From NCBI GenBank assembly GCA_028909515.1, contig GCA_028909515.1_4811.1: 64,000 nucleotides of DNA. The stretch is one strand, 5' to 3'. This DNA is from a phage. Below the pieces are notes generated by a model. The model was not told the DNA's origin. It did not search any database and saw only the letters and a program-made list of their open reading frames with translations. This document shows positions 1 to 64,000 of this stretch, piece by piece; within the stretch, counting starts at the first letter, position 1; each line of letters starts with the position of its first letter. The position numbers and the translations under genes are program-made.

Positions 1-1332
1 AGGAGGGTTTTGCGTTCCATAAAAATAAGGCTCAGGTCCATTTGGATTCTGAACAGGGTCGCAGACGCAAATCGAGTACCCAAACAAAAGAGCATCAGAC
101 CCTTCAGGCAATTCACGAGTTTGAGTTGATCCAGCGGCAGTCGCCTTCAACTCTATTGAGAAGCTGGTACTTACTCCAGAAGCAGCGGTTGCCGTCTGCT
201 CTACAATCCAGATTCTATACCAATCGCCGCCGATTGCTTTTATGCCACCACGGCTTGATTCCCTTCTTACTCCATCAAATTTTCCTGTAATGAAGTAGCT
301 CAAAGACGGGTCCAAGTTGAACTGTCCGGTGACAGGGTCAAACAGCTTTCCATTACTCGATGCATCACTATTCTCTGTAACAGAAACAGAAGCGACGTTT
401 TCAGAAAGCACCTTTATGTAGAAGCTATAGCAAACGTTAACGCCAGCCTGCGAAGGAAGGGCAATTGACTGTGCGCTTGGATTATTAGCCAAAGAATACA
501 CAGGCTCACCGCTTGAAGCCGTCTTGACGACCCTTACTGCGTTGGCAAAATTCTCTATTGCCTCACCTGGGTAATCGCCACACAACTGTCCATAGTAATC
601 AGGGCCGCCGTACTGTCTGGTGTCGCCGCCGACAAGGCCTGTGCCGGAACCATTCCCCCATGAGTACCAGTCTGGATGCGCCATCCGTGACACGGTGCCT
701 GATACTCCGCTGATGGTCAGCCCGGCGTTGTTGCCATGGCTTAAAAGTATCTGCTTATAATCGTGCTGAATCTCAGTTGACCCCTGCCAGTCGTACAGAA
801 GGAATGAGCCATTGGTCGATTCAGACGAAGACACCGCGCCTTGAGTGTTGTCTGTCACATATGCGTAGCGTGATGAAGAGTAATCCCAAGCTTCTCCACG
901 GTTGAAAATCCACTTAAGCATGCGGTTGATACTTTCGATGCGGCCATCACTTGTGAGCGTCAGATAACGAAGCTTAAGAAGTATGCGCGCTTCTTCGATA
1001 TTCTTTACAACCTTACCGCCAGCACCAAAGAAGTTGCCGCCGATGTTGTCAGCGCCTTCAAAGTTGTCGCGCGTCGGTCCGAACGCCCAGTTGTGTTCAT
1101 AATTGCTTAAGTCCACAAAGTCTCTTGGTATGCAAAGAATGTCGCACCAAATATAAATGCCCATTGCATCACAAGTGTCAATGTTGAAAATGTTGTTGTA
1201 CCAGTCAGTCCAAAACTGATCTTGGTATCTTTCATACCAGTCACTTTTCTTTTGCACCAAAGACGTGATGTTTGGTGCATTGTTCTGCATCCACTTAAGG
1301 TTTTGCAACAGGTTTGTGTCAAACTTTTGCAT
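1..1332 (-). CDS. Structural protein, probable tail fiber or distal baseplate component; only the N-terminal 444 codons are in the window
   Basis: ATG at 1332-1330 preceded by GAGGAA, 4 nt after the stop of the upstream gene. Frame translated by hand stays open to position 1. Gly-rich stretch GNGSGTGLVGG. Product is a guess from position after the baseplate genes. Confidence 0.5.
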   Translation of the reverse strand, partial: MQKFDTNLLQNLKWMQNNAPNITSLVQKKSDWYERYQDQFWTDWYNNIFNIDTCDAMGIYIWCDILCIPRDFVDLSNYEHNWAFGPTRDNFEGADNIGGNFFGAGGKVVKNIEEARILLKLRYLTLTSDGRIESINRMLKWIFNRGEAWDYSSSRYAYVTDNTQGAVSSSESTNGSFLLYDWQGSTEIQHDYKQILLSHGNNAGLTISGVSGTVSRMAHPDWYSWGNGSGTGLVGGDTRQYGGPDYYGQLCGDYPGEAIENFANAVRVVKTASSGEPVYSLANNPSAQSIALPSQAGVNVCYSFYIKVLSENVASVSVTENSDASSNGKLFDPVTGQFNLDPSLSYFITGKFDGVRRESSRGGIKAIGGDWYRIWIVEQTATAASGVSTSFSIELKATAAGSTQTRELPEGSDALLFGYSICVCDPVQNPNGPEPYFYGTQNPP

Positions 1333-1338
1333 AGTTCC

Positions 1339-2610
1339 TCACACAAATTTAACGTTGATAAAGCCGCGCATAGTATTCGCCTTATCCCAAGGATTGGCAA
1401 TCCACTCGCTGCCGTAATCGGATGGATAATTTGGCGCTGCCTGTCCGCTTTTCACTGCTGCAATCTTGCAATCTTTAATATACAAGCCTGGATACTCGCA
1501 AGACACTGCTGAAGCAATTTCAAAAGAAGATTGAGATTGACCTACTGTATATCCTTGCTCACCGTTAAAATTGCCATTGCCGTAATTCAAAACAGCAGCA
1601 ATAATAGATTCAGCGTCGGCGGTCGCGGTGCCTCTTGAAACAGTAATGTCGACATACAAGTCATATATTACTGCAGTGTTGAACTTAACAAAATAAGACA
1701 GTTGTGATTCTTCGTCGACAACTTCTATTCCATCAGGCGAGTTGACTGGATTGCCCTGATTGGTCGCGCCAAAGTCCCACGGCTGGCCGCCCATCTTCGC
1801 TTTGAAAATAGTCTCAGCAAAAACTTGCTTATCGAACGTTCCGCTTGCGCACACCCACACACCGTTAGGCGTTGAAAAGGTGATACCGCGTACCGTTCCA
1901 GGTAATCCCGTGTCGTTCTCCACGACCATCACCGATTCCACGCCGTCGACCGACATGGCACGGGCGCGAATGGCACCAAGCGATGCAATGCCCTGTTGGT
2001 AAAGACGCTTAACGCGAGCGGCCTTTAACGCTCCGTCTCCCATGTATTGCGTGCCTGGTACAGTCGTCGTTGCTGATGTTGAATACGTTCTTGACCATCC
2101 GATGACGTCATAGCCTTGCACCACGGTAAACTCTTCATCAGGCGCAACAGTAAATGAGCCATACTCTTTTGATGCAAGAGTCATGTTGCTTGTCTTGCCA
2201 GTCGAAGTGATTTGAACGTCTTCTAGAACATACCAGTATGTACCGTTTGAATCCGTCAGTAAACTTCCAGCAGGAATATCCAACAGCGGCGTTCCTTCTG
2301 CTGTAATTCCTTTCAGCATCGTGCTGATGTTTTTAGTTCGCTCAATCCCAAGCAATGCCGCGATGGCATCAAGGTATACGCCATACGAATAATTTGGGTT
2401 GATGAGACTTCCCAGCTCGGCGTTGTTCTTCATGACTGAAGTTCTTGCCAAAGTCTCTGTCGCGATTAAGGTGCCTTGCGGTGTCGAGGCATCAACGTCA
2501 AGCCCGACCCCTAGTGACTCAATCCATTCACTTTGAACGTCAGCCAGCAAATCGGCTGTGTCGATGGTTATTACACCAGTGCTTACTATGTAAGAATATT
2601 GTGCACTCAT
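1339..2610 (-). CDS. Baseplate wedge protein (gpJ-like)
   Basis: 423 aa ORF. Called from size and position downstream of the spike-like protein; no motif confirmed. Confidence 0.4.
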   Translation of the reverse strand: MSAQYSYIVSTGVITIDTADLLADVQSEWIESLGVGLDVDASTPQGTLIATETLARTSVMKNNAELGSLINPNYSYGVYLDAIAALLGIERTKNISTMLKGITAEGTPLLDIPAGSLLTDSNGTYWYVLEDVQITSTGKTSNMTLASKEYGSFTVAPDEEFTVVQGYDVIGWSRTYSTSATTTVPGTQYMGDGALKAARVKRLYQQGIASLGAIRARAMSVDGVESVMVVENDTGLPGTVRGITFSTPNGVWVCASGTFDKQVFAETIFKAKMGGQPWDFGATNQGNPVNSPDGIEVVDEESQLSYFVKFNTAVIYDLYVDITVSRGTATADAESIIAAVLNYGNGNFNGEQGYTVGQSQSSFEIASAVSCEYPGLYIKDCKIAAVKSGQAAPNYPSDYGSEWIANPWDKANTMRGFINVKFV

Positions 2611-3359
2611 TCTATCATATCCCCAGTTCTGTTTCCAGGTCCGTTACCTATGTGACCGTGAGTGGATACATTTGTGCCGCCGATTGTTGTGCCAGTCGGA
2701 AGCGTTGCCGTCGTTCCTTCTTTCCCTTCTATACCACCATTGAATGTCGCCTTTCCATTCACTATCAATTGTTGGTCGATAGTGGTAATTGGTGTTTTCA
2801 CGTTTACCCCAGCTGATGCGGTTATGTTTATCGAGTCATCACTTAATGCGATTCGGACAGCGCCGCTGAGTGACTGGATTACCATTGAGCCTGCATCCTC
2901 TCCGCTTATGGTGTATTTTCGGAATACATCCGGTATGAACAGTCCATCAGCGAAAGTTTTCACGCGACCATTGGTAGGCGCGGTCGGCTTCAATTCTTCA
3001 AGGAATGTCGACAACTCGCGGTCGCCAGCGAATATCCAGCCCAAATCACCTTCTTTCAAAGGAAAGTTGACTACGAAGCCGCCGCCGCCGATTGCCAATA
3101 CAGGAATTGACACCAAAGGTTGACGCTCCACTGGTTTATCATCAAGACTTACGAAATGAATAACAGGCTTTATGACTGCTAAATTCTGTTTGCGGTCATA
3201 AGATATTACTTGTGCAGGAATCATGCCGTCAGTGGTATACTTGCCACGGTCCAGCATTCCCTGCAGCGCGGCAAACATACTTGATTTGTCAGTTTGGTTG
3301 GGACTTGTAAGTTGGGTTAACTTTTCTGCCATCATAGACTCCTTATATCTGATCAACAA
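2607..3359 (-). CDS. Baseplate spike or hub protein (gpV/gp138-like)
   Basis: 250 aa ORF overlapping the next gene by 4 nt. Gly-rich core GGGGFVVNF. Assignment from position only. Confidence 0.35.
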   Translation of the reverse strand: MLIRYKESMMAEKLTQLTSPNQTDKSSMFAALQGMLDRGKYTTDGMIPAQVISYDRKQNLAVIKPVIHFVSLDDKPVERQPLVSIPVLAIGGGGFVVNFPLKEGDLGWIFAGDRELSTFLEELKPTAPTNGRVKTFADGLFIPDVFRKYTISGEDAGSMVIQSLSGAVRIALSDDSINITASAGVNVKTPITTIDQQLIVNGKATFNGGIEGKEGTTATLPTGTTIGGTNVSTHGHIGNGPGNRTGDMIE

Positions 3360-3391
3360 TTATAATCTATAAGGAGTCTATAAGCAATATT

Positions 3392-3913
3392 TTAGCGATT
3401 TGACTTTGATTCTTTAATGGCAGCTTCGTTTGAGTAGGCTTCATTAAGTGATTTTGCTATTAGTCCATCAAACATAGCGAATGCATCACGCAATGAATAA
3501 TATTCTTCCAATTCTTTTAACGAAGCAAGACCATTGTTTATTAGGCTTGCGACCATCGGCTCAAGATAATTAGGCTCTACGGTCGGGACGTCGGCCAAGA
3601 ATCTATTTGGAATCTTAGTACCTTTCCAATCACTGAGGAATCCAAAATTGTGCTTCTTCACCGCTTCCATTAGAACTTTCAATACAAGGTTTGGCGGCAA
3701 GTGATTTGGCACACTTTTCACTTCTTCACTGATGGCCTTCTCAGAGTTTAATCTGACTTTAGTTCCGTCATATTTAATAACATGGCATTCACTTAATAAT
3801 TCAAGTGGAGTTAATATGCTTATCGCATCAACCATTTCAAACGCGTCTATTGCGCTGAATTGATGTATTTCATAAGTAACTCCAAAAAGCTCAATTACTT
3901 TATTCTTTCTCAT
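3392..3913 (-). CDS. Tail/baseplate module protein
   Basis: 173 aa ORF in the co-oriented tail gene array. Confidence 0.4.
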   Translation of the reverse strand: MRKNKVIELFGVTYEIHQFSAIDAFEMVDAISILTPLELLSECHVIKYDGTKVRLNSEKAISEEVKSVPNHLPPNLVLKVLMEAVKKHNFGFLSDWKGTKIPNRFLADVPTVEPNYLEPMVASLINNGLASLKELEEYYSLRDAFAMFDGLIAKSLNEAYSNEAAIKESKSNR

Positions 3914-3915
3914 AT

Positions 3916-4788
3916 TTAGGCCGATGGTGCAACGCCGCCCGTCACCGTAAATATGTCATCACGACTTGCTAAATCATATTCAAGTTGCATGATGACAAAT
4001 GTAGTGTCGTTCAAGCTTGGGTTTAAGACTGATTTGAATTTCACACCTTGGGCAAGCTTCAAATCCGCGTTATACATGCAAGTGAAGTCAGCGCCCCACT
4101 CGTTCCACATCGGTATTCCGACAAATTCCTCAATCACCGTTATCTGTTCTGGATTCAGAATTTTGTCTTTATCCTTGACGATGAGCGTATCATCATCGAT
4201 ATATGCCGCAATAGAGTTCCTTTGATAGTTTTGAATCTCAAGCAGCAAGGCAGCTGCAACATATGTTGTTCGGCCTGGGTTCACAAGACGTTGATTGTTA
4301 ATCGACGTATCGCATATAACAGTATCAATATCCATTTGCTTTGCTGACCACTCCACAAACTCTTTGAAGGTTGGGTTTGACGGTGCAGCTTGAGTGATAA
4401 ACTTAGTCCTGTTTATCTGGTTGGTGTAGCAAGTGATGCGTATGACGATGTTCGGCGGCGGCGCTGTTATCTCGACAGTCGTCACCTGTCCCTTGTATAC
4501 CAAGTTGCTGCTGATTACGTTCCCCTCTCTGTACCCAGCTTCAATAGTCACGTTGACATAGTTCGCCGCCAACTGGCCTTGATCACGCAGACGTTTGTTG
4601 AATGCCGTGAAGTTGGAAAGCAGGTACTCTCTCAAGTACCCTGTCAATCCTGCAACTTCGATTGTGGCCTTATTCTGCACGGAAAGTGCTGCCTTTTTGA
4701 TTCGGCATCTGAGCATCAATCCTTCATCAAGCACTTGGCTTGTGCCATCCGGCATAGATAAGGTGACTTTAAGTATTCTCTTTTTCAA
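3916..4788 (-). CDS. Tail/baseplate hub-like protein
   Basis: 290 aa ORF immediately downstream of the tape measure gene. Confidence 0.4.
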   Translation of the reverse strand: MKKRILKVTLSMPDGTSQVLDEGLMLRCRIKKAALSVQNKATIEVAGLTGYLREYLLSNFTAFNKRLRDQGQLAANYVNVTIEAGYREGNVISSNLVYKGQVTTVEITAPPPNIVIRITCYTNQINRTKFITQAAPSNPTFKEFVEWSAKQMDIDTVICDTSINNQRLVNPGRTTYVAAALLLEIQNYQRNSIAAYIDDDTLIVKDKDKILNPEQITVIEEFVGIPMWNEWGADFTCMYNADLKLAQGVKFKSVLNPSLNDTTFVIMQLEYDLASRDDIFTVTGGVAPSA

Positions 4789-4792
4789 ATTA

Positions 4793-6973
4793 TCACCACT
4801 TCAAAGGTGTAGCAGTAAGGTTGTTTATGTCGTTGATATCATCTTGTTCAAGCACTCGTTTCGTTTCGAATGCCGTGCTGCGCGGGTCTTGAGCGCCGTT
4901 GACGTTGATGACAACATTTTTCTGACCCATAGTAATATCACGCCCACCAGGTCGACTATTCGCGGAAAGGTCGCCGCCGTATTTCTGGAATGCTTCAAGT
5001 TGGAATGCAGCAAGACGAGCGTTTTTCATCGCTTCGGCTTGAATGTTTGGTCTTACACCTGGAGTTGAAGCAAGCTGCATGTTTTTAATATAATCCCTTT
5101 GCGTTCCAAGTTTAAGGTAAGTTTGAGCAAAGTCAATATCACCTTTGTTAACTTGCCCCTGCATTAACTGCTCAACAGGCACGTTCAGGTATCCTGCAAT
5201 GGCTTCTTGCAACTGCCTGTATTGCACAGTTTGGCGCGATTGGCCTTGTACTGGTGCATAGCTGCCCTTTGGCGCTTCCGCTCCGCTACCGCTAAGGACT
5301 GGCGTTACTGGTGCACCTTGCGGCGCTGCCGTGGCATACTCACCATTGGATTGTCGGTCGAGAGCGGCCATGACCTTTCCAGGATACGCGCGTGTGTTCT
5401 TGCCCCAGCCGCTGCGGTCGTAGCCACCGTGATACATCGTCAGCGCAAGATTCCAATCGCCGTTGGCAGCGTTTAAATACTCTTTCAAAAGTTGAGCGCC
5501 GCCCATAATGTTTTGTCGGGGGTCACTGCCATCTGTTATTCCAAGACCCTTGAAGTTGGAAGGCATGATTTGCATCAAGCCAGTCGCGCCTGCTCCGCTC
5601 ACAGCATTTGGATTGAATCCAGATTCAACTTCAGTCACAGCTTTCATCATCGCTACAGGTATTCCATAGCGTTTTGAAGCTTCCTCATATATCGAGTCAT
5701 ATGCTGTCGGGTTGCCTGATCCAAGATTATTCCCTACGGTCGCGCCAGTATTCAATGCTGGTGTTCCAGGCATCGCGGATTGACCTGCACTTCGCCCTAT
5801 CTCACCAGCCCATGCAGCCCACGCTTGTCGCTCATCAATGACGCCAGCAAAAGTTGAAACAGCACTTGAAAACAGGTTGATGTCGCGAGTGAAAAGCGCC
5901 TGTGCAGAACGTTGTTCAGCTGCGTTCTGCTCTTGATTCCTCTGGCGTTTAATATCGCCATCAGCCATTTGTGTGATCCATCGGTCAACAGCTCTTTCGT
6001 GACGTTCATTTACAGCGGCCTGCTTGTCGAACGGATGTTTCAAGTCAGAGATGAAGTTGTCGACAAATTCGCTCCATCCGTCAGACATTCTTTGGAACAT
6101 CATTTGGAATCCTTCGACTGTATCAGCAGTTTTGCTGACAAGAGTCGAGAATGCAGGCATGACATTTTCACCAATTACCAGCTCAATACGCCGCCAATCT
6201 TCTTGAATTTGCCCCATACTATTTCGTATAGTCTCAAGAGCAGCTTGTTGGCGCTGCAGCTTTGCCGTTTCCTCATCGCTTATGCGCGTGCTTTCTTTTA
6301 CAGACTGGTTGCGCTCGCGAAGGGCGCGGACTTCATCAGCCGTGAATCCTGCCAATGCACCAATAGCACGAGCGGTCTGCTCATTAACGCTTCTCAGCTT
6401 TGTTCCAATTTCATCAAGCAGCTGGTTTGTGTCTTTTATGCCGCCGTTACTGTTGAAAGGACTTGTGCCCATCTTGTTAAGCAATAAGTTGTCCTTGTTC
6501 ATTACATCAGGGTTGGTGTATGCATTGAACGCCAAATTAGAAGCTTTACTGATTAAATCACGCGACCCCTGTGCGCCAAGGATTCCACCTGAACTTTCAT
6601 TCAACTGTCGTTGTAATTGTTCGACACCCATTGGAGAGAGTCCGGCTTCAAAGCCAAGCTTTCTTTGCGCTTCGTATTCTTTTCGAACATCAACGATGGA
6701 TTTGACAACGACGGCCAATCCTGCGACAACAGGAACGAGCGCGGCAAAGCGATATGTCAGCCGCGCAAGCATTCCGTCAATTGACCCTAGCTCACCAGTA
6801 AGGGGCTTTAGCTCGCCAAAAATATCTTTGAATGCTCCAGAGAAATCTTTGCCAGCTGATTTTGCCTTTTTGTTTGTCTGATCAACTTTATCTTGCAATT
6901 GCTCAAGACGATTGATGGACTCTTTCAAGTCCACCGTATATTGAAGTACAAATTTTTCTAATGAGTCAGACAC
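4793..6973 (-). CDS. Tail tape measure protein with lytic transglycosylase (SLT) domain
   Basis: 726 aa. Coiled-coil-like N-terminal half. SLT family motifs read directly: TEVESGFNPNAVSGAGATGLMQIMP and TMYHGG. Confidence 0.65.
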   Translation of the reverse strand: MSDSLEKFVLQYTVDLKESINRLEQLQDKVDQTNKKAKSAGKDFSGAFKDIFGELKPLTGELGSIDGMLARLTYRFAALVPVVAGLAVVVKSIVDVRKEYEAQRKLGFEAGLSPMGVEQLQRQLNESSGGILGAQGSRDLISKASNLAFNAYTNPDVMNKDNLLLNKMGTSPFNSNGGIKDTNQLLDEIGTKLRSVNEQTARAIGALAGFTADEVRALRERNQSVKESTRISDEETAKLQRQQAALETIRNSMGQIQEDWRRIELVIGENVMPAFSTLVSKTADTVEGFQMMFQRMSDGWSEFVDNFISDLKHPFDKQAAVNERHERAVDRWITQMADGDIKRQRNQEQNAAEQRSAQALFTRDINLFSSAVSTFAGVIDERQAWAAWAGEIGRSAGQSAMPGTPALNTGATVGNNLGSGNPTAYDSIYEEASKRYGIPVAMMKAVTEVESGFNPNAVSGAGATGLMQIMPSNFKGLGITDGSDPRQNIMGGAQLLKEYLNAANGDWNLALTMYHGGYDRSGWGKNTRAYPGKVMAALDRQSNGEYATAAPQGAPVTPVLSGSGAEAPKGSYAPVQGQSRQTVQYRQLQEAIAGYLNVPVEQLMQGQVNKGDIDFAQTYLKLGTQRDYIKNMQLASTPGVRPNIQAEAMKNARLAAFQLEAFQKYGGDLSANSRPGGRDITMGQKNVVINVNGAQDPRSTAFETKRVLEQDDINDINNLTATPLKW

Positions 6974-6976
6974 AGT

Positions 6977-7393
6977 TTACCCCTTATTTGGAGTCTCGCC
7001 GCTGAGGAATGGCGCGATTAATCGCATCGATTCGCCGATGAATGCTGCAGCCATTTCGCCGCCAGCCTGTTCCCAGTAGCCTTCACGCTCGGCGTGGGTG
7101 TCTGGGTTTATACCGTTCTCCATGAGAACTGCTTCAAATACTTCTTTAAGGTTTTCCCAGTCACCAAGATGGTTGTCAATTAGTGCACCAGTGCTTAATG
7201 GGATTTCTTGCCCCACGTCAAGCTCGACTTTTGCAAAGCTCAACACTTCCATCGTATACTCTGAACGAAAAGCAGGGTCTTTCGACATTGCAAATTCTAC
7301 GAATCGACGCTGAATATTCCAGCCTTCCATCGCAGTCATTTTGTTGATTTTAATTTCTACTGTACGACCAGTTTGTTTGTTGGTGATCTTCAT
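6977..7393 (-). CDS. Tail assembly chaperone-like protein
   Basis: 138 aa acidic ORF directly upstream of the tape measure gene. Confidence 0.35.
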   Translation of the reverse strand: MKITNKQTGRTVEIKINKMTAMEGWNIQRRFVEFAMSKDPAFRSEYTMEVLSFAKVELDVGQEIPLSTGALIDNHLGDWENLKEVFEAVLMENGINPDTHAEREGYWEQAGGEMAAAFIGESMRLIAPFLSGETPNKG

Positions 7394-7394
7394 T

Positions 7395-7955
7395 CTATAT
7401 TCCTACTGTTGATTTTATTTTATTATATAACGAACTCACAGTTGTAGTCAAACTGACTGGTTCTTTAATAGCAACACCATTTGATGATTCGTCTGCGGAT
7501 TGTTTAGGGTCGAAGCTTCCTTGAATGCTAAATGACGTTTGCTCGAAAGTTATTACTATTGAGACGCCATTCAAGTTTTCTTCTGACTGGGTTATTTCAA
7601 CGTCAGACATCGACATTTTACTGGCAATGATGCTTCGGGAAGTTATTGAAAATGTGACTTCGTCATCATCAAATGCATTTATGATATTTTCAATTGTAGA
7701 CTGATCATTGCAAATTACGTTTAACGCCATATGGGCTGGCATTACAACCTTTGCCGCCTGTAAATTGCTTACTGATGATGTGCTTGACACTTCGACGACC
7801 TGCATTGCTGTACCAGCAAGAGGGAATTGAGTTGTTTCTGCGGGGGATGTTATTTCTGCAGAAACAGGTGAAAGCCTTGTCCAGACAGGAAGACCTGTTG
7901 ACTCATTCGTTATGGTCAAAGATTGACCAGAAAGCAGAATCGAAACGAAGTCCAT
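7395..7955 (-). CDS. Tail module protein
   Basis: 186 aa ORF, tightly packed in the tail array. Confidence 0.35.
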   Translation of the reverse strand: MDFVSILLSGQSLTITNESTGLPVWTRLSPVSAEITSPAETTQFPLAGTAMQVVEVSSTSSVSNLQAAKVVMPAHMALNVICNDQSTIENIINAFDDDEVTFSITSRSIIASKMSMSDVEITQSEENLNGVSIVITFEQTSFSIQGSFDPKQSADESSNGVAIKEPVSLTTTVSSLYNKIKSTVGI

Positions 7956-8488
7956 CAGAACATCCCCTTGATACCATTCATCACCTTTGTAGCAACGCCA
8001 GTGACGCTGGCAGAAGTTTCTTTTATGTATGCAATGCCGCGCTCTATTACTGTTGAGTCGCCTGCCTGCGCTGTTTGAATAGACACATCCTGCTGTGTTA
8101 ATATCTCATGGAATACCAATTGTATGGGTTGCGACGTTATATTGTCAGCGTCCTGGCTGAAGTTGTTATTTTGCAGCACCATACGTTCGAATATTAAACC
8201 ACGGGAATTAATTGTGTATATAGTCGACCTGTTTTGCAACATCTTAGCTATTGCATCTGATGCGCTTTTTGTTTGTGCTATCACGGTGACAGTCAGTATT
8301 CGCGGCATCTTTACTCTGCCATCGACAATATAGCTGCCATCTTCCCTTTGGTTTTTGAATATCTTTGCTTGGAGTCTTATTTTGACGTTGACTATTGCCC
8401 ATCCAAGCGTGGATACTTCTCCAAGGTTGAAGCTCTTTATCGTGAAGCTTCTGTTTGATAAACTATATGACAATAAATCGATAGCCAT
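7955..8488 (-). CDS. Tail module protein
   Basis: 177 aa ORF, start overlaps the upstream stop. Confidence 0.35.
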   Translation of the reverse strand: MAIDLLSYSLSNRSFTIKSFNLGEVSTLGWAIVNVKIRLQAKIFKNQREDGSYIVDGRVKMPRILTVTVIAQTKSASDAIAKMLQNRSTIYTINSRGLIFERMVLQNNNFSQDADNITSQPIQLVFHEILTQQDVSIQTAQAGDSTVIERGIAYIKETSASVTGVATKVMNGIKGMF

Positions 8489-8985
8489 TAAATGGACCCC
8501 AATATGCTCTGCACCACGCCTTTTGCAATTTGAGACGTGCTCTGTGCGCCGCCGTAGCTGGCAAACACAAATGTGTATCGGTTTGTCTTGCGACGGCCTG
8601 ATTGCTCTATGGAGTCACCAAGCGGACCGCTGATTATTGTTCCGTTCGAGAATGCCACCCTTCCACCGTCAGGATATGTGATAAGCATTGATGTCACATC
8701 CTGAATTGGCAACCACTTGAATCCACCTTTACGGGCAGATAATAAAAGCTTAAGATTTATGTCATCTTCAGTGTTTGGAATGACCGCAATGGATACGCGA
8801 ACGACGGCGGCTTTGTCGTATATGCAAATGCCGCCGTCGTAAGTAAGTTGATAGCCTACTGATTCAACTTCCTCAATAATTAGCGAATCCTGGTCATCAG
8901 ACAAAGAACTGATATTCAGCCCAACAGGGAAAGATTGAAGAGCGACAATTCTAATGCTTGTGCCAAATCCACTAATATTGACCAT
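8488..8985 (-). CDS. Tail tube-like protein, paralog 2
   Basis: 165 aa. N-terminus MVNISGFGTSIRIVA matches MINVSGFGASIRLVA of the 9936-10403 product, with further shared blocks. Confidence 0.5.
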   Translation of the reverse strand: MVNISGFGTSIRIVALQSFPVGLNISSLSDDQDSLIIEEVESVGYQLTYDGGICIYDKAAVVRVSIAVIPNTEDDINLKLLLSARKGGFKWLPIQDVTSMLITYPDGGRVAFSNGTIISGPLGDSIEQSGRRKTNRYTFVFASYGGAQSTSQIAKGVVQSILGSI

Positions 8986-8987
8986 GT

Positions 8988-9254
8988 TTACTCCGCAGAT
9001 GCAGATTTAACTGCAGCAAGAATTTCATCCTTATAAGAAAGACCCTTGATGTCGATGCCATTTTCTTTGGCATAAGACTTCAATTCTGAAACACTCATGG
9101 AATCAAAATCGAGTTTTTGTTCAGTGGCCTTTTCTTCGACCTGCTCTTTGATTTCTGCAACAGGCTCGACTTTCTTGTTGAACATCTCTGATGCGTCTTC
9201 AAATTTTTCGCCAAATTTCATGACGCCATTTGCAAAATGAATTACTTGTGCCAT
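8988..9254 (-). CDS. Hypothetical tail module protein
   Basis: 88 aa acidic ORF. Confidence 0.4.
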   Translation of the reverse strand: MAQVIHFANGVMKFGEKFEDASEMFNKKVEPVAEIKEQVEEKATEQKLDFDSMSVSELKSYAKENGIDIKGLSYKDEILAAVKSASAE

Positions 9255-9610
9255 TATTGATTACTCACCTTTATACGTTCGCCATAAATAGTCACCACTT
9301 CTGCAGTGAATCCAAGGATACCGTTTTGGATGGTGACAGTCAATGAGTCGATTCCGGCAACGTCTGCTTTCTTCAGAATAGCATCTGCAATCGACTTTCG
9401 CGCACCGTCTTCGTCAACGGGCGACTTGAAAACGGTCCCCAAATAATCGACACCGTTTTCTATATCGTACAAGTCTTCACCAAGTCGCATCTGGTGCGCT
9501 GCCTTGATTACTTGCACCATCGCTTTTTCTCCTGAAAGAATATTTAAGTTTCTTCCATCAGGTAGAAAAAGATCATTATTTTCGTTAACTTCAATTGTTA
9601 GAGTTGTCAA
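9254..9610 (-). CDS. Hypothetical tail module protein
   Basis: 118 aa ORF with overlapping start/stop. Confidence 0.4.
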   Translation of the reverse strand: MTTLTIEVNENNDLFLPDGRNLNILSGEKAMVQVIKAAHQMRLGEDLYDIENGVDYLGTVFKSPVDEDGARKSIADAILKKADVAGIDSLTVTIQNGILGFTAEVVTIYGERIKVSNQ

Positions 9611-9936
9611 ATTGCAAACTCCGCTTCAGCAGTGGCCTGGAATTCAGCCAACTCAGATTCTGACATGTAATATAGATTACAGCCGCCAGAGTTAAAACTT
9701 TCATAATCAGGTACGCTGTCGAAAATGAAATTACCGTACCCAATCATAAGATACTTATAAGGCACCATTGGGATACCACCAAAACAGCGCACCCCTTGAA
9801 TCAAAAGTTCACCGTTGCGGTATACGTCGGCGCACATATGCTCGATAGCGGCAAAAATGTGCAACTGCCAATATGCACCGTCAACGTTAAAGCTGATATT
9901 CTGGTTAGGTACGCTGTCAAGTGGTATTTGATACAT
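9607..9936 (-). CDS. Hypothetical tail module protein
   Basis: 109 aa ORF with overlapping start/stop. Confidence 0.4.
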   Translation of the reverse strand: MYQIPLDSVPNQNISFNVDGAYWQLHIFAAIEHMCADVYRNGELLIQGVRCFGGIPMVPYKYLMIGYGNFIFDSVPDYESFNSGGCNLYYMSESELAEFQATAEAEFAI

Positions 9937-10403
9937 TATAAAATCTCTTGGTTGCTCACGCCAGTTTTGACTACGTTCTCAAACTTGAAGCGATATTGAC
10001 GTGTTTTCACACGACCTTGAGACTGGATGCCAGGAATTACTGAACCAGTTGTCAAGGTGCCTTTATTCAGCGTGATAACCATTCCAGAAGGATAAGTCAG
10101 CACAAGTGTGATCACGTCTTTTGCGGAGTTCTTACGCTTGCCTACGCGGTTTGCAGCCGCGAGAACGTCCAAGTTGACATCACTTTCAGAAGTAGGGATG
10201 ATGTTCACGCCTACTTCAAGCGGGTTTGCACGGTTCCATACTACCAAGTCACCGTTAAGGCCCATTGCGGCCTCAGAGATTTGCAGGTCCGGCGCGTCAA
10301 TCGGATCAGCATCATCTGCAAAATCAGAAAGAGTCACACCATTCGGAAAAGTGTTTGATGCTACCAAACGAATCGAAGCGCCAAAACCGGAAACGTTAAT
10401 CAT
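9936..10403 (-). CDS. Tail tube protein
   Basis: 155 aa ORF directly downstream of the sheath-like gene. Paralog of the 8488-8985 product. Confidence 0.5.
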   Translation of the reverse strand: MINVSGFGASIRLVASNTFPNGVTLSDFADDADPIDAPDLQISEAAMGLNGDLVVWNRANPLEVGVNIIPTSESDVNLDVLAAANRVGKRKNSAKDVITLVLTYPSGMVITLNKGTLTTGSVIPGIQSQGRVKTRQYRFKFENVVKTGVSNQEIL

Positions 10404-10450
10404 TACAGATTCCTCTCAGAGAGATGGCCGCCAGTTACGGCGGCAATTAT

Positions 10451-11989
10451 TTAAATAAGAACGTCACGACCTTCAACGCGACGCACAGCATCATCTTTAG
10501 AGTAGATTAGCGTGTATGTTGCATAGTATTCGGTGCGGTTATCGGAAGTGGTTTCAGTGTCAAAATCGACAGTCAACCAATAGCCGATAGTCTCAACCTG
10601 CCGCCAAGCAGTGTTGTCACCGGAAGTTTGCGTGATGTACTGTTTCTGGATTTCCGTCAGCGCCTTACCGACAGAGATGGTGCCGTTAACCTTCGCGTTG
10701 TCAACAGCAACTTGAATCATGGCTTGTACAGTCGCTTTGCCTTCTTCGTTCGCAGGCACGCGACCAAGATTCAAGAACATGCTGAACAGCTGAGAAGTGA
10801 TAGCAGATTTAAGCCACATCTCGTTGGCATAAGTGTTCATGTCAACTGCTGCGGTAGACCCGCCCATCAGAACGCCACGCTGGAAGAAGGCGAGCGTTTG
10901 ACCAGCTTGCTGAGTAGCGCCGATATAGTTTGCACGGTTTTGATCAGCAGTATCTGCGCGTGAATCAGTCGATACAGTAACATTTCGAGTGTCAAACTGA
11001 TAATACATGTAGTTTTGAGTTGCGTTTACAGTATTATAGTTTGTCGCTGCGAGAATTTCAGCAGGTGCCTGGTCGATGTAATCATTCGCAAGGTTGGTTG
11101 CACGGATCATCATGCCAACGCCTGAGTAACCTTTCAGCGCGGTATAGTATGAGCCGATGTTGGCGAATGCAGTCGAGAACAGATACATGTACATATTGTT
11201 CTGCGAGTGAGTCCAAGCTGCAACAGCTGTGATTTCTTCCAGCGTTCGGTCTGCTCCAGCGAAAAGGAATGAGCCAAAGTTGTTGGAAATCTCTACAGAT
11301 GCCGCGATGGCTTCTACCGGACTTGCTACACCCTGACCAGCGACCGTAACGGTGCCAGTAGTCGTCCAACCAAGCGCCTGAGATGGGTCTGTCGGTTGAC
11401 CTGTTACGTTAATCGAAAGGTTTCCAGCGCCAGCGGTCGACGGGGCGGCTTCCAAAGTGAACTGCTGGGTGTTGGCATTCCAATACACTTCTGCATCAGC
11501 AAGTGCAGGCACCGACGTGCCACCTTCTGCTGCAAACTTGGTGTTGATTGCCGTTTCCAAAAGTTCCGCTACATTGGCAAGGCTTGTTGCCGCTGAAAGG
11601 TTGATGGCGTCAGTCAGGTAATCTGTGCCGTCATAAGTAATACTTAAGATAGCGCCAGTGAATGCCTGAAAAGTAGCAAGTGTTTTAGGCTCAGTATCGC
11701 CGATAACCATTGCAGGAATCGCCGTGGATACAACGCGAGAAAAGCTGATTGAATCAGGCGAGTTGATTTGCTTGCTGATGAATCCAAAATACAGTGCTGC
11801 GCGCTTGTATTCTTCGGAAGAAAAACCGAAATATGATCCAACGGCATCAGCAGTTGAAAATTCTGCTACAATGCCTGGCGGCAGAACTGTATTGGAAGTC
11901 ATGATGCGAAGCGACAGTTTGCGAACTGCAACAGCCGCGCCTGCTCCGACCCCTGATACAATTTTAATATAACGAGATTGACTGATCAC
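10451..11989 (-). CDS. Tail sheath-like protein
   Basis: 512 aa ORF immediately upstream of the tube gene. Size and order fit a contractile tail; no motif verified. Confidence 0.45.
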   Translation of the reverse strand: MISQSRYIKIVSGVGAGAAVAVRKLSLRIMTSNTVLPPGIVAEFSTADAVGSYFGFSSEEYKRAALYFGFISKQINSPDSISFSRVVSTAIPAMVIGDTEPKTLATFQAFTGAILSITYDGTDYLTDAINLSAATSLANVAELLETAINTKFAAEGGTSVPALADAEVYWNANTQQFTLEAAPSTAGAGNLSINVTGQPTDPSQALGWTTTGTVTVAGQGVASPVEAIAASVEISNNFGSFLFAGADRTLEEITAVAAWTHSQNNMYMYLFSTAFANIGSYYTALKGYSGVGMMIRATNLANDYIDQAPAEILAATNYNTVNATQNYMYYQFDTRNVTVSTDSRADTADQNRANYIGATQQAGQTLAFFQRGVLMGGSTAAVDMNTYANEMWLKSAITSQLFSMFLNLGRVPANEEGKATVQAMIQVAVDNAKVNGTISVGKALTEIQKQYITQTSGDNTAWRQVETIGYWLTVDFDTETTSDNRTEYYATYTLIYSKDDAVRRVEGRDVLI

Positions 11990-12001
11990 GTCGGTGTCCT
12001 C

Positions 12002-12487
12002 TTATTTAATGACTTGGCTGCTGACAGATTGCCACATGAGGCTGGTGTGAATCAAAGGTTTGTCGAATCCTTTCACACGTACAGTATATCTGGCGTTTGG
12101 CTGCCACGGTCCGTTTTTAATTGATTCGACAATCTTTGCTTCCATCGCAAGCCCAATTTGACCCAATGCCTGTCTAGCGTCTATTTTACCGGAAAAAATT
12201 TTTTTAGCAATTTTATTCTCTATTTCACTGCGCTCACTAACGAATAATTCATAGGCGTATCTCATGAATGGTCTGGGTGGCACTTCTACCCTGACTGGTC
12301 CTTGTCCAAAGTTCAAAACGGCTATGTGACCAAATTCATTAAGCCGCGCAACTTCTGACACCAGAATACCTTCTCCACCAGTTTCTGAAGGGTATCTGGT
12401 AGAGTCAAACCATCCTGCCTCAACAGTAAGACCCTTCATTGATTGAAGCGCCTTTATCTGTTTTTCTATCATTTTTGATTTTGTCAT
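12002..12487 (-). CDS. Neck or tail completion protein
   Basis: 161 aa ORF between the head and tail blocks. Confidence 0.35.
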   Translation of the reverse strand: MTKSKMIEKQIKALQSMKGLTVEAGWFDSTRYPSETGGEGILVSEVARLNEFGHIAVLNFGQGPVRVEVPPRPFMRYAYELFVSERSEIENKIAKKIFSGKIDARQALGQIGLAMEAKIVESIKNGPWQPNARYTVRVKGFDKPLIHTSLMWQSVSSQVIK

Positions 12488-12488
12488 A

Positions 12489-13070
12489 TCACACCGGAAT
12501 ATCGCCTAAATCGTTATTAACAGCTCTTGCAACAGCAGGCGTGTCAATTGAAATTGCGTTTCTGTGAAGGATTACCAAATCAAAAGAAGGGAATGATTCA
12601 AACTGCGACATGTCGTCATAGAACTTTTCATTGTTGTTCATGTCGACTCTATATACTGAAGCCTGATGCTTTTTAAACCAATCCCTTAAATTAGCCTTGT
12701 GGGTTATGAATCTTGCCAAATAAGTCAAAACGTCATTAGCCGTAGGCTTTTCTGGATTGCCAGGGACTTCTGGGAATAAGCCGCTAATTTGAAAACGTGT
12801 TGCGTATATCTGATCTTCAATATCTTTAAATTTGCCATTAACGAATTGAGATTCATCATTGACAAATTCATTCTTTCTCATCGACCAACCGAATGGAACT
12901 GAGAATAAAAGGTTAAACCAAATCTGATCACCAGTCGGAATGCCCTGCTGAGTCGGTTGGTATTTTTTCTGGACCGGAACAGCAGAAAGGTCTGCACGAC
13001 TATACGCCGCCAGACCTTCTTCAATTCGCGTTGCCAGCATGTCAATCAGGTCGACATCTGTCATATACAC
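12489..13070 (-). CDS. Neck or head-tail joining protein
   Basis: 193 aa ORF. Confidence 0.35.
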   Translation of the reverse strand: MYMTDVDLIDMLATRIEEGLAAYSRADLSAVPVQKKYQPTQQGIPTGDQIWFNLLFSVPFGWSMRKNEFVNDESQFVNGKFKDIEDQIYATRFQISGLFPEVPGNPEKPTANDVLTYLARFITHKANLRDWFKKHQASVYRVDMNNNEKFYDDMSQFESFPSFDLVILHRNAISIDTPAVARAVNNDLGDIPV

Positions 13071-13071
13071 C

Positions 13072-13458
13072 TCAAGTAGACACTGGAAAGCTTTGTTTTA
13101 CTTCCACGGCAAGGCAAGACGTCCAACCATCTTGGTCAAACCATGTCGTTTCATCTTCCATCTTGTACGTTTTGCCACCAAACACGAAATAGTCGCCGGA
13201 AGCGTCGCGGTCAAGGTCAACAATGTCTTTGTCCACCCAGATTTTGACATAGTTCTTTTGAAGCTCTAATCCAAGCTCAACGTATTGGTTTCGAAGAACA
13301 GCCTGCACCGAAGCAAGTAGGGTGATTGGTTCTTCATATGTAGTTACATAGTTGCGCATCTTATCAAGGGTGCGCCCCTTGTACATGTAATATTGAATCG
13401 GTTGGCGACCGATGACCTTTGTCGCAACTCGATATAAGTTTACGCCAGGAATCCTCAC
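13072..13458 (-). CDS. Head-tail connector protein
   Basis: 128 aa ORF. Confidence 0.35.
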   Translation of the reverse strand: MRIPGVNLYRVATKVIGRQPIQYYMYKGRTLDKMRNYVTTYEEPITLLASVQAVLRNQYVELGLELQKNYVKIWVDKDIVDLDRDASGDYFVFGGKTYKMEDETTWFDQDGWTSCLAVEVKQSFPVST

Positions 13459-13919
13459 CAGAATACCCCACCAATTTTACGAAATCCTTCGCGCTCTGGA
13501 AGCCCACCGAATGACAAGCCGCCAACGGCCAGTGCTTGAAGAAGCGCCCACAACGCCATGCCATAAGGAGTGCTTGACAGCCAGTATTCCCAGCCATCAC
13601 TCGCAGGCGGCGCAACTTTGTTCACTGTGATGTCACCAATTGTTGCGCCAGTCACGAAGCCGCCTTGTTCAACTCCGTCACCAGAAGACACAGACACTTG
13701 CTGGTCTGCGGCTATGCATAAAAGATGAGCCGTCATATATTCCAATGCCAGCTCCAATTTACTGCCATTTAAAACACGACAAGGACTGTCTTGTGATTCA
13801 ATAAATTCACATGCCATGTCATAGAATACTTGAAGTGTTGTGTCAGGAAATTTAACCTGATCGGCAAACTGTGGAAATTTAATTCTGAACTTTTCGTAAT
13901 CTAATGACATGGCATTCAC
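13455..13919 (-). CDS. Head-tail connector or head completion protein
   Basis: 154 aa ORF, 4 nt overlap with the next gene. Confidence 0.35.
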   Translation of the reverse strand: MNAMSLDYEKFRIKFPQFADQVKFPDTTLQVFYDMACEFIESQDSPCRVLNGSKLELALEYMTAHLLCIAADQQVSVSSGDGVEQGGFVTGATIGDITVNKVAPPASDGWEYWLSSTPYGMALWALLQALAVGGLSFGGLPEREGFRKIGGVFW

Positions 13920-13924
13920 CTTAT

Positions 13925-14389
13925 TTAAACGCGGAATAAATCATCGTCTTGGTCGCCGCTCAATTTTACCTTGATGCGCTTGTCAGCAGTTTCACGCGTC
14001 ATAGGCGCAAACGGGTCGTCTGACATGCCGCGAACTTCTTTAGCGACGGCCTTGTGATTGCCAACAATGTCGTGATTTACGACTTTCACCAAACCTTTTT
14101 CAAGATGCTGCTTAAACACGTGATGGTCTTTAAGATGCTCAAAATCTGCATCGCTTACAACGGTGACGATTCCTTCAGGAGTCCACAAAGGTGCACCATC
14201 AGCGCCTTTTGCCATTTCACCAAAGCCGGAAGTTGCTGAAGTAAGACCAGCGCCGCCTTTGATCAGAATTTGTTTGCGGATATTTGGAAGAGCGCCTGAA
14301 CCAGCTTTTGCATTCGGGTTTTCTTTCACTTCCGTATAGAAGGTGTAGTTAACTGACATAGACATAGTTGAAACGATGTATTTTGACAT
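13925..14389 (-). CDS. Capsid-associated protein
   Basis: 154 aa ORF directly downstream of the putative major capsid gene. Confidence 0.35.
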   Translation of the reverse strand: MSKYIVSTMSMSVNYTFYTEVKENPNAKAGSGALPNIRKQILIKGGAGLTSATSGFGEMAKGADGAPLWTPEGIVTVVSDADFEHLKDHHVFKQHLEKGLVKVVNHDIVGNHKAVAKEVRGMSDDPFAPMTRETADKRIKVKLSGDQDDDLFRV

Positions 14390-14504
14390 TTTGTAGTCCT
14401 ATTTATATAAGCCTCAGATAAGCCCCTACAGCCCTTGAGGTCTATTGATATGGGGCGAAGCCTTTCGACCACGCCCCATGTGTTTTACTGTGTAATCACA
14501 GCAA

Positions 14505-15644
14505 TTAAATACCAGTCATACGGACGACTGCGAAAGGACGCTTGAGCAGAACGCCTGCTGTTGCGTTTGCGTAGTCTTCAACGTAGCTCTTAGCACGCTT
14601 TTCAACGCCCAGAGTCATGAACTTGGTCTGAACCAGCTGACTGAATACGGAACCATCATCGCTTGAACCATCGATTGAGGAATCGATGTGATCAGCGTAC
14701 AGGTATGCCACGTTCAAGAAAGTCGGGTCGCTGCCAAGTGCGCCGTTGAGTTCCGGTGCAGACTTGATCTTCATCTTCGGATAAGTCTGAGTGATCCAGT
14801 CACGTACAGAAATACCGAAGTCAGTGGTGTTGGACAGCCAATCGATAGAGTTGGTCGGCAGCGCCAGAGTCATGTCAACCTTCTCTGGATCAATCTGGTC
14901 CTGAGAGTTCACACGAATTTGACGAACCATCAAACGGATGTCTGCAGTCACCTGCTGGAAGGTCGCAGTAGCCCAGCCGGAAGTGGTGTTGGAAGTCATC
15001 GCCGCTGGCAGGTTTGGATCATTCAGGAAGCCGAACGTGCGGTTGTTCCCGTTGTACCAACCATAGAAGCCGATTGCGTTACGCATGATTTCCAGAGACA
15101 CAGCAGCCTGCTGGCGCTTGGTTTCTGCGGAGTTCAGACGCATCGCAGACGCGCGGCCTTCTTCCAGCATACCAACTGCCATACCCATTTCGCCACGAAC
15201 GATAGAGCGACGTTCAAAGTTTACGTTCCAGCTTGCCAGAGGAATAGCGGTGAAATCACCATATTCAACTGCGGTGCCAGCTGGTTCAACGATTCCCTGA
15301 ACGATTTCTGCATCTTCCCACTGGCCAACGGTATCAATACCAACCAGCTCGTCGATTTTACGAGCGGCGGTCATGATTTTGACGAAGCCAGGCAACCACT
15401 GCTGCAGGAACTGCAACGGGGTCGGGATTGACGGAGTGGTCTGCGGCGCAGTAAACGCGGCGTCACCTACGCGGAAAGCGCCTGCACGGTTTAAGTGCTC
15501 AATCTGATCACGCACAATCGCGGAATCAAAAACAATACCGATACGAGCAAGCTGGGAAACAGCCGCGTCGGTAACGGATTGCATATCAAAAGGGCGCACC
15601 TTGCTCGCTGGGAGGCGAGAGTGTGTTTGGCTAATGCGAGTCAT
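14505..15644 (-). CDS. Major capsid protein (putative)
   Basis: 379 aa. ATG at 15644 with AGGTGA upstream. Followed by a 115 bp structured intergenic region. Assigned from size and position after the scaffold gene. Confidence 0.5.
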
Positions 15645-15658
15645 TATTCACCTGCCTA

Positions 15659-16276
15659 TTAACGAGTCAATTGTACAATGGTATAAGTGGAAGACTGGAC
15701 GCTTGGGCCGGAAAGGGCAATAGCAGTCGGGTCAATCACGATACCGCCTGGAATGGCAACCATGCCAGTTGGCAGTGAGCCAGTATAGGCGATAATTGCA
15801 CCGATAGGCAAGTTGTTCGGGTTGTTGCCGCTGGAAATGCCTTTAGGTACATAAGCGAGCAGGTCGCCGTAGTTCAGCGTCTGCGGACTGGTGCCAGGGT
15901 TGAATACTTCAACTACGAGGCCCGTGCACATATCGTAAAACTCGCCTTCGCTATATTGAGGCAGAACCATGCTGGCACCCAAAGGACCAGTAGAGTTGCC
16001 ATACAGAGCGTAACGCTTGCTGTTGCCAAGGATGCCATAATAATTGGTGCCGCCCAGTTCAACTTCAAAGTCCTGCGCGCCCAATGTTTTGGTTTGACCA
16101 GTACCCATCAAGGATACGTCAGCCTTAAAACCGAACACACGGCTGATGGCGTTTACGTTTGCGCCTTCGTTGGCGTTGGCAATTCGGCCTGGCTTCCCAC
16201 GCTGTGGGCCGTCGCGAACGATGTCGCCAGGAAAGCCAGTTGTATATTGACGGCCTACACTAGTTTGGAAAGTCAT
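15659..16276 (-). CDS. Capsid decoration or head protein
   Basis: ORF track gives 15659-16297. Internal ATG at 16276 has an AGGGGA site and sits just after the scaffold stop. Confidence 0.4.
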   Translation of the reverse strand: MTFQTSVGRQYTTGFPGDIVRDGPQRGKPGRIANANEGANVNAISRVFGFKADVSLMGTGQTKTLGAQDFEVELGGTNYYGILGNSKRYALYGNSTGPLGASMVLPQYSEGEFYDMCTGLVVEVFNPGTSPQTLNYGDLLAYVPKGISSGNNPNNLPIGAIIAYTGSLPTGMVAIPGGIVIDPTAIALSGPSVQSSTYTIVQLTR

Positions 16277-16278
16277 GT

Positions 16279-17700
16279 TTATTCCCCTTTCAACCAAGCT
16301 TCAAATGCTTCGTCAGTTGCTGCAGAATCCGCAGCGGCCTTTTGTTTTGCGACTACACGCTGTTTTTGACCGTGTTCAACGCCGCGCAGATAGTTATCCA
16401 CCACGTCAAACTCAGCACCATCAACGCACTTCAAGCCTAACTTTTTAGCGCCATATTTCGCTACGGACTTGGAATCCATAGTTGCATGATCAAAGGCACC
16501 AACAACTTTAGACAGGCGCTGGTAGAGGCTATTCTTACGAGCAGAATCAGCGTAGAAAGCAGCAACTGCTGAATCAGATGCCATTGAGTGTTCCCCTTTT
16601 GCTGGACCTGGCGACGCTTTCGCCGCTTTTGTCGGTTTGTCATCTTTTTCGACCGAAGCCCCCTTTACGTTGCTGTTTTGCAGGCCGCTAACCACATCTT
16701 CAGCTTTGTCGCAAGGTGATACATCTTCAGCCTTGACTTCAACTTCTTCTTCGTCTTTGACTTCGGCTTCAACTTCTTCTTCATCACCTACCGCGCCACC
16801 TTTCAGTTTTGCAATAAGCGCTTCGATTTGGCTGATCAATTGCGGAAGTTCGCCGCCAGCGTGAGATTCAGTTTCAACTTCAAACTTCTCTTCACCTTCT
16901 GGGGTTTCTTCTGCTTCTGCCTTGACTTCTGGATCAACCATTACTTCTTCACGATTTTCGGTTGAGTCCTTCTCTTCTGCTTTCACTTCAACTTCATCCT
17001 GATGAGCAGCTTCAGTGCTCTCTTCGTTCAGAAATTGTTCGAGCGCAGGGATCAGTGATTTCAGCTGTTCAACAGCATTATCACGCGCTTTACCTTTTAA
17101 CGGTTTTGGCATGTCTAAATCCTCGTTGGATGGTGTTACAGTCGTCAAACAAAGATGGTCAAAGCAACGACCATCCAGCACCCGTGCACCTGGTACTCGA
17201 CCAACGTCCACGAGAGCAATGTGGTTGCCGCGAAGAGTTGTCTGCACCACTTCATACGGCTGCCCGTCAAACTCTCCAGACTGTATGATGAATTCACAGT
17301 CATAGCCCAAAGACAAGTCAACCTTTCCAGAATCGATGGCCTTCTTCAGACGACGGCTAAACACTTTAAGGTCGCCGCGCATCCATGGCTTGTCATAATA
17401 AACATTGCCAGTCAGAACGCCATCAACGCCATACTCTTCGGGTGCTGTGTTATCCTCATCACCTTCAAATCCAGAAAGCATTTCGTGATTGTCGATGAAA
17501 GGGATATTTTTGAATGAATCTATCGCTTCGGGGTCTTTCACCGCTGACTCAGGGCGATAGACTTTTACGATGCGATTCGGATCACCATCAAGACCAACTT
17601 GACCAGCAGAATAATCAAAAATGCCAAATGACGAAATTGGACAACCCATAATCGTCAAGAATCCATTTTTGTCAATTTCGCGTGCCGTTTGCATTCGCAT
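16279..17700 (-). CDS. Prohead scaffold protein, possibly fused to a protease
   Basis: 473 aa. Globular N-terminal ~200 aa, then a long E/K/A-rich acidic stretch typical of scaffolds. GAGGGTGG site upstream. Confidence 0.45.
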   Translation of the reverse strand: MRMQTAREIDKNGFLTIMGCPISSFGIFDYSAGQVGLDGDPNRIVKVYRPESAVKDPEAIDSFKNIPFIDNHEMLSGFEGDEDNTAPEEYGVDGVLTGNVYYDKPWMRGDLKVFSRRLKKAIDSGKVDLSLGYDCEFIIQSGEFDGQPYEVVQTTLRGNHIALVDVGRVPGARVLDGRCFDHLCLTTVTPSNEDLDMPKPLKGKARDNAVEQLKSLIPALEQFLNEESTEAAHQDEVEVKAEEKDSTENREEVMVDPEVKAEAEETPEGEEKFEVETESHAGGELPQLISQIEALIAKLKGGAVGDEEEVEAEVKDEEEVEVKAEDVSPCDKAEDVVSGLQNSNVKGASVEKDDKPTKAAKASPGPAKGEHSMASDSAVAAFYADSARKNSLYQRLSKVVGAFDHATMDSKSVAKYGAKKLGLKCVDGAEFDVVDNYLRGVEHGQKQRVVAKQKAAADSAATDEAFEAWLKGE

Positions 17701-17788
17701 CCACCCTCAAATAAGTATTGTGTATTATATCTAATGAAAAAAACTTAGGCAAACAATAATTATGGTTTGAATATGTATAACAACCGAT

Positions 17789-18090
17789 ATAGCCGCGCCT
17801 TTATTAGTGTGATACGGATGATACGGATAAAATGAGGCGTATTTTTATCCGTATCGGTGTATAAGCCGCGCTATCACTGGTGTGCTACGGATGATACGGA
17901 TGATACGGATACTTTTCATATATAAGAGTTTATAAAAAAATAAAATTAAATTAGATATATAATTTTAAATTAATTTATTTGAATTCCTATATAGTACGGC
18001 GGCAACGCGTATCATCCGTATCATCCGTAAGATTCTTTTGAAAACAACAACTTACTTGATACGGATGATACGTCATTATACGTATAAAAC
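17789..18090. repeat. Iteron-like locus 1: 9 bp ACGGATGAT repeats in both orientations around an AT-rich core
   Basis: A ~40 bp unit ending in TACGGATGATACGGAT occurs twice as a direct repeat. A 9 bp-stem hairpin lies between the copies. An AT-rich core at 17913-17995 is followed by inverted copies GTATCATCCGTATCATCCG. Confidence 0.6.
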
Positions 18091-18116
18091 TTGCGGCAAT
18101 CCTTTGCCGATGAATT

Positions 18117-18253
18117 CAGTGAATATTAAATAGCACTCCTGCCACTAAAACGCCAATCAACATCGAGTCATAAACAGCCCATTTCCAAGAAAGCAAAGAG
18201 TTGCAATTAATATTTCGCACTTTAACATAACGTGACTGAATAATCTTTTGCAT
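18117..18253 (-). CDS. Small membrane protein (46 aa)
   Basis: Not in the ORF track. ATG preceded by AAAGAGGAAG, overlapping the stop of the fiber-repeat gene. Hydrophobic C-terminal half. Confidence 0.3.
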
Positions 18254-18263
18254 AACTTCCTCT

Positions 18264-19184
18264 TTAGTTCAGCTTAATTGCGGTGATCTGTCCGTAAACG
18301 GTAGATGTCAACGCGTCGGTGCACTGATAGTTTAAATACACATTACCAGGCGCGGCAAGAGTAATTACTTTTGTTGGGATGTTGCCGCCGAAGCGACCTG
18401 CAGCCCGAATGCCAGCTGACATGGCAAATGCATCATCCGTAATATCTGAATTGCTTGTTGACAATTTGACTGTAATTCCGGTATTCGCTTGAACGCCTGC
18501 TGTCGCGACAGTCAACTGACTTGCTGTTACAAGCCATTTCCCTGCAGGAAGGTTTAAGGTTGCCAGATTGACCAAAGTTGTTGGAGGATTGCTGACGCTA
18601 TTAGTGGCATTCTGGACGGTACTTGCTGCTGCATTAAGCACACCAGACCCATCAATTGATAGAGTTGTACCGACCTTTACGCCGCCTAAAGTAGATGCTG
18701 AGGCAATCGGCAATGAGTATTGGGTGACGCTGATTGTTCCATCGCCTGCGACGCTTATTCCGGTGCCTATTTTGACGCCACCAAGAACGGAGGCTGTTGC
18801 CGCTGGTAACGTGTATTGGTTGCCGCTGGTTTTCACAACTTTGACCGCGACAGCGTTTTTCGACCCTCCAGACTCCATGCCTATAATCACTGCTTCGCCA
18901 AAAGCAATGGTGATTGTTGATGCAGTCAAGCCAGTTTGAACGTCTGTGATGTTCATCTTAGGCACAGACAATGTCAGGTTAGGCTTGCTGGTCGAATCGC
19001 CATCATTGCCAATCATAAAGAATTGACCTACTGAGTTATACCCTGATGCAAGCGGCGGGCTCAGTGGAACAATCAAGTTTTTATCAGAAGTGAATTCTGA
19101 GACAATTGCCAAGCCATTAGCATACACTGCAGGCAAGACTGGAGTTTGTCCAGATAGAGGGAATGTGTTGATTGGTATCGTCAT
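18264..19184 (-). CDS. Fiber-repeat protein inside the head module
   Basis: ORF track gives 18264-19277 from a GTG. ATG at 19184 has a GAGGT site and follows the MuF stop. Two repeats: TLPAATASVLGGVKIGTGISVAGDGTISV and SLPIASASTLGGVKVGTTLSIDGSGVLNA. Confidence 0.5.
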   Translation of the reverse strand: MTIPINTFPLSGQTPVLPAVYANGLAIVSEFTSDKNLIVPLSPPLASGYNSVGQFFMIGNDGDSTSKPNLTLSVPKMNITDVQTGLTASTITIAFGEAVIIGMESGGSKNAVAVKVVKTSGNQYTLPAATASVLGGVKIGTGISVAGDGTISVTQYSLPIASASTLGGVKVGTTLSIDGSGVLNAAASTVQNATNSVSNPPTTLVNLATLNLPAGKWLVTASQLTVATAGVQANTGITVKLSTSNSDITDDAFAMSAGIRAAGRFGGNIPTKVITLAAPGNVYLNYQCTDALTSTVYGQITAIKLN

Positions 19185-19191
19185 AATGACC

Positions 19192-20043
19192 TCAGATAAT
19201 TGGTATTTTCCTGCATTTGCAGTGTATTGCCCATCCAGGAGGACCGATGTCACCCTTTTTGAACTTAAGTTCTCCACCTACTTCCCATAAGCGTTTGTCA
19301 TCAAGCTTGAATCTCATGCCGTCGACGTGCTCATGTGATATTCGCGGCTCTTTGCCTGCTCCTGAATGCGCCCACTCAAATTCCTCAACGCCATTCTGTC
19401 GCATCCTTTCATCACTTAATACGCAATAAAGTTTGCTCGTTTGGTCTTTGGCGATAAGGTCTACGCGTTTTGCAGAGAAGTGTTTTACATTCCTTAGTGC
19501 CGCCTGAATGCCTGACGTGCCTTGTTGCGCTGGGTCTGGCGAAGTCAGCGAAAGCATCACCGCTTCGTACACCCTGTTGTGAATATCTTCGCCAACCTTA
19601 GTCACTAAAGTCGTGTTGAACGTCTCGCTTGTTTTAAGAGTGTTCTCAACGAATTTATTATATGTGGCTTTTGGCGCTTCTATTCCTGCAGATTTAAGAC
19701 TTGCAAATGTAGCAGAAGTGGCACCCTTTTCAACTGACTTGATGAAATCTGCGGCAATCTTTGACCCGACACGGGCGAAAGCCTTTGCCCATTTCAGTTG
19801 CAGTCGCTTCATCAAGGTCTGAAAAGTTGAATCAGCAGAGTCTTGCGCAAAGAACTTTTTAACCTGCTTCTTTTCAAGCCACTCAGCAATTCCTGCTTGA
19901 TAGTCGTCAATCATCGCATAGCAAAGACCTTTCATCTCACGACGATAGGCCATCGCAATAGCATTGGATGGGATTATCGGACTGCCGCGCCCGATTCTAT
20001 CGGGTGAGCGGCGTTCACGTTTTTTCGAAGCTTTAAAAGCCAT
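19192..20043 (-). CDS. MuF-like minor head (head morphogenesis) protein
   Basis: C-terminal motif HEHVDG...PGWAIHCKCRKIP resembles the MuF/SPP1 gp7 family. ATG at 20043 overlaps the portal stop. Confidence 0.6.
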   Translation of the reverse strand: MAFKASKKRERRSPDRIGRGSPIIPSNAIAMAYRREMKGLCYAMIDDYQAGIAEWLEKKQVKKFFAQDSADSTFQTLMKRLQLKWAKAFARVGSKIAADFIKSVEKGATSATFASLKSAGIEAPKATYNKFVENTLKTSETFNTTLVTKVGEDIHNRVYEAVMLSLTSPDPAQQGTSGIQAALRNVKHFSAKRVDLIAKDQTSKLYCVLSDERMRQNGVEEFEWAHSGAGKEPRISHEHVDGMRFKLDDKRLWEVGGELKFKKGDIGPPGWAIHCKCRKIPII

Positions 20044-20044
20044 A

Positions 20045-22420
20045 TCAACCTTGCTTCGGTGAATTAGTAGGATTATTGAGTGCTCCATATGCTTGAGAGC
20101 AATCACCCTTCAACCACTCCTTGAATGAGTTTACATCCAATTCGTGAATTGAGTCGAAGCCGTTCCAACCGTTACCAAATGATGCTTGATAAGCTTCTTT
20201 CGCTTCTTCTGCTGAATCAAATCCAAGCATACACTTGTGTTCATCAAATTCGCCAGAATAATTATCATTTTGGTTAATGATGAATACTTTAGGCGACTTC
20301 ATATTTGGCCCAACAAAGCAGTCGACTTCATCACCATCAGCACCCTTGGTGCCTTTGATGAATCCGTAGTGGTGCGGCATCTTAACTGCCCATTCACCAT
20401 CAAGGCTGTTTCCCCTACGAATGCTGTTGCGAGGATTCTCAATACCAAGAATCATCCCGTGCAACTTCATCTTAGGTAGCGATGCGGCATCCATCTTCCC
20501 TACGTTGTGTCGCAAGTTGACGACATTTCCTTTTACGCTTGGAAGCGTGGACGGTTGCACCGACCTTGCATCTTTTTGAGGGTCAAAATCCACATCCTGA
20601 CCTTCTTTAAGGTAATAGTCAGCAATACCCTCCAGACCTTCTTTCAGTTGCGTTAGGACATCAACGTGATGGCTTGATTCATCATCGGTATCATCCATGT
20701 TAATCTCAACTGGTGCTCTGTCAGGGTTTTCTGCCAACTCACCACGCGCGGCACCTTCCGGCATAATACCAGTTTCGCTGTAGAACTGGCCGCCCATCTT
20801 GACAACGTCAGCCTTAGCCTGTTCAATATCGGCCTTGCCTTGCAGAACTTCACCAGCAGACTTGCCAAGCAACGCCATATTCTCTGGAGACATCCCTGGG
20901 GTTTCTTCTGCCGCGTCTTCCGGCAAACGGTTGTAGCCACTGTTTTTGTCGTCCTTGATGCGGTCGCGCTCTTCATCAGGGGAGATGACGCCAGCATCAA
21001 TGAGAGTCTTGCCAGTGTTCGCTCGTTTGTCGTTAATCTCTGCAAGCTGAGTAGCAGTAAGTGAACCAACTGGCTCCCATGCCACTTTAACGTCGACTTC
21101 AACACCTTCAGATTTCAAAAGGATTTTATAGTGACGGTCAAGAATCTTCGTCAAATCGTGCTGCTGACAAGTTTCCAATTCTTCGTGATAGCTGACCATT
21201 TCGAACTCACCAGTGGCGTTAAAGCCTTTAGGTGAAGTCCCTAACAGTTTTGTCGACGGAACTTTTGCGATTGCGGCCACCAACTGGTACTGGTTCATGA
21301 TGATGCTGTCGAAGTCTGACAAGTTGATGTCAAACTGGTCCATCTCTTCTTTCTGACCAAGCACTTTTACCGCATAGTTGTCGCGGTACTTAATCCACAT
21401 CATCAAACGTTCGGCAAACGACCGCTCATTGGCAATCGCCTTGTCAACGTCGGTCCGCAGCGTGGTTGTACGCTTAGACATCGCCAGCAATGGCGCTTCG
21501 TTAGCGGTACGTTCAGCGGCATAGATACGTTCATAAATCTGCTGAGTCAGAGGAATGCCGCCGTATATATAAGTCGGCTTGAGAATATCAGCTGGCTCAT
21601 CGTTGCGCAAGATGATTAGGTGGCTGCGATGATAACGCTGTCCACTGATCACCCAGTATTCTGGATCATAGAAATGCTGTGACGCAGGGTCTGCAGTGTT
21701 TTCAGACGTCAAGAATGGCATCATCCAATAAGGGTCAACCTGAATGATTCCCTTATAAGACCCCTTTGTCACACCATCGATGTTAAAAGGTTTGCTATAA
21801 TATTCTGGGTCATCGCTGCGCACATCAAATATGATGACACGGATGCCAAAAATATTCTTGAATCGTTCGGCTTCAACTAAGTGCTCTTTGATGTTAAATT
21901 CTTTATCAATTTGCTTCAGGCGTTCGCTTGCCTGCACAGACAATTCTGATTCAGAGCTTGATTTTACTTCCCAACCTTTACGTACTGCATCGCGGCCTAC
22001 CATTGAGCAAGCCTTATTCACCAGCCAGTGCTGCGCGATAATTGCGCAAGCTTGATAGCCGATGAATGATTGTGACAAGTACCAGTTTTGCAACTGAATA
22101 GGGACTGTGTATGGATTCACCTGCCCTTCTGAACTGATGTTCTTCAAAGCATTATCCATAACTTTTTTGGATACGGTTGCTGAATCTACTGAGCGACCTT
22201 TGATGATTGCAACACCGTCTCCGTTGATATCAGGCTCATATAAAGGGAAGTCATCAACCGTTTTAAAGGTCGGTCGATTGCTTTCAGTCTTTTCCCAGCG
22301 TTGACCGCTGCCGCGCCTTTCAAGGCGTTCAAACGGTGCCAATGGGTCGCCTGGCGGCATCTCCGCTGGTTCGGCTTCTGGTTGCGTCTTCTCCCAGAGT
22401 TTTATGCCAAGAATTTTCAT
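20045..22420 (-). CDS. Portal protein with a pyrophosphatase-like C-terminal domain
   Basis: Large ORF between terminase and the MuF-like gene. ATG at 22420 with AGGTGG upstream (track gives a TTG at 22453). C-terminus contains HHYGFIKGTKGADGDEVDCFVGP. Confidence 0.6.
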   Translation of the reverse strand: MKILGIKLWEKTQPEAEPAEMPPGDPLAPFERLERRGSGQRWEKTESNRPTFKTVDDFPLYEPDINGDGVAIIKGRSVDSATVSKKVMDNALKNISSEGQVNPYTVPIQLQNWYLSQSFIGYQACAIIAQHWLVNKACSMVGRDAVRKGWEVKSSSESELSVQASERLKQIDKEFNIKEHLVEAERFKNIFGIRVIIFDVRSDDPEYYSKPFNIDGVTKGSYKGIIQVDPYWMMPFLTSENTADPASQHFYDPEYWVISGQRYHRSHLIILRNDEPADILKPTYIYGGIPLTQQIYERIYAAERTANEAPLLAMSKRTTTLRTDVDKAIANERSFAERLMMWIKYRDNYAVKVLGQKEEMDQFDINLSDFDSIIMNQYQLVAAIAKVPSTKLLGTSPKGFNATGEFEMVSYHEELETCQQHDLTKILDRHYKILLKSEGVEVDVKVAWEPVGSLTATQLAEINDKRANTGKTLIDAGVISPDEERDRIKDDKNSGYNRLPEDAAEETPGMSPENMALLGKSAGEVLQGKADIEQAKADVVKMGGQFYSETGIMPEGAARGELAENPDRAPVEINMDDTDDESSHHVDVLTQLKEGLEGIADYYLKEGQDVDFDPQKDARSVQPSTLPSVKGNVVNLRHNVGKMDAASLPKMKLHGMILGIENPRNSIRRGNSLDGEWAVKMPHHYGFIKGTKGADGDEVDCFVGPNMKSPKVFIINQNDNYSGEFDEHKCMLGFDSAEEAKEAYQASFGNGWNGFDSIHELDVNSFKEWLKGDCSQAYGALNNPTNSPKQG

Positions 22421-22582
22421 TGTTAACGCCACCTGACAGTGAAAGGGAATCAATCTATATTATAAATATTCATGTGTTTGTAAGCAAATGATATGTATAG
22501 TAATCATAAATAGTTCATAAAATATTTTGCTTTTGTATCATTTTGAGTTATATTTTAGTTAACCAAACGAAAGGAGATTGAA

Positions 22583-22999
22583 ATGAGCACAACAATTGTA
22601 TTTGTCGTCCTTCATCAAGGCGAAGTAGTAAACGTATGCGAATATGAAGAGCTGGCAAAAGCCACTGCTGCGCGATATGAAGGTGCCACAGTTGACCCTT
22701 GGATTTTGGATGCGCGAAACGTGTTGCAGGCGACCATGGATGAATGGCTTTTAGGTCGCAAGGTGTATCCGGTTGAAAACATCGAATCCATTCAAGGCGA
22801 AACGGTATACTTTGAAGATGAATGCGTTCGCGGCATTGGTAAATTTATGGGATTGTGCCCATCTTCATCCAAAAATAAATTTTATCGTATTCAAGTTGAA
22901 GAAAACGATATGTTTGACAAAGTAACGCGCTCGATTGTTCCTGGCGGCGGCACTCCAATCTTTATGGCAGAATCAGACATCAAGGGGATTATCAAATGA
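22583..22999 (+). CDS. Hypothetical protein (moron in the late module)
   Basis: 138 aa. Strong AAAGGAGA site 6 nt before the ATG. Opposite strand to the flanking portal and terminase genes. Confidence 0.5.
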   Translation: MSTTIVFVVLHQGEVVNVCEYEELAKATAARYEGATVDPWILDARNVLQATMDEWLLGRKVYPVENIESIQGETVYFEDECVRGIGKFMGLCPSSSKNKFYRIQVEENDMFDKVTRSIVPGGGTPIFMAESDIKGIIK

Positions 23000-23235
23000 G
23001 AACGTTAACCGAACTCGATGTTTTGAAAGACGTTGCAGCCGCGCTAGGCGTAGAAGTATCCGAAAAGGCGACACTAGGTGCTTTGCGTCGGGATTTACTC
23101 GAAGCCGTTGACCGCAACGATTTTGACCGTAAGTGTATGCAAAAGAAGATTCGTCAGGCGGTAAGAGCGGGTAAGCGATTCCGTGCCAGGTCATTTGCTG
23201 CAAGAAAACTCGACCTTCAGCACGGAATGCTTTGA
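22996..23235 (+). CDS. Hypothetical small basic protein (moron)
   Basis: 79 aa, Arg/Lys-rich, start overlaps the stop of the 22583 gene. Confidence 0.4.
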   Translation: MRTLTELDVLKDVAAALGVEVSEKATLGALRRDLLEAVDRNDFDRKCMQKKIRQAVRAGKRFRARSFAARKLDLQHGML

Positions 23236-23238
23236 TTG

Positions 23239-24699
23239 TTAAAGGTTAGAGAAGAAGCCGGATGCTGCAACGATTGGTTTCATCAATGCCATGATTGCTG
23301 CGTCCGCTTTGTTAGGTGATTTAACTCCACGCTTTGCCATGTCCTTTTTGGATTCAACTTTGAACTTGCCAAGAACAGACGTATCTTTGCGCGGCGCTGA
23401 CATCTCAAAAAGAAACGTCTCAATCTCTTCAGTAGTCCAAGCTGGAATTCCAAGTTCTGGTATGCCATCTGTGTCAATTGAAATCAACTCATCAGTCGGA
23501 TATACGGCCTGCCCAGTCGCATACTCGTATGTCTTTCTGAATCTCTCTGCAATCTCAGTCCACTTTTGCGCTTTTATGTTTGCGAAATGGTCTTTATTGA
23601 GTATTTCAACGTGTGGTAGTTCAAGAAAAACGTCATCAGGATCATCAACAGACCCTTGCGCGTTGAACGCATTAAATTCGATTCTTGGAAATGATGGATT
23701 TTCATGTATCGCATACTCGTTTAGTTCATCAAATTTTGAACCAGCAAAAGCGCCGACACCGATGGCGTCATAAGTTATAGAAGCGCCAAATGTAAGCGCA
23801 TCTTTCCAAACTCCGCTTGCCGATTTCAACAATTCATCTTCCAGACCTTCCCATGTCTTGATGCCGCGCAATACGTTTCCTGTAACGAATGCAGTGGCGT
23901 TAAGGTCGTCGCCATCGTCCGCTACGTCAAAGCCTATACGGTTAGACCCTGACAAACTCCAACCCAGCGTAGGGTGTTTGTGGAGGTTAAGCGCGGCCTT
24001 AACGAATGCGCGGTTGATTACAGATTTATCGCCGCCAGTCTTCGGCACGCCGCCATAAACGTGCTCTGCCTTTTTCGGGTCACGCTCGTACATGCCTGCA
24101 ATAACGTCCAGCATTGTTTGCGACAAGAATGGATTGTCTTGCCAGTTTATCTTTTTGACAATGGCATTCTTCGGCGGTCGCATGACAAAGTTTTGATAGA
24201 CGAAATCGGCCTCTTCATCAGGGTTAAAGATAATCCATATTTCGGACCCTTCTTTACGGATTGTCGGCTCAATAATGTCCCACTGTTCTTCAGTAAGCGC
24301 GTGCGCTTCTTCCAGCCAAAGAACATCAACGCCTTCTGTTGATTTGATTTCATCAACGTTACGTGCGATACCATAAAATAGAAATTCAGATTTAGTTCTT
24401 TTGTGTTCGATAGAGTTCTTTAATAAATTGAACTCATCTTTAAAATCAGAAATCTCTATTTTGTCTTTTAATAGAGTATATACAGATTCAGAAATCTTGT
24501 TCTGGAATTGTCGAACGCAAAGGAATTTTAATTTGAAGTTTGCCGCCAAATAAATAGCAAAACCAGCGGCATCGTGCGATTTGGAAGATGCACGACCGCC
24601 GTATATTACTTTGTATCGCGCTTTTGTCTTCCAGACTTCTTTTAAAGCAGGATTCAACTGGTACATGAATTTCCAATTATGTGTTAATATTTTATTCAT
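23239..24699 (-). CDS. Terminase large subunit
   Basis: 486 aa. Walker A VIYGGRASSKS and Walker B-like VLWLEEA in the N-terminal ATPase; acidic nuclease-like C-terminal half. Confidence 0.85.
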   Translation of the reverse strand: MNKILTHNWKFMYQLNPALKEVWKTKARYKVIYGGRASSKSHDAAGFAIYLAANFKLKFLCVRQFQNKISESVYTLLKDKIEISDFKDEFNLLKNSIEHKRTKSEFLFYGIARNVDEIKSTEGVDVLWLEEAHALTEEQWDIIEPTIRKEGSEIWIIFNPDEEADFVYQNFVMRPPKNAIVKKINWQDNPFLSQTMLDVIAGMYERDPKKAEHVYGGVPKTGGDKSVINRAFVKAALNLHKHPTLGWSLSGSNRIGFDVADDGDDLNATAFVTGNVLRGIKTWEGLEDELLKSASGVWKDALTFGASITYDAIGVGAFAGSKFDELNEYAIHENPSFPRIEFNAFNAQGSVDDPDDVFLELPHVEILNKDHFANIKAQKWTEIAERFRKTYEYATGQAVYPTDELISIDTDGIPELGIPAWTTEEIETFLFEMSAPRKDTSVLGKFKVESKKDMAKRGVKSPNKADAAIMALMKPIVAASGFFSNL

Positions 24700-24775
24700 A
24701 TTATAGTTTGCTTGTACAAGCTATATCAAGTAAAATTATGATTCCAGCTTAGTAGTGGATAAAGGGTGATCTTTC

Positions 24776-24802
24776 GGCCAGATTTTTTCTGGCCATTTTT
24801 TT
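24776..24802 (+). terminator. Rho-independent terminator-like hairpin
   Basis: GGCCAG, 7 nt loop, CTGGCC, then ATTTTTTT. Lies in the divergent region between terminase and the plus-strand operon. Confidence 0.5.
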
Positions 24803-24822
24803 GATTAAAATTCACAAAAAGT

Positions 24823-24850
24823 TTGCCTTTCTGAAACTCTGCGTTATAAT
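24823..24850 (+). promoter_or_regulatory. Sigma70-like promoter for the plus-strand operon
   Basis: TTGCCT, 16 nt spacer, TATAAT, then GGAGGT site and ATG at 24877. Confidence 0.5.
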
Positions 24851-24876
24851 CATATTAACTCAAAACCGGAGGTAAT

Positions 24877-25092
24877 ATGAAACTCATCGACCGTGCCATC
24901 AAAGCCATAGATAACCATTCCACAGCTATTGCATTCGTAATGGGATTCTGTTTTACTGCTGCGTTTGGCGACGTTCACACATTCAAGTCTGTCATCTTGT
25001 GCTGGTCTATCTGGTCCCTCATTTCTCTGGTTTTGATTCTTCCGATGACGTGGCTTGTCCTTACTTGTCTGGAATCTCAAGGTGAAGACTGA
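24877..25092 (+). CDS. Small membrane protein, holin-like topology
   Basis: 71 aa with two hydrophobic segments and a charged C-terminus. GGAGGT site. Confidence 0.45.
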   Translation: MKLIDRAIKAIDNHSTAIAFVMGFCFTAAFGDVHTFKSVILCWSIWSLISLVLILPMTWLVLTCLESQGED

Positions 25093-25313
25093 TGAGACTA
25101 TCAATCAAAGAGCGGGCAAAACGGCCCAAAAGGAGTGAGTCAAAAGCTAAATACACGTGCATAGGCGGTCCATTCGACGGGCAGCCTATATGGCTTTCAA
25201 AATCTAATCCATCGACGGTTGAATTCAGCCTTCATGGAATGCGCGGCAGATACCTGCTAAACAGAGAAACAAGCGTCAGTACATTTGTGGAGTGGAAAGA
25301 AAATGGCAAGTGA
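25092..25313 (+). CDS. Hypothetical protein
   Basis: 73 aa basic ORF, start overlaps the upstream stop. Confidence 0.4.
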   Translation: MRLSIKERAKRPKRSESKAKYTCIGGPFDGQPIWLSKSNPSTVEFSLHGMRGRYLLNRETSVSTFVEWKENGK

Positions 25314-25536
25314 ATTAACTTTAAAAGTACCAAAAGAAGTGCTAGATAAGGCATATGCAGATTCTGTAAAAGAATTGGCCGTGGTGCTTGGGATTGAAAA
25401 TGAATTTAACGTTCAATTGCAATTCCTTAAGGACACGCTTCAAATTAAAGAGAATAGAGAAGTTGGAAGCGGTGCGCCTTTAGCTCTGGCAATCCTCTAT
25501 GCGGGTCTGATTTTGCAATCTGGAGATGAACTGTGA
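25303..25536 (+). CDS. Hypothetical protein with hydrophobic C-terminus
   Basis: Internal ATG (MASELTLKV) chosen over the track start at 25285. Confidence 0.35.
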   Translation: MASELTLKVPKEVLDKAYADSVKELAVVLGIENEFNVQLQFLKDTLQIKENREVGSGAPLALAILYAGLILQSGDEL

Positions 25537-25731
25537 ATCGTTGGTGTAGTTGGAAGCTGAAACGACTCGCCTGGGCCAATGCCGCCAATTCTGCTGGGGT
25601 TATCACCGCTGGCGTTGGTTCGGTATGGGATGGCGAAGGCCGTTGGGATTCGCTGTGTGGCACGCGCCTATTCTTTCGCGTAAAATAATTATCACCCTTC
25701 CCGATATGGGAAGGGAATTAAAGAGGTTATC

Positions 25732-26073
25732 ATGAACAACACTTTATCACAACTGTTAATCTGGACTATCGCCGCTATCATCGGCACCGTTATTATGATG
25801 TCAAGTGCAAAGGCTGAAACGGATATTTGCGGCAGACTGATTTCTGAAAACGGCGAAATTTATTATGGCAACTCAAAAGGTGATTACATATCACCTGAAG
25901 TTTGCGCTCAGAAGAAAGCAGAGCTGCAAAAGCAGTATCATGAAGATCAATCTATATCTCAAGCCACGCTGATTGAATTAAGTATATCAGCCATCATCTT
26001 TCTAATCGTTTTTATGCTCATTATTAAACCAAATAATGGCAGCCATCGTCATATTCCTCTCAAAAGAAATTAA
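25732..26073 (+). CDS. Membrane or secreted protein
   Basis: 113 aa. Signal-peptide-like N-terminus and a C-terminal hydrophobic segment. Confidence 0.5.
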   Translation: MNNTLSQLLIWTIAAIIGTVIMMSSAKAETDICGRLISENGEIYYGNSKGDYISPEVCAQKKAELQKQYHEDQSISQATLIELSISAIIFLIVFMLIIKPNNGSHRHIPLKRN

Positions 26074-26111
26074 GGTTATAATACGGTTGTCGACAAAACG
26101 AGGACCGTAAA

Positions 26112-28499
26112 ATGCCAAGGCTAATATTCAAAAACAACTTTGAGGTCGCGCTTGCCCAGCCAACGACGACTTCAGACACCACCATCACAATTCGCTCAGG
26201 GTCGGGCTTTCCGACCTTGGGCGCAAACGAGCGTGTAGTGGCGACAATAGTCGACGCTGCGACAGGCCTCCAATTCGAAATCATCACAGTAACCGCCGTC
26301 GTCGGTGATGTCCTGACCGTTCAGCGTGCACAGGAAGGGACTGCAGCGCGTGCATGGGCTGCTGGTGATTTGCTTTCCATTCGAACTACTGCTGCATCTT
26401 TGACCAACACCGTCCGAAATTACGGCGCAATGCCATCAGGCATCAACTTGAATGCTCTTACAGGAAGTTGGTTTGGACAGTATTATCAGCCAGTAAGCTC
26501 AAATGCGCCAACAAACTTGAACTACCCAATAGCAGAGGCTGGCGTTTTACAAGTACTTCAAACTTCTGCAAATGGTTCAGAAAGCTGCATCCAAATATAT
26601 ACCACTTTTCAAAATAACATCACATTCCAAAGGACTTTTGTTGAATTATCAAGTTCATGGTCTAACTGGTCGAGAATAAGAAGGTTTACCGACATAGTAG
26701 GCATAGAGGCTGGCGGAACAGGTCAAACAACCATTCAGGGGATGAAGTCTGCTTTTGGATTCGGAACAGTCGCTGATCAAGACATCGTTCCAACTTCCAT
26801 GGGCGGCACAGGGTCAGCCGACAACGCGCAAGCATGGTTGAATATTCGCCCTCAAGGTTCAACGCCGCTTGCTGGCGACCCAGTGAATGATTATGATGCC
26901 GCGACCAAGCGTTGGGTAGAGAACTTGGTGAACACAGGCACCGTTGGCCCAAGCATGAACGGTGTAATGAACTATGGCGTCGGCGACTTCCACTTGCGTG
27001 ACAGTCGTGCATACATTCAACCATACGAAGTTGTTGCCGATGGGCAGTTGTTAAACCGCGCTGACTGGCCTGAGCTTTGGGCTTATGCGCAAATGCTTAC
27101 GCCTATTGCTGATGCCGACTGGCTTGCTGACCCACTTAAGCGCGGCAAGTATTCTTCAGGCAACGGCACAACAACATTCCGTGTACCAGACCGTAACGGT
27201 GTTCAGACAGGCAGCGTCAGAGCGCTATTTGCGCGCGGTGATGGCGGCAACTCGTCGAACGACGGAATGATCATGGAATCCTTCCTGCCAAACATCACTG
27301 GCAGCATCAACTTCCACGGGTCCGGCCCTGCAAGTGAACCAGGATCGGGAACGGTTGTCGCAAGTGCTGGCGGCGCATTCGTCAATGGAGAAGGATTCAC
27401 CATTCCGCGATATGTTAGAGGCGTTTCGCTTTTAAGTTCTGGTGCGAACTCTTTGGGAAGCGTTGCGCTAAGAGCTTCTAACTCAAGCCCAGCTTACGGT
27501 CGTAACAACCTTGCAACAGATGAAGTATTGCCGCGCAACTTTTCAGGCGTTTGGGTTATTCGTGCATCTGGTGGATTTGTTGCTGCTAAAACTTCTTGGG
27601 AGGTTGTGAACGGTGACTCAGTTCTTCCAGGCCCAGGTACCACTGTTGACGGCGGCGAAGTAAAATCAAAATATAATGTTGGAACGACTCTGCAAGCCCA
27701 ATTTAGTATGCGCGCACGCGCAGACGTTGGCGGGAACTATTATGGGCGTTTGAGCGTTTATAATGCTGCAAAAAGCGTCACCACTGTATATGATTTTGAC
27801 GATACTGGTGCTATCACGCTTCCTCAAAACGCGTCAATAAGATCAGGGTCGATGAAATTCGACTTTGCCCAATCCACAGGCGAAGTGTATTGCGCCACCT
27901 CAAGATTGCGCGTCGCCCCGTTATCAGGCGGCCAAACGATGGGTATTACATCGCTCGGCGGCGGAGGCTTGCCTGCTGAAAGTGCCTGGTTCGAGCACTG
28001 GGGCAATAGCACAAGCGGAGGTTCAGACAGAACGCGAGCGACAGTGGTTGAGTGCAAGGTTGGTGCTGATTACATGTGGTACTCGCAAAAGTTGACCACA
28101 GGAGCAAAAGAGTTGCGCGTCAACGGCGCTTGCATCGCAACGGCATTCACACAATCATCTGACAGAGACTTGAAAGAAAACATCCAAGTCATTCCAGATG
28201 CAACGGCAGCTTTGAGAAAGATGAGCGGCTATACATACACCTTAAAAGAGGATGGCATGCCGCATGCTGGTGTCATAGCGCAAGAAGCAATGGAAGCGAT
28301 TCCAGAGGCTGTCGGCTCTCAATATAAATATCCAGAAGGTGATGAAGAAGGACTAATCCCTGAAAGATATTACACCGTTGACTATTCTGCAGTCACAGGC
28401 CTTCTGGTTCAAGTTTGTCGTGAAGCTGATGAAAGAATAACGGCGCTTGAAGAGAGGATTGCGAATCTGGAAGCGTTAATAAAAAGTATGGCGAAATAA
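26112..28499 (+). CDS. Tail fiber/spike protein with C-terminal intramolecular chaperone (S74-like) domain
   Basis: 795 aa. C-terminal SDRDLKENIQ...GVIAQEAMEAIPEAV matches the self-cleaving chaperone domain of endosialidase-type fibers. Followed by a terminator. Confidence 0.75.
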   Translation: MPRLIFKNNFEVALAQPTTTSDTTITIRSGSGFPTLGANERVVATIVDAATGLQFEIITVTAVVGDVLTVQRAQEGTAARAWAAGDLLSIRTTAASLTNTVRNYGAMPSGINLNALTGSWFGQYYQPVSSNAPTNLNYPIAEAGVLQVLQTSANGSESCIQIYTTFQNNITFQRTFVELSSSWSNWSRIRRFTDIVGIEAGGTGQTTIQGMKSAFGFGTVADQDIVPTSMGGTGSADNAQAWLNIRPQGSTPLAGDPVNDYDAATKRWVENLVNTGTVGPSMNGVMNYGVGDFHLRDSRAYIQPYEVVADGQLLNRADWPELWAYAQMLTPIADADWLADPLKRGKYSSGNGTTTFRVPDRNGVQTGSVRALFARGDGGNSSNDGMIMESFLPNITGSINFHGSGPASEPGSGTVVASAGGAFVNGEGFTIPRYVRGVSLLSSGANSLGSVALRASNSSPAYGRNNLATDEVLPRNFSGVWVIRASGGFVAAKTSWEVVNGDSVLPGPGTTVDGGEVKSKYNVGTTLQAQFSMRARADVGGNYYGRLSVYNAAKSVTTVYDFDDTGAITLPQNASIRSGSMKFDFAQSTGEVYCATSRLRVAPLSGGQTMGITSLGGGGLPAESAWFEHWGNSTSGGSDRTRATVVECKVGADYMWYSQKLTTGAKELRVNGACIATAFTQSSDRDLKENIQVIPDATAALRKMSGYTYTLKEDGMPHAGVIAQEAMEAIPEAVGSQYKYPEGDEEGLIPERYYTVDYSAVTGLLVQVCREADERITALEERIANLEALIKSMAK

Positions 28500-28507
28500 T
28501 TCACTCA

Positions 28508-28532
28508 AGGCGCTGAAAAGCGCCTTTACTTT
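28508..28532 (+). terminator. Rho-independent terminator
   Basis: AGGCGCT, GAAA loop, AGCGCCT, then TTACTTT. Confidence 0.6.
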
Positions 28533-28580
28533 ATGCGCTATTAAGTTATACTCATTATACGTTAACAAGTGAGGTGTTTT

Positions 28581-28787
28581 ATGGAAATTAAAGTGTTGCC
28601 CGATTTTGTAAAAAGTATCGAAGCCAAAGGCATGACCATCAAGGCCAAAGGCAGTCTCGTTTGCATTGATAAAAAGCAAAGCGATCAAAGTATATCACTT
28701 GATGATATCAAGACTATGCAAAAACTCAACAAGAAAGGTGCTTTGCACGAGTTCTTAACGGATATTGGAGCAGTGGACAATGGATAA
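28581..28787 (+). CDS. Hypothetical protein
   Basis: ATG MEIKVLPDF with a GAGGTG site; track start is 28569. Confidence 0.4.
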   Translation: MEIKVLPDFVKSIEAKGMTIKAKGSLVCIDKKQSDQSISLDDIKTMQKLNKKGALHEFLTDIGAVDNG

Positions 28788-28881
28788 AGAGGCACGACGT
28801 TTTGCATTTTGGGGCACGGTTTGTGTTGTCGCCCTGTTTGGAATTGTTTACGCAATCATCCACGCTGCTGCAGCATGAATT

Positions 28882-29277
28882 ATGATCATTGATATTGAAA
28901 AGGCGCTTAAGCGCGAACTGACACCAGGTGCAACTCCTGGTGAAGAGGCTTATTACCGACCCAAGCCGCAACGCACCAATGATATTCCGGTCGCCAAGCG
29001 TACAGTGAATAAGAACGGCCAGCGGTCGCGACCACGCTCTATCCGGTCCGGTGAGAAGCTGAAAACGATTCGCCAATGTCTACAACGCCTCGAAATCATG
29101 GGTTGTCGCGCTTATATCGACCCTGATGGAAAGGTTTTGGTGAGAATTGGCAATAGTACACATCTGCAAGACGGATTGCCCTGCGGCGAATCCAGACCCA
29201 TAGCGAAGACCGACCGTGTGGCTACTGGCCGCGAAATTGAGGAAAGCTGGTTGGGTGCTTTCTTATTAAAATATTGA
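28882..29277 (+). CDS. Hypothetical protein
   Basis: 131 aa, basic, Pro/Arg-rich N-terminus. Confidence 0.4.
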   Translation: MIIDIEKALKRELTPGATPGEEAYYRPKPQRTNDIPVAKRTVNKNGQRSRPRSIRSGEKLKTIRQCLQRLEIMGCRAYIDPDGKVLVRIGNSTHLQDGLPCGESRPIAKTDRVATGREIEESWLGAFLLKY

Positions 29278-29284
29278 GGTTGAC

Positions 29285-29533
29285 ATGAATCAAAATGAAT
29301 CAGTAGCATTCTTACAATGGCTGGAAGGTGTGGTGGAGTATTACGCTCCAAAAGACCGCTTCATCTTTCAAGGAAAAAGTTACAAGCGCAAAGGGCAGGC
29401 CCAGAAAGCTGCGCGCAAGTACTGGAAAGAAGTTTATTCAGAATTTTTCTCTCAGATGGGAATCATCGGCGCAACGGTGTCCGGCGACCCTGCACAATTG
29501 GTATCGATTGATGAATCCAATCGTCACAATTAA
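29285..29533 (+). CDS. Hypothetical protein
   Basis: 82 aa ORF. Confidence 0.4.
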   Translation: MNQNESVAFLQWLEGVVEYYAPKDRFIFQGKSYKRKGQAQKAARKYWKEVYSEFFSQMGIIGATVSGDPAQLVSIDESNRHN

Positions 29534-29608
29534 TAAATCGATTTGAATGCCGCGCTATGCGGCTTTATTATAGTTATTGTTAATCACCCAAATATTAAAG
29601 GTAATGAT

Positions 29609-29989
29609 ATGTCAAATAAAAATGATTCTATGAGCCACACATATACTAAAGGCAGCGGCACCGCTTTTGGTTCAAGTATGAAAATTGACGCTCCATCTTG
29701 CTATTCTGATGGATTGGAAGTTGGCAACCGTGACTTGACATGGGTTTTACGTCGCCAATCCGATTTAGAAGAGAAGTTGGAAAATATTGAGCGTTCTCTT
29801 GAAAGTCTGCGCGACCAGCTTTTTGGTTGTTCTGGAGATGAGTCAAAACCTGTATCATATGCAGCCAATCGCGGTTTGATTGATAATATGCTTGCTATTA
29901 CCGCTCGATCAATTGGTAAAACTGTGTCCATTGAATCATTGATCAGCCAGATTGCGGATGGCTTTGGTGATGCCCATAAGAGTGAGTAG
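29609..29989 (+). CDS. Hypothetical protein
   Basis: Internal ATG (MSNKNDS) chosen over the track start at 29543. Confidence 0.4.
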   Translation: MSNKNDSMSHTYTKGSGTAFGSSMKIDAPSCYSDGLEVGNRDLTWVLRRQSDLEEKLENIERSLESLRDQLFGCSGDESKPVSYAANRGLIDNMLAITARSIGKTVSIESLISQIADGFGDAHKSE

Positions 29990-30009
29990 TGGGTGTTGGT
30001 TATTTAACC

Positions 30010-30038
30010 GTGAATCGTGGGTCGTGAATCTTGGGTCG
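30010..30038. repeat. Tandem direct repeat GTGAATC(G/T)TGGGTCG, two copies
   Basis: Read directly at the left edge of the island. Confidence 0.6.
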
Positions 30039-30253
30039 CTTAGTGCGGCCCTTTCTTTTGCCTGCCGTGCAGGAGTGTACTGCAAATTTACTGTGGGTAC
30101 AAAATAGTACGGTACTGTCTAGGATTTTTTCTTTGAAAAGTTAGTGGACCAAATGTGTCGTATTTTGATTAGTGTACTACAAATTTCATCAAGTACCAAA
30201 ACGCACCAAAAGACCCATGCCATAAAAACCACACGAACGCAATAATCAATCGC

Positions 30254-30338
30254 CGTTACAGTTTCCAGCGTTACAATTCGAAAGCGAATGATTCGAAGCA
30301 TAATAATATGAAGCATAATGATTCGAAAGCGAATGATT
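30254..30338. repeat. Nested direct repeats in non-coding DNA
   Basis: ATTCGAAAGCGAATGATT twice, GAAGCATAAT twice between them, CGTTACA twice just upstream. The 18-mer contains a 5 bp palindrome. Confidence 0.6.
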
Positions 30339-30463
30339 GCGTGTAGGATAATATCGGTGGGGATTATTCTAGATGCATGTAATTTCGCATGCGTACTATT
30401 TTCGGACGAAGGGTCGGCATATTCCTCGTTTTAGTTCGGAACGAAGGGAAAGTTTTGCGCCTT

Positions 30464-30537
30464 TATAAAACAACGACTTACGCGACCCTCCCTAACGGTC
30501 CGATATAGGTGTCTATATAAAACAACGACTTACGCGA
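30464..30537. repeat. Perfect 22 bp direct repeat TATAAAACAACGACTTACGCGA, two copies
   Basis: Copies at 30464-30485 and 30516-30537. Confidence 0.7.
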
Positions 30538-30662
30538 TGTTCTCCATTTAACGTAATACCCGTTATGCGAACTAAGGCGCATCTCGGCGAAGATTATGCG
30601 ACGACGAAGGGAAGGATAAAGGAGTTTTCGCGGAGAAGCGCATCGGGATAGGGACGAAGAAA

Positions 30663-30681
30663 AGCCGCGACTAAGCGCGGC
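30663..30681 (-). terminator. Weak terminator-like hairpin after small acidic gene A
   Basis: GCCGCG, 6 nt loop, CGCGGC, followed on the minus strand by TTTTCTTCG. Confidence 0.3.
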
Positions 30682-30701
30682 CTATTAGTAACGGAAGGGT
30701 A

Positions 30702-30992
30702 TTATAAGGAGACGATTTTAAAATAAGTTACTTCGCCGCCAAGTTGCGGGACCGCGATATATTCGCCGCCGATTTCGGTAATCGTATAGACGAAGCCGTT
30801 GATGGTTACGCGGTAGGATACTACGTCCTCGTCGCGATACTTGTAAAGGTCGAGGAAGTTGATCGGCTCATAAATAGACTCGATAGTCGCGTCTACGTTA
30901 GAGAGATAAACGCTCTCTAAGGTTTCGCCAAATACGTTAGAGTTTTCGGAAGTCTCGACGCGAGCGGAACGGATAGCGGATAAAGTAATCAT
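30702..30992 (-). CDS. Small acidic protein, paralog A of a three-member family
   Basis: 96 aa. AGGAG site. Blocks shared with B and C, for example SVYLSNVDATIE with EVYAANVDQTIE. Confidence 0.55.
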   Translation of the reverse strand: MITLSAIRSARVETSENSNVFGETLESVYLSNVDATIESIYEPINFLDLYKYRDEDVVSYRVTINGFVYTITEIGGEYIAVPQLGGEVTYFKIVSL

Positions 30993-31016
30993 AATATTCT
31001 CCTAGTTAGTCGGGAG

Positions 31017-31037
31017 GGTAGCGACCTATTCGCTACC
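31017..31037 (-). promoter_or_regulatory. Leader hairpin in the 5' UTR of gene A
   Basis: On the transcribed strand: GGTAGCG, loop AATAGGT, CGCTACC. Lies between the -10 element and the ribosome-binding site. Confidence 0.5.
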
Positions 31038-31058
31038 TCATCCCCTCTCGATATAAAC

Positions 31059-31088
31059 ATTATAGTCTTAGTGTACGAATAAGTAAAG
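31059..31088 (-). promoter_or_regulatory. Sigma70-like promoter of gene A
   Basis: Transcribed strand reads GTGCTTTACTT...TTCGTACACT...TATAAT then GTTTATATCGAGAGG. Shared with the promoters of B and C. Confidence 0.5.
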
Positions 31089-31097
31089 CACTTTTCG

Positions 31098-31399
31098 TTA
31101 TTCTGCGATAAAATATTTATAAGCTTTATCGCCTTCTATATCGAGATACTCGACGATAATTAACGCTTCGCCGCGCGGCGTAACGGTTTCGATGAGGGTT
31201 ACGGTTTCGTCGTCGGCCCGAATGAAGCGGATGGCGCTACGTTCGGCGTACTTAATCTCGTCGAAGGAAAGGCCGACGAAGGCGACCGCGCGGACTTTAA
31301 TTCCGCTCCACTCTAGTTCCGCGTTAACGGCTTTAAGAAGAGAAGCGACGGTTAAGCGGTCTTCGTCGTAAGTAAGAAGAGAAGAAATTAAAGTAGCCA
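31098..31399 (-). CDS. Small acidic protein, paralog C
   Basis: ATG MATLISSLL with a GGGAG site, chosen over the longer track ORF (31098-31457). Confidence 0.5.
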
Positions 31400-31457
31400 T
31401 AATAAAACTCCCGATGCTAGTAGAAGGAAGGGCCATCACCCGTCTCGATATAAACAA

Positions 31458-31485
31458 GTATACGCGAGTGTACGAAGAAGTAAAG
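31458..31485 (-). promoter_or_regulatory. Sigma70-like promoter of gene C
   Basis: Transcribed strand reads CTTTACTTCTTCGTACACT...TATACT then TGTTTATATCGAGACGG. Back to back with the promoter of B. Confidence 0.45.
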
Positions 31486-31528
31486 AAAAAAAGATAAAAT
31501 AATTTATCTCATTTTTATCGAAAAAGTG

Positions 31529-31557
31529 CTTTACTTTTTTCTACACTATATTATAAT
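31529..31557 (+). promoter_or_regulatory. Sigma70-like promoter of gene B
   Basis: GTGCTTTACTTTTTTCTACACT...TATAAT then GTACTCATATCGGGACGG. Confidence 0.5.
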
Positions 31558-31580
31558 GTACTCATATCGGGACGGGATGA

Positions 31581-31601
31581 GTTAACGAATAGGTCGTTAA
31601 C
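31581..31601 (+). promoter_or_regulatory. Leader hairpin in the 5' UTR of gene B
   Basis: GTTAACG, loop AATAGGT, CGTTAAC. Same loop as the gene A hairpin; two stem positions differ and both are compensated. Confidence 0.5.
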
Positions 31602-31625
31602 GCCTCTCCCAACTAGGAGTTTAAA

Positions 31626-31910
31626 ATGGCTATTCTTAACGTTTCTTCTATTCGCAACGCTATCGTCGAGAACTACGGCGTAAAACAAATTTTATCCGAA
31701 GTCTACGCCGCGAACGTAGACCAAACTATCGAGGCGGGTGGGGTAACGGTCGCCGAGGCTTTTAAACTTTACGCGGCGCTACCGGAATCGGACCGCGAAG
31801 CCTTCGAAGTAAACGTTAACGGATACTTCTTCGAAGCGGTCGAAATCGGTAACATCTTACTCGTTATGGGCGAAGAAGAATTTGAGACCTTCTCCCTCGT
31901 CGAAGCGTAA
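31626..31910 (+). CDS. Small acidic protein, paralog B
   Basis: 94 aa. AGGAG site. All 7 Leu codons are non-CTG and both Gln codons are CAA. Confidence 0.55.
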   Translation: MAILNVSSIRNAIVENYGVKQILSEVYAANVDQTIEAGGVTVAEAFKLYAALPESDREAFEVNVNGYFFEAVEIGNILLVMGEEEFETFSLVEA

Positions 31911-31990
31911 GAGAGGATTTTTAGAGCGTCGTGCGCGGCGCTTTAATAAAATTCTTTCGCGCCTAGCGCCCTAACAAATAGGAGTTTATT

Positions 31991-32617
31991 ATGGTTAGCT
32001 TAAATCGTTTCTCGACTAGCGGCGACGTTATCGCAACTAAGACCGCCGACCTCGTTGCATTTTATAATGCAAATTCCGGTTCGAAGCCGATTAAGAAATT
32101 TGCGGACCGCCGGACCGCCGAGACTCGCGTAATCGCGTTAATCGAGTCCTTAAACGCGCTCGATGAGCCGTCCAACGAATCGCCCATTCCCGACGCGAAG
32201 CCGCGCGAGGAAGTGTCCAGCGATGTAAAAACGCATAAGGCGCGCGCGGTCGTTAAAAAGGCCGAGCCGACCCAGGAAGAACTCGACGCGATGAGCGATG
32301 AAGAGTATGAAGCCTTCGTTAAGAGCGGCTTAAACGATAGTGCGAATTGCGTAGTGCAAAATGGAACTCCTTCCCATCGCCGTTCGAATAGCGAAGGTAT
32401 TGCAAAAAGTTGGGATAATAAGGAAGTGGCGCAAAAGCGTCTTACTCGTAACGGTGTTATGGTCGAGGGTGTAGGCGAGTTCAAATCGGTCCGCGTAGCG
32501 TTCGCCGCGCTGGGCTTACCGGATAGCAAGCATATTCGCTTCCGCATGAAGCTTAAAGAAGCTGGACGCTTAAACTTCGAGTTCGGCAACAAGTCCTACA
32601 CCTTCCAGATTATCTAA
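31991..32617 (+). CDS. Hypothetical protein with island-type codon usage
   Basis: 208 aa. AGGAG site. CpG-rich codons. Contains two copies of the ATAGTGC(A/G)AAT DNA motif in different reading frames. Confidence 0.5.
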   Translation: MVSLNRFSTSGDVIATKTADLVAFYNANSGSKPIKKFADRRTAETRVIALIESLNALDEPSNESPIPDAKPREEVSSDVKTHKARAVVKKAEPTQEELDAMSDEEYEAFVKSGLNDSANCVVQNGTPSHRRSNSEGIAKSWDNKEVAQKRLTRNGVMVEGVGEFKSVRVAFAALGLPDSKHIRFRMKLKEAGRLNFEFGNKSYTFQII

Positions 32618-33545
32618 TCGAATGGCGGCCCTTCGGGGTCGCTTTTCATAGTGCAAATTGGTGGATTATGAATACTCTTATTCTCATCGCTACGTTGTCC
32701 ATCGGAAGTGGTCGCACCTTATCCCTTTATGACCATAGTGCAAATTGCGCTTACCCTACGCGCGTTGCGGCGATAGTTAATAGTGCAAATAAGATGCTAT
32801 TCGAGACTTGCTGGCGGGTCGATAACGAGAAAGGTCGGGTAGTCTTAGGTTATAGTGCAAATCTGCTGGTGGAGTCGTTCGATTGGACGGCTGAAGGTCG
32901 TAAATTGTTACGTAAAGTGACTAAAAGATGACTTATAATAATACACTTTCTAACGCGTTTATGGTTGCAACCTTCCCCGTCGTATTACCGACGGCCCTAG
33001 AAGTGGAGAAAATGTGTTCTAGGGCCGTTTTATAGTGCAAATTGGCTAGTGGCGGGAGAATTGCTCGCCTTCTTTGGCCGCCTCTCCAAAATCCTTGTAG
33101 AAATCGTCCATAGAACGGCCCATTTTACTATTGCCGTTTTCATCAATCATCGTGATGCCGTAGATGATATTCAGTTCACGAATAGCATTAAGCTTGGCTG
33201 ACGCCGCGACTTCTGGATCACGCACAAGCTTGACCAAATTGTGAATTGCACCTTTTACGCTCCACAAATCCTTGAGTGGCATCTCTTCCATACGCTTTTT
33301 GAAGCGCATTTTGTAGTATGGGTTGCGTTGCGCGCAAAGGATTCGCTGGCCAGTGTAGTTATCCGTTGCAACTTCCATTCCAAATACTAGTGCAAAAGCT
33401 GCGCGCATGTCATGGCCCTGAATAACAAGGTCAATGAACTCATCGAATAAAGCCTGATTGTGCTCTGCAAATCGCGGGTCTTCAAAGTCTTCAGGCATCG
33501 CTACATAATCTTGACTCATAGTGCAAAATCCCATAGTGCAAATTA
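32336..33545 (+). repeat. Same-orientation array of an 11 bp motif, ATAGTGCAAAT, at least 8 copies
   Basis: Copies near 32336 (variant), 32351 (variant), 32648, 32735, 32780, 32852, 33032, 33518 (variant) and 33534. Present in coding and non-coding DNA and in different frames. Confidence 0.6.
33046..33534 (-). CDS. Hypothetical early protein
   Basis: 162 aa. The start region overlaps two copies of the 11 bp motif; an alternative ATG lies at 33519. Confidence 0.45.
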   Translation of the reverse strand: MGFCTMSQDYVAMPEDFEDPRFAEHNQALFDEFIDLVIQGHDMRAAFALVFGMEVATDNYTGQRILCAQRNPYYKMRFKKRMEEMPLKDLWSVKGAIHNLVKLVRDPEVAASAKLNAIRELNIIYGITMIDENGNSKMGRSMDDFYKDFGEAAKEGEQFSRH

Positions 33546-33744
33546 ATAGTGTGAATTATACAATGGATGGACATTATATTCAAGTGCAGATTGATGTTCA
33601 TTATGGCTATAAACGTACACAAATCATAGTGCTGATAGAGTTGCGGACCGTGGTGCGTGGTGTACTGTTTGATACGTATAAAAGAAATCCATCCCTTTCG
33701 CCGCTTGCTATGCAAATCAATGACTTAGCCGCTGCTGGCTGGTT

Positions 33745-34120
33745 GAAGCGTATCATGACGTATCATCCGTATTGCCGCAAGTCTTTGTTTTTACTTATAT
33801 CTTACGGATGATACGTATAAATATAAGTTTAGTATAAGTATGAGGATGTAGAAAAAAATTAATTTAAATTAATTCAAAATGGAGTTAATTAATTTTCTGG
33901 AATTCTATATATATTATGTTTGCACCCGTATCATCCGTATCAGCGTATTTTTCCTTATAAATCAATAGCCCAATGATACGTCATGATACGTATGAATGAC
34001 TGCCTTCGCGGCAAAACAATCCCAGTGTATACCAACAATCCCAGGCGCGGCGCACCACAGGGCCACGGTACAATATCCTGTGAAGAGGTGACTCTCATTT
34101 CCTTATACGTATCATCATGG
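33745..34120. repeat. Iteron-like locus 2: GATACG-type repeats in both orientations around an AT-rich core
   Basis: GTATCATCCGTAT, ACGGATGATACG and GATACGTCATGATACG flank an AT-rich stretch at 33840-33920. Homologous to the locus at 17789-18090. Confidence 0.55.
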
Positions 34121-34483
34121 ACTACGATTACTAAAACTAAAAACATTATTAAAATTCTGAGCACCAACACCACAAGCACCAAGACCCACGGCTAACGCAC
34201 CGTTAGCCAATACTCCACGATAAAATATCCTATAAATTACAAACAATCCGCGTATATAATAGCACCATAATTATTTATTTTTGATTCAATATTTACACTA
34301 AAATAAGCCATTGTATTTTCCTCACTGTTCTATCCGTATTATTTAGTGGATTAAACTGTCATAAATACTTATAAACGTTGATTGCCACAATATGCAATAA
34401 TCTTGATAAATTATTATAATATTTTCGCTCTCTTAAATTACAGCCTTGAATCGTAAATAACCACAAAAAGCCTCACATTACAC

Positions 34484-34514
34484 AGGCAAACAAAAAGGGC
34501 CAATCGGCCCTCTT
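34484..34514 (-). terminator. Rho-independent terminator at the end of the minus-strand early operon
   Basis: On the minus strand: GGGCC, 4 nt loop, GGCCC with extended pairing, then TTTTTGTTTG, directly after the stop of the 34529-34981 gene. Confidence 0.55.
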
Positions 34515-34528
34515 AACATTAATCATAA

Positions 34529-34981
34529 TTAAAATATAAAATTCTTCACTCCAAGCCTTTTGAATTCTTTCCTTAACATTATATTAAACTTCTTCAATTT
34601 AGTTTTATTCATCCTTAGCGGATTGTAGGTGAACACCTTTTCTATTACTTCCTTACGCATCTTTGAGCGCATATTAGTTAAGTAATAATTCTTGAACATA
34701 TTAATAAGGTGATTGGCTTCCAGCTTAAGCTCAATTACTTCTTCCGATTCATCAAGCTCAAGCAGTCCTTTTTGCGTAAGAATATCTCTTAATATATCCT
34801 GACATTTCTTGCAATCACCTTTGCCTAAAAGCGAGTCGATGTAATCGCCGCTGACGCGCTCATCACCGAAATAAGTTGCGCGACCACAAAGGCTTTGCAC
34901 TTCTCCTTCATCAAAGTAGTGCGCACGATGAGCCCACTTCGGTATGGCCCAACCAGCGGCGATAAGCTTTTTACCCATCAC
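34529..34981 (-). CDS. Hypothetical early protein with Cys-rich N-terminus
   Basis: 150 aa. CGR...CKKC zinc-binding-like motif. Lys-rich C-terminal half encoded by AT-rich DNA. Confidence 0.4.
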   Translation of the reverse strand: MMGKKLIAAGWAIPKWAHRAHYFDEGEVQSLCGRATYFGDERVSGDYIDSLLGKGDCKKCQDILRDILTQKGLLELDESEEVIELKLEANHLINMFKNYYLTNMRSKMRKEVIEKVFTYNPLRMNKTKLKKFNIMLRKEFKRLGVKNFIF

Positions 34982-35403
34982 CCCTCCTTAACAACCCGAT
35001 AAGCAATAATGTCGCTGCCTTTGAGTGCTCCTATATGACCCCAGTGAAGATGGTCAGAAAGTCTCGACAGTACTTTATCACCTCCATTGCGCAGCTTGTA
35101 TTCAACAATCTCGCCAGGCACCGGATTCTCGCCACCAAACCACACGGTCCACGCTTCCTCCTTCGGCGCATCATCATCCACGCCTATAGTGGCAACAACG
35201 TCGTGCAACTGCTTAACGAGCGCCCACGCATCACGGACCTGCGAGCGTAATGCAACCAACTCGCGTTGCGCTTCACCATATTTCGCTTCCAGCGCGGCAT
35301 AGTCCTCATATTCAACGTAGCCGCCTTCATCATCCTTTACAACTTCGCAGGTGCAAGCGTGCTGCGTGCAATAATCAACATCGTAACGTTGTATCATGAT
35401 CAA
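34978..35403 (-). CDS. Hypothetical early protein sharing a C-terminal domain with the 36803-37303 product
   Basis: 141 aa. C-terminus WTVWFGGENPVPGEIV...SDIIAYRVVKEG. Confidence 0.5.
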   Translation of the reverse strand: MIMIQRYDVDYCTQHACTCEVVKDDEGGYVEYEDYAALEAKYGEAQRELVALRSQVRDAWALVKQLHDVVATIGVDDDAPKEEAWTVWFGGENPVPGEIVEYKLRNGGDKVLSRLSDHLHWGHIGALKGSDIIAYRVVKEG

Positions 35404-35660
35404 TACTCCTTGTTTACTTCTTCAATTATTTTTTCGGCCAATTTGATTGCCTGTTCTTTGTTTAACACCAAACATGATGTTTCACTGTATATCGACAGCT
35501 CAACAAGATTGCAACCTCCTTCACCATCGTTGTAAAACTGAATGCTGCACACATCGCCGTCATTATCTTCAAACTCAAAGGTTGGGCATTCAGGGGTCCG
35601 AAGATTGCTCCTGTCCTTGAACATTTCTTTTAAGCAATCATTAATCATTTTAAGCTCCAA
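35400..35660 (-). CDS. Hypothetical small acidic early protein
   Basis: 86 aa, overlapping start/stop. Confidence 0.4.
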   Translation of the reverse strand: MELKMINDCLKEMFKDRSNLRTPECPTFEFEDNDGDVCSIQFYNDGEGGCNLVELSIYSETSCLVLNKEQAIKLAEKIIEEVNKEY

Positions 35661-36136
35661 GTATTTAACAGGGTGTTTCGTAAGTTCTGCACTTCTATCT
35701 TGAGAAGGTCAATTTGCAAGTCACGATGGGCCAGTTCAGCGGCGATGTCCGACTTGCTGTAAAGTCCTTCATGAGTCATGGCATAGATGTGGCGCGTATA
35801 ATAGCCGCCCTCGTCGAGTTGCTCGATGTCACGCTGCCCGACTGCGTATTGTTTATCGGTCGATGGCGCTGGGTCCTGGATTTTGATTGATTCGACTTCC
35901 TTCAATGAATCGCGTGATGCTGGCCTGTTCTCTTCGAACATCTTTCCATCACCAATTTGCTTGCACCAAAGCGAATCGCCAATTGCGTATCCCCACTGGC
36001 CGCGCCAATCGTTCCATGCAGGCTTCCCCTCATACGCCCAGATGGTTCCGTTAGAGTCACGCGCAACGAATCGCGCACGAGCGTCTATTTCGTATTCTTT
36101 ACCTTCAAAATTGATGCGCTGCGTTTTGTTAGTCAT
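35645..36136 (-). CDS. Hypothetical early protein with a Trp-rich motif
   Basis: 163 aa. Motif VARDSNGTIWAYEGKPAW...GQWGYAIG recurs in the 39240-39557 product. Confidence 0.45.
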   Translation of the reverse strand: MTNKTQRINFEGKEYEIDARARFVARDSNGTIWAYEGKPAWNDWRGQWGYAIGDSLWCKQIGDGKMFEENRPASRDSLKEVESIKIQDPAPSTDKQYAVGQRDIEQLDEGGYYTRHIYAMTHEGLYSKSDIAAELAHRDLQIDLLKIEVQNLRNTLLNTWSLK

Positions 36137-36465
36137 GATGCATCCTTAGTTGGATAGAATTTAGGGTTGTTCTTATAGAACGCCTTGAGCCATGCCTTTG
36201 CTTCAGCAATGCTGCTGAACTCTTCCTTGGAGAGTCCGGTGCGGTCCTCGCCTGCGACCTTGAAATGGATGCGCACCTTGAGACGAAGGTTGGTTGCTCT
36301 CGCGTAGTGGCCTTCATAGCCGTCATGGTTAAGGCTTACTATCGCGGCGAGCATCTCGCAGTCTTCTTTATCGGGATTGCCGCTGTAACAAATCGGCCAG
36401 CCACGACGTTGGAATGACCTGTATGAGCCTGTCGGCTCAGGGTCCACGTACCATTTCAATTTCAT
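36133..36465 (-). CDS. Hypothetical early protein
   Basis: 110 aa ORF. Confidence 0.45.
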   Translation of the reverse strand: MKLKWYVDPEPTGSYRSFQRRGWPICYSGNPDKEDCEMLAAIVSLNHDGYEGHYARATNLRLKVRIHFKVAGEDRTGLSKEEFSSIAEAKAWLKAFYKNNPKFYPTKDAS

Positions 36466-36803
36466 TTAACCTTCTCCAATTGGAATCTCGTTTCAGGAAA
36501 GCCCGCAACAAACATGTCACGGCCCTCTACATCACGCTTCACAAACCATCTCATGCCGTTAACAACCGTGAAGACAATTTGCTTTCCATCAATAATAAGT
36601 CCTTTTGCCTCATAAAGCAAATAAGACTGACCGACCTTGAAGATTGACAGTTCTTTGCCTGTGCTGGTGCACTTGAGCCGCCACTTGGTGAGATTGGATT
36701 CACTCGCCTCGATGTCAACAATCTTACCGCGCAGCGGCGATGTGCGCTGAAGCTCGGCCATCTGTTCATCGAACGTTAGCTCACGGCCTTCTTGCTCTTC
36801 CAT
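36462..36803 (-). CDS. Hypothetical early protein
   Basis: 113 aa ORF. Confidence 0.45.
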   Translation of the reverse strand: MEEQEGRELTFDEQMAELQRTSPLRGKIVDIEASESNLTKWRLKCTSTGKELSIFKVGQSYLLYEAKGLIIDGKQIVFTVVNGMRWFVKRDVEGRDMFVAGFPETRFQLEKVK

Positions 36804-37303
36804 TATTCCTCCACGACGCGATAAGCGATGATGTCATACCCCGATTCTTTATGACTCCAACGCCATTTTTCGGATTTTGAAGGAAAAATCGTCTTTGTGC
36901 CTTGCCTTACCGCCACGCGGACTAACTTGCCAGGCACCGGATTGTCGCCGCCATCCCAATCAATCCAACCGTCAGCAGTCTTTTGTTTATCCTTCAAATG
37001 CTCATGCTTCTCACCGATGTGGGCGACAGGTTGACGGCTTCCGTAATAGAATGCTAATGCAACGTCGTAGGATGGATGAGTATTCGAAAGACAGATGTCA
37101 TCGCACCAAAGCTCCATGGTGCGCGACTTAAGCGTCATCATGTTAGTATACCACTCGATGGTGTAGTGGTCGTTAAGGTTGCCGACGATATAGAAGTTGC
37201 GACAAAAGTGCGCAGCGTCATCCGACTTCTCGCGGCTATAGCTTCTGATTGCGCCTGCCTTTACAGCCATTTCCAATACTGCTTCGAGTTGTTCGATTTT
37301 CAT
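36803..37303 (-). CDS. Hypothetical early protein sharing a C-terminal domain with the 34978-35403 product
   Basis: 166 aa. C-terminus GWIDWDGGDNPVPGKLV...YDIIAYRVVEE. Confidence 0.5.
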   Translation of the reverse strand: MKIEQLEAVLEMAVKAGAIRSYSREKSDDAAHFCRNFYIVGNLNDHYTIEWYTNMMTLKSRTMELWCDDICLSNTHPSYDVALAFYYGSRQPVAHIGEKHEHLKDKQKTADGWIDWDGGDNPVPGKLVRVAVRQGTKTIFPSKSEKWRWSHKESGYDIIAYRVVEE

Positions 37304-37536
37304 TTCTTTGCTCCTAGTTCAATTTGATAGCCGATTGACAATTCATTTTCGCCGATGTTGAATGCATCAACGGGCTGCGACATCACCGCTTTTAAATATA
37401 CCTTCTTGCGCCGCTTCGCCTTGTACAGACAACGGTCGCCGCTGCGGTTGTAGATGTTAAGCCAGGTGCGCTTGCTAATCTTATACGGCACATGCGGCTT
37501 GATGAACAGTAAACGGGCTTTAAGGTTGGATGTCAT
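37300..37536 (-). CDS. Hypothetical small basic protein
   Basis: 78 aa ORF. Confidence 0.35.
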   Translation of the reverse strand: MTSNLKARLLFIKPHVPYKISKRTWLNIYNRSGDRCLYKAKRRKKVYLKAVMSQPVDAFNIGENELSIGYQIELGAKK

Positions 37537-37831
37537 AATAGTATTTTCCTCCTCTCATGTTCTCTTTAATTCCTTGTAATGCCTCGCGACCCTTCTTTGT
37601 CATCACCACGGATGAATAGCGCGTCGGGTCTTTCTCTCCTGGCACCGCCCAATCAACAAGGCCCAACCGGAATAAGACAGGGATTGATGGCGCATTGATG
37701 TCGTGAAACAGTGATGGCCGCTTTTCATAAGCCTTCTTGCAATCGCCGCGCAGCATGTATGGCGTTCCGTCTTCCATGCGATATAATGTCTGAATCTGAG
37801 CTAGGCTTAATCTCATTGCTGTCTTCTCCAA
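37520..37831 (-). CDS. Hypothetical early protein
   Basis: 103 aa ORF. Confidence 0.4.
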   Translation of the reverse strand: MEKTAMRLSLAQIQTLYRMEDGTPYMLRGDCKKAYEKRPSLFHDINAPSIPVLFRLGLVDWAVPGEKDPTRYSSVVMTKKGREALQGIKENMRGGKYYYDIQP

Positions 37832-37998
37832 ACTGCGTGTAATGTTTTCTGGTCAAACTTGGACAGCGTTTCACGCTCCGAAGCCTTAAGGAATCGCGTG
37901 CCAAAGAACAGCATGCCTTGCGGCGTTTTAACGAGTGACACGCCTTTGTTGCGGTAGAAGCTTACCAGTGCTGATGCGTTATGGACTTCGGTACTCAT
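37813..37998 (-). CDS. Hypothetical small protein
   Basis: 61 aa ORF. Confidence 0.3.
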   Translation of the reverse strand: MSTEVHNASALVSFYRNKGVSLVKTPQGMLFFGTRFLKASERETLSKFDQKTLHAVWRRQQ

Positions 37999-38360
37999 AA
38001 AACGCCTCCAAAAGTCGCAACACGAATGCCGCGACGCTCAAACGTTAACATAGGATTAATACCCGTCGCGCAGGTGATGTAAGCGTCATCGGCGACAAGG
38101 TCATAACCGCCTGCGCAAAGAATGAAGGTCGTGTCGCTGTTCTTCAAGAGCATAACAGCAGCTGCCGCACCTTTCTTGTTCTTAAAGAAGAATACTGGTT
38201 CACCGCCTTCTTGCGTCTCTTTGAACTCCTGAATAGCGCCGCACTCTACTGCGGCCTGCATCACCTTCAACAACTTGCTCTTCATCGCTTCGGTGCTCAT
38301 AATAACCTCTCCTTTGCTTGATGAAGTAAGTATAATACAGACAAATAAAAAGGCAAGCAA
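37995..38360 (-). CDS. Hypothetical early protein
   Basis: Track ORF of 121 aa with a TTG start; an internal ATG (MSTEAMKSKLL) is the more likely start. My reading of the sequence near 38280 was one base out of register with this ORF. Confidence 0.4.
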   Translation of the reverse strand: MLAFLFVCIILTSSSKGEVIMSTEAMKSKLLKVMQAAVECGAIQEFKETQEGGEPVFFFKNKKGAAAAVMLLKNSDTTFILCAGGYDLVADDAYITCATGINPMLTFERRGIRVATFGGVL

Positions 38361-38378
38361 TTAGCTCACCTTTTTGAA

Positions 38379-38639
38379 TTAAATCTGATCGGCTTCTTCG
38401 TGTAGACCAACTGACCTTAACTTACGCCGCAAGTAAGCTTTCTTTTCACACTCGCGTCCGGCTGGCGTGACGCGGTACTTTAATGTGTTCTCTCTATTCT
38501 TGCGTCGGTTGTTCTCGTCGAGTAGCTCTACCAGCGCCTTTGCGTCGTCGAGTGTTAACACCACGGGCCGCGACCCATTAACGGCCTGTCGAAGCTTCCG
38601 CGCGGCAAGGGCCAGTGGCGTCATCGGTCCCTTATTCAA
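38379..38639 (-). CDS. Hypothetical small basic protein, possibly DNA-binding
   Basis: 86 aa, Arg/Lys-rich. Likely ATG at MTPLALAARKL. Same register caveat near 38580. Confidence 0.4.
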   Translation of the reverse strand: MNKGPMTPLALAARKLRQAVNGSRPVVLTLDDAKALVELLDENNRRKNRENTLKYRVTPAGRECEKKAYLRRKLRSVGLHEEADQI

Positions 38640-39028
38640 GCCAACTCCTTATTCATCGGCGTGATGGACAAGACCTTTACTTCAGTGATGTCGCGGTTGT
38701 ATTCGCGCTTGATTTGAAGAATCTGGGATTGGATGCGCGCGATGAAGTGCGGCGTGACTCCTTCCTTAACGTTAATCCAGGCCGCAAGCTGCATTGAGTC
38801 GATGTCGCTTCTCATCACCGTTGGGCAGTTGATGGTACTTGGTGCACCGTTCGCGCCGTAGGCCAGTTGGGAATCATAAGCCGAATACCTGAACGCAACC
38901 AGGAACATTCGCTCTTCAAGCTGGCTTTCGCTTCTTGGATTCTTATCGCAACCAGACATGTGCTGCACAAACTCTTCATGCGGAAGGTGCATGACGTCGT
39001 GGCAATAAGGGCAACGTTTCATTCTCAT
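38636..39028 (-). CDS. Zinc-finger-like early protein
   Basis: 130 aa. N-terminal CPYCH...H...C motif. Confidence 0.45.
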   Translation of the reverse strand: MRMKRCPYCHDVMHLPHEEFVQHMSGCDKNPRSESQLEERMFLVAFRYSAYDSQLAYGANGAPSTINCPTVMRSDIDSMQLAAWINVKEGVTPHFIARIQSQILQIKREYNRDITEVKVLSITPMNKELA

Positions 39029-39261
39029 TTTGCATACTCCATAGCATATCGCTGCAACTTGAATGCAGCCTTGTTTAGTTGCTTGTGTCTTGCGTACAAG
39101 CGCTCACGTTCTTCTTCAGGGCAATCGGCACGAAGAATAGACATGGCAATACTTGACATGGCATTAAGGGTGCGCTGAAAGGCAGACACCATGCGCAACT
39201 CATTGCGCTTATTAAAAGACAACTTACCCAGCGCGGCATTCATAATTGCACCTCGACACAC
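39025..39261 (-). CDS. Hypothetical small protein
   Basis: 78 aa ORF. Confidence 0.35.
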   Translation of the reverse strand: MCRGAIMNAALGKLSFNKRNELRMVSAFQRTLNAMSSIAMSILRADCPEEERERLYARHKQLNKAAFKLQRYAMEYAK

Positions 39262-39557
39262 GATTCACTGGCCTTGAAGCTCCAGCCTTCCAGACCGACT
39301 TCGCCGCAACAGCGCACCTTTGCCCAGCCAGTCATGAGCCATTGGTGATACTTTTCGAAGTATGTCGGCTTTTCTGAGTAACAATGAACAAGGCCGTTAT
39401 CGTCAATGGCCACGTAACGCGTCCAAGGTGCAACGGGTACAACTACGTCGGGGTGGCCTTCTGGCCAAGGCTTGGTGTGTACAGCTGTGTTCAAGTCTAT
39501 GTTTAACACGCTTCCTAACCGCTCGTCTTGTTCCTTGTCGATGCCTAAGTAAATCAT
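39240..39557 (-). CDS. Hypothetical early protein with a Trp-rich motif
   Basis: 105 aa. Motif VAIDDNGLVHCYSEKPTYF...WLMTGWAKV, as in the 35645-36136 product. Confidence 0.45.
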   Translation of the reverse strand: MIYLGIDKEQDERLGSVLNIDLNTAVHTKPWPEGHPDVVVPVAPWTRYVAIDDNGLVHCYSEKPTYFEKYHQWLMTGWAKVRCCGEVGLEGWSFKASESCVEVQL

Positions 39558-39641
39558 AATTCACCTCACTTGTTCGCCTTGATGAAAAGAGTATAAATAT
39601 TGATAAAAGAAAAGGCAAGCATTTAGCTCACCTTTTGATAT

Positions 39642-39836
39642 TCATTTCTGCTTTATGTATTCATCAACTATGTCGATTATGTATCGATGCTCAACAAGCC
39701 ACTCAAGCATACTTTCCGGTCTTACGTCGCCGTTTGGAACGCTTCCATAAAGCGTGCAACTGGCATAACAATCCATGAAGTTCTTTATTGCAGCGGCCTT
39801 ATCAAGAGTTTTCTGTATGTCTAGTTTAACACTCAT
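39642..39836 (-). CDS. Hypothetical small protein
   Basis: 64 aa ORF. Confidence 0.35.
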   Translation of the reverse strand: MSVKLDIQKTLDKAAAIKNFMDCYASCTLYGSVPNGDVRPESMLEWLVEHRYIIDIVDEYIKQK

Positions 39837-39854
39837 AAATCACCTTTTTGATAT

Positions 39855-40187
39855 TCATTTTACATAGTGGAGTAGATCAATCTCTATCTGATCACGCGTC
39901 CTTGTTATCTTTGTATCACCCGTCCGGTGAGAGAATCGATAGATGGTCAACTCTCCGTCACCTCCCCTATCGAACTTCATGTTGGCTAGTCGACAAGCAT
40001 ATATTGCATTAAGCTTATTACCATAAGACAAGATGTTAAATGTCAAAACGGTATTGCCCATCCTCACATTCTCTTTTATGCACCTCTTTAAGAAGTAATA
40101 GGACTCGGCAAAAGCGTTTTGTCTTTTCCAGATTTCTTTAACCTTCTCACGCTCATGCGCGGCGAGTATCTGATCACGGGTCATCAC
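39855..40187 (-). CDS. Hypothetical early protein
   Basis: 110 aa ORF. Confidence 0.4.
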   Translation of the reverse strand: MMTRDQILAAHEREKVKEIWKRQNAFAESYYFLKRCIKENVRMGNTVLTFNILSYGNKLNAIYACRLANMKFDRGGDGELTIYRFSHRTGDTKITRTRDQIEIDLLHYVK

Positions 40188-40420
40188 TGCACCTCTGTTA
40201 TTCCGGTAATTCGAACGATGACGGTGTCATCCAAATTGAACTGCTGCCGCGCGACGCGTTTGATGTCGTCCTTAAGGTCGGCAATCAACTCCCTTGTTAA
40301 CACTGTACGCTCTGAAACGTCATATTGAACGTCAAAGGTATACTCGCCATAGAATACCGCGCCATTGGGAAGCTGCACGACATAGAATGCCATATACATG
40401 GCGTTGATATAATCTTCCAT
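40184..40420 (-). CDS. Hypothetical small protein
   Basis: Internal ATG (MEDYINAM) chosen; the longer track ORF (to 40534) overlaps the upstream gene. Confidence 0.35.
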   Translation of the reverse strand: MEDYINAMYMAFYVVQLPNGAVFYGEYTFDVQYDVSERTVLTRELIADLKDDIKRVARQQFNLDDTVIVRITGITEVQ

Positions 40421-40767
40421 TATACATTCTCCACGGGTCGACGGATGAGTTTGCGTAATCCTTCGGGCCATACCTTCTTGATGACGGCCTTCGCTGGGCT
40501 TGATGAAAGCTTCTTCAGCTTCAATAGGACACATCCTTCATCATCGTTCGGTTGCACCTGGATAACGACTCGCGCTTGTCGGTCGATGACCATGACATCA
40601 CCAATGCGAATGTCCTTCACCAACACGCCCATCTCCTTCGTGCCGGATACACCAATCACATGGTCACATCGAACGCGCGGCGGGAGTAGCGTTCCACCGT
40701 CAGCCATCTCACGCACGCGCTTCTTAATCTCTGCACCGTATAACACTTCGTCTTTAACATGAGCCAT
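40420..40767 (-). CDS. Hypothetical early protein
   Basis: 115 aa ORF. Confidence 0.4.
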   Translation of the reverse strand: MAHVKDEVLYGAEIKKRVREMADGGTLLPPRVRCDHVIGVSGTKEMGVLVKDIRIGDVMVIDRQARVVIQVQPNDDEGCVLLKLKKLSSSPAKAVIKKVWPEGLRKLIRRPVENV

Positions 40768-41248
40768 GGTCGAGTACCTTATAAAGAGTGCAAGAAGGGC
40801 TGCTGAATTCCCTTAATGCATAAGCCACGTTCAAGCTGCCAGGTTCTTTCTTTGCGTTTGTCACTTCCATGTATTGGCAGCCGTTTATGCTGTATCGTCT
40901 TACTACAACAGCATTGAAAATCTGACTGCCGTAATAGACGCAGACGATAACATCACCGACTTCTATTTTATCAGCCGGAACAGGCTTAAGGCGCGGCTTT
41001 TTATCAACATAAGTTTGAATAGGAACTCTTACGCAACGTGATTGATGGTGAATAGGTCTTGTTGCACCTTTGACGTTGCGCTTCAGTAATTCATCAATGG
41101 CATAGTCAACATCACCACTTTCGAACTGCTTCATGATGAAGTCTCTTACCTTTACGCGAAGGTTAACATCTGCTTCTGCACGTCTCAATGCGTGTAAAAT
41201 TTCTTCACACTCTTCTTTGTTTAACATTAAAGGGCGATGGATGATCAT
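40754..41248 (-). CDS. Hypothetical early protein
   Basis: 164 aa ORF. Confidence 0.45.
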   Translation of the reverse strand: MIIHRPLMLNKEECEEILHALRRAEADVNLRVKVRDFIMKQFESGDVDYAIDELLKRNVKGATRPIHHQSRCVRVPIQTYVDKKPRLKPVPADKIEVGDVIVCVYYGSQIFNAVVVRRYSINGCQYMEVTNAKKEPGSLNVAYALREFSSPSCTLYKVLDHGSC

Positions 41249-41250
41249 AA

Positions 41251-41406
41251 TTAACCTCTTATTTGTGACACAAAACGTTTATAATGTTCTTTGGCTAGGA
41301 CGCGTGCGCGCTCTTTCGTATGGCCGCTGGCTTCAAGTACGCGGCGAAGCTGCTTGATTGCGTCTGCCTTACTGATTTTATTATCGCTAAATTGATGTTT
41401 ATTCAT
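41251..41406 (-). CDS. Small basic protein (51 aa)
   Basis: Not in the ORF track. ATG overlaps the upstream stop (ATGA). Confidence 0.3.
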   Translation of the reverse strand: MNKHQFSDNKISKADAIKQLRRVLEASGHTKERARVLAKEHYKRFVSQIRG

Positions 41407-41624
41407 GCTTCACAAGCAGCCTTGATTTGACGTGGAGTTACAATGACGACTTCACCAACCAGTGACTTGTCATCTTCTTTTACTGTATCGATTCTTACAC
41501 GGTAATGATTGCGACCGCGTGAATCGGTAAGGTATTCATCCAGCTCAAGGATGGTGCCTGCACGCATATTCTGTCCTGACATCCAACGGATACGGTCGCC
41601 AGCCTTAAGGGTTTTCTTGCTCAT
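41403..41624 (-). CDS. Hypothetical small protein
   Basis: Internal ATG (MSKKTLKAGD) chosen; the longer track ORF overlaps the 41632-41910 gene. Confidence 0.35.
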   Translation of the reverse strand: MSKKTLKAGDRIRWMSGQNMRAGTILELDEYLTDSRGRNHYRVRIDTVKEDDKSLVGEVVIVTPRQIKAACEA

Positions 41625-41631
41625 CTTCAAC

Positions 41632-41910
41632 TCACTTATAATATTTAAACATAGCCGCGCAAAAGTCTTGCATGGCATTCTTGATTTGCTTCTTGAACAA
41701 CGGGTCATGCATCGTTTCAACATTCGTCTTAATCCGAACGTGACCGATAACATCAAACGCAGTCGCTGGCATCGGCTCATAGATTTCATGATCGTTCAAG
41801 ATTATATCTAGCTTTGACTCAGAAATCACGGGATAATTCTTGCCAGCAGTAAATTGGTCATCAATAGATGATGTGCACTTGACAAAGAATACTTTGTATG
41901 TAGTAATCAT
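41632..41910 (-). CDS. Hypothetical early protein
   Basis: 92 aa ORF. Confidence 0.4.
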   Translation of the reverse strand: MITTYKVFFVKCTSSIDDQFTAGKNYPVISESKLDIILNDHEIYEPMPATAFDVIGHVRIKTNVETMHDPLFKKQIKNAMQDFCAAMFKYYK

Positions 41911-42116
41911 AGAGAATCCTTCGGGCCGCAGTAGCGCCCGTCCAGGTAGCGGTCATATTGGATTAAAGCGAATGTTTTTAGCGAAAGGTTACGGCGCTTA
42001 AACAGATGACCAGTTGCTGGATTCTGCTCGTGCGCCGTTGGATAAAGGCGTGACAGGTAGTGGATGAGGACTTGTAAAGCCCTACGTTGATTTGTGATTC
42101 TTCCCTGTGTATTCAT
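41907..42116 (-). CDS. Hypothetical small protein
   Basis: 69 aa ORF; overlaps the alternative 42082-42306 ORF, so the boundary is uncertain. Confidence 0.3.
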   Translation of the reverse strand: MNTQGRITNQRRALQVLIHYLSRLYPTAHEQNPATGHLFKRRNLSLKTFALIQYDRYLDGRYCGPKDSL

Positions 42117-42345
42117 GGCTGAATCTACCCTCTGTCAATATCCGGTCATGGATGACTATACCAGTACAGCGCAGGCGGTTGGCATTGCTTCGCGCCTTTG
42201 CTGCTTGATGAGGATTGAACAAGCCAAACAAACTAGCCTTAAAAGCAAACTGGTAATATTTGATTAAGGTACTAAGTGCTAACTCAATCCTGTCTAAATT
42301 AATCATAATATCACCTCGTCAGAAAAGCAAATATTTTGATGATAA

Positions 42346-42993
42346 TTATCCTGTGGCCTGCATATTGCGTACATACTTCTGCTCTAATGAATAGATGAAG
42401 TCGGCGACAGTTAATCCCTTCGTGTGCCATTCATACATGGTGAAGCCTGTATTCAGGAAATAGCCGCGCACCTTGTCCATCGCTTCAGCTTCCTCCATTG
42501 AAGCCATCAGCGCGGCGACGTTGTCATAAGAAGGCACAAATCCCTTCTTGCGTAGCGCATTGCGCAAATCTTTAGTTCTGAATCCAATCTTGCAAGGGTC
42601 ATCACGGCCCGTGGATGATGCAACCTTCGGTAGCGCAAGGAACTCTTTAAGGAACATTGCAATGTTCAAGTCTCCTGCGTCATCAAGCTTCTGGATTCGG
42701 TTGCGACCGCGACCCTTGAATTCACTTGCACGAGGGTGAGCGCCAAAACAGTGCGCCCCTTCCAGTTTAGGGTCGATGATCATTACATCTTTACCAATGC
42801 GCAGCTCTACGTAGTAAAGATAAGACTCATCGACAAGCTTTGTGCGCTTGCAAGTGATTGAGTCCTTATCATAACCAAAGCCACGCAACACGGTTGAAAT
42901 CATCCGGTTCATTTCTTCGCCGTGAACGTCACTCTCTTTGTTCAGTTCACCAAGATTTTGAAAGAATTTAGCGATGTTGATTGCTTTATTCAT
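42346..42993 (-). CDS. Hypothetical early protein
   Basis: 215 aa ORF directly downstream of the helicase. Confidence 0.45.
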   Translation of the reverse strand: MNKAINIAKFFQNLGELNKESDVHGEEMNRMISTVLRGFGYDKDSITCKRTKLVDESYLYYVELRIGKDVMIIDPKLEGAHCFGAHPRASEFKGRGRNRIQKLDDAGDLNIAMFLKEFLALPKVASSTGRDDPCKIGFRTKDLRNALRKKGFVPSYDNVAALMASMEEAEAMDKVRGYFLNTGFTMYEWHTKGLTVADFIYSLEQKYVRNMQATG

Positions 42994-44663
42994 CAGAATT
43001 CATCCTTATCTCTTCCCAAAGAACGTTTACGCTCAATAACCTTCTTCAAGAATTCAATATCTTCAGGGTCAGACTCATCGCGGATGAGATACGCTAAGAT
43101 GGTCATCAAATCAGAAATGTATTCCCCTGATTCATTCTTAATCAGCGGCGTAAAGTAACCGCGCTGGTTGCGATAGGTTGCAGGCTCAAAACCAAGCTTC
43201 GACATGTGCGGCGCAAGGGTACGAGAGAAAGGCGACTTGCCGCACTTCGCTCTGAATCCCATAGCAATAGCACCACTGGTGATGTGCCAGCGTCCGCTGT
43301 GATGTCGGTCATAAGGCGCGGTGATGACGACTTCAACAAGGTCGTTGTCAACCATCTCATCACGGATAACGCCGCGCGCACGTTCCATTTCGTTCTTGCT
43401 GAACTCAGTAAGCATGCGAGATGTTTCACCAACAAACGCATTGTAACCTGCTTCGCCGTGCTTCTCCATCCACGCAGCACACTCAGCCATCAACTGCCAA
43501 ACGTCTTCTTTCAAAGTGGAAAGGTCAGCTTGGAAATCTTTCGACCAGTTCGGTTGCCCGTCCTTGTCAGCGAGTTGGCCAACAAAGATAGGATACACAC
43601 GACGGTTGCCCGTGTCATCGCGCTGCATACCTGCGTATTCATTGCCGTCCATGATAGCAATCCACTGGCGTGGTTTAACCTGCGTATCTTCAAATTTGAA
43701 GTCCAGGTCATCTTCTGTCTTAGTCAGGAATGCTTTCATGTTTTCGATGTCGGCCTTTTTAAAGCCTGTCATCTCGCCGACGTTCGCGATAATCGAGCGA
43801 CCCGTAATAGCTCGCAAGAACGGGTTGAAGTTTTGCGCGGCTAAGTTTAACGGAATCGGTGTTGCGTGGCGGTCGTTCATAATAGCTTCGCAAAGCAGCT
43901 TGCTAAAATAACTCTTCCCTGCGTTCTGGCCGCCGATGAGCGCGATGGAGATTGGCGCTTGACAGCCAGGGTTGGTCAGGCGGTTATAGAGCGATAGCCA
44001 AAAATACACACCGATTTGTCGGTTTAACTCTGTATCGAATGGTCGGAATAGCTCGATAAGGTATTTCTCGATGCGCGCAGTACCGTCCCATTCAGGCAGC
44101 TTCTTGTAGAAGAAGTCCATCAGGTCGTCGCGCTGATAACGCATGGCCCATTCCTTATAGGATTGAGCGACCTGACGTGAGTTTGGGTTGGACAATCCTG
44201 CTGCGTCGACAGCGGCAACTATCTCTGTGACTTCCAAAGTACGGTCGGTGAATGTTTCGCCGCGATGGTCGACTAAGCGCCCACGAAAAGTATCTTTGTG
44301 AGGGAATGGAACAACGCCACTTCCCTTATCAAACAACGCGTCGAAAACCGCATAACGGTTCATGTCACTCGTCCTGTCTGCCTGTAGAACGAAGTCATCT
44401 TTGGTAGGCTTGTAGTGAGGGAACTTGATTACCTGAAGTGAGGCGAGCAAGCGTGCTCTTTCAACCAAGTCTTCTTCACCGTAGCATTCCATGCGCTCTG
44501 AATCTTTTTCAACGGCTTTATGTTGAAGGCTGATTTTAGCTCTGGTGCCTTGCTGCTCTGCCGCCTGCATTTCTTCCGAAACGCCTGCATCTTGAATTTC
44601 GTCAAAGATTGCACCAAATTCATCACCTGTATCCTCTGGAAGATTGTCATTATTAATTGACAT
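42993..44663 (-). CDS. P-loop NTPase, replicative helicase (SF3 / primase-associated type)
   Basis: 556 aa. Walker A IALIGGQNAGKSYF. Sits downstream of the primase-like gene. Family assignment is inferred. Confidence 0.55.
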   Translation of the reverse strand: MSINNDNLPEDTGDEFGAIFDEIQDAGVSEEMQAAEQQGTRAKISLQHKAVEKDSERMECYGEEDLVERARLLASLQVIKFPHYKPTKDDFVLQADRTSDMNRYAVFDALFDKGSGVVPFPHKDTFRGRLVDHRGETFTDRTLEVTEIVAAVDAAGLSNPNSRQVAQSYKEWAMRYQRDDLMDFFYKKLPEWDGTARIEKYLIELFRPFDTELNRQIGVYFWLSLYNRLTNPGCQAPISIALIGGQNAGKSYFSKLLCEAIMNDRHATPIPLNLAAQNFNPFLRAITGRSIIANVGEMTGFKKADIENMKAFLTKTEDDLDFKFEDTQVKPRQWIAIMDGNEYAGMQRDDTGNRRVYPIFVGQLADKDGQPNWSKDFQADLSTLKEDVWQLMAECAAWMEKHGEAGYNAFVGETSRMLTEFSKNEMERARGVIRDEMVDNDLVEVVITAPYDRHHSGRWHITSGAIAMGFRAKCGKSPFSRTLAPHMSKLGFEPATYRNQRGYFTPLIKNESGEYISDLMTILAYLIRDESDPEDIEFLKKVIERKRSLGRDKDEF

Positions 44664-44729
44664 TTAATCCTCCTGATACGGCTTTGTTATATTGTTGCAT
44701 GGATATATCCTTTCAGGGTGCGGTAAATA

Positions 44730-44749
44730 AACGCCAGAAATCTGGCGTT
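44730..44749 (-). terminator. Perfect 9 bp inverted repeat, possible weak terminator or operator
   Basis: AACGCCAGA, short loop, TCTGGCGTT. Only a weak T-tract on the minus strand. Confidence 0.3.
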
Positions 44750-44799
44750 GTATATTAATATAGTAAAACTCAATTTAAAGCAATATAACTGGTGAACTA

Positions 44800-45090
44800 T
44801 CAGCAAGGAAATTGGTTGGCGTATGCCTTTCTCAATTTGTTTACTGATTGAACAGCATGAAGGTATTGGCAATCGGTGAAGATGCGGCGCAAATGATCCA
44901 TAGAAGACAGGTCATCGTTAGTAACCACCAGAATCTCTTCCGAAGGGCAGCCAGCTTCTTTGACAATCTCATTGAGATTTGCGCCACTAATTTCTTCAAC
45001 ACGTTTCACCTCATCGATACCGTAAACATCAACGGCAACTTCGATGTCGTCATCGCTGATATTTTCACCATAAAGAATTACAATATTCAT
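44800..45090 (-). CDS. Hypothetical acidic early protein
   Basis: 96 aa ORF. Confidence 0.4.
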   Translation of the reverse strand: MNIVILYGENISDDDIEVAVDVYGIDEVKRVEEISGANLNEIVKEAGCPSEEILVVTNDDLSSMDHLRRIFTDCQYLHAVQSVNKLRKAYANQFPC

Positions 45091-45209
45091 CCGCTCACCC
45101 CTGCCAAATAATATGCCATATCCAATACATATAATAGCCCCAGGATGATGACAAGGGAAATGATTAATGTGTATTTCTTTACGGCTTTCATAAGTATCTA
45201 TACCTAAAT

Positions 45210-45476
45210 TTACTGTTGAGGATCACCAATGGAGTCTGTCGCATCCCATTCAACGCGTGCTGTGCGCTCTGCTGGTGGGCAACCTTCGCCAGCGTAAAGC
45301 TCCACAACGCCTTCATGAGAGCAGCACTGGCACTCTACAAGGTCGCCATCTTCCCAGGCACCTTCCTCCGCGTTGCGATGCTGCCGCACCTTGATAACAT
45401 CGCTCGCACAGTTAGGACAAGTCGAGAGATTGCTGGCAACGTTCCAGATGAACTCGTTACGGAAAGCACCCATGCT
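45210..45476 (-). CDS. Zinc-ribbon protein
   Basis: CPNC...CQCC motif. Internal ATG (MGAFRNEF) chosen over the track start at 45554. Confidence 0.4.
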   Translation of the reverse strand, partial: SMGAFRNEFIWNVASNLSTCPNCASDVIKVRQHRNAEEGAWEDGDLVECQCCSHEGVVELYAGEGCPPAERTARVEWDATDSIGDPQQ

Positions 45477-45765
45477 ACACCTCTTGATCTCTTTGCTGTT
45501 GAATCGCGGCTGAAGCTTCGTCAAAATTGACTGGCTCAACGGTGAACGTTGCACTGACTGTAAGGTCTTTAATAGTCAGCAGTGTGTTGAATCGCTCGGC
45601 CTGAAGATTCATAGCTACATGCGTGGATACGTTAAGGATTGCACCAACAACTTCCTCCACTGCGTAGCCTGCAAACAAGGGGAGAATCTGGTTGACAAGC
45701 TTAAGCTCGTTTTCAACACGAAGCTTTTGTGCTTCTTCAACGGTCATCATTTTTGGTTCGTTCAT
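45475..45765 (-). CDS. Hypothetical early protein
   Basis: 96 aa ORF. Confidence 0.4.
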   Translation of the reverse strand: MNEPKMMTVEEAQKLRVENELKLVNQILPLFAGYAVEEVVGAILNVSTHVAMNLQAERFNTLLTIKDLTVSATFTVEPVNFDEASAAIQQQRDQEV

Positions 45766-45972
45766 TTTTATTCCTTAACAAATTCAGAGTAGTGTTTGGC
45801 CGCAGCCGCTTGATGGTGAGCCATGACTCCTTGAAGGGTCGGAAGCTCTGCTGGTTTAGGTTCTAACGACTTTAACAGACATTCAACCTCGATGTTCAAT
45901 TCTTCGCTTTGCATAAATCACCTCTGCTTCAGTTCATAAAATGATTATAGTTACTATGAAAGTAAAAGCAAA

Positions 45973-47055
45973 CTATTTTATGCCACCTGCACGACGATTT
46001 ATCATGTCAAGTTGATTCTCAATATAAGGCATGACGATTGCTTCAACAAAAGCGGTCCAACCTTTCTTGCCTTCCCCTTTACGGTGACAGTCGTGGGCGC
46101 AACCGAACACAAATTCATGTTCTGCACCAGGGATAGGGCCGCGAAAGTAAGCGCCATACGGGTCGCCGTTGGTGTGTTCTTCACCCCAAGGACAGATTAT
46201 GCGGCACTTGCCTGACATGTTCTCGATGACGTCACCATCAGACCCTTCACCCATCTTGCTGCGCGCTAGAATCTGCTGGGCTATTTTATACCAAACAGCA
46301 TCATACTTGTATTCATCGACGTCAATTTGAATCTCACGCTTTTGCGGCATGACGACGTGAAAGCCAAATGCCTGACAAATGTCTTCGATGGTGTAGCGCA
46401 ATGAGTAGTCTGCATGGACAAGTCGGCAGCGGAACGGGTCGCCGTTCTCATCGACATATTTATAGGGGCCGTCATGAGTCACACGCTTGTTGTTGATGCA
46501 CCCAGGAACACGGCCCACGCGCGTTACGTCTTTAATCGTGTTGTCGCCGCCCTTCTTGAGTACCATGTTAACGAAAGACCCAAGGAACGCTTTGAACTGA
46601 ATAAGATGGTCAATCGGTTCTTTAAAGAAGTACCAAAGCTGGTGGTTGTTCGGTGAAGTCTCGACGATGACAGTCGGCTTCAGTCGCTCAAAAAAGAATT
46701 CCAAATCTAAATCGCCTTTGGACCCTTTACCGTGACCGATGTCGTCGACCATCATCGCCATGCCGTGACCAAAGGCCGACTCTGTACGCCAGTATCGCAT
46801 CTCACCCGTCTTTGGGTTGGGAGACTTACGCATTGAACTGATGCAAGCATAGCCGTTTTGGTGCTGCATGAGCGGCTTTCCCAACTTCCAAGGCTTAGGC
46901 CAGAAGCTGCTGTTAATCTTCTTGCCGCGCTCGTCAGTCTGCACCGTTGCTTCAGGCGCAAACACCGTCATGACGCGCTCATCTTCTGGAATGCCTCTTT
47001 GGAGTTCTGTTAAAAACTCTTCGATTATTTTTGCTTCTTCTCTTAAACTAGCCAT
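45973..47055 (-). CDS. Primase-polymerase-like protein (archaeo-eukaryotic primase type, putative)
   Basis: 360 aa. Motifs MVDDIGHG and NHQLWYF, C-terminal Cys/His cluster CPWGEEH...CAHDCH. Lies upstream of the helicase. Family is inferred. Confidence 0.45.
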   Translation of the reverse strand: MASLREEAKIIEEFLTELQRGIPEDERVMTVFAPEATVQTDERGKKINSSFWPKPWKLGKPLMQHQNGYACISSMRKSPNPKTGEMRYWRTESAFGHGMAMMVDDIGHGKGSKGDLDLEFFFERLKPTVIVETSPNNHQLWYFFKEPIDHLIQFKAFLGSFVNMVLKKGGDNTIKDVTRVGRVPGCINNKRVTHDGPYKYVDENGDPFRCRLVHADYSLRYTIEDICQAFGFHVVMPQKREIQIDVDEYKYDAVWYKIAQQILARSKMGEGSDGDVIENMSGKCRIICPWGEEHTNGDPYGAYFRGPIPGAEHEFVFGCAHDCHRKGEGKKGWTAFVEAIVMPYIENQLDMINRRAGGIK

Positions 47056-47215
47056 CTTTCTTTCCTTTGGTGATCAATACCTGCAGTATAATATTGAGTG
47101 ATACAAAGTCAACAATATTTACCATTTAGTTCACAATTTCGATTTACTTTGCTTTATACTATATCTGCAATTATACTATCAGAAAATATTTCCGCACTAA
47201 CAAAGGTCGCCTGAA

Positions 47216-47542
47216 ATGAACGAAAAAGAGACGAAGCAACGCGAACGTGCAACACACGTCGGAATCGTTGAGTCCTTCCTTAATACAAGATTGAATTCAA
47301 GCCTAACAATCATGCGATTCCTGGGTCAACCAGACAGAATCAAATTTATTTTTGCCGCAAATCCGGTATCGCTGTACATCCCTGTTGAATCCATGGCGTA
47401 CTTAGTGCGCGACGAGAAAGGATGGAAGATACCAAACACAACTGTTTTCTTCAGCCATGTTGATGGTGAGATGTTTGAACGAAAAGAAGATTGCCATTTT
47501 ATTCCAGTATATCTGGACCTTGAAAGCGTAGTGGAGTTATAA
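47216..47542 (+). CDS. Hypothetical protein
   Basis: 108 aa, first gene of the plus-strand block, stop overlaps the helicase start. Confidence 0.4.
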   Translation: MNEKETKQRERATHVGIVESFLNTRLNSSLTIMRFLGQPDRIKFIFAANPVSLYIPVESMAYLVRDEKGWKIPNTTVFFSHVDGEMFERKEDCHFIPVYLDLESVVEL

Positions 47543-48726
47543 TGAACATTCCAGAATTTAATGATGAGCCAGTTATTCAGTTTAACGCGCAACAAATCGA
47601 TGCCATCGAGAAGGCCGTTGCATGGTACAAGCGATTGCAGGACGGTAAAACGACGAAGCGCGTGTTTTTCATTGCTGGCTATGCAGGGACTGGTAAAACC
47701 TCTATTGCTCGCGAGATTGTGCGCCGATGTGTCGGTGAGTACGGCGCTATCTATATTGCGCCGACCGGAAAGGCTGCAAGCCGATTAAAGCAAAAAGGCT
47801 GTCGTGGAGCTAAGACCCTCCACCAGTTCATCTATAACGTGCGCGGCGTAAATGACGATAATGAGCCAATCTTTTCGAGAAAGTCAAAGCTGGATGAAAG
47901 GCCGCACCTTGTTGTACTCGATGAAGCGTCGATGGTTGGCGAGTGGGACACAGAGCGCCTTCTTGATCACCGCATCCCTGTCCTGGCATTAGGCGACATT
48001 GGACAAGTACCTCCGGTAAAATCCGCCGCCTACTTTACTGAAGATGCCGTTGACGTACTGTTAACAGAAATCATGCGGCAAGGGAAAGAGTCCAATATAA
48101 TCCGCGCCTCCTTCTTCGTGCGCCAAGGCAACCGCCTTCCTCCGCGTGAATACGATGACGTCAAAGTATTGGCAGAATCGCCGCGCGTTACTGCATTGAA
48201 GAAATTCATGGGCGAAGATGATCAAATTATTTGCTCCTATAATAGCACCAAAGATAAATGGAATTCATTATTACGGCAAGTGAGCGGACGTATAACGCCA
48301 ATGCCAGGAATCGGCGAGAAAGTTATTTGCACCTTCAACCAGCACGGGCCAGGATTCTGTAATGGCGAGCAAGGGATTGTTATTAGCTATGAGCCAGTGC
48401 CGGACTTTGAAAGGGACGAGGACGAGTCCAATGAAATAATGTATGTCAATTTGCGCTCGCTTACCGATGGCAAAGATATAAAGGTTAAGATTAATCCTCT
48501 TTCCTTCTCTACTGATCAGGAAGTGCGCAAAGAGGCCCAACGCGCTGTTGGAGGCATGGACTATGGCTATGTCATCACGGTGCACAAATCACAAGGCAGC
48601 GAGTGGGACAATGTGTGCGTGCTGGAAGAAATCTTACGCGGCGTTCCGTACTCCAAGATGATGTACACCGCTGTCACCCGTGCTAAGAAGAATCTGACCG
48701 TGTACCGTGATTTGAAAGCGCGTTAA
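47542..48726 (+). CDS. Dda/RecD-like SF1 DNA helicase
   Basis: 394 aa. Walker A AGYAGTGKTS, Walker B VVLDEASMV, C-terminal VITVHKSQGSEW. Confidence 0.85.
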   Translation: MNIPEFNDEPVIQFNAQQIDAIEKAVAWYKRLQDGKTTKRVFFIAGYAGTGKTSIAREIVRRCVGEYGAIYIAPTGKAASRLKQKGCRGAKTLHQFIYNVRGVNDDNEPIFSRKSKLDERPHLVVLDEASMVGEWDTERLLDHRIPVLALGDIGQVPPVKSAAYFTEDAVDVLLTEIMRQGKESNIIRASFFVRQGNRLPPREYDDVKVLAESPRVTALKKFMGEDDQIICSYNSTKDKWNSLLRQVSGRITPMPGIGEKVICTFNQHGPGFCNGEQGIVISYEPVPDFERDEDESNEIMYVNLRSLTDGKDIKVKINPLSFSTDQEVRKEAQRAVGGMDYGYVITVHKSQGSEWDNVCVLEEILRGVPYSKMMYTAVTRAKKNLTVYRDLKAR

Positions 48727-48885
48727 TGTTGACGTAAATTTACGAAAAATAAAACTGAAAATCAGTTTAATTAAAGTGGCATTGCCGCCATAGTTTTTAG
48801 TTGCTACTGGCGGCGACTGAAGGCATAATTAAGTTATCCCAAACGGGGAATATAAAATAAACTAATTTATTTAAGGACTGTGAAT

Positions 48886-49725
48886 ATGGCCGAAGCAATC
48901 AAAGTATTATCTAAAGAAGAAAAACAAGCAGCCGCAGCAGAACGTCGTCGCGTGGCTGAAGAAAAACGCCTGGCTAAAAAGAAAGAAGCCGAAGAAAAAC
49001 GCCAGAAGCGTGAGCAGGAAAAACAAGCCAAGCGTGAAGAAGCTGCGCTGAAACGCAAGCAGGCTGCTGATGAGAAGGCTCAGAAGCGTGCTGAAGAAGC
49101 AGCTAAGAAAGCTAAAGAGCGTGCAGAAAAGGCTGCTGCTAAGAAAGCAGAGCGTGAAGCCGCTAAAGCAGCAAAAGAAATCGAAAAGGCAAAGGCTAAA
49201 GAAGAAGCCAAGCGCCTGAAAGCTGAGCAGGCTGCGGCCAAGAAAGCAGAGCGTGATCAAGCCCGTGCTGCAGCGAAGGCCGAAAAAGAGAAGGCCAAAG
49301 AAGAAGCTAAAGCGAAACGCAAGGCAGAGCGTGAAGCTGCTAAGATTGCGGCGAAAGAAGCTGCAGAACAGCAGAAAGAACAGCGTAAGAAAGAAGCTGA
49401 AGAACGTCGCAAAGCCATCGCAGAACGTAAGGCTGCTAAAAAGGCAAACGGTCAGCGTCGTGCAAAAGCCACTCACTTCATCTACACTGGCAATGGCCTG
49501 AGCCAGCCGCAAGAGCATTCCACCCGTGGACGCGTTCTGGCGGCGATCAAAGAAGGCGAAGTTGGCGTGGCGCAGTCTATCGATGAGCTGGGCGAAAAAG
49601 TTAAAGATCAACTGTTTGGCGCTTCCGTTCGCTCCTACCTGAGCAAGCTGGAAGAGATGGGCCACATCGAGTTTGTCGATGTTGAATCCAACGGCGATGC
49701 CGAAGACGGTGATCAAGCGGAATAA
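48886..49725 (+). CDS. Charged Glu/Lys/Ala/Arg-rich protein with a globular C-terminal domain
   Basis: ATG at 48886 with an AAGGA site (track begins at a GTG, 48880). About 190 aa of KAAK/EEKR low-complexity sequence, then an ~80 aa non-repetitive tail. Confidence 0.55.
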   Translation: MAEAIKVLSKEEKQAAAAERRRVAEEKRLAKKKEAEEKRQKREQEKQAKREEAALKRKQAADEKAQKRAEEAAKKAKERAEKAAAKKAEREAAKAAKEIEKAKAKEEAKRLKAEQAAAKKAERDQARAAAKAEKEKAKEEAKAKRKAEREAAKIAAKEAAEQQKEQRKKEAEERRKAIAERKAAKKANGQRRAKATHFIYTGNGLSQPQEHSTRGRVLAAIKEGEVGVAQSIDELGEKVKDQLFGASVRSYLSKLEEMGHIEFVDVESNGDAEDGDQAE

Positions 49726-49751
49726 CCTGTAGGACGGTTATAGCGGTAATT

Positions 49752-49778
49752 GACCCACACTTGTTGTGGGTCTTTTTT
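49752..49778 (+). terminator. Rho-independent terminator
   Basis: GACCCACA, 5 nt loop, TGTGGGTC, then TTTTTT. Confidence 0.65.
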
Positions 49779-49804
49779 CGTCTGTACTAAATAGAAATGA
49801 CTTG

Positions 49805-49833
49805 TTGCTGTAAAATAATTTAGCTATTATACT
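49805..49833 (+). promoter_or_regulatory. Sigma70-like promoter upstream of the flavoprotein gene
   Basis: TTGCTG, 17 nt spacer, TATACT. Confidence 0.4.
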
Positions 49834-49857
49834 TCTCATATCACCCACAAAGGACAA

Positions 49858-50853
49858 ATGAACATGAAACAACCTGTAATGATTATCGGCGGCGGACTGG
49901 CAGGACTTATCACCGCGTGTCACTTCCCGAACTCTATTGTGTACGAAGCAGGGGAACGAGCGCAACAGCACAAGGCACTGCTACGCTTTCGCGGCGAAGA
50001 AGTAAGCCGTATTACCGGAATCCCTTTTAAGGCCGTGACAGTTGACAAGGCTGTGTATTTTCGCGGTAACTACTACCACGACCATTGCCCAATCAACCTT
50101 GCCAATATGTATTCCATGAAGGTCACCAATCAGTTTGGCAGTCGTTCAATCATGAAGCTTAAAACTGCAACGCGTTATATTGCGCCTGATGACTTTTATG
50201 ATCAGCTTGTCGACAAACTGGGTGACCGCATATTCTTTAATACTCCGGTTGATACTCTTTGCGGCTATAGCGAGACGCCAATCATCAACACGTCGCCGCT
50301 GCCAGTAATGATGAAGCTTGCTGGGATTGATCAAAAGCTTGATTTCTCATTTGATAAAGCAAACATTCGCGTTTACCGCTTTAAGATTAAACGTAAGTGT
50401 GATTTGTATCAGACAATTTACTTCCCTGACTACTCCGTCAGAACTTACCGCGCATCAATTACTGGTGACACGCTTATCATTGAAACAATTCCTTTGGTCA
50501 GCGTGAGTGAAGCTGCAGTTGAAGCCGCTGGCGGCATCACCCGTTATCGCGACATGAAGCTGCGCGCGGAAGTGGACGAAGTTCTGACCGCTTTTGGTCT
50601 TTCATGGAATGACATCTCTTTGGAAGAAGTTGAAAAGGTTGACCAGAAGTATGGCAAGATTGTAGACATTCCGAAAGACTTGCGACACGCCTTACTGCTC
50701 CAGCTGACTATGGATTTGAACGTATTCAGTGTTGGCCGATTCGCTACATGGCGCAACATCTTGCTTGATGACGTAGCTCATGACCTTGTTGAAGTTGAAA
50801 AACTCATCAAAGCAAATAACTATCAAAAATTTGCTTATATTGCTAATAAATAA
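49858..50853 (+). CDS. FAD/NAD(P)-binding oxidoreductase-like protein
   Basis: 331 aa. N-terminal Rossmann motif VMIIGGGLAGL. Exact family not resolved. Confidence 0.5.
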   Translation: MNMKQPVMIIGGGLAGLITACHFPNSIVYEAGERAQQHKALLRFRGEEVSRITGIPFKAVTVDKAVYFRGNYYHDHCPINLANMYSMKVTNQFGSRSIMKLKTATRYIAPDDFYDQLVDKLGDRIFFNTPVDTLCGYSETPIINTSPLPVMMKLAGIDQKLDFSFDKANIRVYRFKIKRKCDLYQTIYFPDYSVRTYRASITGDTLIIETIPLVSVSEAAVEAAGGITRYRDMKLRAEVDEVLTAFGLSWNDISLEEVEKVDQKYGKIVDIPKDLRHALLLQLTMDLNVFSVGRFATWRNILLDDVAHDLVEVEKLIKANNYQKFAYIANK

Positions 50854-50895
50854 TTTGCTTTCTTCTTCAATGTGCGTATACTTTAATCATTGAAG
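50854..50895 (+). promoter_or_regulatory. Sigma70-like promoter with an inverted repeat straddling the -10
   Basis: TTTGCT, 17 nt spacer, TATACT. CTTCAATG at 50865-50872 pairs with CATTGAAG at 50888-50895. Confidence 0.4.
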
Positions 50896-50918
50896 CAGAA
50901 CTCATAGAGGAAACGAAA

Positions 50919-51365
50919 ATGAAACGAATCACTGGAATCGCGCTTGCCGCGACTGCTATTCTCGGCACCATGTATATGGAAGCGACTGAAGCCGCCGTCC
51001 GTACTTCCGATTCAATCGCTGTTTACGATTGTGAAGCGATGGACGGTAAGACCGCAGCAACGACTGGTGCGAAGATTACCACTTACATCGGTGTGAATGA
51101 GCAAGAAGGTCTGAATATTCAGATTCAGGGATTCACGGGAAAAGGCGCCAACCGGACTCCGTGGATGCAGCGTTTCACTTTCGTTCAACCTCGTTCAACT
51201 GGCGCCTTTATCAACCTGATTGGTGAAAACCGTTCTGGTGCAGAAATCTTTACATCAATGAGTTCCAATAATGAACCAAAGAAAAGTTTTCAGTTGCTTT
51301 ATAACGCACAATTCGTTTATCATTGCACCTTCTCTGGTGATCAGCAACTAGTTAACTACCGTTAA
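50919..51365 (+). CDS. Secreted or periplasmic protein
   Basis: 148 aa. Signal-peptide-like N-terminus MKRITGIALAATAILG. Confidence 0.5.
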   Translation: MKRITGIALAATAILGTMYMEATEAAVRTSDSIAVYDCEAMDGKTAATTGAKITTYIGVNEQEGLNIQIQGFTGKGANRTPWMQRFTFVQPRSTGAFINLIGENRSGAEIFTSMSSNNEPKKSFQLLYNAQFVYHCTFSGDQQLVNYR

Positions 51366-51378
51366 TAGGATAATTAAA

Positions 51379-52182
51379 ATGAAAGTTGAATTAATTCGAT
51401 ACACCCAAGATGCACTTGACCTTTTGCTGGAAACAAAGAACACGCGCATGACTGGTAAGCCAGTCTCTGAGATGACAGAATCAGAGAAGCAAGAGCACTG
51501 GCGATACATGCTTGACACAATCAAGTCGCCTTTTGATTTTGTGGACTATATCTTTGACATCACTGATGTATCAAAGAATATGACTCATCAGATGGTGCGC
51601 ACGCGCACAGGTGCATATCAAGAACGTACAAGCCGCGCTCAGGAATCTTCTGCTTTTGATGCGATTCGTCCTGCCAAATTTACTTACCCAGAGGATGATC
51701 CAAAGGGATGGACTCGTCATGACGAGAAGGCTGCTGAACTGGCAGAGAAATGGGATGATGCGATGGCCACGATTGACGCCCTCTACCAAGAGCTTCGCGC
51801 GGCTGGCGCAGAGATTCAAGATGCACGTGCCGTGTTGCCTTCTAATATGCAAACGCATATCATGGCAAAGTTCAACTTGCGAACGCTGCAACAGATGGCG
51901 TCAAACCGCTTGTGCACGCGCACCCAAGGCGAGTATCAGGAAGTTTTCCGTGCGATGGTAGCTGAAGTCCTCAAGGTGCATCCGTGGGCTAATCCTTTAC
52001 TACAGCCGCAATGCATCGGCATGGGCAAGTGCGCATTCCCTCGCCATGGCAAGGCCCATTGCCCTTGGTATCGTGATTGGATGGATACCACTGCACAGCA
52101 AGAAGAATTACGCATCCAGTTTTGGAATGCAATGCCAATCACCAATAATCCGGTTGCCAAAGATGGAGTATCAAAAGGATGA
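51379..52182 (+). CDS. ThyX-like protein (flavin-dependent thymidylate synthase fold) with altered signature motif
   Basis: 267 aa. C-terminal ARAVLPSNMQTHIMAKFNLRTLQQMASNRLC resembles ThyX. The canonical RHR...S motif position reads VRTRTGAYQERTS. Confidence 0.55.
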   Translation: MKVELIRYTQDALDLLLETKNTRMTGKPVSEMTESEKQEHWRYMLDTIKSPFDFVDYIFDITDVSKNMTHQMVRTRTGAYQERTSRAQESSAFDAIRPAKFTYPEDDPKGWTRHDEKAAELAEKWDDAMATIDALYQELRAAGAEIQDARAVLPSNMQTHIMAKFNLRTLQQMASNRLCTRTQGEYQEVFRAMVAEVLKVHPWANPLLQPQCIGMGKCAFPRHGKAHCPWYRDWMDTTAQQEELRIQFWNAMPITNNPVAKDGVSKG

Positions 52183-53051
52183 GCATTAAAAACAGCGAAA
52201 TCTTAAACGTATTCGACCTTGACGGAACGCTGTTTGATGACCGTTGGCGCTTAGACCGCATCAAGGTGGCAGGTCCGTTGTCAGACTATGATGACTATCA
52301 CAGCGGTATTGGTTATGATCAGTTCTATCCTCACATTGCATCAGCAGTAGAGTCGGCATCTCTTCGCGGTGAGGCGGTTGAATATTGGACTGCAAGGCCA
52401 GAAAAATACAGACAAGTGACTTTTGAACGTCTGGACAATGTTTTCCCTTTTGATGAATTTACAATCAAGATGAGAGACTATGGCGACAAACGTCCATCAA
52501 CTATCATGAAATCTGCATGGCTATCGCACGCATTGCGGCACGGTGATTATCGAATCATCAATGTATTCGACGACCGACAAGACGTACTCGCGCGGATGCA
52601 AGATGAAGCATTGTATTATAATTCCGTTGCTCAAAATAAAATCGCTTTTACATTTAATCTTTGCAAGGCAGGTGAAGTGGTGCAACAATTAGCAATTGAT
52701 CCAAGCGCAACAGGGCAAGAAGAGACTAAGGCTGTGGAAGTTGAACAATCTCCGGCAACTGCCGCCGATATTCTTGATGCAATGGCAGCAACCTTCCGTG
52801 AGCGCAACGCTGTCTATGGCGATAACGCTGTGATGGTAGGTCAGGTTATGCAGGTGCTTTTCCCTAATGGCGTAACGTTGAAAACGCCGGAAGACTACCA
52901 CATGTGGCATCTGTTCGAGCTTAAGATTGTCAAGCTTACACGCTTTGCAATCAGCGGCCTGAAGCACGAAGACTCTATACACGATGATGGTGTTTACAGC
53001 GCCATGTGTGAACGTCTTGTAAACACCCATAATATTAATTTCAATAAATAG
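52179..53051 (+). CDS. HAD-family phosphatase fused to an unassigned C-terminal domain
   Basis: 290 aa. Motif I LNVFDLDGTLFDD and motif IV INVFDDRQD in the N-terminal ~150 aa. Confidence 0.55.
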   Translation: MSIKNSEILNVFDLDGTLFDDRWRLDRIKVAGPLSDYDDYHSGIGYDQFYPHIASAVESASLRGEAVEYWTARPEKYRQVTFERLDNVFPFDEFTIKMRDYGDKRPSTIMKSAWLSHALRHGDYRIINVFDDRQDVLARMQDEALYYNSVAQNKIAFTFNLCKAGEVVQQLAIDPSATGQEETKAVEVEQSPATAADILDAMAATFRERNAVYGDNAVMVGQVMQVLFPNGVTLKTPEDYHMWHLFELKIVKLTRFAISGLKHEDSIHDDGVYSAMCERLVNTHNINFNK

Positions 53052-53095
53052 TTTACTTGTGCGTTTCGATGAGTTATATTTACCTCATCGAAACG
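53052..53095 (+). promoter_or_regulatory. Sigma70-like promoter with an 11-12 bp inverted repeat straddling the -10
   Basis: TTTACT, 17 nt spacer, TATATT. CGTTTCGATGAG pairs with CTCATCGAAACG. The leader TCATCGAAACGAA recurs at 59915. Confidence 0.45.
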
Positions 53096-53116
53096 AAGTC
53101 CAAAAAGGATAAATAA

Positions 53117-53800
53117 ATGAAAAAAGTAATTGTTGTAACAGGTTCCAATTCCGGTCTTGGTAAATCTATTTTTGACACCCTTGGCGCTTACGGTCATAAC
53201 GTGCTTGGCATCGATTCAGCATACGGATATGACGTCCGCGATGCTAAACAGATGAAAGAAATTTTAAGCCCATATGATGTTGAAGGCTTGATCAACTGTG
53301 CTGGTGTCAACTCTAACAACTGGTTCGAAGATGTTAACTACGAAGAGTTCAATCGCGTTATGCACACCAACGCCTTCTCTTTCGTCAACACGACTCAGGC
53401 CGCGCTGAAAAGTCTTATCGACAACAAAGGCTTTGTGATCAACATCGTTTCCAACGCTGCGCATATTCCTATGACGTCCAGCTTGTGTTATAATGCATCC
53501 AAGGCTGCTGCGCTTATGATCAGCAAGCAGATGGCTCACGAACTTACGCCTAAGTACGGCATCACGGTATTCTCTATTAGTCCTAACAAGTTGCGCGGCA
53601 CTGGCATGTCTAAACAGATTGAAGATGCCGTTTGTGCGACTCGCGGCTGGACTCCTGAATACGCTGCTGAATACCAGAAAAAGGCATTGATGAATGGATT
53701 GGAGACTGAGCCGCAAGTAATTGCCGACTTCATTCGCCATATCTTAATTACGGGCGCATGGCGCTTTATGTCTGGCACTGATATTCCATTTGGTAAATAA
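53117..53800 (+). CDS. Short-chain dehydrogenase/reductase (SDR) family oxidoreductase
   Basis: 227 aa. Motifs VIVVTGSNSGLGKS, NCAG and catalytic YNASK. Confidence 0.75.
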   Translation: MKKVIVVTGSNSGLGKSIFDTLGAYGHNVLGIDSAYGYDVRDAKQMKEILSPYDVEGLINCAGVNSNNWFEDVNYEEFNRVMHTNAFSFVNTTQAALKSLIDNKGFVINIVSNAAHIPMTSSLCYNASKAAALMISKQMAHELTPKYGITVFSISPNKLRGTGMSKQIEDAVCATRGWTPEYAAEYQKKALMNGLETEPQVIADFIRHILITGAWRFMSGTDIPFGK

Positions 53801-53896
53801 ATCACGAACATTTTAAGTTGTCACACCCGCTCCTGAAAAGAAACAGGACGAAGACAACACAGTAATTAATCAATAATATTTAATTAAGGAAACAAA

Positions 53897-54448
53897 ATGC
53901 CACATTTTAAAATTGAACAAATCGCCCTGTCAATTCCAGATGCTCAGCGCGCACAGGATTTCTTGGCTAAAATCGGCCTGACGGAATGGTTCCATGATCA
54001 TGTTGTTGCTACTGGTCGCGTATTTGAAGCTGATGACTTTAAAGGTCGTCGCGACGATTGCACCAATGAAGCTGACTTGCGCTTCAACTATCAGGCTGGC
54101 AACGGTACTGATGGCGGCGCTGGTAAGCCTCTTGAGCTTGAAATACTTGACTACACAATGGGCTGCAACTGGATTAACGAAAACATCGAATATATCGATG
54201 CGCATGACAATCAGGTCAGCCACCTTGGCATGCATGTGACTGCCGCTGAACTTGCTGAATGGCGTAAGTTCTTTAGCGAAGAAGGCATTCAGGTTGCACA
54301 GGAAGTTGTAACTGACTCTCATACCAACCCGAACATTGCTGGTCAACGTCGTTACAACTATGTGATCTTTGATACGCGTGAAATCATCGGTGTTGATTTG
54401 AAGTTTATCGTGCGCTTGAATCAAGACGGTACTCCGTACACTGTATAA
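53897..54448 (+). CDS. Hypothetical protein, possibly glyoxalase/VOC-like
   Basis: 183 aa. N-terminal KIEQIALSIPDAQRAQDFLAKIGL pattern. Weak assignment. Confidence 0.35.
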   Translation: MPHFKIEQIALSIPDAQRAQDFLAKIGLTEWFHDHVVATGRVFEADDFKGRRDDCTNEADLRFNYQAGNGTDGGAGKPLELEILDYTMGCNWINENIEYIDAHDNQVSHLGMHVTAAELAEWRKFFSEEGIQVAQEVVTDSHTNPNIAGQRRYNYVIFDTREIIGVDLKFIVRLNQDGTPYTV

Positions 54449-54464
54449 CGAATCGTGAATCTGT

Positions 54465-54489
54465 GGCCGTCCTAATGGGCGGCCTTTTT
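54465..54489 (+). terminator. Rho-independent terminator
   Basis: GGCCGTCC, 4 nt loop, GGGCGGCC (one G-U pair), then TTTTT. Confidence 0.6.
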
Positions 54490-54502
54490 GTAGGAGGCTA
54501 AT

Positions 54503-55045
54503 GTGTTATTTCTCCCTTATGACTTCGAAACAACCGGATTGACCGTGCACCCGAAAGCGCCGCTTGGGATGCAGCCGCGCCCTATTGAATTTGCAGGTCT
54601 GTTGACAGACGGCAAAGAGATTCTTGAAACGTTTGAATTCATAATTAATCCTGAAATCGTGATTGAAGAAATTATCACAAAGATTACCGGATTAACAAAT
54701 GAAGACCTTGAGTGCAATCCACCATTCATCAATTTCGTCCCGCAGCTAAAAGAAATCTTCAAGAAGACTGATGCAACTATCGCGCACAACCATGCGTTCG
54801 ATAAAAACATTCTTGATTATGCACTACAGCGCGAAGGACTTACGCTTGATGATGTTAATTTTCCAGAAATAAACATATGTACAGTTGAGCAAACCTTGCC
54901 TATTTTTGGCCGAAGAGTTAAGCTTCAAGAGCTGTATGAATTATATTTCGGAAAATATGAACAGAAGCACCGTGCATTAGACGACGTAATATTACTGCAC
55001 AAAGTCTGCCAACAAATTGGCGTATATGACATCTGGAGTAAATAA
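54503..55045 (+). CDS. DnaQ-like 3'-5' proofreading exonuclease
   Basis: 180 aa. GTG start with AGGAGG site. Exo motifs LPYDFETTGL, AHNHAFDKNIL and HRALDDV. Stop overlaps the polymerase start. Confidence 0.8.
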   Translation: MLFLPYDFETTGLTVHPKAPLGMQPRPIEFAGLLTDGKEILETFEFIINPEIVIEEIITKITGLTNEDLECNPPFINFVPQLKEIFKKTDATIAHNHAFDKNILDYALQREGLTLDDVNFPEINICTVEQTLPIFGRRVKLQELYELYFGKYEQKHRALDDVILLHKVCQQIGVYDIWSK

Positions 55046-57942
55046 TGTTTCCACAATTGAGAGTTCGCAGCGGTTACACGTTCAAAGAAGTTTATGGACG
55101 GCATCCTGAAATTATAGCACGGCTCAAAGAGTTGGGCTGCGAAGTCGCGGCATTAGTTGATAACAACACATGGGGTCACGTCCGCTGGGAAAAGGAATGC
55201 CAGAAAAATGATATTAAGCCTATGTTTGGGATGGAGATTCCAATCATCGACCCTGATGCGGACCCTAAAAAGGGATTCAAACCGAAGGCTTGGATATTGG
55301 CCCTTGACTTAAAATCTTTTTACAACGCTACGACACTTGCAACGCAGCGTGGTGGCCTTACCCGTGCAGAGTTCGGTGCGCTTGATGGCGTCGTTAAATT
55401 CTGTGGCGGTGCCGTTGAGCTGCTGCGGCCAGAGGACTACGATTATATAGACGTCAACCCATCATCGTTCCTTTTGGCTAAGCGCCAGGTGTTGGCTCAC
55501 CGCAGCAACGGAAGGCCGCTGGTTTTAACCGGATACAACCACATGCCTTCACCTAAGCACGTTGACTTTGCTTATGCTTGGGAAGTGCGCGACACGGTCA
55601 AGCCGCACTGCATCGTTGACGCGGAAGACTTGCGCAAACAGCTTAAAGGCATCTTGACTGAAGATGAGCTCAATCAGGCAACGGCCAATGCTGTTGACAT
55701 AGCAAACGGCATAGTCGGACTTGACCTGAAATTGCGTAAGGCACCGATTATTCACCTTGCTGGTGACATGGTAAAGCTTGCTCGCGAGGGGATGGAGTAT
55801 CGTCTCAAAGCAGGTCACATCAAAGAGTGGACTCAGGAATATGAGGACCGCTTCAACGAAGAAATTCACCAGATTCAGCTGAAAGATTTCGACTCATACT
55901 TTCTGGTAGTAGCGGACCTTGTACGATTCGCAAAAACAAAAATGCTCGTCGGGCCTGCTCGCGGCTCATCGGCTGGTTCACTTGTTTGCTATTGCCTCGG
56001 CATCACGGAAGTGGACCCAATCCCGTATAAGCTGCTGTTTGCCCGATTCATCGACGTAAGCCGCGCCGACCTTCCTGACATCGACATCGACTTTGAAGAT
56101 ACCAAACGCTACATGGTGTTTGATTATCTTAAAGAGAAATATGGCGAAATGAACGTTGCAAAGCTTGGCAACATCAACACGCTTAAGGCCAACTCAGTAA
56201 TGGCGCAGGTTGGTAAGAAGTTCAACATTGGATACCACGAAACGGCCAACATTAAAAACGCACTGCTTGAATACTCATCCGGTGACGCCCGTTATGGTCA
56301 CGGCCTGGAGGATACCTTTGCAACAACGACCACGGGCCAAGAGTTTGTGGCGAAATATCCTGACGCCGCGCGTTGCATGGGTGACCTTGAGATTCACCCG
56401 TCTCACACAGGTGTTCACGCAGCGGGAATCATTGTGTGTAATGACCCAATCTCTGATTACTGTACTGTAACTGCAGAAGGGATTGCGCAAATCGATAAGC
56501 CTGACAGCGAATACCTAAACCTTTTGAAGCTTGATGCGCTGGGCCTTCGTACTCTCGGAATCATTTCTGATACTGGCGTGATAGATGCTGAAACGCTGTA
56601 CGGAATCAAGCTTGATGACCAAAGCGTCCTTGACATCCTTAACGAAAACAAGATGTCAGGCATCTTCCAGTTTGAAGGCGACGCTGTACGCTCAGTAACC
56701 AACTTTGTGCACGTTGATAACTTTAACAAAATCGATAACCTGACAGCACTTGGCCGACCTGGCCCGTTGTCGTCCGGTATGGCCCAGAAATACATTGAAC
56801 GCGCGGCAGGACGTGCGCCGATTGAGTACGACGTGCCGCAGCTTGAGCCGTACTTAAAAGAGACTTACGGCGTGTTTCTTTACCAAGAGCAAATCATGGC
56901 CGTGGTTAAAGAGATTGGTTCATTTGACTGGGCGAAAACATCCGCTGTACGTAAGGCGATGTCAGGTCGTAAGGGTGAGGAATACTTTAACAAGCTTGGC
57001 GAAGACTTCGTTGCAGGAGCAATAAATAACGGCGTACCGGAAGCGGATGCAAGAAAGCTTTGGCAAGCGATGGCGACGTTCGGGTCATGGGGCTTTAACA
57101 AGTCACACTCCGTATCATACGCGGTCGTGACCTACTGGACCTTGTGGCTTAAGCGACACTACCCGTTGGAATTTGCCGCTGCTTGCTTACGCGCTGCTAA
57201 GGACGAAGACCAGACGATTGCGATATTACGTGAACTTGCGAAGGAAGGCGTGGATTATGTGCCAATCGACCCTGATCACTCTTCAATGAACTGGACCATC
57301 GCTAACGGAAAGCTAATCGGCGGCATCATGAACGCAAAAGGATATGGCATGGTGAAGGCAATGAAGTATATCGAAGCACGTGAAGCCGGAACCTTAACGC
57401 AAAAGCAAAAGGATGCATTGGCCAATGCTGAAGTCAAATACGGCGACCTTACAGAGATGCACACAAAGTTCGGATGGGCATATAATGACCCCTATCTGAT
57501 TGGCGTTACTTCCGGTGCTTCAATACGCCAGATGAAGGAAGTCGGCGATGACGAGCGTGCAATAGTGATCGGCAAGTTGACCAAGAAAGTGCTGGCTGAC
57601 GAGAACGAAGCGACACGCATCCGTAAACGTCTTGAGCGCGGCATTTATACAAAGCACGGCAAACTTAAAAAGGGTCTTCAAGCTGATGGCCGCTACGCAG
57701 AGTTTGACCAGTATGGAAACAAGCTTGAGACTCAGTTCATTGACCTTATGTGCAAGGACGATTCGACCGACTCGCCAATGCGCTTCAGGATTCGTCCAGA
57801 GAAGTTCCAGAAATACGGGAAATACATTGCAGAGAACGTCGGGAACGGCGCATTCTTCCTGATGAAAGGCCGCAAACTTGAAGGCATTGACATGTTCATC
57901 GTCGACGTTATCAAACAGGTGTATCCAGATGGCAACAAATAA
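55045..57942 (+). CDS. DNA polymerase III alpha-like (DnaE family) replicative polymerase
   Basis: 965 aa. Catalytic LPDIDIDFED and SYAVVTYWTLWLKRHYPLEFAAACL. N-terminus QLRVRSGYT sits where PHP domains carry a His-x-His metal site. Confidence 0.8.
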   Translation: MFPQLRVRSGYTFKEVYGRHPEIIARLKELGCEVAALVDNNTWGHVRWEKECQKNDIKPMFGMEIPIIDPDADPKKGFKPKAWILALDLKSFYNATTLATQRGGLTRAEFGALDGVVKFCGGAVELLRPEDYDYIDVNPSSFLLAKRQVLAHRSNGRPLVLTGYNHMPSPKHVDFAYAWEVRDTVKPHCIVDAEDLRKQLKGILTEDELNQATANAVDIANGIVGLDLKLRKAPIIHLAGDMVKLAREGMEYRLKAGHIKEWTQEYEDRFNEEIHQIQLKDFDSYFLVVADLVRFAKTKMLVGPARGSSAGSLVCYCLGITEVDPIPYKLLFARFIDVSRADLPDIDIDFEDTKRYMVFDYLKEKYGEMNVAKLGNINTLKANSVMAQVGKKFNIGYHETANIKNALLEYSSGDARYGHGLEDTFATTTTGQEFVAKYPDAARCMGDLEIHPSHTGVHAAGIIVCNDPISDYCTVTAEGIAQIDKPDSEYLNLLKLDALGLRTLGIISDTGVIDAETLYGIKLDDQSVLDILNENKMSGIFQFEGDAVRSVTNFVHVDNFNKIDNLTALGRPGPLSSGMAQKYIERAAGRAPIEYDVPQLEPYLKETYGVFLYQEQIMAVVKEIGSFDWAKTSAVRKAMSGRKGEEYFNKLGEDFVAGAINNGVPEADARKLWQAMATFGSWGFNKSHSVSYAVVTYWTLWLKRHYPLEFAAACLRAAKDEDQTIAILRELAKEGVDYVPIDPDHSSMNWTIANGKLIGGIMNAKGYGMVKAMKYIEAREAGTLTQKQKDALANAEVKYGDLTEMHTKFGWAYNDPYLIGVTSGASIRQMKEVGDDERAIVIGKLTKKVLADENEATRIRKRLERGIYTKHGKLKKGLQADGRYAEFDQYGNKLETQFIDLMCKDDSTDSPMRFRIRPEKFQKYGKYIAENVGNGAFFLMKGRKLEGIDMFIVDVIKQVYPDGNK

Positions 57943-58351
57943 CCGTGAACAGAAATACATATTCGTGCCTTTGAAGAAGCATTCAGAATCAATCTTGAAG
58001 CTTCAAAGAATCGAATCAATGACGGGTGATGGTGTGCCGGACGTAATCGGCACCAACCGGAAAGGGCGCGGCTTTTGGCTTGAAATGAAGTTCTTTGAAT
58101 CGTGGCCTGCAAGGGCCACCACTCTTCCTTTCAAGAGCGCATTTGAGAAAGGTCAACAAAGCTTTTTGACTTCTTGGAGTGATTGGAAATTCTCGTCATT
58201 CGTGTTGCTGAAGGTGGACTCTGAAAAGGCTTATTATTTAGTTCACCCTTCATTGCGATTAAAAGAATATACTAAGCATGAGATTCTGGCTATGGTCGCC
58301 GCGAGCGGGTCCATCCATCACATCATCAAGTATTTAGAGGAATTGTCATGA
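57929..58351 (+). CDS. VRR-NUC-like nuclease
   Basis: ATG MATNNREQ overlaps the polymerase 3' end. Motif GVPDVIGTNRKGRGFWLEMKF resembles a PD-(D/E)xK site. Confidence 0.5.
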   Translation: MATNNREQKYIFVPLKKHSESILKLQRIESMTGDGVPDVIGTNRKGRGFWLEMKFFESWPARATTLPFKSAFEKGQQSFLTSWSDWKFSSFVLLKVDSEKAYYLVHPSLRLKEYTKHEILAMVAASGSIHHIIKYLEELS

Positions 58352-59871
58352 AAACACAAGGGATGCGCCACCAGCTTCTGGCGCTTGATAAAGCAGGCCG
58401 CAGAAAATACTTTGCCTATTTCATGGAACAGGGTCTTGGTAAAACTTGGACCGCTTTGGCAGAGTTTGAAAAGCACTTCACTGCTGGCGCGTTCGATGCC
58501 ATGGTCGTCATCGCTCCAAACGGTGTCCACTCCAACTGGATTCGTCGTGAAGCACCAGAACACCTTTCCATCAAGTGGATTGGGCACTACTGGCGCGGCA
58601 ACGACAAGATGAAGACTAAAAAGGGCAAGGTGCTTTGGGAGAAGATGTTTGCTGATCACTACCCTGAAGGCGAAGTGCCTGCGCGCATCTTCTCATTCAA
58701 CATCGATACCGTCAACACACCAGTAGGTTATCAACACATCGAGTCGGTCTTGAAGAAATACCGCTGCCTGATGATCATTGATGAATCGACTCGCATCAAA
58801 AATAACACAGCAAAACGCTCCATCAAGGTCGTGGAATTGGGTCGGCTGGCAAAGGCCCGTCGAATCCTTTCTGGCACGCCGCTGCCGCGCTCGCCTGCGG
58901 ATATTTACATGCAATATCACTTCCTTGAAGCAGGCTTGCTCGGCACCAAATCTTTCCGCGCCTTCAACTCTGAATTCACTGTGCTACTTGAAGCGCACGA
59001 CCCAGAAATGCAAGCCATCCTCAAGAAAATCGGCGGCAATGGCTATGGGATTCCGCAAGTGCCGCGCAAAGACCAGTTTGGCCGACCGATGTACAAAAAC
59101 CTTGACAAGCTTATCCGGCTGATGGAACCGCACTATTTTCGTGCGACAAAAGCGGAATACTTGCCTGACCTTCCAGAGAAGGTGTATAAGTTTATCGACT
59201 TCGAGCTGTCGCCTAAACAACGCGATGTCTACGATGAACTCAAGAATGAGTACAACTATTTGATGGAATACAAGGGCGAAGAAGAAAACGTTAAGTTTGA
59301 GATGATCGCATCTCGCACTAAGATGAAGCAGGTTACATCAGGCTTTGTTAAGGTGTATGATGAGATGGTCTACATGGAAGACAACCCACGATTCACGGCC
59401 TTTAAGGACTATGTGGAAGGGGTGCTGGAAGACGACCCAGAGCGCAAATTCATTGTTTGGGCCATCTTTAAGGAAGAGATGAACCAGATTAAGGATTGGC
59501 TTGAGTCTGAAGGAGTGGTCACTGGTGTATATAACGGTGAGACGTCAAAAGAGCAGCGTGAGTTCTTGATTGATGACTTCCAGAAGAACACAGTCGAGAA
59601 CGGTGGGACGCAAGTGCTTGTTTGTCACGCTGCAGCGGCAGGAATCGGTATCACGCTTACCGCCGCCGACTTGGCAATCTATTATTCTTGCAACTATGAC
59701 AACGAGTTGCGCAAGCAATCTGAAGACCGAAATCACCGAATCGGCACAAAATCAAGCGTGTTGTATGTTGATTTTATTGGTGTTGATACCATCGACGAAG
59801 AAATTCAGCGTTCATTAAGTATGAAGTCTATGCTTGCTGATCACATCCTCGACGGCAAAAAGATGAATTAA
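58348..59871 (+). CDS. SNF2-family helicase
   Basis: 507 aa. Motif I MEQGLGKTWTAL, motif II MIIDESTRIKN, C-terminal block QSEDRNHRIGTKSSV. Confidence 0.8.
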   Translation: MKTQGMRHQLLALDKAGRRKYFAYFMEQGLGKTWTALAEFEKHFTAGAFDAMVVIAPNGVHSNWIRREAPEHLSIKWIGHYWRGNDKMKTKKGKVLWEKMFADHYPEGEVPARIFSFNIDTVNTPVGYQHIESVLKKYRCLMIIDESTRIKNNTAKRSIKVVELGRLAKARRILSGTPLPRSPADIYMQYHFLEAGLLGTKSFRAFNSEFTVLLEAHDPEMQAILKKIGGNGYGIPQVPRKDQFGRPMYKNLDKLIRLMEPHYFRATKAEYLPDLPEKVYKFIDFELSPKQRDVYDELKNEYNYLMEYKGEEENVKFEMIASRTKMKQVTSGFVKVYDEMVYMEDNPRFTAFKDYVEGVLEDDPERKFIVWAIFKEEMNQIKDWLESEGVVTGVYNGETSKEQREFLIDDFQKNTVENGGTQVLVCHAAAAGIGITLTAADLAIYYSCNYDNELRKQSEDRNHRIGTKSSVLYVDFIGVDTIDEEIQRSLSMKSMLADHILDGKKMN

Positions 59872-59884
59872 TATCAAAAATAAT

Positions 59885-59930
59885 TTGACTTGTCACGGAA
59901 GATGAGTCATAATTACTTCATCGAAACGAA
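59885..59930 (+). promoter_or_regulatory. Sigma70-like promoter with a conserved leader
   Basis: TTGACT, 17 nt spacer, CATAAT, then leader TACTTCATCGAAACGAAACAG, nearly identical to the leader at 53081. Confidence 0.5.
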
Positions 59931-59945
59931 ACAGAGGAATACAAA

Positions 59946-60209
59946 ATGGTACGCATCCTTGAACGTTACAAAAATGAAGCTACTGGTGCAATCGCTTTCA
60001 AACGTCTTTTGGTCAAAGAAATTGACGGGATGTTCCGCGTTGTTAAAGAGTTTGATTATGGCAACGGTGCTGGGGTGAATACCGTTATTATGCCTGGCAT
60101 CAAGGCATATAAAACATTGAAAGGCGCTGAGAAGGCTTTGGCGGCTTGGAAACCTGAACGTTATCAAATGACCCGTGTTGAAGGGCTAATGCAAGAAGGT
60201 AAAATATGA
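59946..60209 (+). CDS. Hypothetical protein
   Basis: 87 aa ORF. Confidence 0.4.
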   Translation: MVRILERYKNEATGAIAFKRLLVKEIDGMFRVVKEFDYGNGAGVNTVIMPGIKAYKTLKGAEKALAAWKPERYQMTRVEGLMQEGKI

Positions 60210-60763
60210 GCAATATTAATTGGGAAGATGATTTGCCGCAGGTCGCTCCTGAGAGCATTCAAGAGCGCCTTGCGCGCTTAGTATCTGAACTGGCAGAACG
60301 CCAAGAAGCTTTGACAGAGCTTGAAGATGAAGCTGATATGCAAAAGCAGCGAATCAGTGAAATCAAAACTGTTCTGCTTCCTGGCGTTATGGATGAGCTT
60401 GGCGTGTCCGAAATCAAGCTTGAGGACAAGACCAAAATCAAGGTCGAGTCCAAGGTGAACGCTTCAATCAAGAAAGAAAACGAATTAAAAGTTTTCGATT
60501 GGCTTGTCAACAACGGTTACGGCGGCTTGATCAAGTCCAGCGTCACGGCTGAGTTCGGTCGCGAAGAAATCGAACAGGCGCAAGAGATTGTTGCCGCGCT
60601 GCGTGAAGATGGTGTTGAAGCCACGTTGAAACAAGGCGTTCATTCTGCTACACTGAAGTCGTTTGTAAAAGAACAGCTGGAAGCGGGCAATCCAGTTAGT
60701 GAAGATATTAGCGTTTTTGAATACAAAGAAGCTAAAATAACCTTGCCTAAAAGCAAAAAGTAA
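60206..60763 (+). CDS. Hypothetical acidic protein
   Basis: 185 aa. Acidic, helix-like N-terminal region. Confidence 0.4.
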   Translation: MSNINWEDDLPQVAPESIQERLARLVSELAERQEALTELEDEADMQKQRISEIKTVLLPGVMDELGVSEIKLEDKTKIKVESKVNASIKKENELKVFDWLVNNGYGGLIKSSVTAEFGREEIEQAQEIVAALREDGVEATLKQGVHSATLKSFVKEQLEAGNPVSEDISVFEYKEAKITLPKSKK

Positions 60764-60822
60764 TTTAACCTTTATCTTGAAATCAGGTTGCCACGAAACT
60801 TGATACTATAGGAAAATATCAA

Positions 60823-61683
60823 ATGTCTAAGAAAGAAACCACCGAAGTTGCAGTGAAAAACACCCAGATGTCCGCTATGGCTGATTTTGTCGACATGACC
60901 GATTTTGGCGCTGGTTTTGAAGGTGCCGATGCCGATGCGTATGCCATTCCTTTTATCGTCGTACTGCAGAAGATGTCTCCTATGGTCGACGAAGATGATC
61001 CGAAACACGTTCCTGGCGCAAAAGCTGGCATGCTTTACAACACCGTTACTGGTGAGTTGTATGACGGCAAGAAAGGCGTGCAGATCATCCCTTGCGCATT
61101 CAAACGCACCTTCATTCTTTGGGGCGGTCGCGAGTCCGACGATAAAGGCTTTAAAGGTGAATTCACCAAAGAGCACGTTGATGCAGAAGTCGCGGCAGGC
61201 CGCGCTGTTGAGATCAACGGTAAGGTATTCGTGCCGGACGAAAACGGCAAGGTGCACGAGAAGAAATCTCCTTACTACGCAGATACACGCAACCACTTCG
61301 TAATTCTGTTGAACGAAGAAACTGGTGAATTTGGTAGCGCAATGCTGTCTCTGACTTCTTCCATGATCAAGCCGTCTCGCATGCTGATGACCGCCCTGCA
61401 GCAGAAGAAAGTTCAGACTCCGCAGGGTCTGAAAACGCCGCCGACCTTTATGAACATTGTTCGCATGGGTACTGCATCCCAGTCCAAAGACGGCAATACA
61501 TGGTCTGTTCTGAAGTTTGAGCTGGAAGGTCTGGTGCAGGACAAAGGTCTGTACGAAGTCGCCAAGGCATTCCACAACGACGTAGTTGGCGGTAACGTTA
61601 ACATCGACCGCAGCAAGCAGGAAGAAGCAAGCGGTGCCGCTGGTCCTGTCAATGAAACTCCGACCGACGCAGAAGAGTTTTAA
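60823..61683 (+). CDS. ssDNA-binding protein-like (acidic C-terminal tail ending in Phe)
   Basis: 286 aa. C-terminus ETPTDAEEF resembles SSB interaction tails. No OB-fold verified. Confidence 0.4.
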   Translation: MSKKETTEVAVKNTQMSAMADFVDMTDFGAGFEGADADAYAIPFIVVLQKMSPMVDEDDPKHVPGAKAGMLYNTVTGELYDGKKGVQIIPCAFKRTFILWGGRESDDKGFKGEFTKEHVDAEVAAGRAVEINGKVFVPDENGKVHEKKSPYYADTRNHFVILLNEETGEFGSAMLSLTSSMIKPSRMLMTALQQKKVQTPQGLKTPPTFMNIVRMGTASQSKDGNTWSVLKFELEGLVQDKGLYEVAKAFHNDVVGGNVNIDRSKQEEASGAAGPVNETPTDAEEF

Positions 61684-61702
61684 TCGACAATCAAATCAAC
61701 AA

Positions 61703-61728
61703 GGCTGCCGTTTGGCGGCCTTTTATTT
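61703..61728 (+). terminator. Rho-independent terminator
   Basis: GGCTGCC, GTTT loop, GGCGGCC (one G-U pair), then TTTTATTT. Confidence 0.55.
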
Positions 61729-61740
61729 ATCTGGTGCATC

Positions 61741-62256
61741 ATGATAGAAAGAATTGTACCGCTCCTGAAGATTCTGGCCCTTGTTGGCGCGTTTGCCGCT
61801 GGATCATACGTTGAAGACCTGCAGCAAACCAACGCATCACTGGCCAAGGATAATCAATATCTGACATCGCTTAATGAGCGTAAGGACAAGATAAATGCAC
61901 TCGAAGAGCAAATTGCAACTTTACAGGTTGAATCGGCATCGGCATATGAGAAGGGTCGCCAGGAAGCGCAACTGGTTGCTGATGACACTATTGCTCGTTA
62001 CAAGTCTGGGAATGTCAAGTTGCGCGAGCAACTCAGCTGCTCCCGTGAGTTACTCAGGAGTGTGCCCGACTCTGCGACCACTGGACGCCTCTCTATCCCA
62101 GAAGGAAACTGTGGACTATCAGAAGAGGATGTCAGATTTCTTGTTCAGTTCGCCGCAGAAACAAATCGATTAAAAGAGAAAGTTAATAGCTTGATTGATA
62201 CTTATAATCAGGCTAAAATAAAAATCGATCAATTCAATGCATCAAAGGAAAAATAA
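61741..62256 (+). CDS. Inner-membrane spanin (Rz-like)
   Basis: 171 aa. N-terminal transmembrane segment LLKILALVGAFAAG, then a coiled-coil-like domain with one Cys. A lipoprotein ORF is embedded in the +1 frame. Confidence 0.55.
   Translation: MIERIVPLLKILALVGAFAAGSYVEDLQQTNASLAKDNQYLTSLNERKDKINALEEQIATLQVESASAYEKGRQEAQLVADDTIARYKSGNVKLREQLSCSRELLRSVPDSATTGRLSIPEGNCGLSEEDVRFLVQFAAETNRLKEKVNSLIDTYNQAKIKIDQFNASKEK
61895..62173 (+). CDS. Outer-membrane spanin (Rz1-like lipoprotein), embedded in the Rz-like gene
   Basis: ORF lies wholly inside 61741-62256 in another frame. Hydrophobic stretch then Cys (LLLVTSLGMSSC), Pro-containing mature part. True start uncertain. Confidence 0.4.
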   Translation: MHSKSKLQLYRLNRHRHMRRVARKRNWLLMTLLLVTSLGMSSCASNSAAPVSYSGVCPTLRPLDASLSQKETVDYQKRMSDFLFSSPQKQID

Positions 62257-62880
62257 ATGAAACAGATTTATGCAAACATTCGCCAGTGGGCTTCTGACCG
62301 TAACATCATCCAAGGTTGCGACCTTAAGGACCAATACCCGAAGCTTATCAGCGAGTTTGGGGAGTTAACCGACCACGTTGATCAACTCCATGACCTTGTG
62401 TTCTTCGACCCTGAAATTGGATATACAGAGCAGGCCATCTGTGACTTGCAAGCTGCAATCAAGGACGACATTGGCGATTGTCTTGTTGTGTTGACCATCC
62501 TGGCGGCGCAAAACGGTACTGAAATCGAAAACATTAATGGCGGCGGTTGTGCTGATAAAGGCGCTCACCCTCATTCATTCATCCTTCGCCTGGCAAAGAC
62601 CCTTGGACGGCTTGGTGATGCTATTGCTAAGAATCAGACCATGGATATTGACGTCACCATCATGGCCGCAGTCGATTACCTTTCCGGCGTAGCTCATGAT
62701 TATGGCCTTCGCTTATCCGACTGTGCGCAAGCGGCCTACGAAGACATCAAGGACCGCAAAGGTGTCATGTACAACGGAACGTTCATCAAATCTACTGATC
62801 CAGCTTATGAGCACTCCTGCAAAATGGTAAAGAAGCTGGAACTTGAAGACCGTGTGATCAGAGAAGTTACAGGACAATAA
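62257..62880 (+). CDS. MazG-like nucleotide pyrophosphohydrolase (putative)
   Basis: 207 aa. Motifs KLISEFGEL and DDIGDCLVVL. Weak assignment. Confidence 0.45.
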   Translation: MKQIYANIRQWASDRNIIQGCDLKDQYPKLISEFGELTDHVDQLHDLVFFDPEIGYTEQAICDLQAAIKDDIGDCLVVLTILAAQNGTEIENINGGGCADKGAHPHSFILRLAKTLGRLGDAIAKNQTMDIDVTIMAAVDYLSGVAHDYGLRLSDCAQAAYEDIKDRKGVMYNGTFIKSTDPAYEHSCKMVKKLELEDRVIREVTGQ

Positions 62881-62882
62881 TT

Positions 62883-63845
62883 ATGACAGCATTAAAACCA
62901 ATGAAGGGTTGCCAACGTAAGCAGATTATCGAGCGCGGCGAGGACGTGCCGCTGCCTTGCGGACTGTCATTCAAGGTCGATGGCATACGTGCAATGGCGT
63001 ATGACAACTTGCCAATGGGCACTTCCGGCATGCCGTTGCGCAACGTTCAAATCAAAAAAGAGTTCCTCTTTTTGGGTGAACTAATTCACGGACTTGATGG
63101 AGAGCTAATCGACGGAAATCCAAATGATAAGAACGTCATGCAACAGGCCTATACTGCATGCATGAATACTGATGCAATCACTAACTTTACATGGTGGGTG
63201 TTTGATGACTTCAGCGACCCTGATCTGCCTTTTGAAAAGCGTTATGCAAACTATCGAGCTAGAGTTGCTGAAGTTAATCAGCATCTCATCAACCATGGTC
63301 GACGCCCATTCCTTCGCGCTCTCGAATATCGAAACATCGAAAATATGGAACAGTACGCGGCGATGCAAATCGAAGCAGACCAGCTTGGATATGAAGGCTT
63401 GTATGGCAAGTCTTGGACGGGCAAATATAAGCATGGCCGCGCGACGCCGAAGTCACGTGATGTGTGGAAGGACAAGCCGTGGACCGATGAAGAAGGGTTG
63501 ATCATAGACTTCGTTGAGATGATGGAGAACAACAACGAAGCATTCATTGACGAATTGGGTCGCACCAAGCGTTCAAAAGAGGCTGAAGGTTTAGTTGCGA
63601 AAGGATACCTTGGCTCATTCGTAGTCGTCAATCCAAAATATGTGGATGAGAAAGGTGAAATGATTCCTTTCCGCGTCTCCGCTGGTTCAATGCCTATGGC
63701 AGAGCGTAAAATGCTTTGGGAGAATCGCGAGAACTATCGCGATAAATACCTAACGTATAAATTCTTTAACTTTGGCATCGTCGACGTGCCGCGCTCTGCT
63801 TTGTATAAATGCTTCCGTGATATTACCGATATGGAGTATTTTTAA
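62883..63845 (+). CDS. ATP-dependent DNA ligase
   Basis: 320 aa. Adenylation motif I FKVDGIR, motif III FLGELIHGLDGEL, motif IV EGLII, motif V WKDKPW. Confidence 0.75.
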   Translation: MTALKPMKGCQRKQIIERGEDVPLPCGLSFKVDGIRAMAYDNLPMGTSGMPLRNVQIKKEFLFLGELIHGLDGELIDGNPNDKNVMQQAYTACMNTDAITNFTWWVFDDFSDPDLPFEKRYANYRARVAEVNQHLINHGRRPFLRALEYRNIENMEQYAAMQIEADQLGYEGLYGKSWTGKYKHGRATPKSRDVWKDKPWTDEEGLIIDFVEMMENNNEAFIDELGRTKRSKEAEGLVAKGYLGSFVVVNPKYVDEKGEMIPFRVSAGSMPMAERKMLWENRENYRDKYLTYKFFNFGIVDVPRSALYKCFRDITDMEYF

Positions 63846-63919
63846 GACACTAGATAAATAATTGATGCGGATAATCTATCGCGTCGTTTTATAGAATTTA
63901 ATATACAGTGTATACATAA

Positions 63920-63945
63920 AGCCGGAAATCTCCGGCTTTTCTTTT
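63920..63945 (+). terminator. Rho-independent terminator
   Basis: AGCCGGA, AATC loop, TCCGGCT, then TTTTCTTTTATTT. Confidence 0.65.
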
Positions 63946-64000
63946 ATTTACCTTTCGCCTTATTTACTTTCAAAACCTTCGGCCTATACTATTAATATTC

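What the first reader, a model, noticed from the sequence alone, without database searches (positions are those of the whole stretch)
51379..52182. ThyX-like protein in which the RHR signature reads RTR
The protein aligns to flavin-dependent thymidylate synthase along its length, but where ThyX has RHR followed by a conserved Ser and RY, it reads VRTRTGAYQERTSRAQ. Changes at substrate-binding residues suggest altered specificity, for example a flavin-dependent pyrimidine modification other than dTMP synthesis.
Basis: partly seen in the sequence, partly recalled or inferred. Interest (0 to 1): 0.65.

Follow-up and report, generated by a model that had tools for sequence, protein, structure and literature searches.

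The report
Virus-only ThyX variant in flavoenzyme cassette
This phage gene is a real but unusual relative of the flavin-dependent thymidylate synthase ThyX: it belongs to a virus-only branch that lacks four residues conserved in the cellular enzymes sampled, always sits beside an uncharacterised flavoprotein, and is a good candidate for starting the unexplained thymidine hypermodification recently found in related phages.

Summary
ORF 51379-52182 (+) encodes a 267-aa Thy1/ThyX-fold protein that reads VRTRTGAYQERTSRAQ where ThyX has RHR...S.RY. The window is a Wifcevirus-like E. coli myophage.

RTR is only part of the change. Against 68 cellular ThyX, an 86-member viral branch has replaced His53, His59, His79 and Tyr91 (T. 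maritima numbering). It keeps every dUMP-binding Arg/Gln and most FAD ligands. So nucleotide recognition is probably unchanged; the folate/flavin-control side is what differs.

The gene is always preceded by a 331-aa flavoprotein of unknown function whose fold is closest to UDP-galactopyranose mutase and protoporphyrinogen oxidase. This holds in 76 of 76 IMG/VR loci with room downstream, and also in PB1, a podophage and a 207-kb Rhizobium phage. A HAD phosphatase usually follows, often with an SDR and a VOC enzyme.

A 2025 preprint reports sugar-bearing hypermodified thymidine in the sister genus Pbunavirus, with no known modification genes. Wifceviruses resist restriction without a known mechanism.

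Best reading (about 0.5): the protein adds the C5 carbon to dUMP within a thymidine-hypermodification cassette. Main rival (about 0.38): a divergent, possibly two-component, dTMP synthase.

The parts
51379..52182 (+). ThyX-like (Thy1-fold) protein, 267 aa, member of the virus-only non-canonical branch
   Evidence: ORF. Pfam Thy1 107 bits. TIGR02170 thyX equivalog 83.1 bits, below the 87.9 cutoff. AF2 model pLDDT 95.4. Foldseek top hits are T. maritima ThyX, TM 0.76 normalised to target.
51595..51642 (+). Motif VRTRTGAYQERTSRAQ (residues 73-88): R74-T75-R76 replaces RHR, T84 replaces Ser88, R86-A87 replaces Arg90-Tyr91
   Evidence: RTR in 120/120 close homologues. At this position the viral branch has T58/H14/N7/S6/Q1; cellular ThyX have H in 68/68.
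51520..51540 (+). I48...F54 (DTIKSPFDF), replacing the conserved His53 and His59 of ThyX (H.S..EH)
   Evidence: His53 is H in 67/67 cellular sequences and I/V/L in 86/86 viral. His59 is H in 65/68 cellular and F in 86/86 viral.
51826..51909 (+). Retained nucleotide-binding arginines R150 (Tm R147) and R177 (Tm R174), and FAD ligands N166/R168 (Tm N163/R165)
   Evidence: R74, R150 and R177 are invariant in 118 sequences. They are R in 68/68 cellular and 86/86 viral sequences.
51913..52062 (+). Four-cysteine motif C179, C212, C218, C228 that bridges the R177 loop and the C-terminal extension; probable metal site
   Evidence: All-or-none pattern: 73 sequences CCCC, 44 with none (the segment is deleted), 1 CCAC. 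No match to a solved ThyX covers the C-terminal cysteines, and the two aligned (C. glutamicum, M. tuberculosis) lack the first Cys. Coordinates. The metal is inferred, not shown.
49858..50853 (+). 331-aa FAD-type flavoprotein of unknown function (phrog_4828, no Pfam family), obligate upstream partner of the ThyX-like gene
52179..53051 (+). HAD phosphatase (PNKP-phosphatase type, DxDGT motif) fused to a conserved C-terminal domain of unknown family; its start overlaps the ThyX-like stop
   Evidence: Pfam HAD_PNKP 33.5 bits. phrog_4889. The C-terminal domain has no Pfam hit. Present downstream in 63-68 of 80 IMG/VR loci and in PB1, the Rhizobium phage and MAG contigs.
53117..53800 (+). Short-chain dehydrogenase/reductase (FabG-like), frequent cassette member
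   Evidence: Pfam adh_short 109 bits. Found in 49/80 loci, always after the HAD gene.
53897..54448 (+). VOC (glyoxalase/dioxygenase-fold)-like protein, frequent cassette member
   Evidence: Weak Pfam Glyoxalase_4 hit, E 0.004, below cutoff. Found in 47/80 loci. Co-occurs with the SDR: 46 loci have both, 30 have neither.
54503..55045 (+). DnaQ-type 3'-5' exonuclease followed by the Pol III alpha gene (55045-57942); this is the replication context of the cassette
   Evidence: Pfam RNase_T 78.7 bits. Bas101 and PB1 annotation. Present in 57/80 loci.

Best explanation
The protein is a virus-specific paralogue of flavin-dependent thymidylate synthase. It keeps the ThyX tetramer fold, the FAD site and the full arginine cage that binds and polarises dUMP. 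It most likely still uses reduced-flavin N5 chemistry to attach a carbon to C5 of a free dUMP-type nucleotide. It has replaced the His53/Tyr91 network, together with His59 and the His of RHR, by aliphatic, Phe and Thr residues. In ThyX, His53 stacks on the folate or the flavin and hydrogen-bonds Tyr91, and Tyr91 is proposed to assist loss of water from the flavin carbinolamine. The protein works inside a collinear cassette: an unknown UGM/PPO-like flavoprotein, then the ThyX-like gene, then a HAD phosphatase, with or without an SDR and a VOC enzyme. I propose that this cassette makes the precursor of a hypermodified thymidine. Either the 5-methylene intermediate is released in functionalised form (for example 5-hydroxymethyl-dUMP), or dTMP made by the ThyX-like enzyme is re-oxidised and elaborated by the partner flavoprotein. 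Shown here: fold, retained and lost residues, branch distribution, gene linkage. Inferred: FAD and dUMP binding, C5 alkylation, the link to DNA hypermodification, and the product.
For: Fold and family membership. All dUMP-contacting residues are kept, while H53, H59, H79 and Y91 are replaced in the viral branch. Those four are H, H, H and Y/H/F in 67/67, 65/68, 68/68 and 68/68 cellular ThyX. One NJ branch separates the 87 viral from the 68 canonical sequences. Tyr91 and Ser88 are described as strictly conserved and critical, and His53 stacks folate or flavin and H-bonds Tyr91 (PMC11940539). The branch occurs only on phage records, IMG/VR contigs and short MAG contigs. The partner flavoprotein has matching phage counts: Pseudomonas 292/292, Escherichia 27/27, Serratia 9/9. 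It lies upstream on the same strand in 14/14 loci and in 76/80 IMG/VR loci; the other four end within 1.9 kb. The two genes overlap in podophage Ss1, and both are present in a 207-kb Rhizobium phage with a different polymerase. Gene order is fixed. No ThyA, 5-HMUDK, aGPT-Pplase, TET/JBP or glycosyltransferase was detected in the window ORFs scanned. This leaves the cassette as the main metabolic-enzyme-like set in the genome; a MazG-like pyrophosphatase lies elsewhere. Pbunavirus F8 and 14-1 DNA carry thymidine derivatives of 362 u and 390 u at TG sites, replacing about a quarter of T, and no biosynthetic genes are proposed (PMC12191111). Wifceviruses are insensitive to EcoKI, EcoRI, EcoRV and EcoCFT_II despite 30 EcoRI sites, with 'no known genome protection mechanism'.
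Against: There is no biochemical or genetic evidence for any member of the branch. The reported Pbunavirus modification is TG-specific, which implies a DNA-level step that a mononucleotide enzyme cannot explain by itself. No dNMP kinase or proven dTTP-exclusion enzyme was found; only a MazG-like protein and a HAD phosphatase. About 16% of the branch keeps His in RHR. In the Rhizobium phage the gene sits with dUTPase and RNR, dCMP deaminase is also encoded, and it is the only TS-family gene found. That is also what a plain thymidylate synthase would look like. Gene order among PB1-like phages is partly conserved by descent. DNA modification in Wifcevirus itself has not been measured.
Confidence: 0.5

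Rival explanations
1. It is a genuine but divergent dTMP synthase that boosts the thymidylate supply for phage replication. The partner flavoprotein could serve as a dedicated reductase, making a two-component FDTS. The HAD, SDR and VOC genes would then be functionally unrelated neighbours.
For: Every dUMP-binding and activating residue and most FAD ligands are retained. The gene lies in the replication module next to the exonuclease and Pol III alpha. In Rhizobium phage RHph_TM40 it is the only TS-family gene found, and that phage also encodes dCMP deaminase, dUTPase and RNR. Scores lie close to the TIGR02170 cutoff, 83.1 against 87.9. Pbunavirus DNA is still about 75% ordinary T.
Against: His53, His59, His79 and Tyr91 are conserved in the cellular enzymes sampled, and Tyr91 is kinetically critical. 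The variant was found in no cellular genome, although thyX/thyA are transferred frequently. The hosts already have ThyA. The Rhizobium phage carries DHFR, which a ThyX-type reaction does not require (the ThyX/DHFR relationship is from my own knowledge). The strict flavoprotein linkage and the fixed five-gene order are not expected for a stand-alone synthase.
Confidence: 0.38
2. It acts on a different substrate: dCMP, UMP (as the polyoxin enzyme PolB does), or uracil/thymine within DNA.
For: The ThyX paralogue PolB methylates UMP as well as dUMP (PMC5954106). The Pbunavirus modification is motif-specific (TG), so some enzyme must act on DNA.
Against: The arginines that bind the 5'-phosphate (R74, R76, R150) and those that read the uracil carbonyls (R86, R177) are invariant. 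This argues for a free uracil mononucleotide and against cytosine or polymer substrates. In ThyX the active site buries the nucleotide at a three-subunit interface (own knowledge of the 1O26 structure).
Confidence: 0.07
3. It is a catalytically dead ThyX relic retained for a structural or regulatory role.
For: It has lost four conserved ThyX residues and scores below the NCBIfam equivalog cutoff.
Against: There is strong purifying selection on the remaining active-site residues across 86 or more sequences at 30-99% identity. The replacements are themselves conserved (F54 in 86/86, I/V/L48 in 86/86), which indicates a remodelled site rather than a decayed one.
Confidence: 0.03

Closest known systems
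Canonical flavin-dependent thymidylate synthase ThyX (e.g. T. maritima TM0449, PDB 1O26/4GT9; Pfam PF02511; TIGR02170)
   Same: Same fold (Foldseek prob 1.0, TM 0.76 normalised to target). Same arginine cage for dUMP, and the same Q75, Q180, E182 and FAD ligands S/T55, E58, N163, R165.
   Different: His53->Ile, His59->Phe, His79->Thr, Tyr91->Ala, Ser88->Thr. It has a ~64-aa C-terminal extension carrying three of the four cysteines. It scores below the equivalog cutoff, occurs only in viruses, and is always paired with an unknown flavoprotein.
ThyA-family phage hydroxymethylases (dUMP hydroxymethyltransferase of 5-hmdU phages; T4 dCMP hydroxymethylase)
   Same: This is the functional analogy proposed here: a thymidylate-synthase paralogue in a phage that stops short of reduction and supplies the C5 carbon for hypermodified pyrimidines (PMC8989533).
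   Different: Unrelated fold and cofactor chemistry. ThyA-type enzymes use an active-site Cys and folate hydride; this protein is flavin-based. No ThyA-fold gene is present here. The activity has not been demonstrated.
PolB, the ThyX paralogue of polyoxin biosynthesis
   Same: A precedent that ThyX paralogues are recruited to make modified pyrimidine nucleotides for secondary pathways (PMC5954106).
   Different: PolB is bacterial, remains a methylase (UMP and dUMP), and is not described with a flavoprotein partner. Its motif status was not examined here.
Thymidine hypermodification of Pbunavirus F8 and 14-1 (Yee et al., bioRxiv 10.1101/2025.03.31.646159)
   Same: The sister genus carries the same ThyX-like, flavoprotein and HAD genes in the same order. 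Its modification is a C5-methyl-linked sugar or polyol on thymidine.
   Different: The preprint names no biosynthetic genes. The PB1-type cassette lacks the SDR and VOC genes present in this window. F8 DNA is cut by EcoRI, whereas Wifceviruses are EcoRI-insensitive in vivo.
5-hmdU-based pathways with 5-HMUDK kinase and aGPT-Pplase/AADT transferases (phages M6, ViI, PaMx11, PhiW-14)
   Same: They yield partial, post-replicative replacement of T by a C5-methylene-linked group. A FAD oxidoreductase (PaMx11 gp47) is among the tailoring enzymes.
   Different: No P-loop 5-HMUDK, aGPT-Pplase, PLP, radical-SAM or TET/JBP family was detected in the window ORFs scanned.

Membership tests
ThyX / FDTS (Pfam Thy1 PF02511) | Match to the Thy1 domain model and ThyX fold | tested here: met
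   107 bits against a cutoff of 24.8, covering the full profile. AF2 model with Foldseek top hits all ThyX.
ThyX / FDTS (functional equivalog, TIGR02170) | Score at or above the curated equivalog cutoff | tested here: not met
   83.1 bits against a cutoff of 87.9. A canonical metagenomic ThyX scores 156.
ThyX / FDTS | ThyX motif RHRX7S (Myllykallio 2002, as used in PMC2826268) | tested here: not met
   The sequence reads R-T-R-X7-T. His is present in 68/68 cellular enzymes.
ThyX / FDTS | Extended motif: His53 (folate/flavin stacking) and Arg90-Tyr91 | tested here: not met
   I48 and R86-A87. The roles of H53 and Y91 are from PMC11940539.
ThyX / FDTS | dUMP-binding residues R78, R80, R90, R147, R174 and Q75 | tested here: met
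   R74, R76, R86, R150, R177 and Q71. These are invariant or nearly invariant in 118 sequences.
ThyX / FDTS | NADPH/CH2-THF-dependent conversion of dUMP to dTMP; complementation of thyA | not testable with these tools
   Requires an enzyme assay or genetics.
ThyA-family dUMP/dCMP hydroxymethylases | ThyA (thymidylat_synt) fold | tested here: not met
   No ThyA similarity in the window, Bas101, the PB1 locus, the Ss1 locus or the Rhizobium phage (tblastn).
Known thymidine-hypermodification systems (5-HMUDK + aGPT-Pplase/AADT) | P-loop 5-hmU DNA kinase and aGPT-Pplase genes in the genome | tested here: not met
   No such Pfam families in 27 window ORFs scanned or in the Bas101 annotation. ORFs shorter than ~100 aa were not scanned.
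UGM / PPO / amine-oxidase flavoprotein superfamily (for the 331-aa partner) | Two-domain FAD fold with an N-terminal GxGxxG dinucleotide-binding motif | tested here: met

The most novel reading that the evidence does not exclude
The ThyX-like enzyme and its UGM/PPO-like flavoprotein partner, with the HAD phosphatase and optionally the SDR and VOC enzymes, are the missing biosynthetic machinery for the sugar- or polyol-bearing hypermodified thymidine of Pbunavirus, and for an inferred equivalent in Wifcevirus. This would be the first flavin-dependent (ThyX-family) route to a C5-functionalised deoxyuridylate. It would make either 5-hydroxymethyl-dUMP or, more radically, a reductive C5-alkylation of dUMP by a sugar aldehyde carried on flavin N5. 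By my own arithmetic, 362.33 u = dU + aldopentose - H2O + 2H, and 390.34 u = dU + hexose - H2O. Both masses are equally consistent with 5-hmdU ethers or glycosides.
Probability: 0.4. Interest if true: 0.9.

Novelty: new variant of a known kind. Interest (0 to 1): 0.72.

Why it matters
ThyX is studied as an antibacterial target and as a model of covalent flavin catalysis. A large natural branch that dispenses with His53 and Tyr91 would test current mechanistic models.

Pbunaviruses are among the most used therapeutic Pseudomonas phages. Their DNA was only recently reported to be hypermodified, and no pathway is known. Wifceviruses resist restriction for unknown reasons. The cassette described here gives both problems a short list of genes to knock out or express.

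If confirmed, it would add a second, evolutionarily independent thymidylate-synthase family to the enzymes that phages have repurposed for DNA hypermodification. It would also give function to a flavoprotein family of about 2,000 sequences with no Pfam domain on record for the 120 members listed.

Tried and rejected
- **Pseudogene or chance variant.** Rejected. RTR is fixed in 120/120 homologues and the replacements are themselves conserved.
Not supported. The uracil- and phosphate-binding arginines are intact.
- **A cellular genome that uses this variant as its only thymidylate synthase** (a natural complementation test). None found. All 68 cellular hits are canonical, and the 12 non-canonical hits lie on MAG contigs of 1.6-58 kb.
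- **A second thymidylate synthase co-encoded with the variant.** No ThyA in the window, Bas101, PB1, Ss1, the Rhizobium phage (1-182 kb), or within 10 kb in 80 IMG/VR loci. The redundancy test therefore could not discriminate.
- **Known hypermodification or defence families.** None found by Pfam on 27 ORFs or by PADLOC on six cassette and MazG proteins.
- **A solved ThyX with the four-Cys motif.** None found: no alignment to a solved ThyX reaches the C-terminal cysteines, and the two aligned lack the first Cys.
- **Relating the HAD C-terminal domain to DUF3310 of podophage Ss1.** No detectable similarity.
- **Ulmer et al. 2008 (PMC2258874), ThyX mutagenesis.** Not held in the library.
- **Literature search.** No paper in the library links ThyX to Pbunavirus or Wifcevirus modification.
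Full report
**What is there**

The window is a Wifcevirus-like Escherichia myophage. Nucleotides 49800-55100 are 95-96.5% identical to phages SP13, F13, EC150 and Bas101. The protein itself is 100% identical to that of phage TH35.

ORF 51379-52182 (+) encodes 267 aa. It has an AGGA ribosome-binding site upstream, and its stop overlaps the next gene's start (ATGA). Pfam Thy1 (PF02511) matches residues 5-203 across the whole profile at 107 bits. An AlphaFold2 model built on 118 homologues has pLDDT 95.4, and all its best PDB matches are ThyX. The last ~64 residues lie outside the Thy1 model.

**The RTR change is the visible part of a larger remodelling**

HMMER alignment to T. maritima ThyX gives these correspondences (PDB chain numbering minus 12):

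| T. maritima ThyX | This protein |
|---|---|
| Q75 | Q71 (kept) |
| R78 | R74 (kept) |
| H79 | T75 |
| R80 | R76 (kept) |
| S88 | T84 |
| R90 | R86 (kept) |
| Y91 | A87 |
| R147 | R150 (kept) |
| R174 | R177 (kept) |
| H53 | I48 |
| H59 | F54 |

I then compared 68 cellular ThyX, recovered by one GTDB genome scan, with 86 members of the branch that contains this protein:

| Position (Tm numbering) | 68 cellular ThyX | 86 viral-branch sequences |
|---|---|---|
| His53 | H in 67/67 | I/V/L in 86/86 |
| His59 | H in 65/68 | F in 86/86 |
| His79 | H in 68/68 | T 58, H 14, N 7, S 6, Q 1 |
| Tyr91 | Y 60, H 7, F 1 | never Y (V/I/T/A/L) |
| Ser88 | S in 68/68 | S 46, T 28, A 12 |

R78, R80, R90, R147, R174, Q75, Q180 and E182 are conserved in both groups. 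RTR is fixed in 120/120 closest homologues. On a neighbour-joining tree one branch separates the 87 viral sequences from the 68 canonical ones. The viral set was partly chosen by motif, so that split is not fully independent. The protein scores 83.1 bits on NCBI's thyX equivalog model, below the 87.9 cutoff.

**What the changed residues do in ThyX**

The RHR motif hydrogen-bonds the AMP phosphate, ribityl and FMN phosphate of FAD (PMC6514825). His79->Thr therefore touches the cofactor, not the pyrimidine.

His53 stacks on the folate pterin, or on the reduced isoalloxazine, and hydrogen-bonds Tyr91 and Asn85. Tyr91 and Ser88 are described as strictly conserved and critical. Tyr91 is proposed as the general acid for loss of water from the flavin carbinolamine, and its mutation slows flavin oxidation about 1000-fold (PMC11940539).

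So the nucleotide side of the pocket is intact, while the folate/flavin-control side has been rebuilt with aliphatic residues. A change in what happens after carbon transfer remains plausible.

**Distribution**

The whole-library search found 1,624 relatives. The nearest ones form the TIxSSWEF...R[T/H/S/N/Q]R...QQ[ST]xR[V/T/A] type.

In isolated phages the branch occurs in Pbunavirus (PB1 gp61, 48.6% identity), Wifcevirus, Serratia, Pantoea and Burkholderia phages, and Rhizobium phages of about 207 kb. Gordonia, Mycobacterium and Clostridium phages give only distant matches of 24-30% identity.

In GTDB species genomes the only non-canonical hits are 12 MAG contigs of 1.6-58 kb with scattered taxonomic labels. 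Eleven of them show the non-canonical motif, and they carry the same cassette genes as the phage loci. Every hit in Spirochaetota, Leptospira, archaeal, Clostridia and other MAGs is canonical. I found no cell that relies on this variant.

**A conserved partner and cassette**

Evidence that it travels with the ThyX-like gene:
- Upstream on the same strand in 14/14 loci first examined: PB1, Rhizobium phage RHph_TM40 and 12 MAG contigs.
- Overlapping the ThyX-like gene in the 42-kb podophage Ss1.
- The same phage-record counts for the main host groups: Pseudomonas 292/292, Escherichia 27/27, Serratia 9/9.
- In 80 IMG/VR loci anchored on the flavoprotein, the ThyX-like gene follows within 18-2,870 bp in 76. 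The other four contigs end within 1.9 kb.

The commonest order, seen in 39 loci, is flavoprotein > ThyX-like > HAD phosphatase with C-terminal domain > SDR > VOC-fold protein > DnaQ exonuclease. A shorter, PB1-type form lacks SDR and VOC in at least 14 loci. SDR and VOC co-occur: 46 loci have both, 30 have neither. No ThyA, DHFR or dUTPase lies within 10 kb in any of the 80.

The Rhizobium phage uses a family-A polymerase encoded elsewhere in its genome and still keeps the flavoprotein, ThyX-like and HAD trio. The linkage is therefore not only inherited synteny of PB1-like replication modules.

**Biological context from the literature**

[quoted passage not shown] Bas101 has 30 EcoRI, 14 EcoRV, 87 EcoCFT_II and 90 EcoP1_I sites. 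This window has 19 EcoRI and 3 EcoRV sites.

A 2025 preprint (PMC12191111) studied Pbunavirus F8 and 14-1:
- F8 virion DNA resists five restriction enzymes whose sites contain TG.
- The DNA contains novel thymidine derivatives of 362 u (F8) and 390 u (14-1) that replace about a quarter of T.
- The authors interpret these as a tetrose sugar-alcohol derivative and a cyclic aldopentose derivative.
- The family is presented as one that lacks known modification genes, and no pathway is proposed.

In this window 26% of T is followed by G. Known thymidine hypermodifications start from 5-hmdU made by a ThyA-family hydroxymethylase or a TET/JBP enzyme, and continue through 5-HMUDK and aGPT-Pplase (PMC8989533). 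I found none of these in the Pfam scans of 27 window ORFs or in the Bas101 annotation. No paper in the library connects the ThyX-like gene to these modifications.

**Interpretation**

With fair confidence, the protein binds FAD and a uracil 5'-mononucleotide and performs flavin-N5-mediated carbon transfer to C5. This is inferred from the retained residues.

Several observations point away from a simple dTMP synthase and towards a multi-step cassette in which this enzyme installs the C5 carbon:
- the coordinated loss of His53, His59, His79 and Tyr91;
- the absence of the branch from the cellular genomes scanned;
- the fixed pairing with a UGM/PPO-like flavoprotein;
- the collinear HAD, SDR and VOC genes;
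- the absence of other candidate enzymes in genomes whose relatives carry C5-methyl-linked sugar modifications.

Two sub-variants fit. In the first, the exocyclic methylene intermediate is released in functionalised form, for example by water addition to give 5-hmdUMP. In the second, the enzyme makes dTMP and the PPO-like partner re-oxidises the methyl group for nucleophile addition.

A bolder idea is that a sugar aldehyde takes the place of formaldehyde on flavin N5. This agrees numerically with both reported masses: dU + pentose - H2O + 2H = 362.33, and dU + hexose - H2O = 390.34 (my own arithmetic). So do ordinary 5-hmdU ethers and glycosides.

I put the cassette-for-hypermodification reading at about 0.5.

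**Main rival and weaknesses**

A divergent, or two-component, dTMP synthase remains quite possible (about 0.38):
- The dUMP cage is intact.
- The gene sits among replication genes.
- Pbunavirus DNA is still about 75% T.
- In Rhizobium phage RHph_TM40 it is the only TS-family gene found in 1-182 kb, and that phage also encodes dCMP deaminase, dUTPase and RNR.

That phage also encodes DHFR, which a ThyX-type reaction does not need. This is weak evidence against the rival (the ThyX/DHFR relationship is from my own knowledge).

Weaknesses of the preferred reading:
- The TG specificity of the Pbunavirus modification requires a DNA-level step that is not identified here.
- No dNMP kinase or dTTP-exclusion enzyme was found.
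- Wifcevirus DNA has not been analysed chemically.

**An additional feature**

Four cysteines (C179 next to R177, then C212, C218 and C228 in the C-terminal extension) show an all-or-none pattern: 73 sequences have all four, 44 have none, and one has CCAC. The pattern also occurs in nine sequences with canonical His53 and Tyr91. No match to a solved ThyX extends over the C-terminal cysteines, and the C. glutamicum and M. tuberculosis enzymes lack the first one. This suggests an uncharacterised metal site.

**Verdict**

- Novelty: a new variant of a known kind, namely a virus-only ThyX branch with an obligate flavoprotein partner inside a conserved cassette.
- Interest is high, because it turns two open questions into a short list of knock-outs and enzyme assays: the biosynthetic origin of Pbunavirus thymidine hypermodification, and the unexplained restriction resistance of Wifcevirus.

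**Caveats on inputs**

The ThyX region 46-201 agrees with the PDB alignment.

Noticed in passing
window 51913-52062 (C179, C212, C218, C228 of the ThyX-like protein): A four-cysteine motif with an all-or-none distribution: 73 sequences CCCC, 44 with none. It also occurs in nine sequences with canonical His53 and Tyr91. No alignment to a solved ThyX covers the C-terminal cysteines, and the two aligned lack the first one. It may be a Zn or Fe-S site next to the catalytic Arg177 loop.
   Followed up: partly
window 50919-51365 (+): A 148-aa ORF with an N-terminal signal-peptide-like segment (MKRITGIALAATAILGTMYMEATEAA), inserted between the flavoprotein and the ThyX-like gene. It has no Pfam, NCBIfam or PHROG hit and gave no match in PB1, the Rhizobium phage or the 12 MAG contigs. 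It looks like a moron-type insertion.
   Followed up: partly
window 48880-49725 (+): A 281-aa protein whose first ~190 residues are an extreme Lys/Ala/Glu-rich low-complexity tract. This coincides with the AT-skew spike at 48-50 kb. The C-terminal ~130 aa is 43% identical to PB1 gp69. No family hit; the function is unknown.
   Followed up: partly
L086 615-1130 and L089 14066-17335 (Rhizobium phage RHph_TM40, MN988522.1): This 207-kb phage encodes DHFR, dCMP deaminase, dUTPase, RNR and a 5'-deoxynucleotidase but has no ThyA in 1-182 kb. Its only TS-family gene is the non-canonical ThyX-like one (R-N-R motif). DHFR together with a ThyX-type enzyme is an unusual combination. It also encodes two ASCH-domain proteins and a 2OG-Fe(II) oxygenase.
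   Followed up: partly
L005-L016 (GTDB MAG contigs): Twelve MAG contigs labelled Cellvibrionaceae, Alphaproteobacteria, Elusimicrobiota, Bacillota, Dehalococcoidia, Bacteroidetes and others carry the cassette genes: the flavoprotein in all twelve, mostly with HAD and DnaQ exonuclease as well. They are probably viral contigs mis-binned into bacterial genomes.
   Followed up: partly
whole window: TA dinucleotides are depleted (observed/expected 0.69) and GC is enriched (1.31). The window has 86 EcoP1_I sites (AGACC, both strands). EcoP1_I is the only RM system reported to restrict Wifceviruses, and one strand of its recognition sequence contains no T.
   Followed up: no
window 60206-61683 (+): Two adjacent ORFs match the recently defined Pfam families DUF7307 (Pam3 gp33-like, 128 bits) and Pam3_Gp34 (289 bits). 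They lie between the helicase and the spanin/MazG/ligase genes and are annotated only as hypothetical in Bas101.
   Followed up: no
L085 7570-8250 (Cronobacter phage Ss1 orf32): In the podophage the gene after the ThyX-like one is a weak HAD-like domain fused to DUF3310. The Wifcevirus HAD protein carries a different C-terminal domain with no family. So a HAD-type phosphatase recurs at this position, but its fused partner domain varies.
   Followed up: partly

What the first reader, a model, noticed from the sequence alone, without database searches (positions are those of the whole stretch)
52179..53051. HAD phosphatase fused to an unassigned C-terminal domain
The N-terminal ~150 aa carry HAD motifs. 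The C-terminal ~120 aa (NAVYGDNAVMVGQVMQVLFPNGV...YHMWHLFELKIVKLTRF) match nothing I recognise. A two-domain nucleotide-processing enzyme next to the ThyX-like gene may act in the same pathway.
Basis: partly seen in the sequence, partly recalled or inferred. Interest (0 to 1): 0.4.

Follow-up and report, generated by a model that had tools for sequence, protein, structure and literature searches.

The report
Phage phosphatase fused to DUF6378 domain
This E. coli phage gene joins a T4-type phosphatase to a small helical domain (DUF6378) of unknown function; the fusion is common in this phage lineage, is wrongly labelled a "polynucleotide kinase", and always sits beside the phage's thymidylate synthase and DNA polymerase genes.

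Summary
The ORF (52179-53051, +, 290 aa) is real, and the window is a Wifcevirus. Residues 1-175 are a cap-less HAD phosphatase of the T4 Pnkp type, with the catalytic Asp/Arg/Lys/Asp-Asp set intact. There is no kinase domain, so the database label "polynucleotide kinase/phosphorylase" is wrong.

Residues 195-283 are not a HAD cap. They form a confident four-helix bundle after a flexible linker. The bundle is a divergent member of Pfam DUF6378, a large phage family of unknown function. The window's own copy does not reach Pfam's threshold, but its close homologues do.

The fusion is widespread (Pbunavirus, Wifcevirus, Rhizobium jumbo phages). In related metagenomic phages the two halves are separate, overlapping genes in the same order: ThyX, HAD, DUF6378, SDR, exonuclease, DnaE.

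DUF6378 or the structurally similar Nmad1 lies next to ThyX or a DNA polymerase in unrelated viruses. My best reading is a two-module nucleotide phosphohydrolase of the DNA-precursor module (confidence about 0.4).

Homology to MazG or DUF5664 pyrophosphatases was tested and not supported. A role in the recently found Pbunavirus thymidine hypermodification is possible but untested.

This is a new member of a known but uncharacterised family, of moderate interest.

The parts
52179..53051 (+). Whole gene: HAD_PNKP-type phosphatase fused to a DUF6378-like domain (290 aa plus stop)
   Evidence: ORF. PHROG 4889 full-length E 8e-122. 94-97% nt identity in 29 Wifcevirus genomes. AF2 full-length mean pLDDT 89.8.
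52179..52182 (+). ATGA start/stop overlap with the upstream ThyX gene (translational coupling)
   Evidence: Read from the sequence.
52179..52703 (+). N-terminal HAD phosphatase domain, aa 1-175, PNKP/class-B ('DDDD') type, no cap
   Evidence: Pfam PF25109 at 33.5 bits (cut-off 27.6), aa 11-142. Profile A2 against PDB: T4 Pnkp 5uj0/1ltq at E 6e-8 and 1e-6, Pnkp1 4xrp at 3e-7. Rossmann-like beta/alpha pattern in the model.
52215..52229 (+). HAD motif I, D13-L-D15-G-T17 (nucleophile Asp13, general acid/base Asp15)
   Evidence: Read from the sequence. D13 and D15 are invariant in 64 homologues. Most homologues have DxDxC instead of DxDxT.
52569..52574 (+). HAD motif IV, D131-D132 (Mg2+ ligands). 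Equivalent to T4 Pnkp D277-D278.
   Evidence: Invariant. Aligned to the AIDDR segment of T4 Pnkp.
52704..52760 (+). Inter-domain linker, aa 176-194, Glu/Ala/Thr-rich and variable in length among homologues
   Evidence: pLDDT 53-75 in the full-length model, pTM only 0.66. Poorly conserved.
52761..53027 (+). C-terminal DUF6378-like four-helix bundle, aa 195-283. Conserved across the window subfamily and canonical DUF6378: R209, G214, K252, R255, D265, D269, Y273 (G214 nearly invariant in the subfamily).
   Evidence: AF2 pLDDT 87.8, four helices. 29 of 48 close homologues hit PF19905, best E 3.9e-6. hhalign against canonical DUF6378 gives P 0.006 over 87 columns. Foldseek BFVD hits to DUF6378 proteins. 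Conservation.
51379..52182 (+). Upstream neighbour: flavin-dependent thymidylate synthase ThyX, a divergent clade with RTR in place of RHR
   Evidence: Pfam Thy1 E 1.1e-30. Only E 1e-4 to T. maritima ThyX. Clade alignment.
53117..53800 (+). Downstream neighbour: short-chain dehydrogenase/reductase. Part of the conserved block in Wifcevirus and Pam3-like contigs, absent in Pbunavirus F8.
   Evidence: Pfam adh_short E 2.6e-31. Synteny. F8 lacks it.
54503..57942 (+). Downstream replication genes: RNase_T-type 3'-5' exonuclease (54503-55045) and DnaE-type DNA polymerase (55045-57942). These close the conserved block.
   Evidence: Pfam RNase_T E 9.6e-22. ORFs. Same order in L001-L015 and in F8.

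Best explanation
The gene encodes a two-module phosphohydrolase that belongs to the phage's DNA-precursor and replication gene block.

Shown:
- Module 1 (aa 1-175) is a cap-less HAD phosphomonoesterase of the T4 Pnkp / class-B acid-phosphatase type. It has an intact catalytic set: Asp13 nucleophile, Asp15, Thr71, Lys111, Asp131/132, plus the two substrate-phosphate arginines, Arg24 and Arg73.
- Module 2 (aa 195-283) is a DUF6378-type four-helix bundle joined by a flexible linker.
- The two modules are fused in this lineage and are adjacent, overlapping genes in relatives.
- There is no kinase domain.

Inferred:
- The residues conserved across the DUF6378 family (2 Arg, 1 Lys, 2 Asp, 1 Tyr, plus Asn/His in this subfamily) lie at the C-terminal ends of helices 1 and 3 and the N-terminal ends of helices 2 and 4. 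In an up-down bundle these positions would all sit at one apex. I therefore infer a single polar pocket suited to binding a phosphorylated ligand, with or without a metal.
- Module 2 most likely supplies nucleotide binding or specificity, or a first (pyro)phosphate-cleaving step. The cap-less HAD module, acting with it, would then remove the remaining phosphate.
- The enzyme would act on deoxynucleotides around the ThyX step or for the adjacent DnaE polymerase, as pool shaping or 'house-cleaning'. It would not phosphorylate polynucleotides.
For: HAD assignment and catalytic residues.

No kinase: there is no Walker A motif in the sequence and no kinase family hit.

Independent folding of the C-terminal domain.

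DUF6378 membership.

Fusion versus split genes with 4-nt overlaps in the same synteny (ThyX-HAD-DUF6378-SDR-x-exonuclease-DnaE). Of the 150 best 50%-identity cluster representatives, at least 85 are HAD fusions and 29 are stand-alone.

Nucleotide-metabolism context in viruses that appear unrelated:
- Rhizobium jumbo phage RHph_Y65 has ThyX ... HAD-DUF6378, dUTPase and RNR subunits.
- Faecalibacterium phage FP01 has ThyX immediately followed by a DUF6378 protein (PMC13432834).
- Asgard wyrdviruses carry dUTPase-ThyX-Nmad1. An Nmad1 protein is among the Foldseek neighbours of the model.
- phiVC8 has a DUF6378 protein at the end of the PurZ/DatZ operon.
- Canonical DUF6378 genes lie just upstream of the UDG-like/PolA genes in ~45-kb phage contigs.

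Precedent: another small phage domain, DUF5664, was recently shown to be a dNTP pyrophosphohydrolase (PMC12884076).
Against: No biochemical data exist for any DUF6378 protein.

The window's own domain does not reach any Pfam threshold.

The EExxE...ExxD metal motif of MazG-type enzymes is absent.

hhalign against DUF5664 gives only P 0.04 over 27 columns.

The closest solved relatives of the HAD half act on nucleic-acid 3' ends.

A phosphatase acting on dUMP or dTMP next to ThyX would seem counter-productive.

Much of the synteny comes from one broad phage lineage, so it is not fully independent evidence.

The apical clustering of conserved residues is deduced from helix boundaries, not from coordinates.
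Confidence: 0.4

Rival explanations
1. It is a nucleic-acid end-healing enzyme. The HAD module would remove 3'-phosphates (or 2',3'-cyclic phosphate products) from nicked DNA or cleaved RNA, as T4 Pnkp does. This would prepare ends for the phage DNA ligase or polymerase. DUF6378 would be a non-kinase accessory domain for substrate or partner binding, or for oligomerisation.
For: The best solved relatives of the HAD half are T4 Pnkp and Pnkp1 of an RNA-repair complex. The two arginines equivalent to T4 R176 and R213 are invariant. The domain has no cap, as is typical of HADs that act on macromolecules. In Caulobacter phage Percy a DUF6378 protein directly follows a metallophosphatase, with a DNA ligase three genes further on. 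The window encodes an ATP-dependent ligase at 62883-63845.
Against: There is no kinase module and no RNA ligase, so the healing-and-sealing set is incomplete. The position of T4 D254 (essential in T4 by my recollection, not checked here) is Ser in the window and in the family consensus. The gene lies with ThyX, and in the Rhizobium phage with dUTPase and RNR, rather than beside the ligase. The invariant charged residues of DUF6378 look more like a small-ligand site than a nucleic-acid surface (inference).
Confidence: 0.25
2. It is part of a thymidine-nucleotide exclusion or thymidine hypermodification pathway. Pbunavirus DNA carries a hypermodified T, and the responsible genes are unknown. The ThyX-like enzyme and the HAD-DUF6378 pair would then clear dTTP/dTMP, as hydroxymethyl-uracil phages do. 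Alternatively they would trim a phosphorylated sugar or base intermediate.
For: Pbunaviruses F8 and 14-1 have about a quarter of their T replaced, in TG context, by derivatives of mass 362 and 390. No known modification genes were found in them (PMC12191111). [quoted passage not shown] The fusion and a divergent ThyX (RTR in place of RHR, Tyr91 equivalent lost) are conserved in both genera. A pyrophosphatase plus a phosphatase is the enzyme pair reported for thymidine-nucleotide exclusion in hmU phages (my own knowledge, not tested here).
Against: There is no direct link: nobody has mapped the modification genes. The fusion also occurs in many uncharacterised metagenomic phages and in Rhizobium jumbo phages with a normal-looking dUTPase/RNR set. 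ThyX scores as a solid Thy1 family member at E 1e-30. Three quarters of T remain unmodified in Pbunavirus. The SDR neighbour is absent from F8, which carries the sugar-alcohol adduct.
Confidence: 0.15
3. The C-terminal region is only a structural appendage or cap of the HAD domain and has no function of its own.
For: It is fused to a HAD domain that lacks a cap. Helical bundles are a common cap architecture (general knowledge).
Against: HAD caps are inserted between motifs I-II or II-III. This domain follows motif IV behind a disordered linker. It occurs as a free-standing gene, sometimes separated from the HAD gene by three ORFs. It also occurs in phages with no adjacent HAD gene. Its invariant residues are polar or charged.
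Confidence: 0.05

Closest known systems
Phosphatase domain of bacteriophage T4 polynucleotide kinase/phosphatase (Pnkp; PDB 1LTQ, 5UJ0), Pfam PF25109
   Same: Cap-less HAD fold. The DxDxT nucleophile motif is present. Equivalents of T4 D165, D167, R176, S211, R213, R246, K258, D277 and D278 are conserved. Profile E 6e-8 to 1e-6.
   Different: There is no P-loop kinase domain, and the phosphatase is N-terminal rather than C-terminal. The position of T4 D254 is Ser. An extra ~12 residues with invariant Y40 and D47 lie between motifs I and II. The partner domain is DUF6378. The genomic context is ThyX and the polymerase, not an RNA ligase.
DUF6378 (Pfam PF19905) stand-alone phage proteins, e.g. 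Brucella phage Tb gp48 and Vibrio phage phiVC8 p22
   Same: About 80-residue helical domain with the same ordered motifs: ER..(Y/H)G, K..R, D...D...Y. hhalign gives P 0.006 over the full length. Close homologues of the window domain hit the Pfam model.
   Different: The window subfamily has its own invariant residues (N216, FPxG 228-231, H244, E247, H263, S266). It scores at or below the Pfam cut-off, and the window copy does not score at all. It is mostly fused to, or adjacent to, a HAD phosphatase.
Small phage dNTP pyrophosphohydrolases: DUF5664 (PF18909), DUF550, MazZ/MazG
   Same: Small helical phage proteins encoded in nucleotide-metabolism or polymerase modules. DUF5664 shows a superficially similar motif order: (K)Y..N(W/Y), L.R(H/F)A, D....H..AV.
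Nmad1 / DUF1599 (PF07659) proteins in viral ThyX operons
   Same: Small helical viral proteins encoded next to ThyX, as in the dUTPase-ThyX-Nmad1 block of Asgard wyrdviruses. One Nmad1 protein is a Foldseek neighbour of the model at E 0.027, reported probability 1.00.
   Different: No sequence-level match to PF07659 was found in any scan. Nmad1 function is also unknown.
Class B acid phosphatases / nucleotidases (AphA; Pfam PF03767)
   Same: Related HAD phosphatases. They give weak profile hits (2i33 at E 0.014), and several homologues carry precomputed PF03767 hits. They hydrolyse 5'- and 3'-mononucleotides (general knowledge).
   Different: They are periplasmic, tetrameric, much more distant in sequence, and have no DUF6378 partner.

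Membership tests
HAD superfamily phosphatase | Motif I DxDx(T/V), motif II S/T, motif III K/R, motif IV DD or DxxxD on a Rossmann-like fold | tested here: met
   D13-L-D15-G-T17, T71, K111 and D131-D132 are all invariant in 64 homologues. The AF2 model shows an alternating beta/alpha pattern.
PNKP-type phosphatase domain (Pfam PF25109) | Score above Pfam's gathering threshold | tested here: met
   33.5 bits against a cut-off of 27.6 for the full protein, and 35.4 bits for aa 1-170.
PNKP-type phosphatase domain (Pfam PF25109) | Conservation of the residues essential in the T4 Pnkp phosphatase (D165, D167, R176, R213, D254, D277, D278; this list comes from my recollection of the T4 mutational literature) | tested here: inconclusive
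   Six of the seven have equivalents: D13, D15, R24, R73, D131 and D132. The position aligned with D254 is Ser107, and Ser is also the family consensus.
Polynucleotide 5'-kinase (the database annotation 'polynucleotide kinase/phosphorylase') | P-loop NTPase domain with Walker A GxxxxGK(S/T) | tested here: not met
   The 290-aa sequence contains no Walker A motif, and not even a GK dipeptide. No kinase family appears in Pfam or NCBIfam. The PHROG 'kinase' families match only the HAD part, aa 9-152.
DUF6378 (Pfam PF19905) | Match to the Pfam model at or above the gathering score of 27.1 bits | tested here: not met
   The window's own domain has no hit at E<=1. Close homologues (50-64% identical) score 16-27.5 bits, and only one of the ten listed individually passes the cut-off.
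DUF6378 (Pfam PF19905) | Homology shown by other means: transitive hits, profile-profile alignment, shared ordered motifs, fold neighbours | tested here: met
   29 of 48 subfamily members hit PF19905 at E<=0.01, best 3.9e-6, covering profile positions ~10-79 of 81. hhalign A1 against A3 gives P 0.006 over 87 columns, with R, G, K, R, D, D and Y aligned. Foldseek BFVD returns DUF6378 proteins at reported probability up to 1.00.
All-alpha NTP pyrophosphohydrolase (MazG/HisE/dimeric dUTPase) superfamily | Four-helix bundle carrying the EExxE ... ExxD metal-binding motif, and structural similarity to solved members | tested here: not met
DUF5664 / dGTP_diPhyd_N (PF18909) dNTP pyrophosphohydrolases | Sequence or profile homology to the family | tested here: inconclusive
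   No PF18909 hit in any Pfam scan. hhalign against a 12-sequence DUF5664 alignment gives P 0.04 over 27 columns for the window subfamily and P 0.18 for canonical DUF6378. The motif resemblance is only a lead.
HAD cap domain (C1/C2) | Inserted between motifs I-II or II-III of the core, and not found as an independent protein | tested here: not met
   The domain follows motif IV after a low-pLDDT linker. It is encoded as a separate gene in many phages.

The most novel reading that the evidence does not exclude
The conserved ThyX(RTR variant)/HAD/DUF6378 unit is part of the still-unidentified pathway behind the hypermodified thymidine of Pbunavirus-like phages, and behind the unexplained restriction resistance of Wifcevirus. 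DUF6378 and the HAD module would either clear dTTP/dTMP from the pool or process a phosphorylated intermediate of the modification. DUF6378 would then be a new class of nucleotide phosphohydrolase or specificity subunit.
Probability: 0.15. Interest if true: 0.75.

Novelty: new member of a known kind. Interest (0 to 1): 0.4.

Why it matters
The fusion is carried by Pbunavirus, which includes some of the most used therapeutic Pseudomonas phages, and by its E. coli relatives. It is systematically mislabelled as a polynucleotide kinase.

DUF6378 is a large phage family: the window-type profile alone matches about 2,000 clusters at 50% identity. Nothing is known about its function.

The fused-versus-split gene evidence links DUF6378 to a defined phosphatase partner. 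The repeated placement next to ThyX and DNA polymerases narrows the set of substrates worth testing. That makes the domain's function directly testable.

The gene is also a concrete candidate to knock out when looking for the genes behind the newly reported thymidine hypermodification in these phages.

Tried and rejected
1. Direct family assignment of the C-terminal domain with Pfam and NCBIfam found nothing.

2. Sequence and profile searches of the PDB with the protein and with alignment A1 gave only chance hits: ribosomal L14 and the secretin receptor.

4. The AFDB Foldseek library was unavailable.

5. MazG-type pyrophosphatase idea: the motif is absent and there is no structural support, so it is rejected as a membership claim.

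6. DUF5664 homology. This was prompted by a remembered motif resemblance and by the 2026 demonstration of dNTPase activity. I built a 12-sequence alignment from phage records. hhalign gave only P 0.04, so homology is not supported.

7. I asked whether phiVC8's DUF6378 protein is the known MazZ-2. It is not: MazZ-2 lies between purZ and datZ, whereas the DUF6378 gene is p22.

8. I considered that the neighbouring SDR plus the HAD module might make the sugar-alcohol adduct of phage F8. This is weakened because F8 has no SDR in the block.

9. I looked for extra informative domains in unusual architectures and long variants. None were found.

10. Literature searches on DUF6378, Nmad1 and DUF1599 yielded only annotation mentions. 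The Iyer et al. 2013 paper that defined the Nmad domains is not held.
Full report
**What the window is.** The 2.4 kb around the finding is 94-97% identical to 29 phage genomes of the genus Wifcevirus, including vB_EcoM_SP13, F13, WFH, WFC, ECML-117 and BASEL phages Bas98-101. In those records the gene is called 'hypothetical protein', 'phosphatase' or 'polynucleotide kinase/phosphorylase'.

**The observation.** An ORF runs 52179..53051 (+) and encodes 290 aa. Its ATG overlaps the TGA of the upstream ThyX gene as ATGA, which suggests translational coupling.

**N-terminal module**
- Pfam places aa 11-142 in PF25109 (PNKP phosphatase domain) at 33.5 bits, above the 27.6 cut-off.
- A profile of 64 full-length homologues finds T4 Pnkp (5UJ0 and 1LTQ, E 6e-8 and 1e-6) and Pnkp1 of a bacterial RNA-repair complex (4XRP, 3e-7). 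Class-B acid phosphatases follow far behind.
- Invariant residues in the family are D13, D15, R24, Y40, D47, T71, R99, K111, D131 and D132. R73 is nearly invariant.
- Using the printed alignment for R73 onward, and motif spacing for D13, D15 and R24, these correspond to T4 D165, D167, R176, S211, R213, R246, K258, D277 and D278. The position aligned with T4 D254 is Ser107, and Ser is also the family consensus.
- The AF2 model has a Rossmann-like beta/alpha pattern and no cap.
- There is no Walker A motif and no kinase family hit. The PHROG 'polynucleotide kinase' families 415 and 505 match only the HAD part. The 'kinase' annotation is therefore unfounded.
- Most homologues carry DxDxC in motif I, whereas the window has DxDGT.

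**C-terminal module**
- Alone it has no Pfam or NCBIfam hit. Sequence and profile searches of the PDB give only chance hits.
- It does have 447 homologues in the 90%-clustered collection. Most are free-standing proteins of 95-120 aa that are 50-75% identical to it. Many carry a precomputed PF19905 (DUF6378) label.
- Scanning 48 of them, 29 match PF19905 at E<=0.01, with a best E of 3.9e-6. The matches cover nearly the whole 81-position model and score 16-27.5 bits against a cut-off of 27.1.
- For comparison, canonical members such as Brucella phage Tb gp48 reach only about 32 bits.
- Profile-profile alignment of the window subfamily (A1) with canonical DUF6378 (A3) gives P 0.006 over 87 columns. 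The family-wide conserved residues align in register: R209, G214, K252, R255, D265, D269 and Y273.
- AlphaFold2 gives a confident four-helix bundle with pLDDT 87.8.
- In the full-length model both domains are confident (pLDDT 89.8). The linker at aa ~175-195 is not, and pTM is 0.66. This means two independent domains with no fixed mutual orientation.
- The domain is a divergent DUF6378 member, not a HAD cap.

**Size and architecture of the family**
- A profile search of 1.84 billion cluster representatives finds 2,087 clusters at E<=0.001.
- Among the best 150, at least 85 are HAD fusions and 29 are stand-alone. About 30 have short N-terminal extensions, several of them Cys-rich.
- In the phage genome collection the fusion occurs in about 365 records. 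Most are Pbunavirus (292 Pseudomonas-phage records). Others infect Escherichia, Serratia, Rhizobium, Xanthomonas and Pantoea.

**Fused versus split**
- In metagenomic contigs of Pam3-like phages (24-62 kb), HAD (154-160 aa) and DUF6378 (100-158 aa) are separate genes. They often overlap by 4 nt.
- They lie in the same order as in the window: ThyX, HAD, DUF6378, SDR, one unknown gene, RNase_T exonuclease, DnaE polymerase.
- In one lineage three small ORFs separate the two genes.
- In Pbunavirus F8 the fusion lies between ThyX and the exonuclease/DnaE pair, with no SDR.
- This 'Rosetta-stone' pattern argues that the two modules work together.

**Context outside this lineage**
- Rhizobium jumbo phage RHph_Y65 has ThyX, then the fusion, then dUTPase and both ribonucleotide reductase subunits.
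- Faecalibacterium phage FP01 has ThyX directly followed by a DUF6378 protein.
- Asgard wyrdviruses have dUTPase-ThyX-Nmad1.
- Vibrio phage phiVC8 has a DUF6378 protein (p22) at the end of the PurZ/DatZ operon. It is distinct from MazZ-2, which lies between purZ and datZ.
- Canonical DUF6378 genes in ~45-kb contigs sit just upstream of UDG-like and PolA polymerase genes.
- In Caulobacter phage Percy a DUF6378 protein follows a metallophosphatase, with a ligase three genes downstream.
- In Brucella phages it sits in the replication module.
- The common denominator is DNA-precursor and replication functions, with a recurrent ThyX or phosphatase neighbour.

**Mechanism.** The phosphatase chemistry of module 1 follows from the intact HAD catalytic set. 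For module 2 I infer a ligand site as follows.
- The invariant polar residues lie at the C-terminal ends of helices 1 and 3, in the 3-4 loop, and at the N-terminal ends of helices 2 and 4.
- In an up-down bundle these all fall at one apex.
- Two Arg, one Lys, two Asp and one Tyr fit a phosphate site, with or without a metal.
- The best-supported reading is therefore a two-module nucleotide phosphohydrolase. DUF6378 would provide nucleotide recognition or a first cleavage for a cap-less phosphatase.
- I give this 0.4.

**Tests of specific homology**
- MazG-type enzymes: the motif is absent and there is no structural hit.
- DUF5664, recently shown to be a dNTP pyrophosphohydrolase (PMC12884076): hhalign gives P 0.04 over 27 columns only.
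- Neither is supported. 'Works like a small phage dNTPase' remains a hypothesis, and family membership is not claimed.

**Rivals**
- An end-healing 3'-phosphatase with an accessory domain (0.25). It is supported by the T4 Pnkp relationship and the Percy context. It is weakened by the absence of kinase and RNA-ligase partners and by the ThyX context.
- A role in thymidine-nucleotide exclusion or hypermodification (0.15).
- A mere cap or appendage (0.05), which the stand-alone genes contradict.

**The hypermodification lead**
- A 2025 preprint shows that Pbunaviruses F8 and 14-1 replace about a quarter of their T, in TG context, with derivatives of nucleoside mass 362 and 390. The phages carry no recognisable modification genes (PMC12191111).
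- By my own arithmetic, these masses equal 5-hydroxymethyl-dU plus a tetritol or a pentose, minus water.
- The ThyX of this whole lineage is a solid Thy1 member (E 1e-30). It nevertheless lacks the His of the RHR signature and the Tyr91 equivalent.
- None of this proves a link. It does make the ThyX/HAD/DUF6378 unit a reasonable knock-out target.

**Verdict.** The gene is a new (Wifcevirus) member of a widespread, catalogued but mis-annotated and functionally uncharacterised fusion family. Interest is moderate (0.4).

Noticed in passing
window 51379-52182 (+): The ThyX here, and in all compared relatives, has R-T-R (R-N-R in the Rhizobium phage) instead of the canonical R-H-R signature. It also lacks the equivalents of T. 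maritima H53 and Y91. It is nonetheless a strong Pfam Thy1 match (E 1e-30), while only E 1e-4 to solved ThyX structures. The Wifcevirus, Pbunavirus and L014 forms carry a C-terminal Cys-containing insertion (C..G.CAFPR.G...C).
   Followed up: partly
window 53117-54448 (+): An SDR (adh_short, E 2.6e-31) and a 183-aa protein with a weak glyoxalase/VOC-like match (E 0.004) lie between the fusion gene and the exonuclease/DnaE genes. The SDR is conserved at this position in Pam3-like contigs but is absent from Pbunavirus F8.
   Followed up: partly
window 49858-50853 (+): A 331-aa protein starts with a dinucleotide-binding-like motif (VMIIGGGLAGL) but has no Pfam hit at E<=0.01. Proteins of similar size (301-333 aa) sit a few genes upstream of ThyX in F8 and in the metagenomic relatives. 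I did not test whether they are homologous.
   Followed up: no
window 53062-53095: A perfect 12-bp inverted repeat (cgtttcgatgag / ctcatcgaaacg) with a 10-nt loop lies just after the stop codon, between the fusion gene and the SDR gene. No T-run follows it on either strand.
   Followed up: no
window 62257-62880 (+): A 207-aa protein is annotated 'MazG-like pyrophosphatase' in Bas99 and in F8, and lies directly upstream of the ATP-dependent DNA ligase (62883-63845). It has no Pfam hit at E<=0.01. The phage may therefore carry a separate pyrophosphatase in addition to the DUF6378 domain.
   Followed up: no
window 48880-49725 (+): A 281-aa protein has a first ~190 residues made almost entirely of Lys/Glu/Ala repeats (highly charged, low complexity), followed by a short globular-looking tail. 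A long antisense ORF overlaps it and is probably an artefact of the repeat.
   Followed up: no
window 50919-51365 (+): A 148-aa protein with an N-terminal signal-peptide-like segment (MKRITGIALAATAILG...) is encoded immediately upstream of ThyX. It has no Pfam hit.
   Followed up: no
L018 5968-6264 (Vibrio phage phiVC8 p22): The 2-aminoadenine (Z-genome) phage phiVC8 and its relatives VP2, VP5, H1 and JSF15 encode a DUF6378 protein. In phiVC8 it is the last gene of the run that contains PurZ and DatZ. It is not the described MazZ-2.
   Followed up: partly
homologues P0121-P0347: In most HAD-DUF6378 fusions, motif I is DxD(G/N/S)C (126 of 160 recognised). The usual DxDxT form, which the window uses, is the minority.
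   Followed up: no
whole window / genus: The literature reports that Wifceviruses resist all tested RM systems except EcoP1_I with no known protection mechanism. Their Pbunavirus relatives carry a hypermodified thymidine whose genes are unknown. The window may therefore contain unrecognised DNA-modification genes.
   Followed up: partly

What the first reader, a model, noticed from the sequence alone, without database searches (positions are those of the whole stretch)
54503..57942. DnaE-type polymerase with a degenerate PHP motif coupled to a separate DnaQ-like exonuclease
Where PHP domains normally carry a His-x-His metal site, the polymerase N-terminus reads QLRVRSGYT. A complete DnaQ-like exonuclease is encoded immediately upstream and overlaps the polymerase start by one base. 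A phage-encoded two-subunit Pol III-like core is uncommon.
Basis: partly seen in the sequence, partly recalled or inferred. Interest (0 to 1): 0.45.

Follow-up and report, generated by a model that had tools for sequence, protein, structure and literature searches.

The report
Phage Pol III-like polymerase plus exonuclease
An E. coli phage of the genus Wifcevirus carries its own bacterial-type replicative DNA polymerase whose built-in PHP proofreading site is dead, with a separate proofreading exonuclease gene just upstream; the pair is real but ordinary and already annotated in public genomes.

Summary
ORF 54503-55045 encodes a 180-aa DEDDh (DnaQ-like) exonuclease. ORF 55045-57942 encodes a 965-aa DnaE-type polymerase. 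The two overlap by one base (TAATG).

The PHP metal site is gone. The nine ligand positions read R R E N E (K/G) G H P, against canonical H H D H E H C/H D/N H. E. coli's own DnaE reads R H D F D H G D R.

The window is a Wifcevirus, 98.9% identical to phage ManiWeber_Bas99. Phage Mansfield's 2019 GenBank record already labels the same two genes "DNA polymerase III epsilon" and "alpha".

The arrangement is clade-wide:
- In 87 related viral contigs with 32-100% identical Pol, none keeps His-x-His.
- 85 of those 87 have an upstream, same-strand DnaQ-like gene with an intact catalytic pentad.
- Six other phage DnaE lineages keep HHDHEHCDH and have no nearby exonuclease.

This is the "PHP or DnaQ" rule already described for bacteria.

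There are mild differences from E. coli. The exonuclease lacks epsilon's C-terminal alpha-binding tail. The polymerase lacks the tau-binding domain and any clamp-binding motif. No clamp or clamp loader was found in the genome.

Verdict: real, correctly interpreted, low novelty.

The parts
54465..54489 (+). Terminator-like hairpin (8-bp stem, 7 G-C pairs) followed by a T-run, just upstream of the exonuclease gene
   Evidence: scan; sequence. The equivalent site is annotated as a terminator in phage Mansfield. Terminator-like hits overall were not enriched over shuffles, so this is a consensus match only.
54492..54497 (+). Shine-Dalgarno AGGAGG, 5 nt upstream of the GTG start of the exonuclease
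   Evidence: An RBS is annotated at the same place in Mansfield.
54503..55045 (+). DEDDh (DnaQ-like) 3'-5' exonuclease, 180 aa. Catalytic residues D7, E9 (Exo I), D100 (Exo II), H156, D161 (Exo III-epsilon). No C-terminal tail.
   Evidence: Pfam RNase_T 9.6e-22. phrog_192 'DNA polymerase exonuclease subunit' 2.3e-37. Best PDB match is the T. maritima PolC exonuclease domain 2p1j. 24% identity to E. coli epsilon. The pentad is conserved in 86 of 86 orthologues.
55035..55038 (+). GGAG ribosome-binding site for the polymerase, inside the 3' end of the exonuclease gene. Together with the TAATG overlap at 55043-55047 it implies translational coupling.
   Evidence: Mansfield annotates an RBS at the equivalent position. 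The same one-base junction is seen in Pbunavirus DRL-P1, ORF76/ORF77.
55045..55764 (+). PHP domain of the polymerase (aa 1-240). The barrel fold is kept but the metal site is lost: positions R6 R8 E15 N40 E64 (G77/K81) G122 H166 P168.
   Evidence: Pfam PHP is only marginal (26.7 bits against a cut-off of 26.4). hhalign to E. coli PHP. AF2 model with pLDDT above 90 in this region. Structural match to E. coli PHP 4gx8/4gx9.
55765..57249 (+). Polymerase core (palm, thumb, fingers; aa 241-735) with catalytic D345, D347 and D497
   Evidence: Pfam DNA_pol3_alpha 3e-63 and finger domain 1e-37. The three Asp are invariant in 40 diverse homologues. Aligned to E. coli DnaE 241-857. Foldseek TM 0.74 to Mtb DnaE1 7pu7.
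57250..57549 (+). Region corresponding to the DnaE beta-binding/HhH domain (aa 736-835). No recognisable clamp-binding motif.
   Evidence: Aligned to E. coli up to residue 857. Motif scan found no Qxx[LM]xF or QLxLF. The domain label is inferred from position only.
57550..57924 (+). C-terminal OB-fold domain (aa 836-960) with a lineage-specific disordered insert (aa 863-896). The protein ends here, so there is no tau-binding C-terminal domain.
   Evidence: AF2 secondary structure and pLDDT. OB-fold matches to RPA, Stn1 and OBody. Insert seen in the family alignment.

Best explanation
The two genes encode the phage's own replicative polymerase core, a minimal alpha-epsilon type C-family replicase.

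The 965-aa protein is a DnaE-type polymerase with an intact polymerase active site. Its PHP domain survives only as a structural module, because the trinuclear metal site is replaced largely by Arg and small residues, as in E. coli DnaE.

Proofreading is supplied in trans by the 180-aa DEDDh exonuclease. That gene is transcribed in the same operon and translationally coupled through the TAATG overlap and an internal GGAG site, which should favour similar amounts of the two proteins.

Shown here: the gene structures, the catalytic residues, loss of the PHP ligands, the fold, clade-wide synteny, and the contrast with phage DnaEs that keep an intact PHP.

Inferred: that the two proteins form a stable complex, that the exonuclease edits the polymerase's errors, and that the enzyme works without a dedicated sliding clamp.
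For: - Gene structure and overlap.
- Family assignments: Pfam and PHROG. The Pol passes the NCBIfam TIGR00594 C-family superfamily cut-off (475 against 434 bits).
- Polymerase Asp triad invariant in 40 diverse homologues.
- AF2 model with pLDDT 90 and pTM 0.86, matching Mtb, Taq and E. coli DnaE at TM about 0.7.
- PHP nonad RRENE(K/G)GHP by hhalign. A MAFFT alignment of the comparison polymerases returns the published RHDFDHGDR for E. coli (PMC3666897).
- R6 and R8 invariant in the family.
- 85 of 87 related loci have an upstream same-strand exonuclease, and all 86 exonucleases found keep D-E-D-H-D.
- Exonuclease and Pol identity correlate across loci, r = 0.84.
- Six phage DnaE lineages with HHDHEHCDH lack a nearby DnaQ-like ORF.
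- The bacterial 'either PHP or DnaQ' rule is described in PMC3919608 and PMC12926913.
- It is the only DNA polymerase annotated in the near-identical Bas99 genome.
Against: - The exonuclease has no counterpart of epsilon's 57-residue C-terminal alpha-binding segment. The median extension beyond the catalytic domain is 0 aa across 86 orthologues (PMC2528190). The known E. coli docking mode therefore cannot apply, and binding is unproven.
- The exonuclease reaches no NCBIfam dnaQ cut-off.
- Salmonella phage SSU5 has a degenerate PHP and no exonuclease within 5 kb, so the coupling is not absolute.
- No biochemical data exist for any member of this clade in the searchable literature.
Confidence: 0.8

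Rival explanations
1. The exonuclease is not a polymerase subunit. It is a free-standing DEDDh nuclease that merely shares an operon with the polymerase. It might act in repair or recombination, degrade host nucleic acid, or act transiently at the fork like mycobacterial DnaQ, which does not bind DnaE1 stably.
For: - No epsilon-type C-terminal tether and no clamp-binding motif.
- Below every NCBIfam dnaQ threshold. The best hits are generic DEDD exonuclease, PolC exonuclease and DinG-type domains.
- There is a precedent for a non-binding DnaQ in mycobacteria (PMC12926913; PMC10634781 abstract).
Against: - Near-universal adjacency over 32-100% Pol identity, often with overlapping stop and start codons.
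- Co-variation with the Pol, r = 0.84.
- A clean complementarity with PHP status across phage DnaE lineages.
- A polymerase with neither an active PHP nor an exonuclease would have no proofreader at all.
Confidence: 0.12
2. The PHP domain is not merely structural. It keeps some other catalytic or regulatory role with non-canonical ligands, for example the pyrophosphatase activity reported for the E. coli PHP domain, or it forms the docking platform that positions the exonuclease.
For: - Many PHP residues around the former metal site are strongly conserved in the clade: E64, D39, N165, P168, R6 and R8.
- Pyrophosphatase activity has been claimed for E. coli PHP (PMC4822814 abstract).
- The E. 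coli PHP domain is the epsilon-binding site (PMC3919608).
Against: - Arg replacement of metal ligands is the typical signature of inactivated PHP domains (PMC3666897).
- No canonical His position holds His.
- Positions 3, 4 and 6 vary freely within the clade.
- This reading is compatible with the main explanation rather than exclusive of it.
Confidence: 0.05
3. The polymerase is an accessory or error-prone enzyme of the DnaE2 type, and bulk phage replication uses host Pol III.
For: - The Pol does not reach any DnaE1 equivalog cut-off, and it also matches the error-prone DnaE2 subfamily model below that model's cut-off (331 bits against 939).
- It lacks the clamp- and tau-binding elements of replicative DnaE1.
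Against: - It sits in a full replication module: RepB-like primase, VapE/SF3 helicase, Dda and SNF2 helicases, ligase and ThyX.
- It is paired with an intact proofreader.
- It is conserved across hundreds of lytic phages.
- No ImuA/ImuB-type partners are annotated in the Bas99 or Mansfield records.
Confidence: 0.03

Closest known systems
E. coli DNA polymerase III core (alpha = DnaE, epsilon = DnaQ, theta)
   Same: - A C-family polymerase whose PHP domain has lost its metal ligands, with Arg at position 1.
- Proofreading delegated to a separate DEDDh exonuclease.
- Same overall fold, TM about 0.65-0.72.
   Different: - The phage PHP has no canonical His position occupied by His, whereas E. coli keeps H12 and H83.
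- The exonuclease is 180 aa and lacks the 57-residue alpha-binding tail and the clamp-binding motif. No theta is annotated.
- The Pol lacks the tau-binding C-terminal domain and any clamp-binding motif.
- In the phage the genes are adjacent and overlapping; in E. coli dnaE and dnaQ lie about 30 kb apart.
- The phage proteins fall below the NCBIfam equivalog cut-offs.
DnaE plus upstream exonuclease of Pbunavirus (PB1-like Pseudomonas phages) and relatives (Pantoea phage Kyle, Serratia phage MTx, Xanthomonas phage Carpasina, Burkholderia phage BcepF1)
   Same: - Orthologous module, with 58-69% Pol identity.
- Same gene order: ThyX, PNK-phosphatase, exonuclease, Pol, small ORF, SNF2 helicase.
- Same one-base overlap in DRL-P1.
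- Same R-x-R motif.
   Different: - Nothing substantive differs.
- Wifcevirus has H rather than D at PHP position 8, and a 34-aa insert in the OB domain.
- The exonuclease is often left as 'hypothetical' in those records.
Actinophage and other phage 'DnaE-like DNA polymerase III alpha' (PBI1, Turuncu, Sollertia, Essence, Planchet, PcaP2EGY)
   Same: Phage-encoded C-family polymerases, 23-38% identical over the core.
   Different: - They are longer, 1043-1284 aa.
- They keep the complete HHDHEHCDH PHP site.
- They have no DnaQ-like ORF within 5 kb, so they presumably proofread with PHP, like Mtb DnaE1.
PolC of Firmicutes and exonuclease-fused DnaE1 of Bacteroidetes
   Same: A DEDDh exonuclease of the same subfamily works with a C-family polymerase. 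The phage exonuclease's best PDB match is a PolC exonuclease domain (2p1j).
   Different: In PolC and Bacteroidetes DnaE1 the exonuclease is part of the polymerase chain, inserted in PHP or fused to the DnaE1 chain (PMC3919608). Here it is a separate polypeptide.

Membership tests
C-family (Pol III alpha / DnaE-type) DNA polymerase | Pol-beta-like palm with three catalytic Asp (E. coli D401, D403, D555) | tested here: met
   D345, D347 and D497 are invariant in 40 homologues and aligned to E. coli.
C-family (Pol III alpha / DnaE-type) DNA polymerase | Curated sequence models | tested here: met
   Pfam DNA_pol3_alpha 214 bits and finger domain 129.5 bits, both above cut-off. NCBIfam TIGR00594 superfamily 475 against 434 bits.
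C-family (Pol III alpha / DnaE-type) DNA polymerase | Overall fold: PHP, palm, thumb, fingers, OB | tested here: met
   AF2 model pLDDT 90. Foldseek E 4e-51 and TM 0.74 to Mtb DnaE1, with Taq and E. coli close behind.
Bacterial replicative DnaE1 (orthologue of E. coli alpha) | Equivalog-level sequence score | tested here: not met
   The best equivalog, NF004226, scores 496 bits against a cut-off of 1002.
Bacterial replicative DnaE1 (orthologue of E. coli alpha) | Beta-clamp binding motif (QxxLF type) and tau-binding C-terminal domain | tested here: not met
   No motif in the Pol. The protein ends after the OB domain. No HHH_6 or C-terminal-domain Pfam hit.
Active PHP proofreading exonuclease (Mtb DnaE1 / Taq type) | Nine metal ligands HHDHEH[C/H]DH | tested here: not met
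   The positions read RRENE(K/G)GHP. A MAFFT alignment of the comparison polymerases returns full motifs for six control phage Pols and the published pattern for E. coli.
DEDDh exonuclease (DnaQ-like, Pfam RNase_T) | Exo I DxE, Exo II D, Exo III-epsilon Hx4D | tested here: met
   D7, E9, D100, H156 and D161 are present. RNase_T scores 78.7 bits against a cut-off of 24. The pentad is conserved in 86 of 86 orthologues.
Pol III epsilon subunit (DnaQ orthologue) | C-terminal segment that binds the alpha PHP domain; curated dnaQ models | tested here: not met
   There is no tail beyond the catalytic domain. TIGR00573 scores 37 against 71.5 bits and TIGR01406 scores 43.8 against 222.7 bits.
Pol III epsilon subunit (DnaQ orthologue) | Stable physical complex with the polymerase and editing of its errors | not testable with these tools
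   Only genomic coupling could be shown. The structure tool returns no inter-chain confidence.
Phage families phrog_405 (DNA polymerase) and phrog_192 (DNA polymerase exonuclease subunit) | Profile match | tested here: met
   E-values 1.1e-270 and 2.3e-37.

The most novel reading that the evidence does not exclude
The clade represents a distinct, minimal C-family replicase. A tail-less DEDDh exonuclease docks on the polymerase through an interface unrelated to E. coli's epsilon tether. The polymerase, which lacks clamp- and tau-binding elements in a genome with no clamp or clamp loader found, obtains processivity from the phage's SF3 (VapE-like) helicase and an SSB-like protein with an acidic ...DAEEF tail (60823-61683). 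Such a stripped-down replisome could contribute to the unusually short infection cycle reported for Wifcevirus, 3-5 min from adsorption to progeny release (PMC11990801).
Probability: 0.3. Interest if true: 0.5.

Novelty: already known. Interest (0 to 1): 0.2.

Why it matters
It matters little as a discovery. The genes are annotated as Pol III epsilon and alpha in public phage records. An inactive PHP compensated by DnaQ is textbook for E. coli and has been documented across bacteria.

Two modest points do have value:

1. **The "PHP or DnaQ" rule extends to phages.** Phage C-family polymerases either keep a perfect HHDHEHCDH site and have no neighbouring exonuclease, or lose it and carry an adjacent DEDDh gene. 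This can be used to correct annotations. Many records leave the exonuclease as "hypothetical", and the Bas99 record starts it at an internal ATG that removes the Exo I motif.

2. **The pair may be a useful model enzyme.** The tail-less exonuclease and the polymerase lacking clamp- and tau-binding elements form a compact two-gene C-family replicase from an easily grown E. coli phage. That could make it a convenient system, or a biotechnological enzyme, if it proves processive on its own.

Tried and rejected
1. **phmmer against PDB.** It aligned only aa 240-798, and plain hmmsearch aligned only the first 72 PHP residues. The full PHP alignment needed hhalign.

2. **Modelling the exonuclease-polymerase complex as a linker-fused chain.** MAFFT misplaced most exonuclease homologues onto the polymerase columns (A2). 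A paired set was prepared. The attempt was abandoned because the structure tool returns no PAE, interface scores or coordinates, so nothing about the interface could be read from it.

3. **Search for a sliding clamp or clamp loader.**
   - Pfam and PHROG scans of 18 ORFs in the replication module found none. The only 'clamp loader' hit was a weak P-loop match inside the Dda helicase.
   - The whole-genome annotations of Bas99 and Mansfield list none.
   - The acidic 286-aa ORF was modelled and searched. It is not clamp-like but OB/SSB-like.
   - Two basic unknowns, of 215 and 281 aa, were judged unlikely to be clamps from their pI alone and were not modelled.

4. **Promoter scan.** Hits were not above the shuffled background.

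5. **Literature searches for work on phage DnaE PHP status.** Nothing specific was found.
Full report
**What is in the sequence**

ORF 54503-55045 has a GTG start and encodes 180 aa. ORF 55045-57942 has an ATG start and encodes 965 aa.

The TAA stop of the first ORF (55043-55045) and the ATG of the second (55045-55047) share one base. A GGAG site lies 6 nt upstream of that ATG, inside the first gene. Upstream of the first gene there is a G+C-rich hairpin with a T-run (54465-54489), followed directly by AGGAGG (54492-54497).

**Where the window comes from**

The window is a Wifcevirus, a group of roughly 68-kb E. coli myoviruses. The region is 98.9% identical to Escherichia phage ManiWeber_Bas99 and 94-96% identical to WFC, WFH, FEC19, ECML-117 and Mansfield.

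The Mansfield record (MK903282) annotates the same 543-nt and 2898-nt genes as "DNA polymerase III epsilon" and "DNA polymerase III alpha". It marks the same terminator, ribosome-binding sites and one-base overlap. PHROGs names the two families "DNA polymerase exonuclease subunit" (phrog_192) and "DNA polymerase" (phrog_405). The pairing is therefore already in public annotation.

**The exonuclease**

The protein matches Pfam RNase_T (9.6e-22) over aa 6-165. It aligns with the PolC-type exonuclease domain of Thermotoga maritima (2p1j) and with E. coli epsilon at 24% identity.

All five DEDDh residues are present: D7, E9, D100, H156 and D161.

The protein ends immediately after the Exo III helix. 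E. coli epsilon carries 57 further C-terminal residues that tether it to the alpha PHP domain (PMC2528190). Across 86 orthologues from related viral contigs, the median extension beyond the window protein's C-terminus is 0 residues and the maximum is 26.

The protein reaches none of NCBIfam's dnaQ cut-offs. It works like an epsilon, but it is not an orthologue of epsilon.

**The polymerase**

Pfam finds the Pol III alpha core (3e-63) and the finger domain (1e-37). The PHP match is only marginal, at 26.7 bits against a cut-off of 26.4. NCBIfam places the protein in the C-family superfamily (TIGR00594, 475 against 434 bits) but in no DnaE equivalog.

The catalytic aspartates D345, D347 and D497 are invariant in 40 homologues down to 29% identity.

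An AlphaFold2 model has pLDDT 90 and pTM 0.86. It superposes on M. tuberculosis DnaE1, Thermus aquaticus and E. coli Pol III alpha with TM about 0.65-0.74. Its N-terminal domain also matches the isolated E. coli PHP domain.

The C-terminal 125 residues form an OB fold, and the chain ends there. There is no tau-binding C-terminal domain. A motif scan found no QxxLF-type clamp-binding motif in either protein.

**The PHP metal site**

Barros et al. (PMC3666897, Table 1) define nine ligand positions:

| Protein | Nine positions |
|---|---|
| Consensus | H H D/H H E H C/H D/N H |
| E. coli DnaE | R10 H12 D19 F44 D69 H83 G134 D201 R203 |
| Window polymerase | R6 R8 E15 N40 E64 (G77 or K81) G122 H166 P168 |

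A profile of 102 family members aligned to E. coli residues 1-290 with hhalign at probability 96-98%. That alignment gave the window row above.

The predicted strands of the barrel place these positions at or next to strand ends, as expected. None of the five canonical His positions (1, 2, 4, 6, 9) holds His, although H166 occupies the D/N position. Only E64 is canonical and conserved.

R6 is in 105 and R8 in 104 (one K) of the 105 family members that cover the N-terminus. Substitution by Arg is the commonest replacement in inactivated PHP domains (PMC3666897).

One nuance remains: the host's own DnaE reads HLRVHSDYS, so it is already degenerate at the first His.

**Is the coupling real?**

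A degenerate-pattern scan of IMG/VR returned 92 related loci with 32-100% Pol identity.
- Of the 87 that include the Pol N-terminus, none has His-x-His. Most have R/R, K/R or K/K.
- 85 of the 87 have a DnaQ-like ORF upstream on the same strand. About half of these overlap the Pol start or lie within 20 nt of it.
- The two exceptions are a contig with no upstream DNA and one unexplained locus.
- All 86 exonucleases found keep the D-E-D-H-D pentad.
- Pairwise identities of exonuclease and Pol N-terminal region correlate at r = 0.84. The two genes are inherited as one module.

As a contrast set, seven more distant phage DnaE genes were taken from GenBank:
- Six keep the full HHDHEHCDH motif and have no DnaQ-like ORF within 5 kb. 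These are Mycobacterium phages PBI1 and Essence, Gordonia phage Turuncu, Streptomyces phage Sollertia, Enterococcus phage Planchet and Pectobacterium phage PcaP2EGY.
- Salmonella phage SSU5 is an exception, with a degenerate site and no neighbouring exonuclease.
- The same alignment returns the published pattern for E. coli.

Among 150 representatives at 50% identity, 12 longer proteins, of about 990-1110 aa, show the full motif (a thirteenth has the allowed Asn at position 8), while the roughly 930-960-aa clade does not.

This is the phage counterpart of a rule described for bacteria. Replicative C-family polymerases have either an active PHP or a DnaQ proofreader. All alpha-, beta- and gamma-proteobacterial DnaE1 proteins have an inactivated PHP (PMC3919608; PMC12926913).

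**Clamp and clamp loader**

The window covers all but about 4.3 kb of the genome, and the missing part encodes tail and lysis genes in Bas99.

Pfam and PHROG scans of 18 ORFs in the replication module found:
- a RepB-like primase (45973-47055),
- a VapE/SF3-type helicase-primase (42993-44663),
- a Dda-like helicase,
- an SNF2/UvsW-like helicase,
- ThyX, a PNK-type phosphatase, a MazG-like protein and a ligase.

No clamp or clamp loader was found. The Bas99 and Mansfield annotations list none either.

**Mechanism**

The best-supported reading, at confidence about 0.8, is a two-subunit alpha-epsilon-type replicase core. The polymerase synthesises DNA. Its PHP domain is a structural remnant. The co-translated DEDDh exonuclease proofreads.

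How the exonuclease is held on the polymerase is unknown, because it lacks the E. coli tether. The main rival is that it acts without stable binding, as mycobacterial DnaQ does.

How processivity is achieved is also unknown. The enzyme may use the host clamp through an unrecognised motif, or it may rely on the phage helicase and SSB.

**How common, and how new**

1377 of 50,697 phage records (2.7%) hold a DnaE homologue. 376 hold this full-length type, mostly Pseudomonas Pbunavirus. Yutin et al. call family C the rarest polymerase family in Caudoviricetes, found in 947 of 18,382 genomes (PMC11348598). "Uncommon" is therefore fair, but the class is well populated and well annotated.

The window protein is 99.9% identical to that of phage FEC19. 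In Pbunavirus DRL-P1 the same one-base junction is visible, with the exonuclease left as "hypothetical" (PMC8481504).

No paper in the searchable library discusses the PHP state of phage DnaE proteins. That detail and the dichotomy shown here may be undescribed, but they are a direct extension of known biology.

**Verdict**

The finding is real and correctly read. It is ordinary and already annotated, with low interest.

Noticed in passing
[not shown]
   Followed up: partly
window 54503-54568; L001 20163-20639: The closest GenBank record (Bas99, PQ850618) starts the exonuclease at an internal ATG, giving 158 aa and removing the Exo I residues D7 and E9. Mansfield and most metagenomic gene calls use the 180-aa form with the GTG start and AGGAGG site.
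   Followed up: yes
window 57631-57732 (Pol aa 863-896): A 34-residue insert in the C-terminal OB domain is present in the window but absent from most relatives. It is predicted to be disordered, with pLDDT below 50 at aa 870-885.
   Followed up: no
window 55540-55542 (Pol H166): PHP ligand position 8 is His in the window's polymerase but Asp in 106 of 114 relatives. The rest of the local motif, T-x-Y-N-x-M-P, is invariant.
   Followed up: no
window 57878-58351 (+): A small ORF (phrog_2165, labelled 'DNA helicase') overlaps the 3' end of the polymerase gene. Its start differs between records: Bas99 overlaps the Pol by 14 nt, while Mansfield starts later. It is called a 'recombination protein' in Pbunavirus DRL-P1.
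   Followed up: no
P0115 and other polymerase homologues of 1190-1260 aa: A sizeable fraction of polymerase homologues are about 250 aa longer and match the query in two to four stretches. P0115 carries a Pfam intein-splicing domain, so inteins appear to be frequent in this polymerase clade.
   Followed up: no
MH051335.1 (phage Ro157lw), hit H11: In this close relative the polymerase region matches in two pieces, carries about 125 extra bases, and is annotated as two separate 'alpha subunit' CDS. This could be an insertion, a frameshift or an assembly error.
   Followed up: no
window 53117-53800 and 51379-52182; L097 3145-3840 and 7804-8904: A FabG-like short-chain dehydrogenase and a ThyX thymidylate synthase flank the DnaE gene both here and in the distant Mycobacterium phage PBI1. 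The window also has a glyoxalase-like ORF (53897-54448) and a 331-aa ORF (49858-50853) that Mansfield annotates as UDP-galactopyranose-mutase-like. The role of these enzymes in a replication module is unexplained.
   Followed up: no
L098 (Salmonella phage SSU5) 4077-7595: The SSU5 DnaE has a fully degenerate PHP site (MRESKCDPY) but no DnaQ-like ORF within 5 kb. It is an exception to the PHP-or-exonuclease pattern.
   Followed up: partly
window 42993-44663 (-) and 45973-47055 (-): The bacterial-type polymerase is combined with a non-bacterial-type helicase and primase: a VapE/SF3-type helicase-primase and an RSF1010 RepB-like primase. This makes a mosaic replisome.
   Followed up: no
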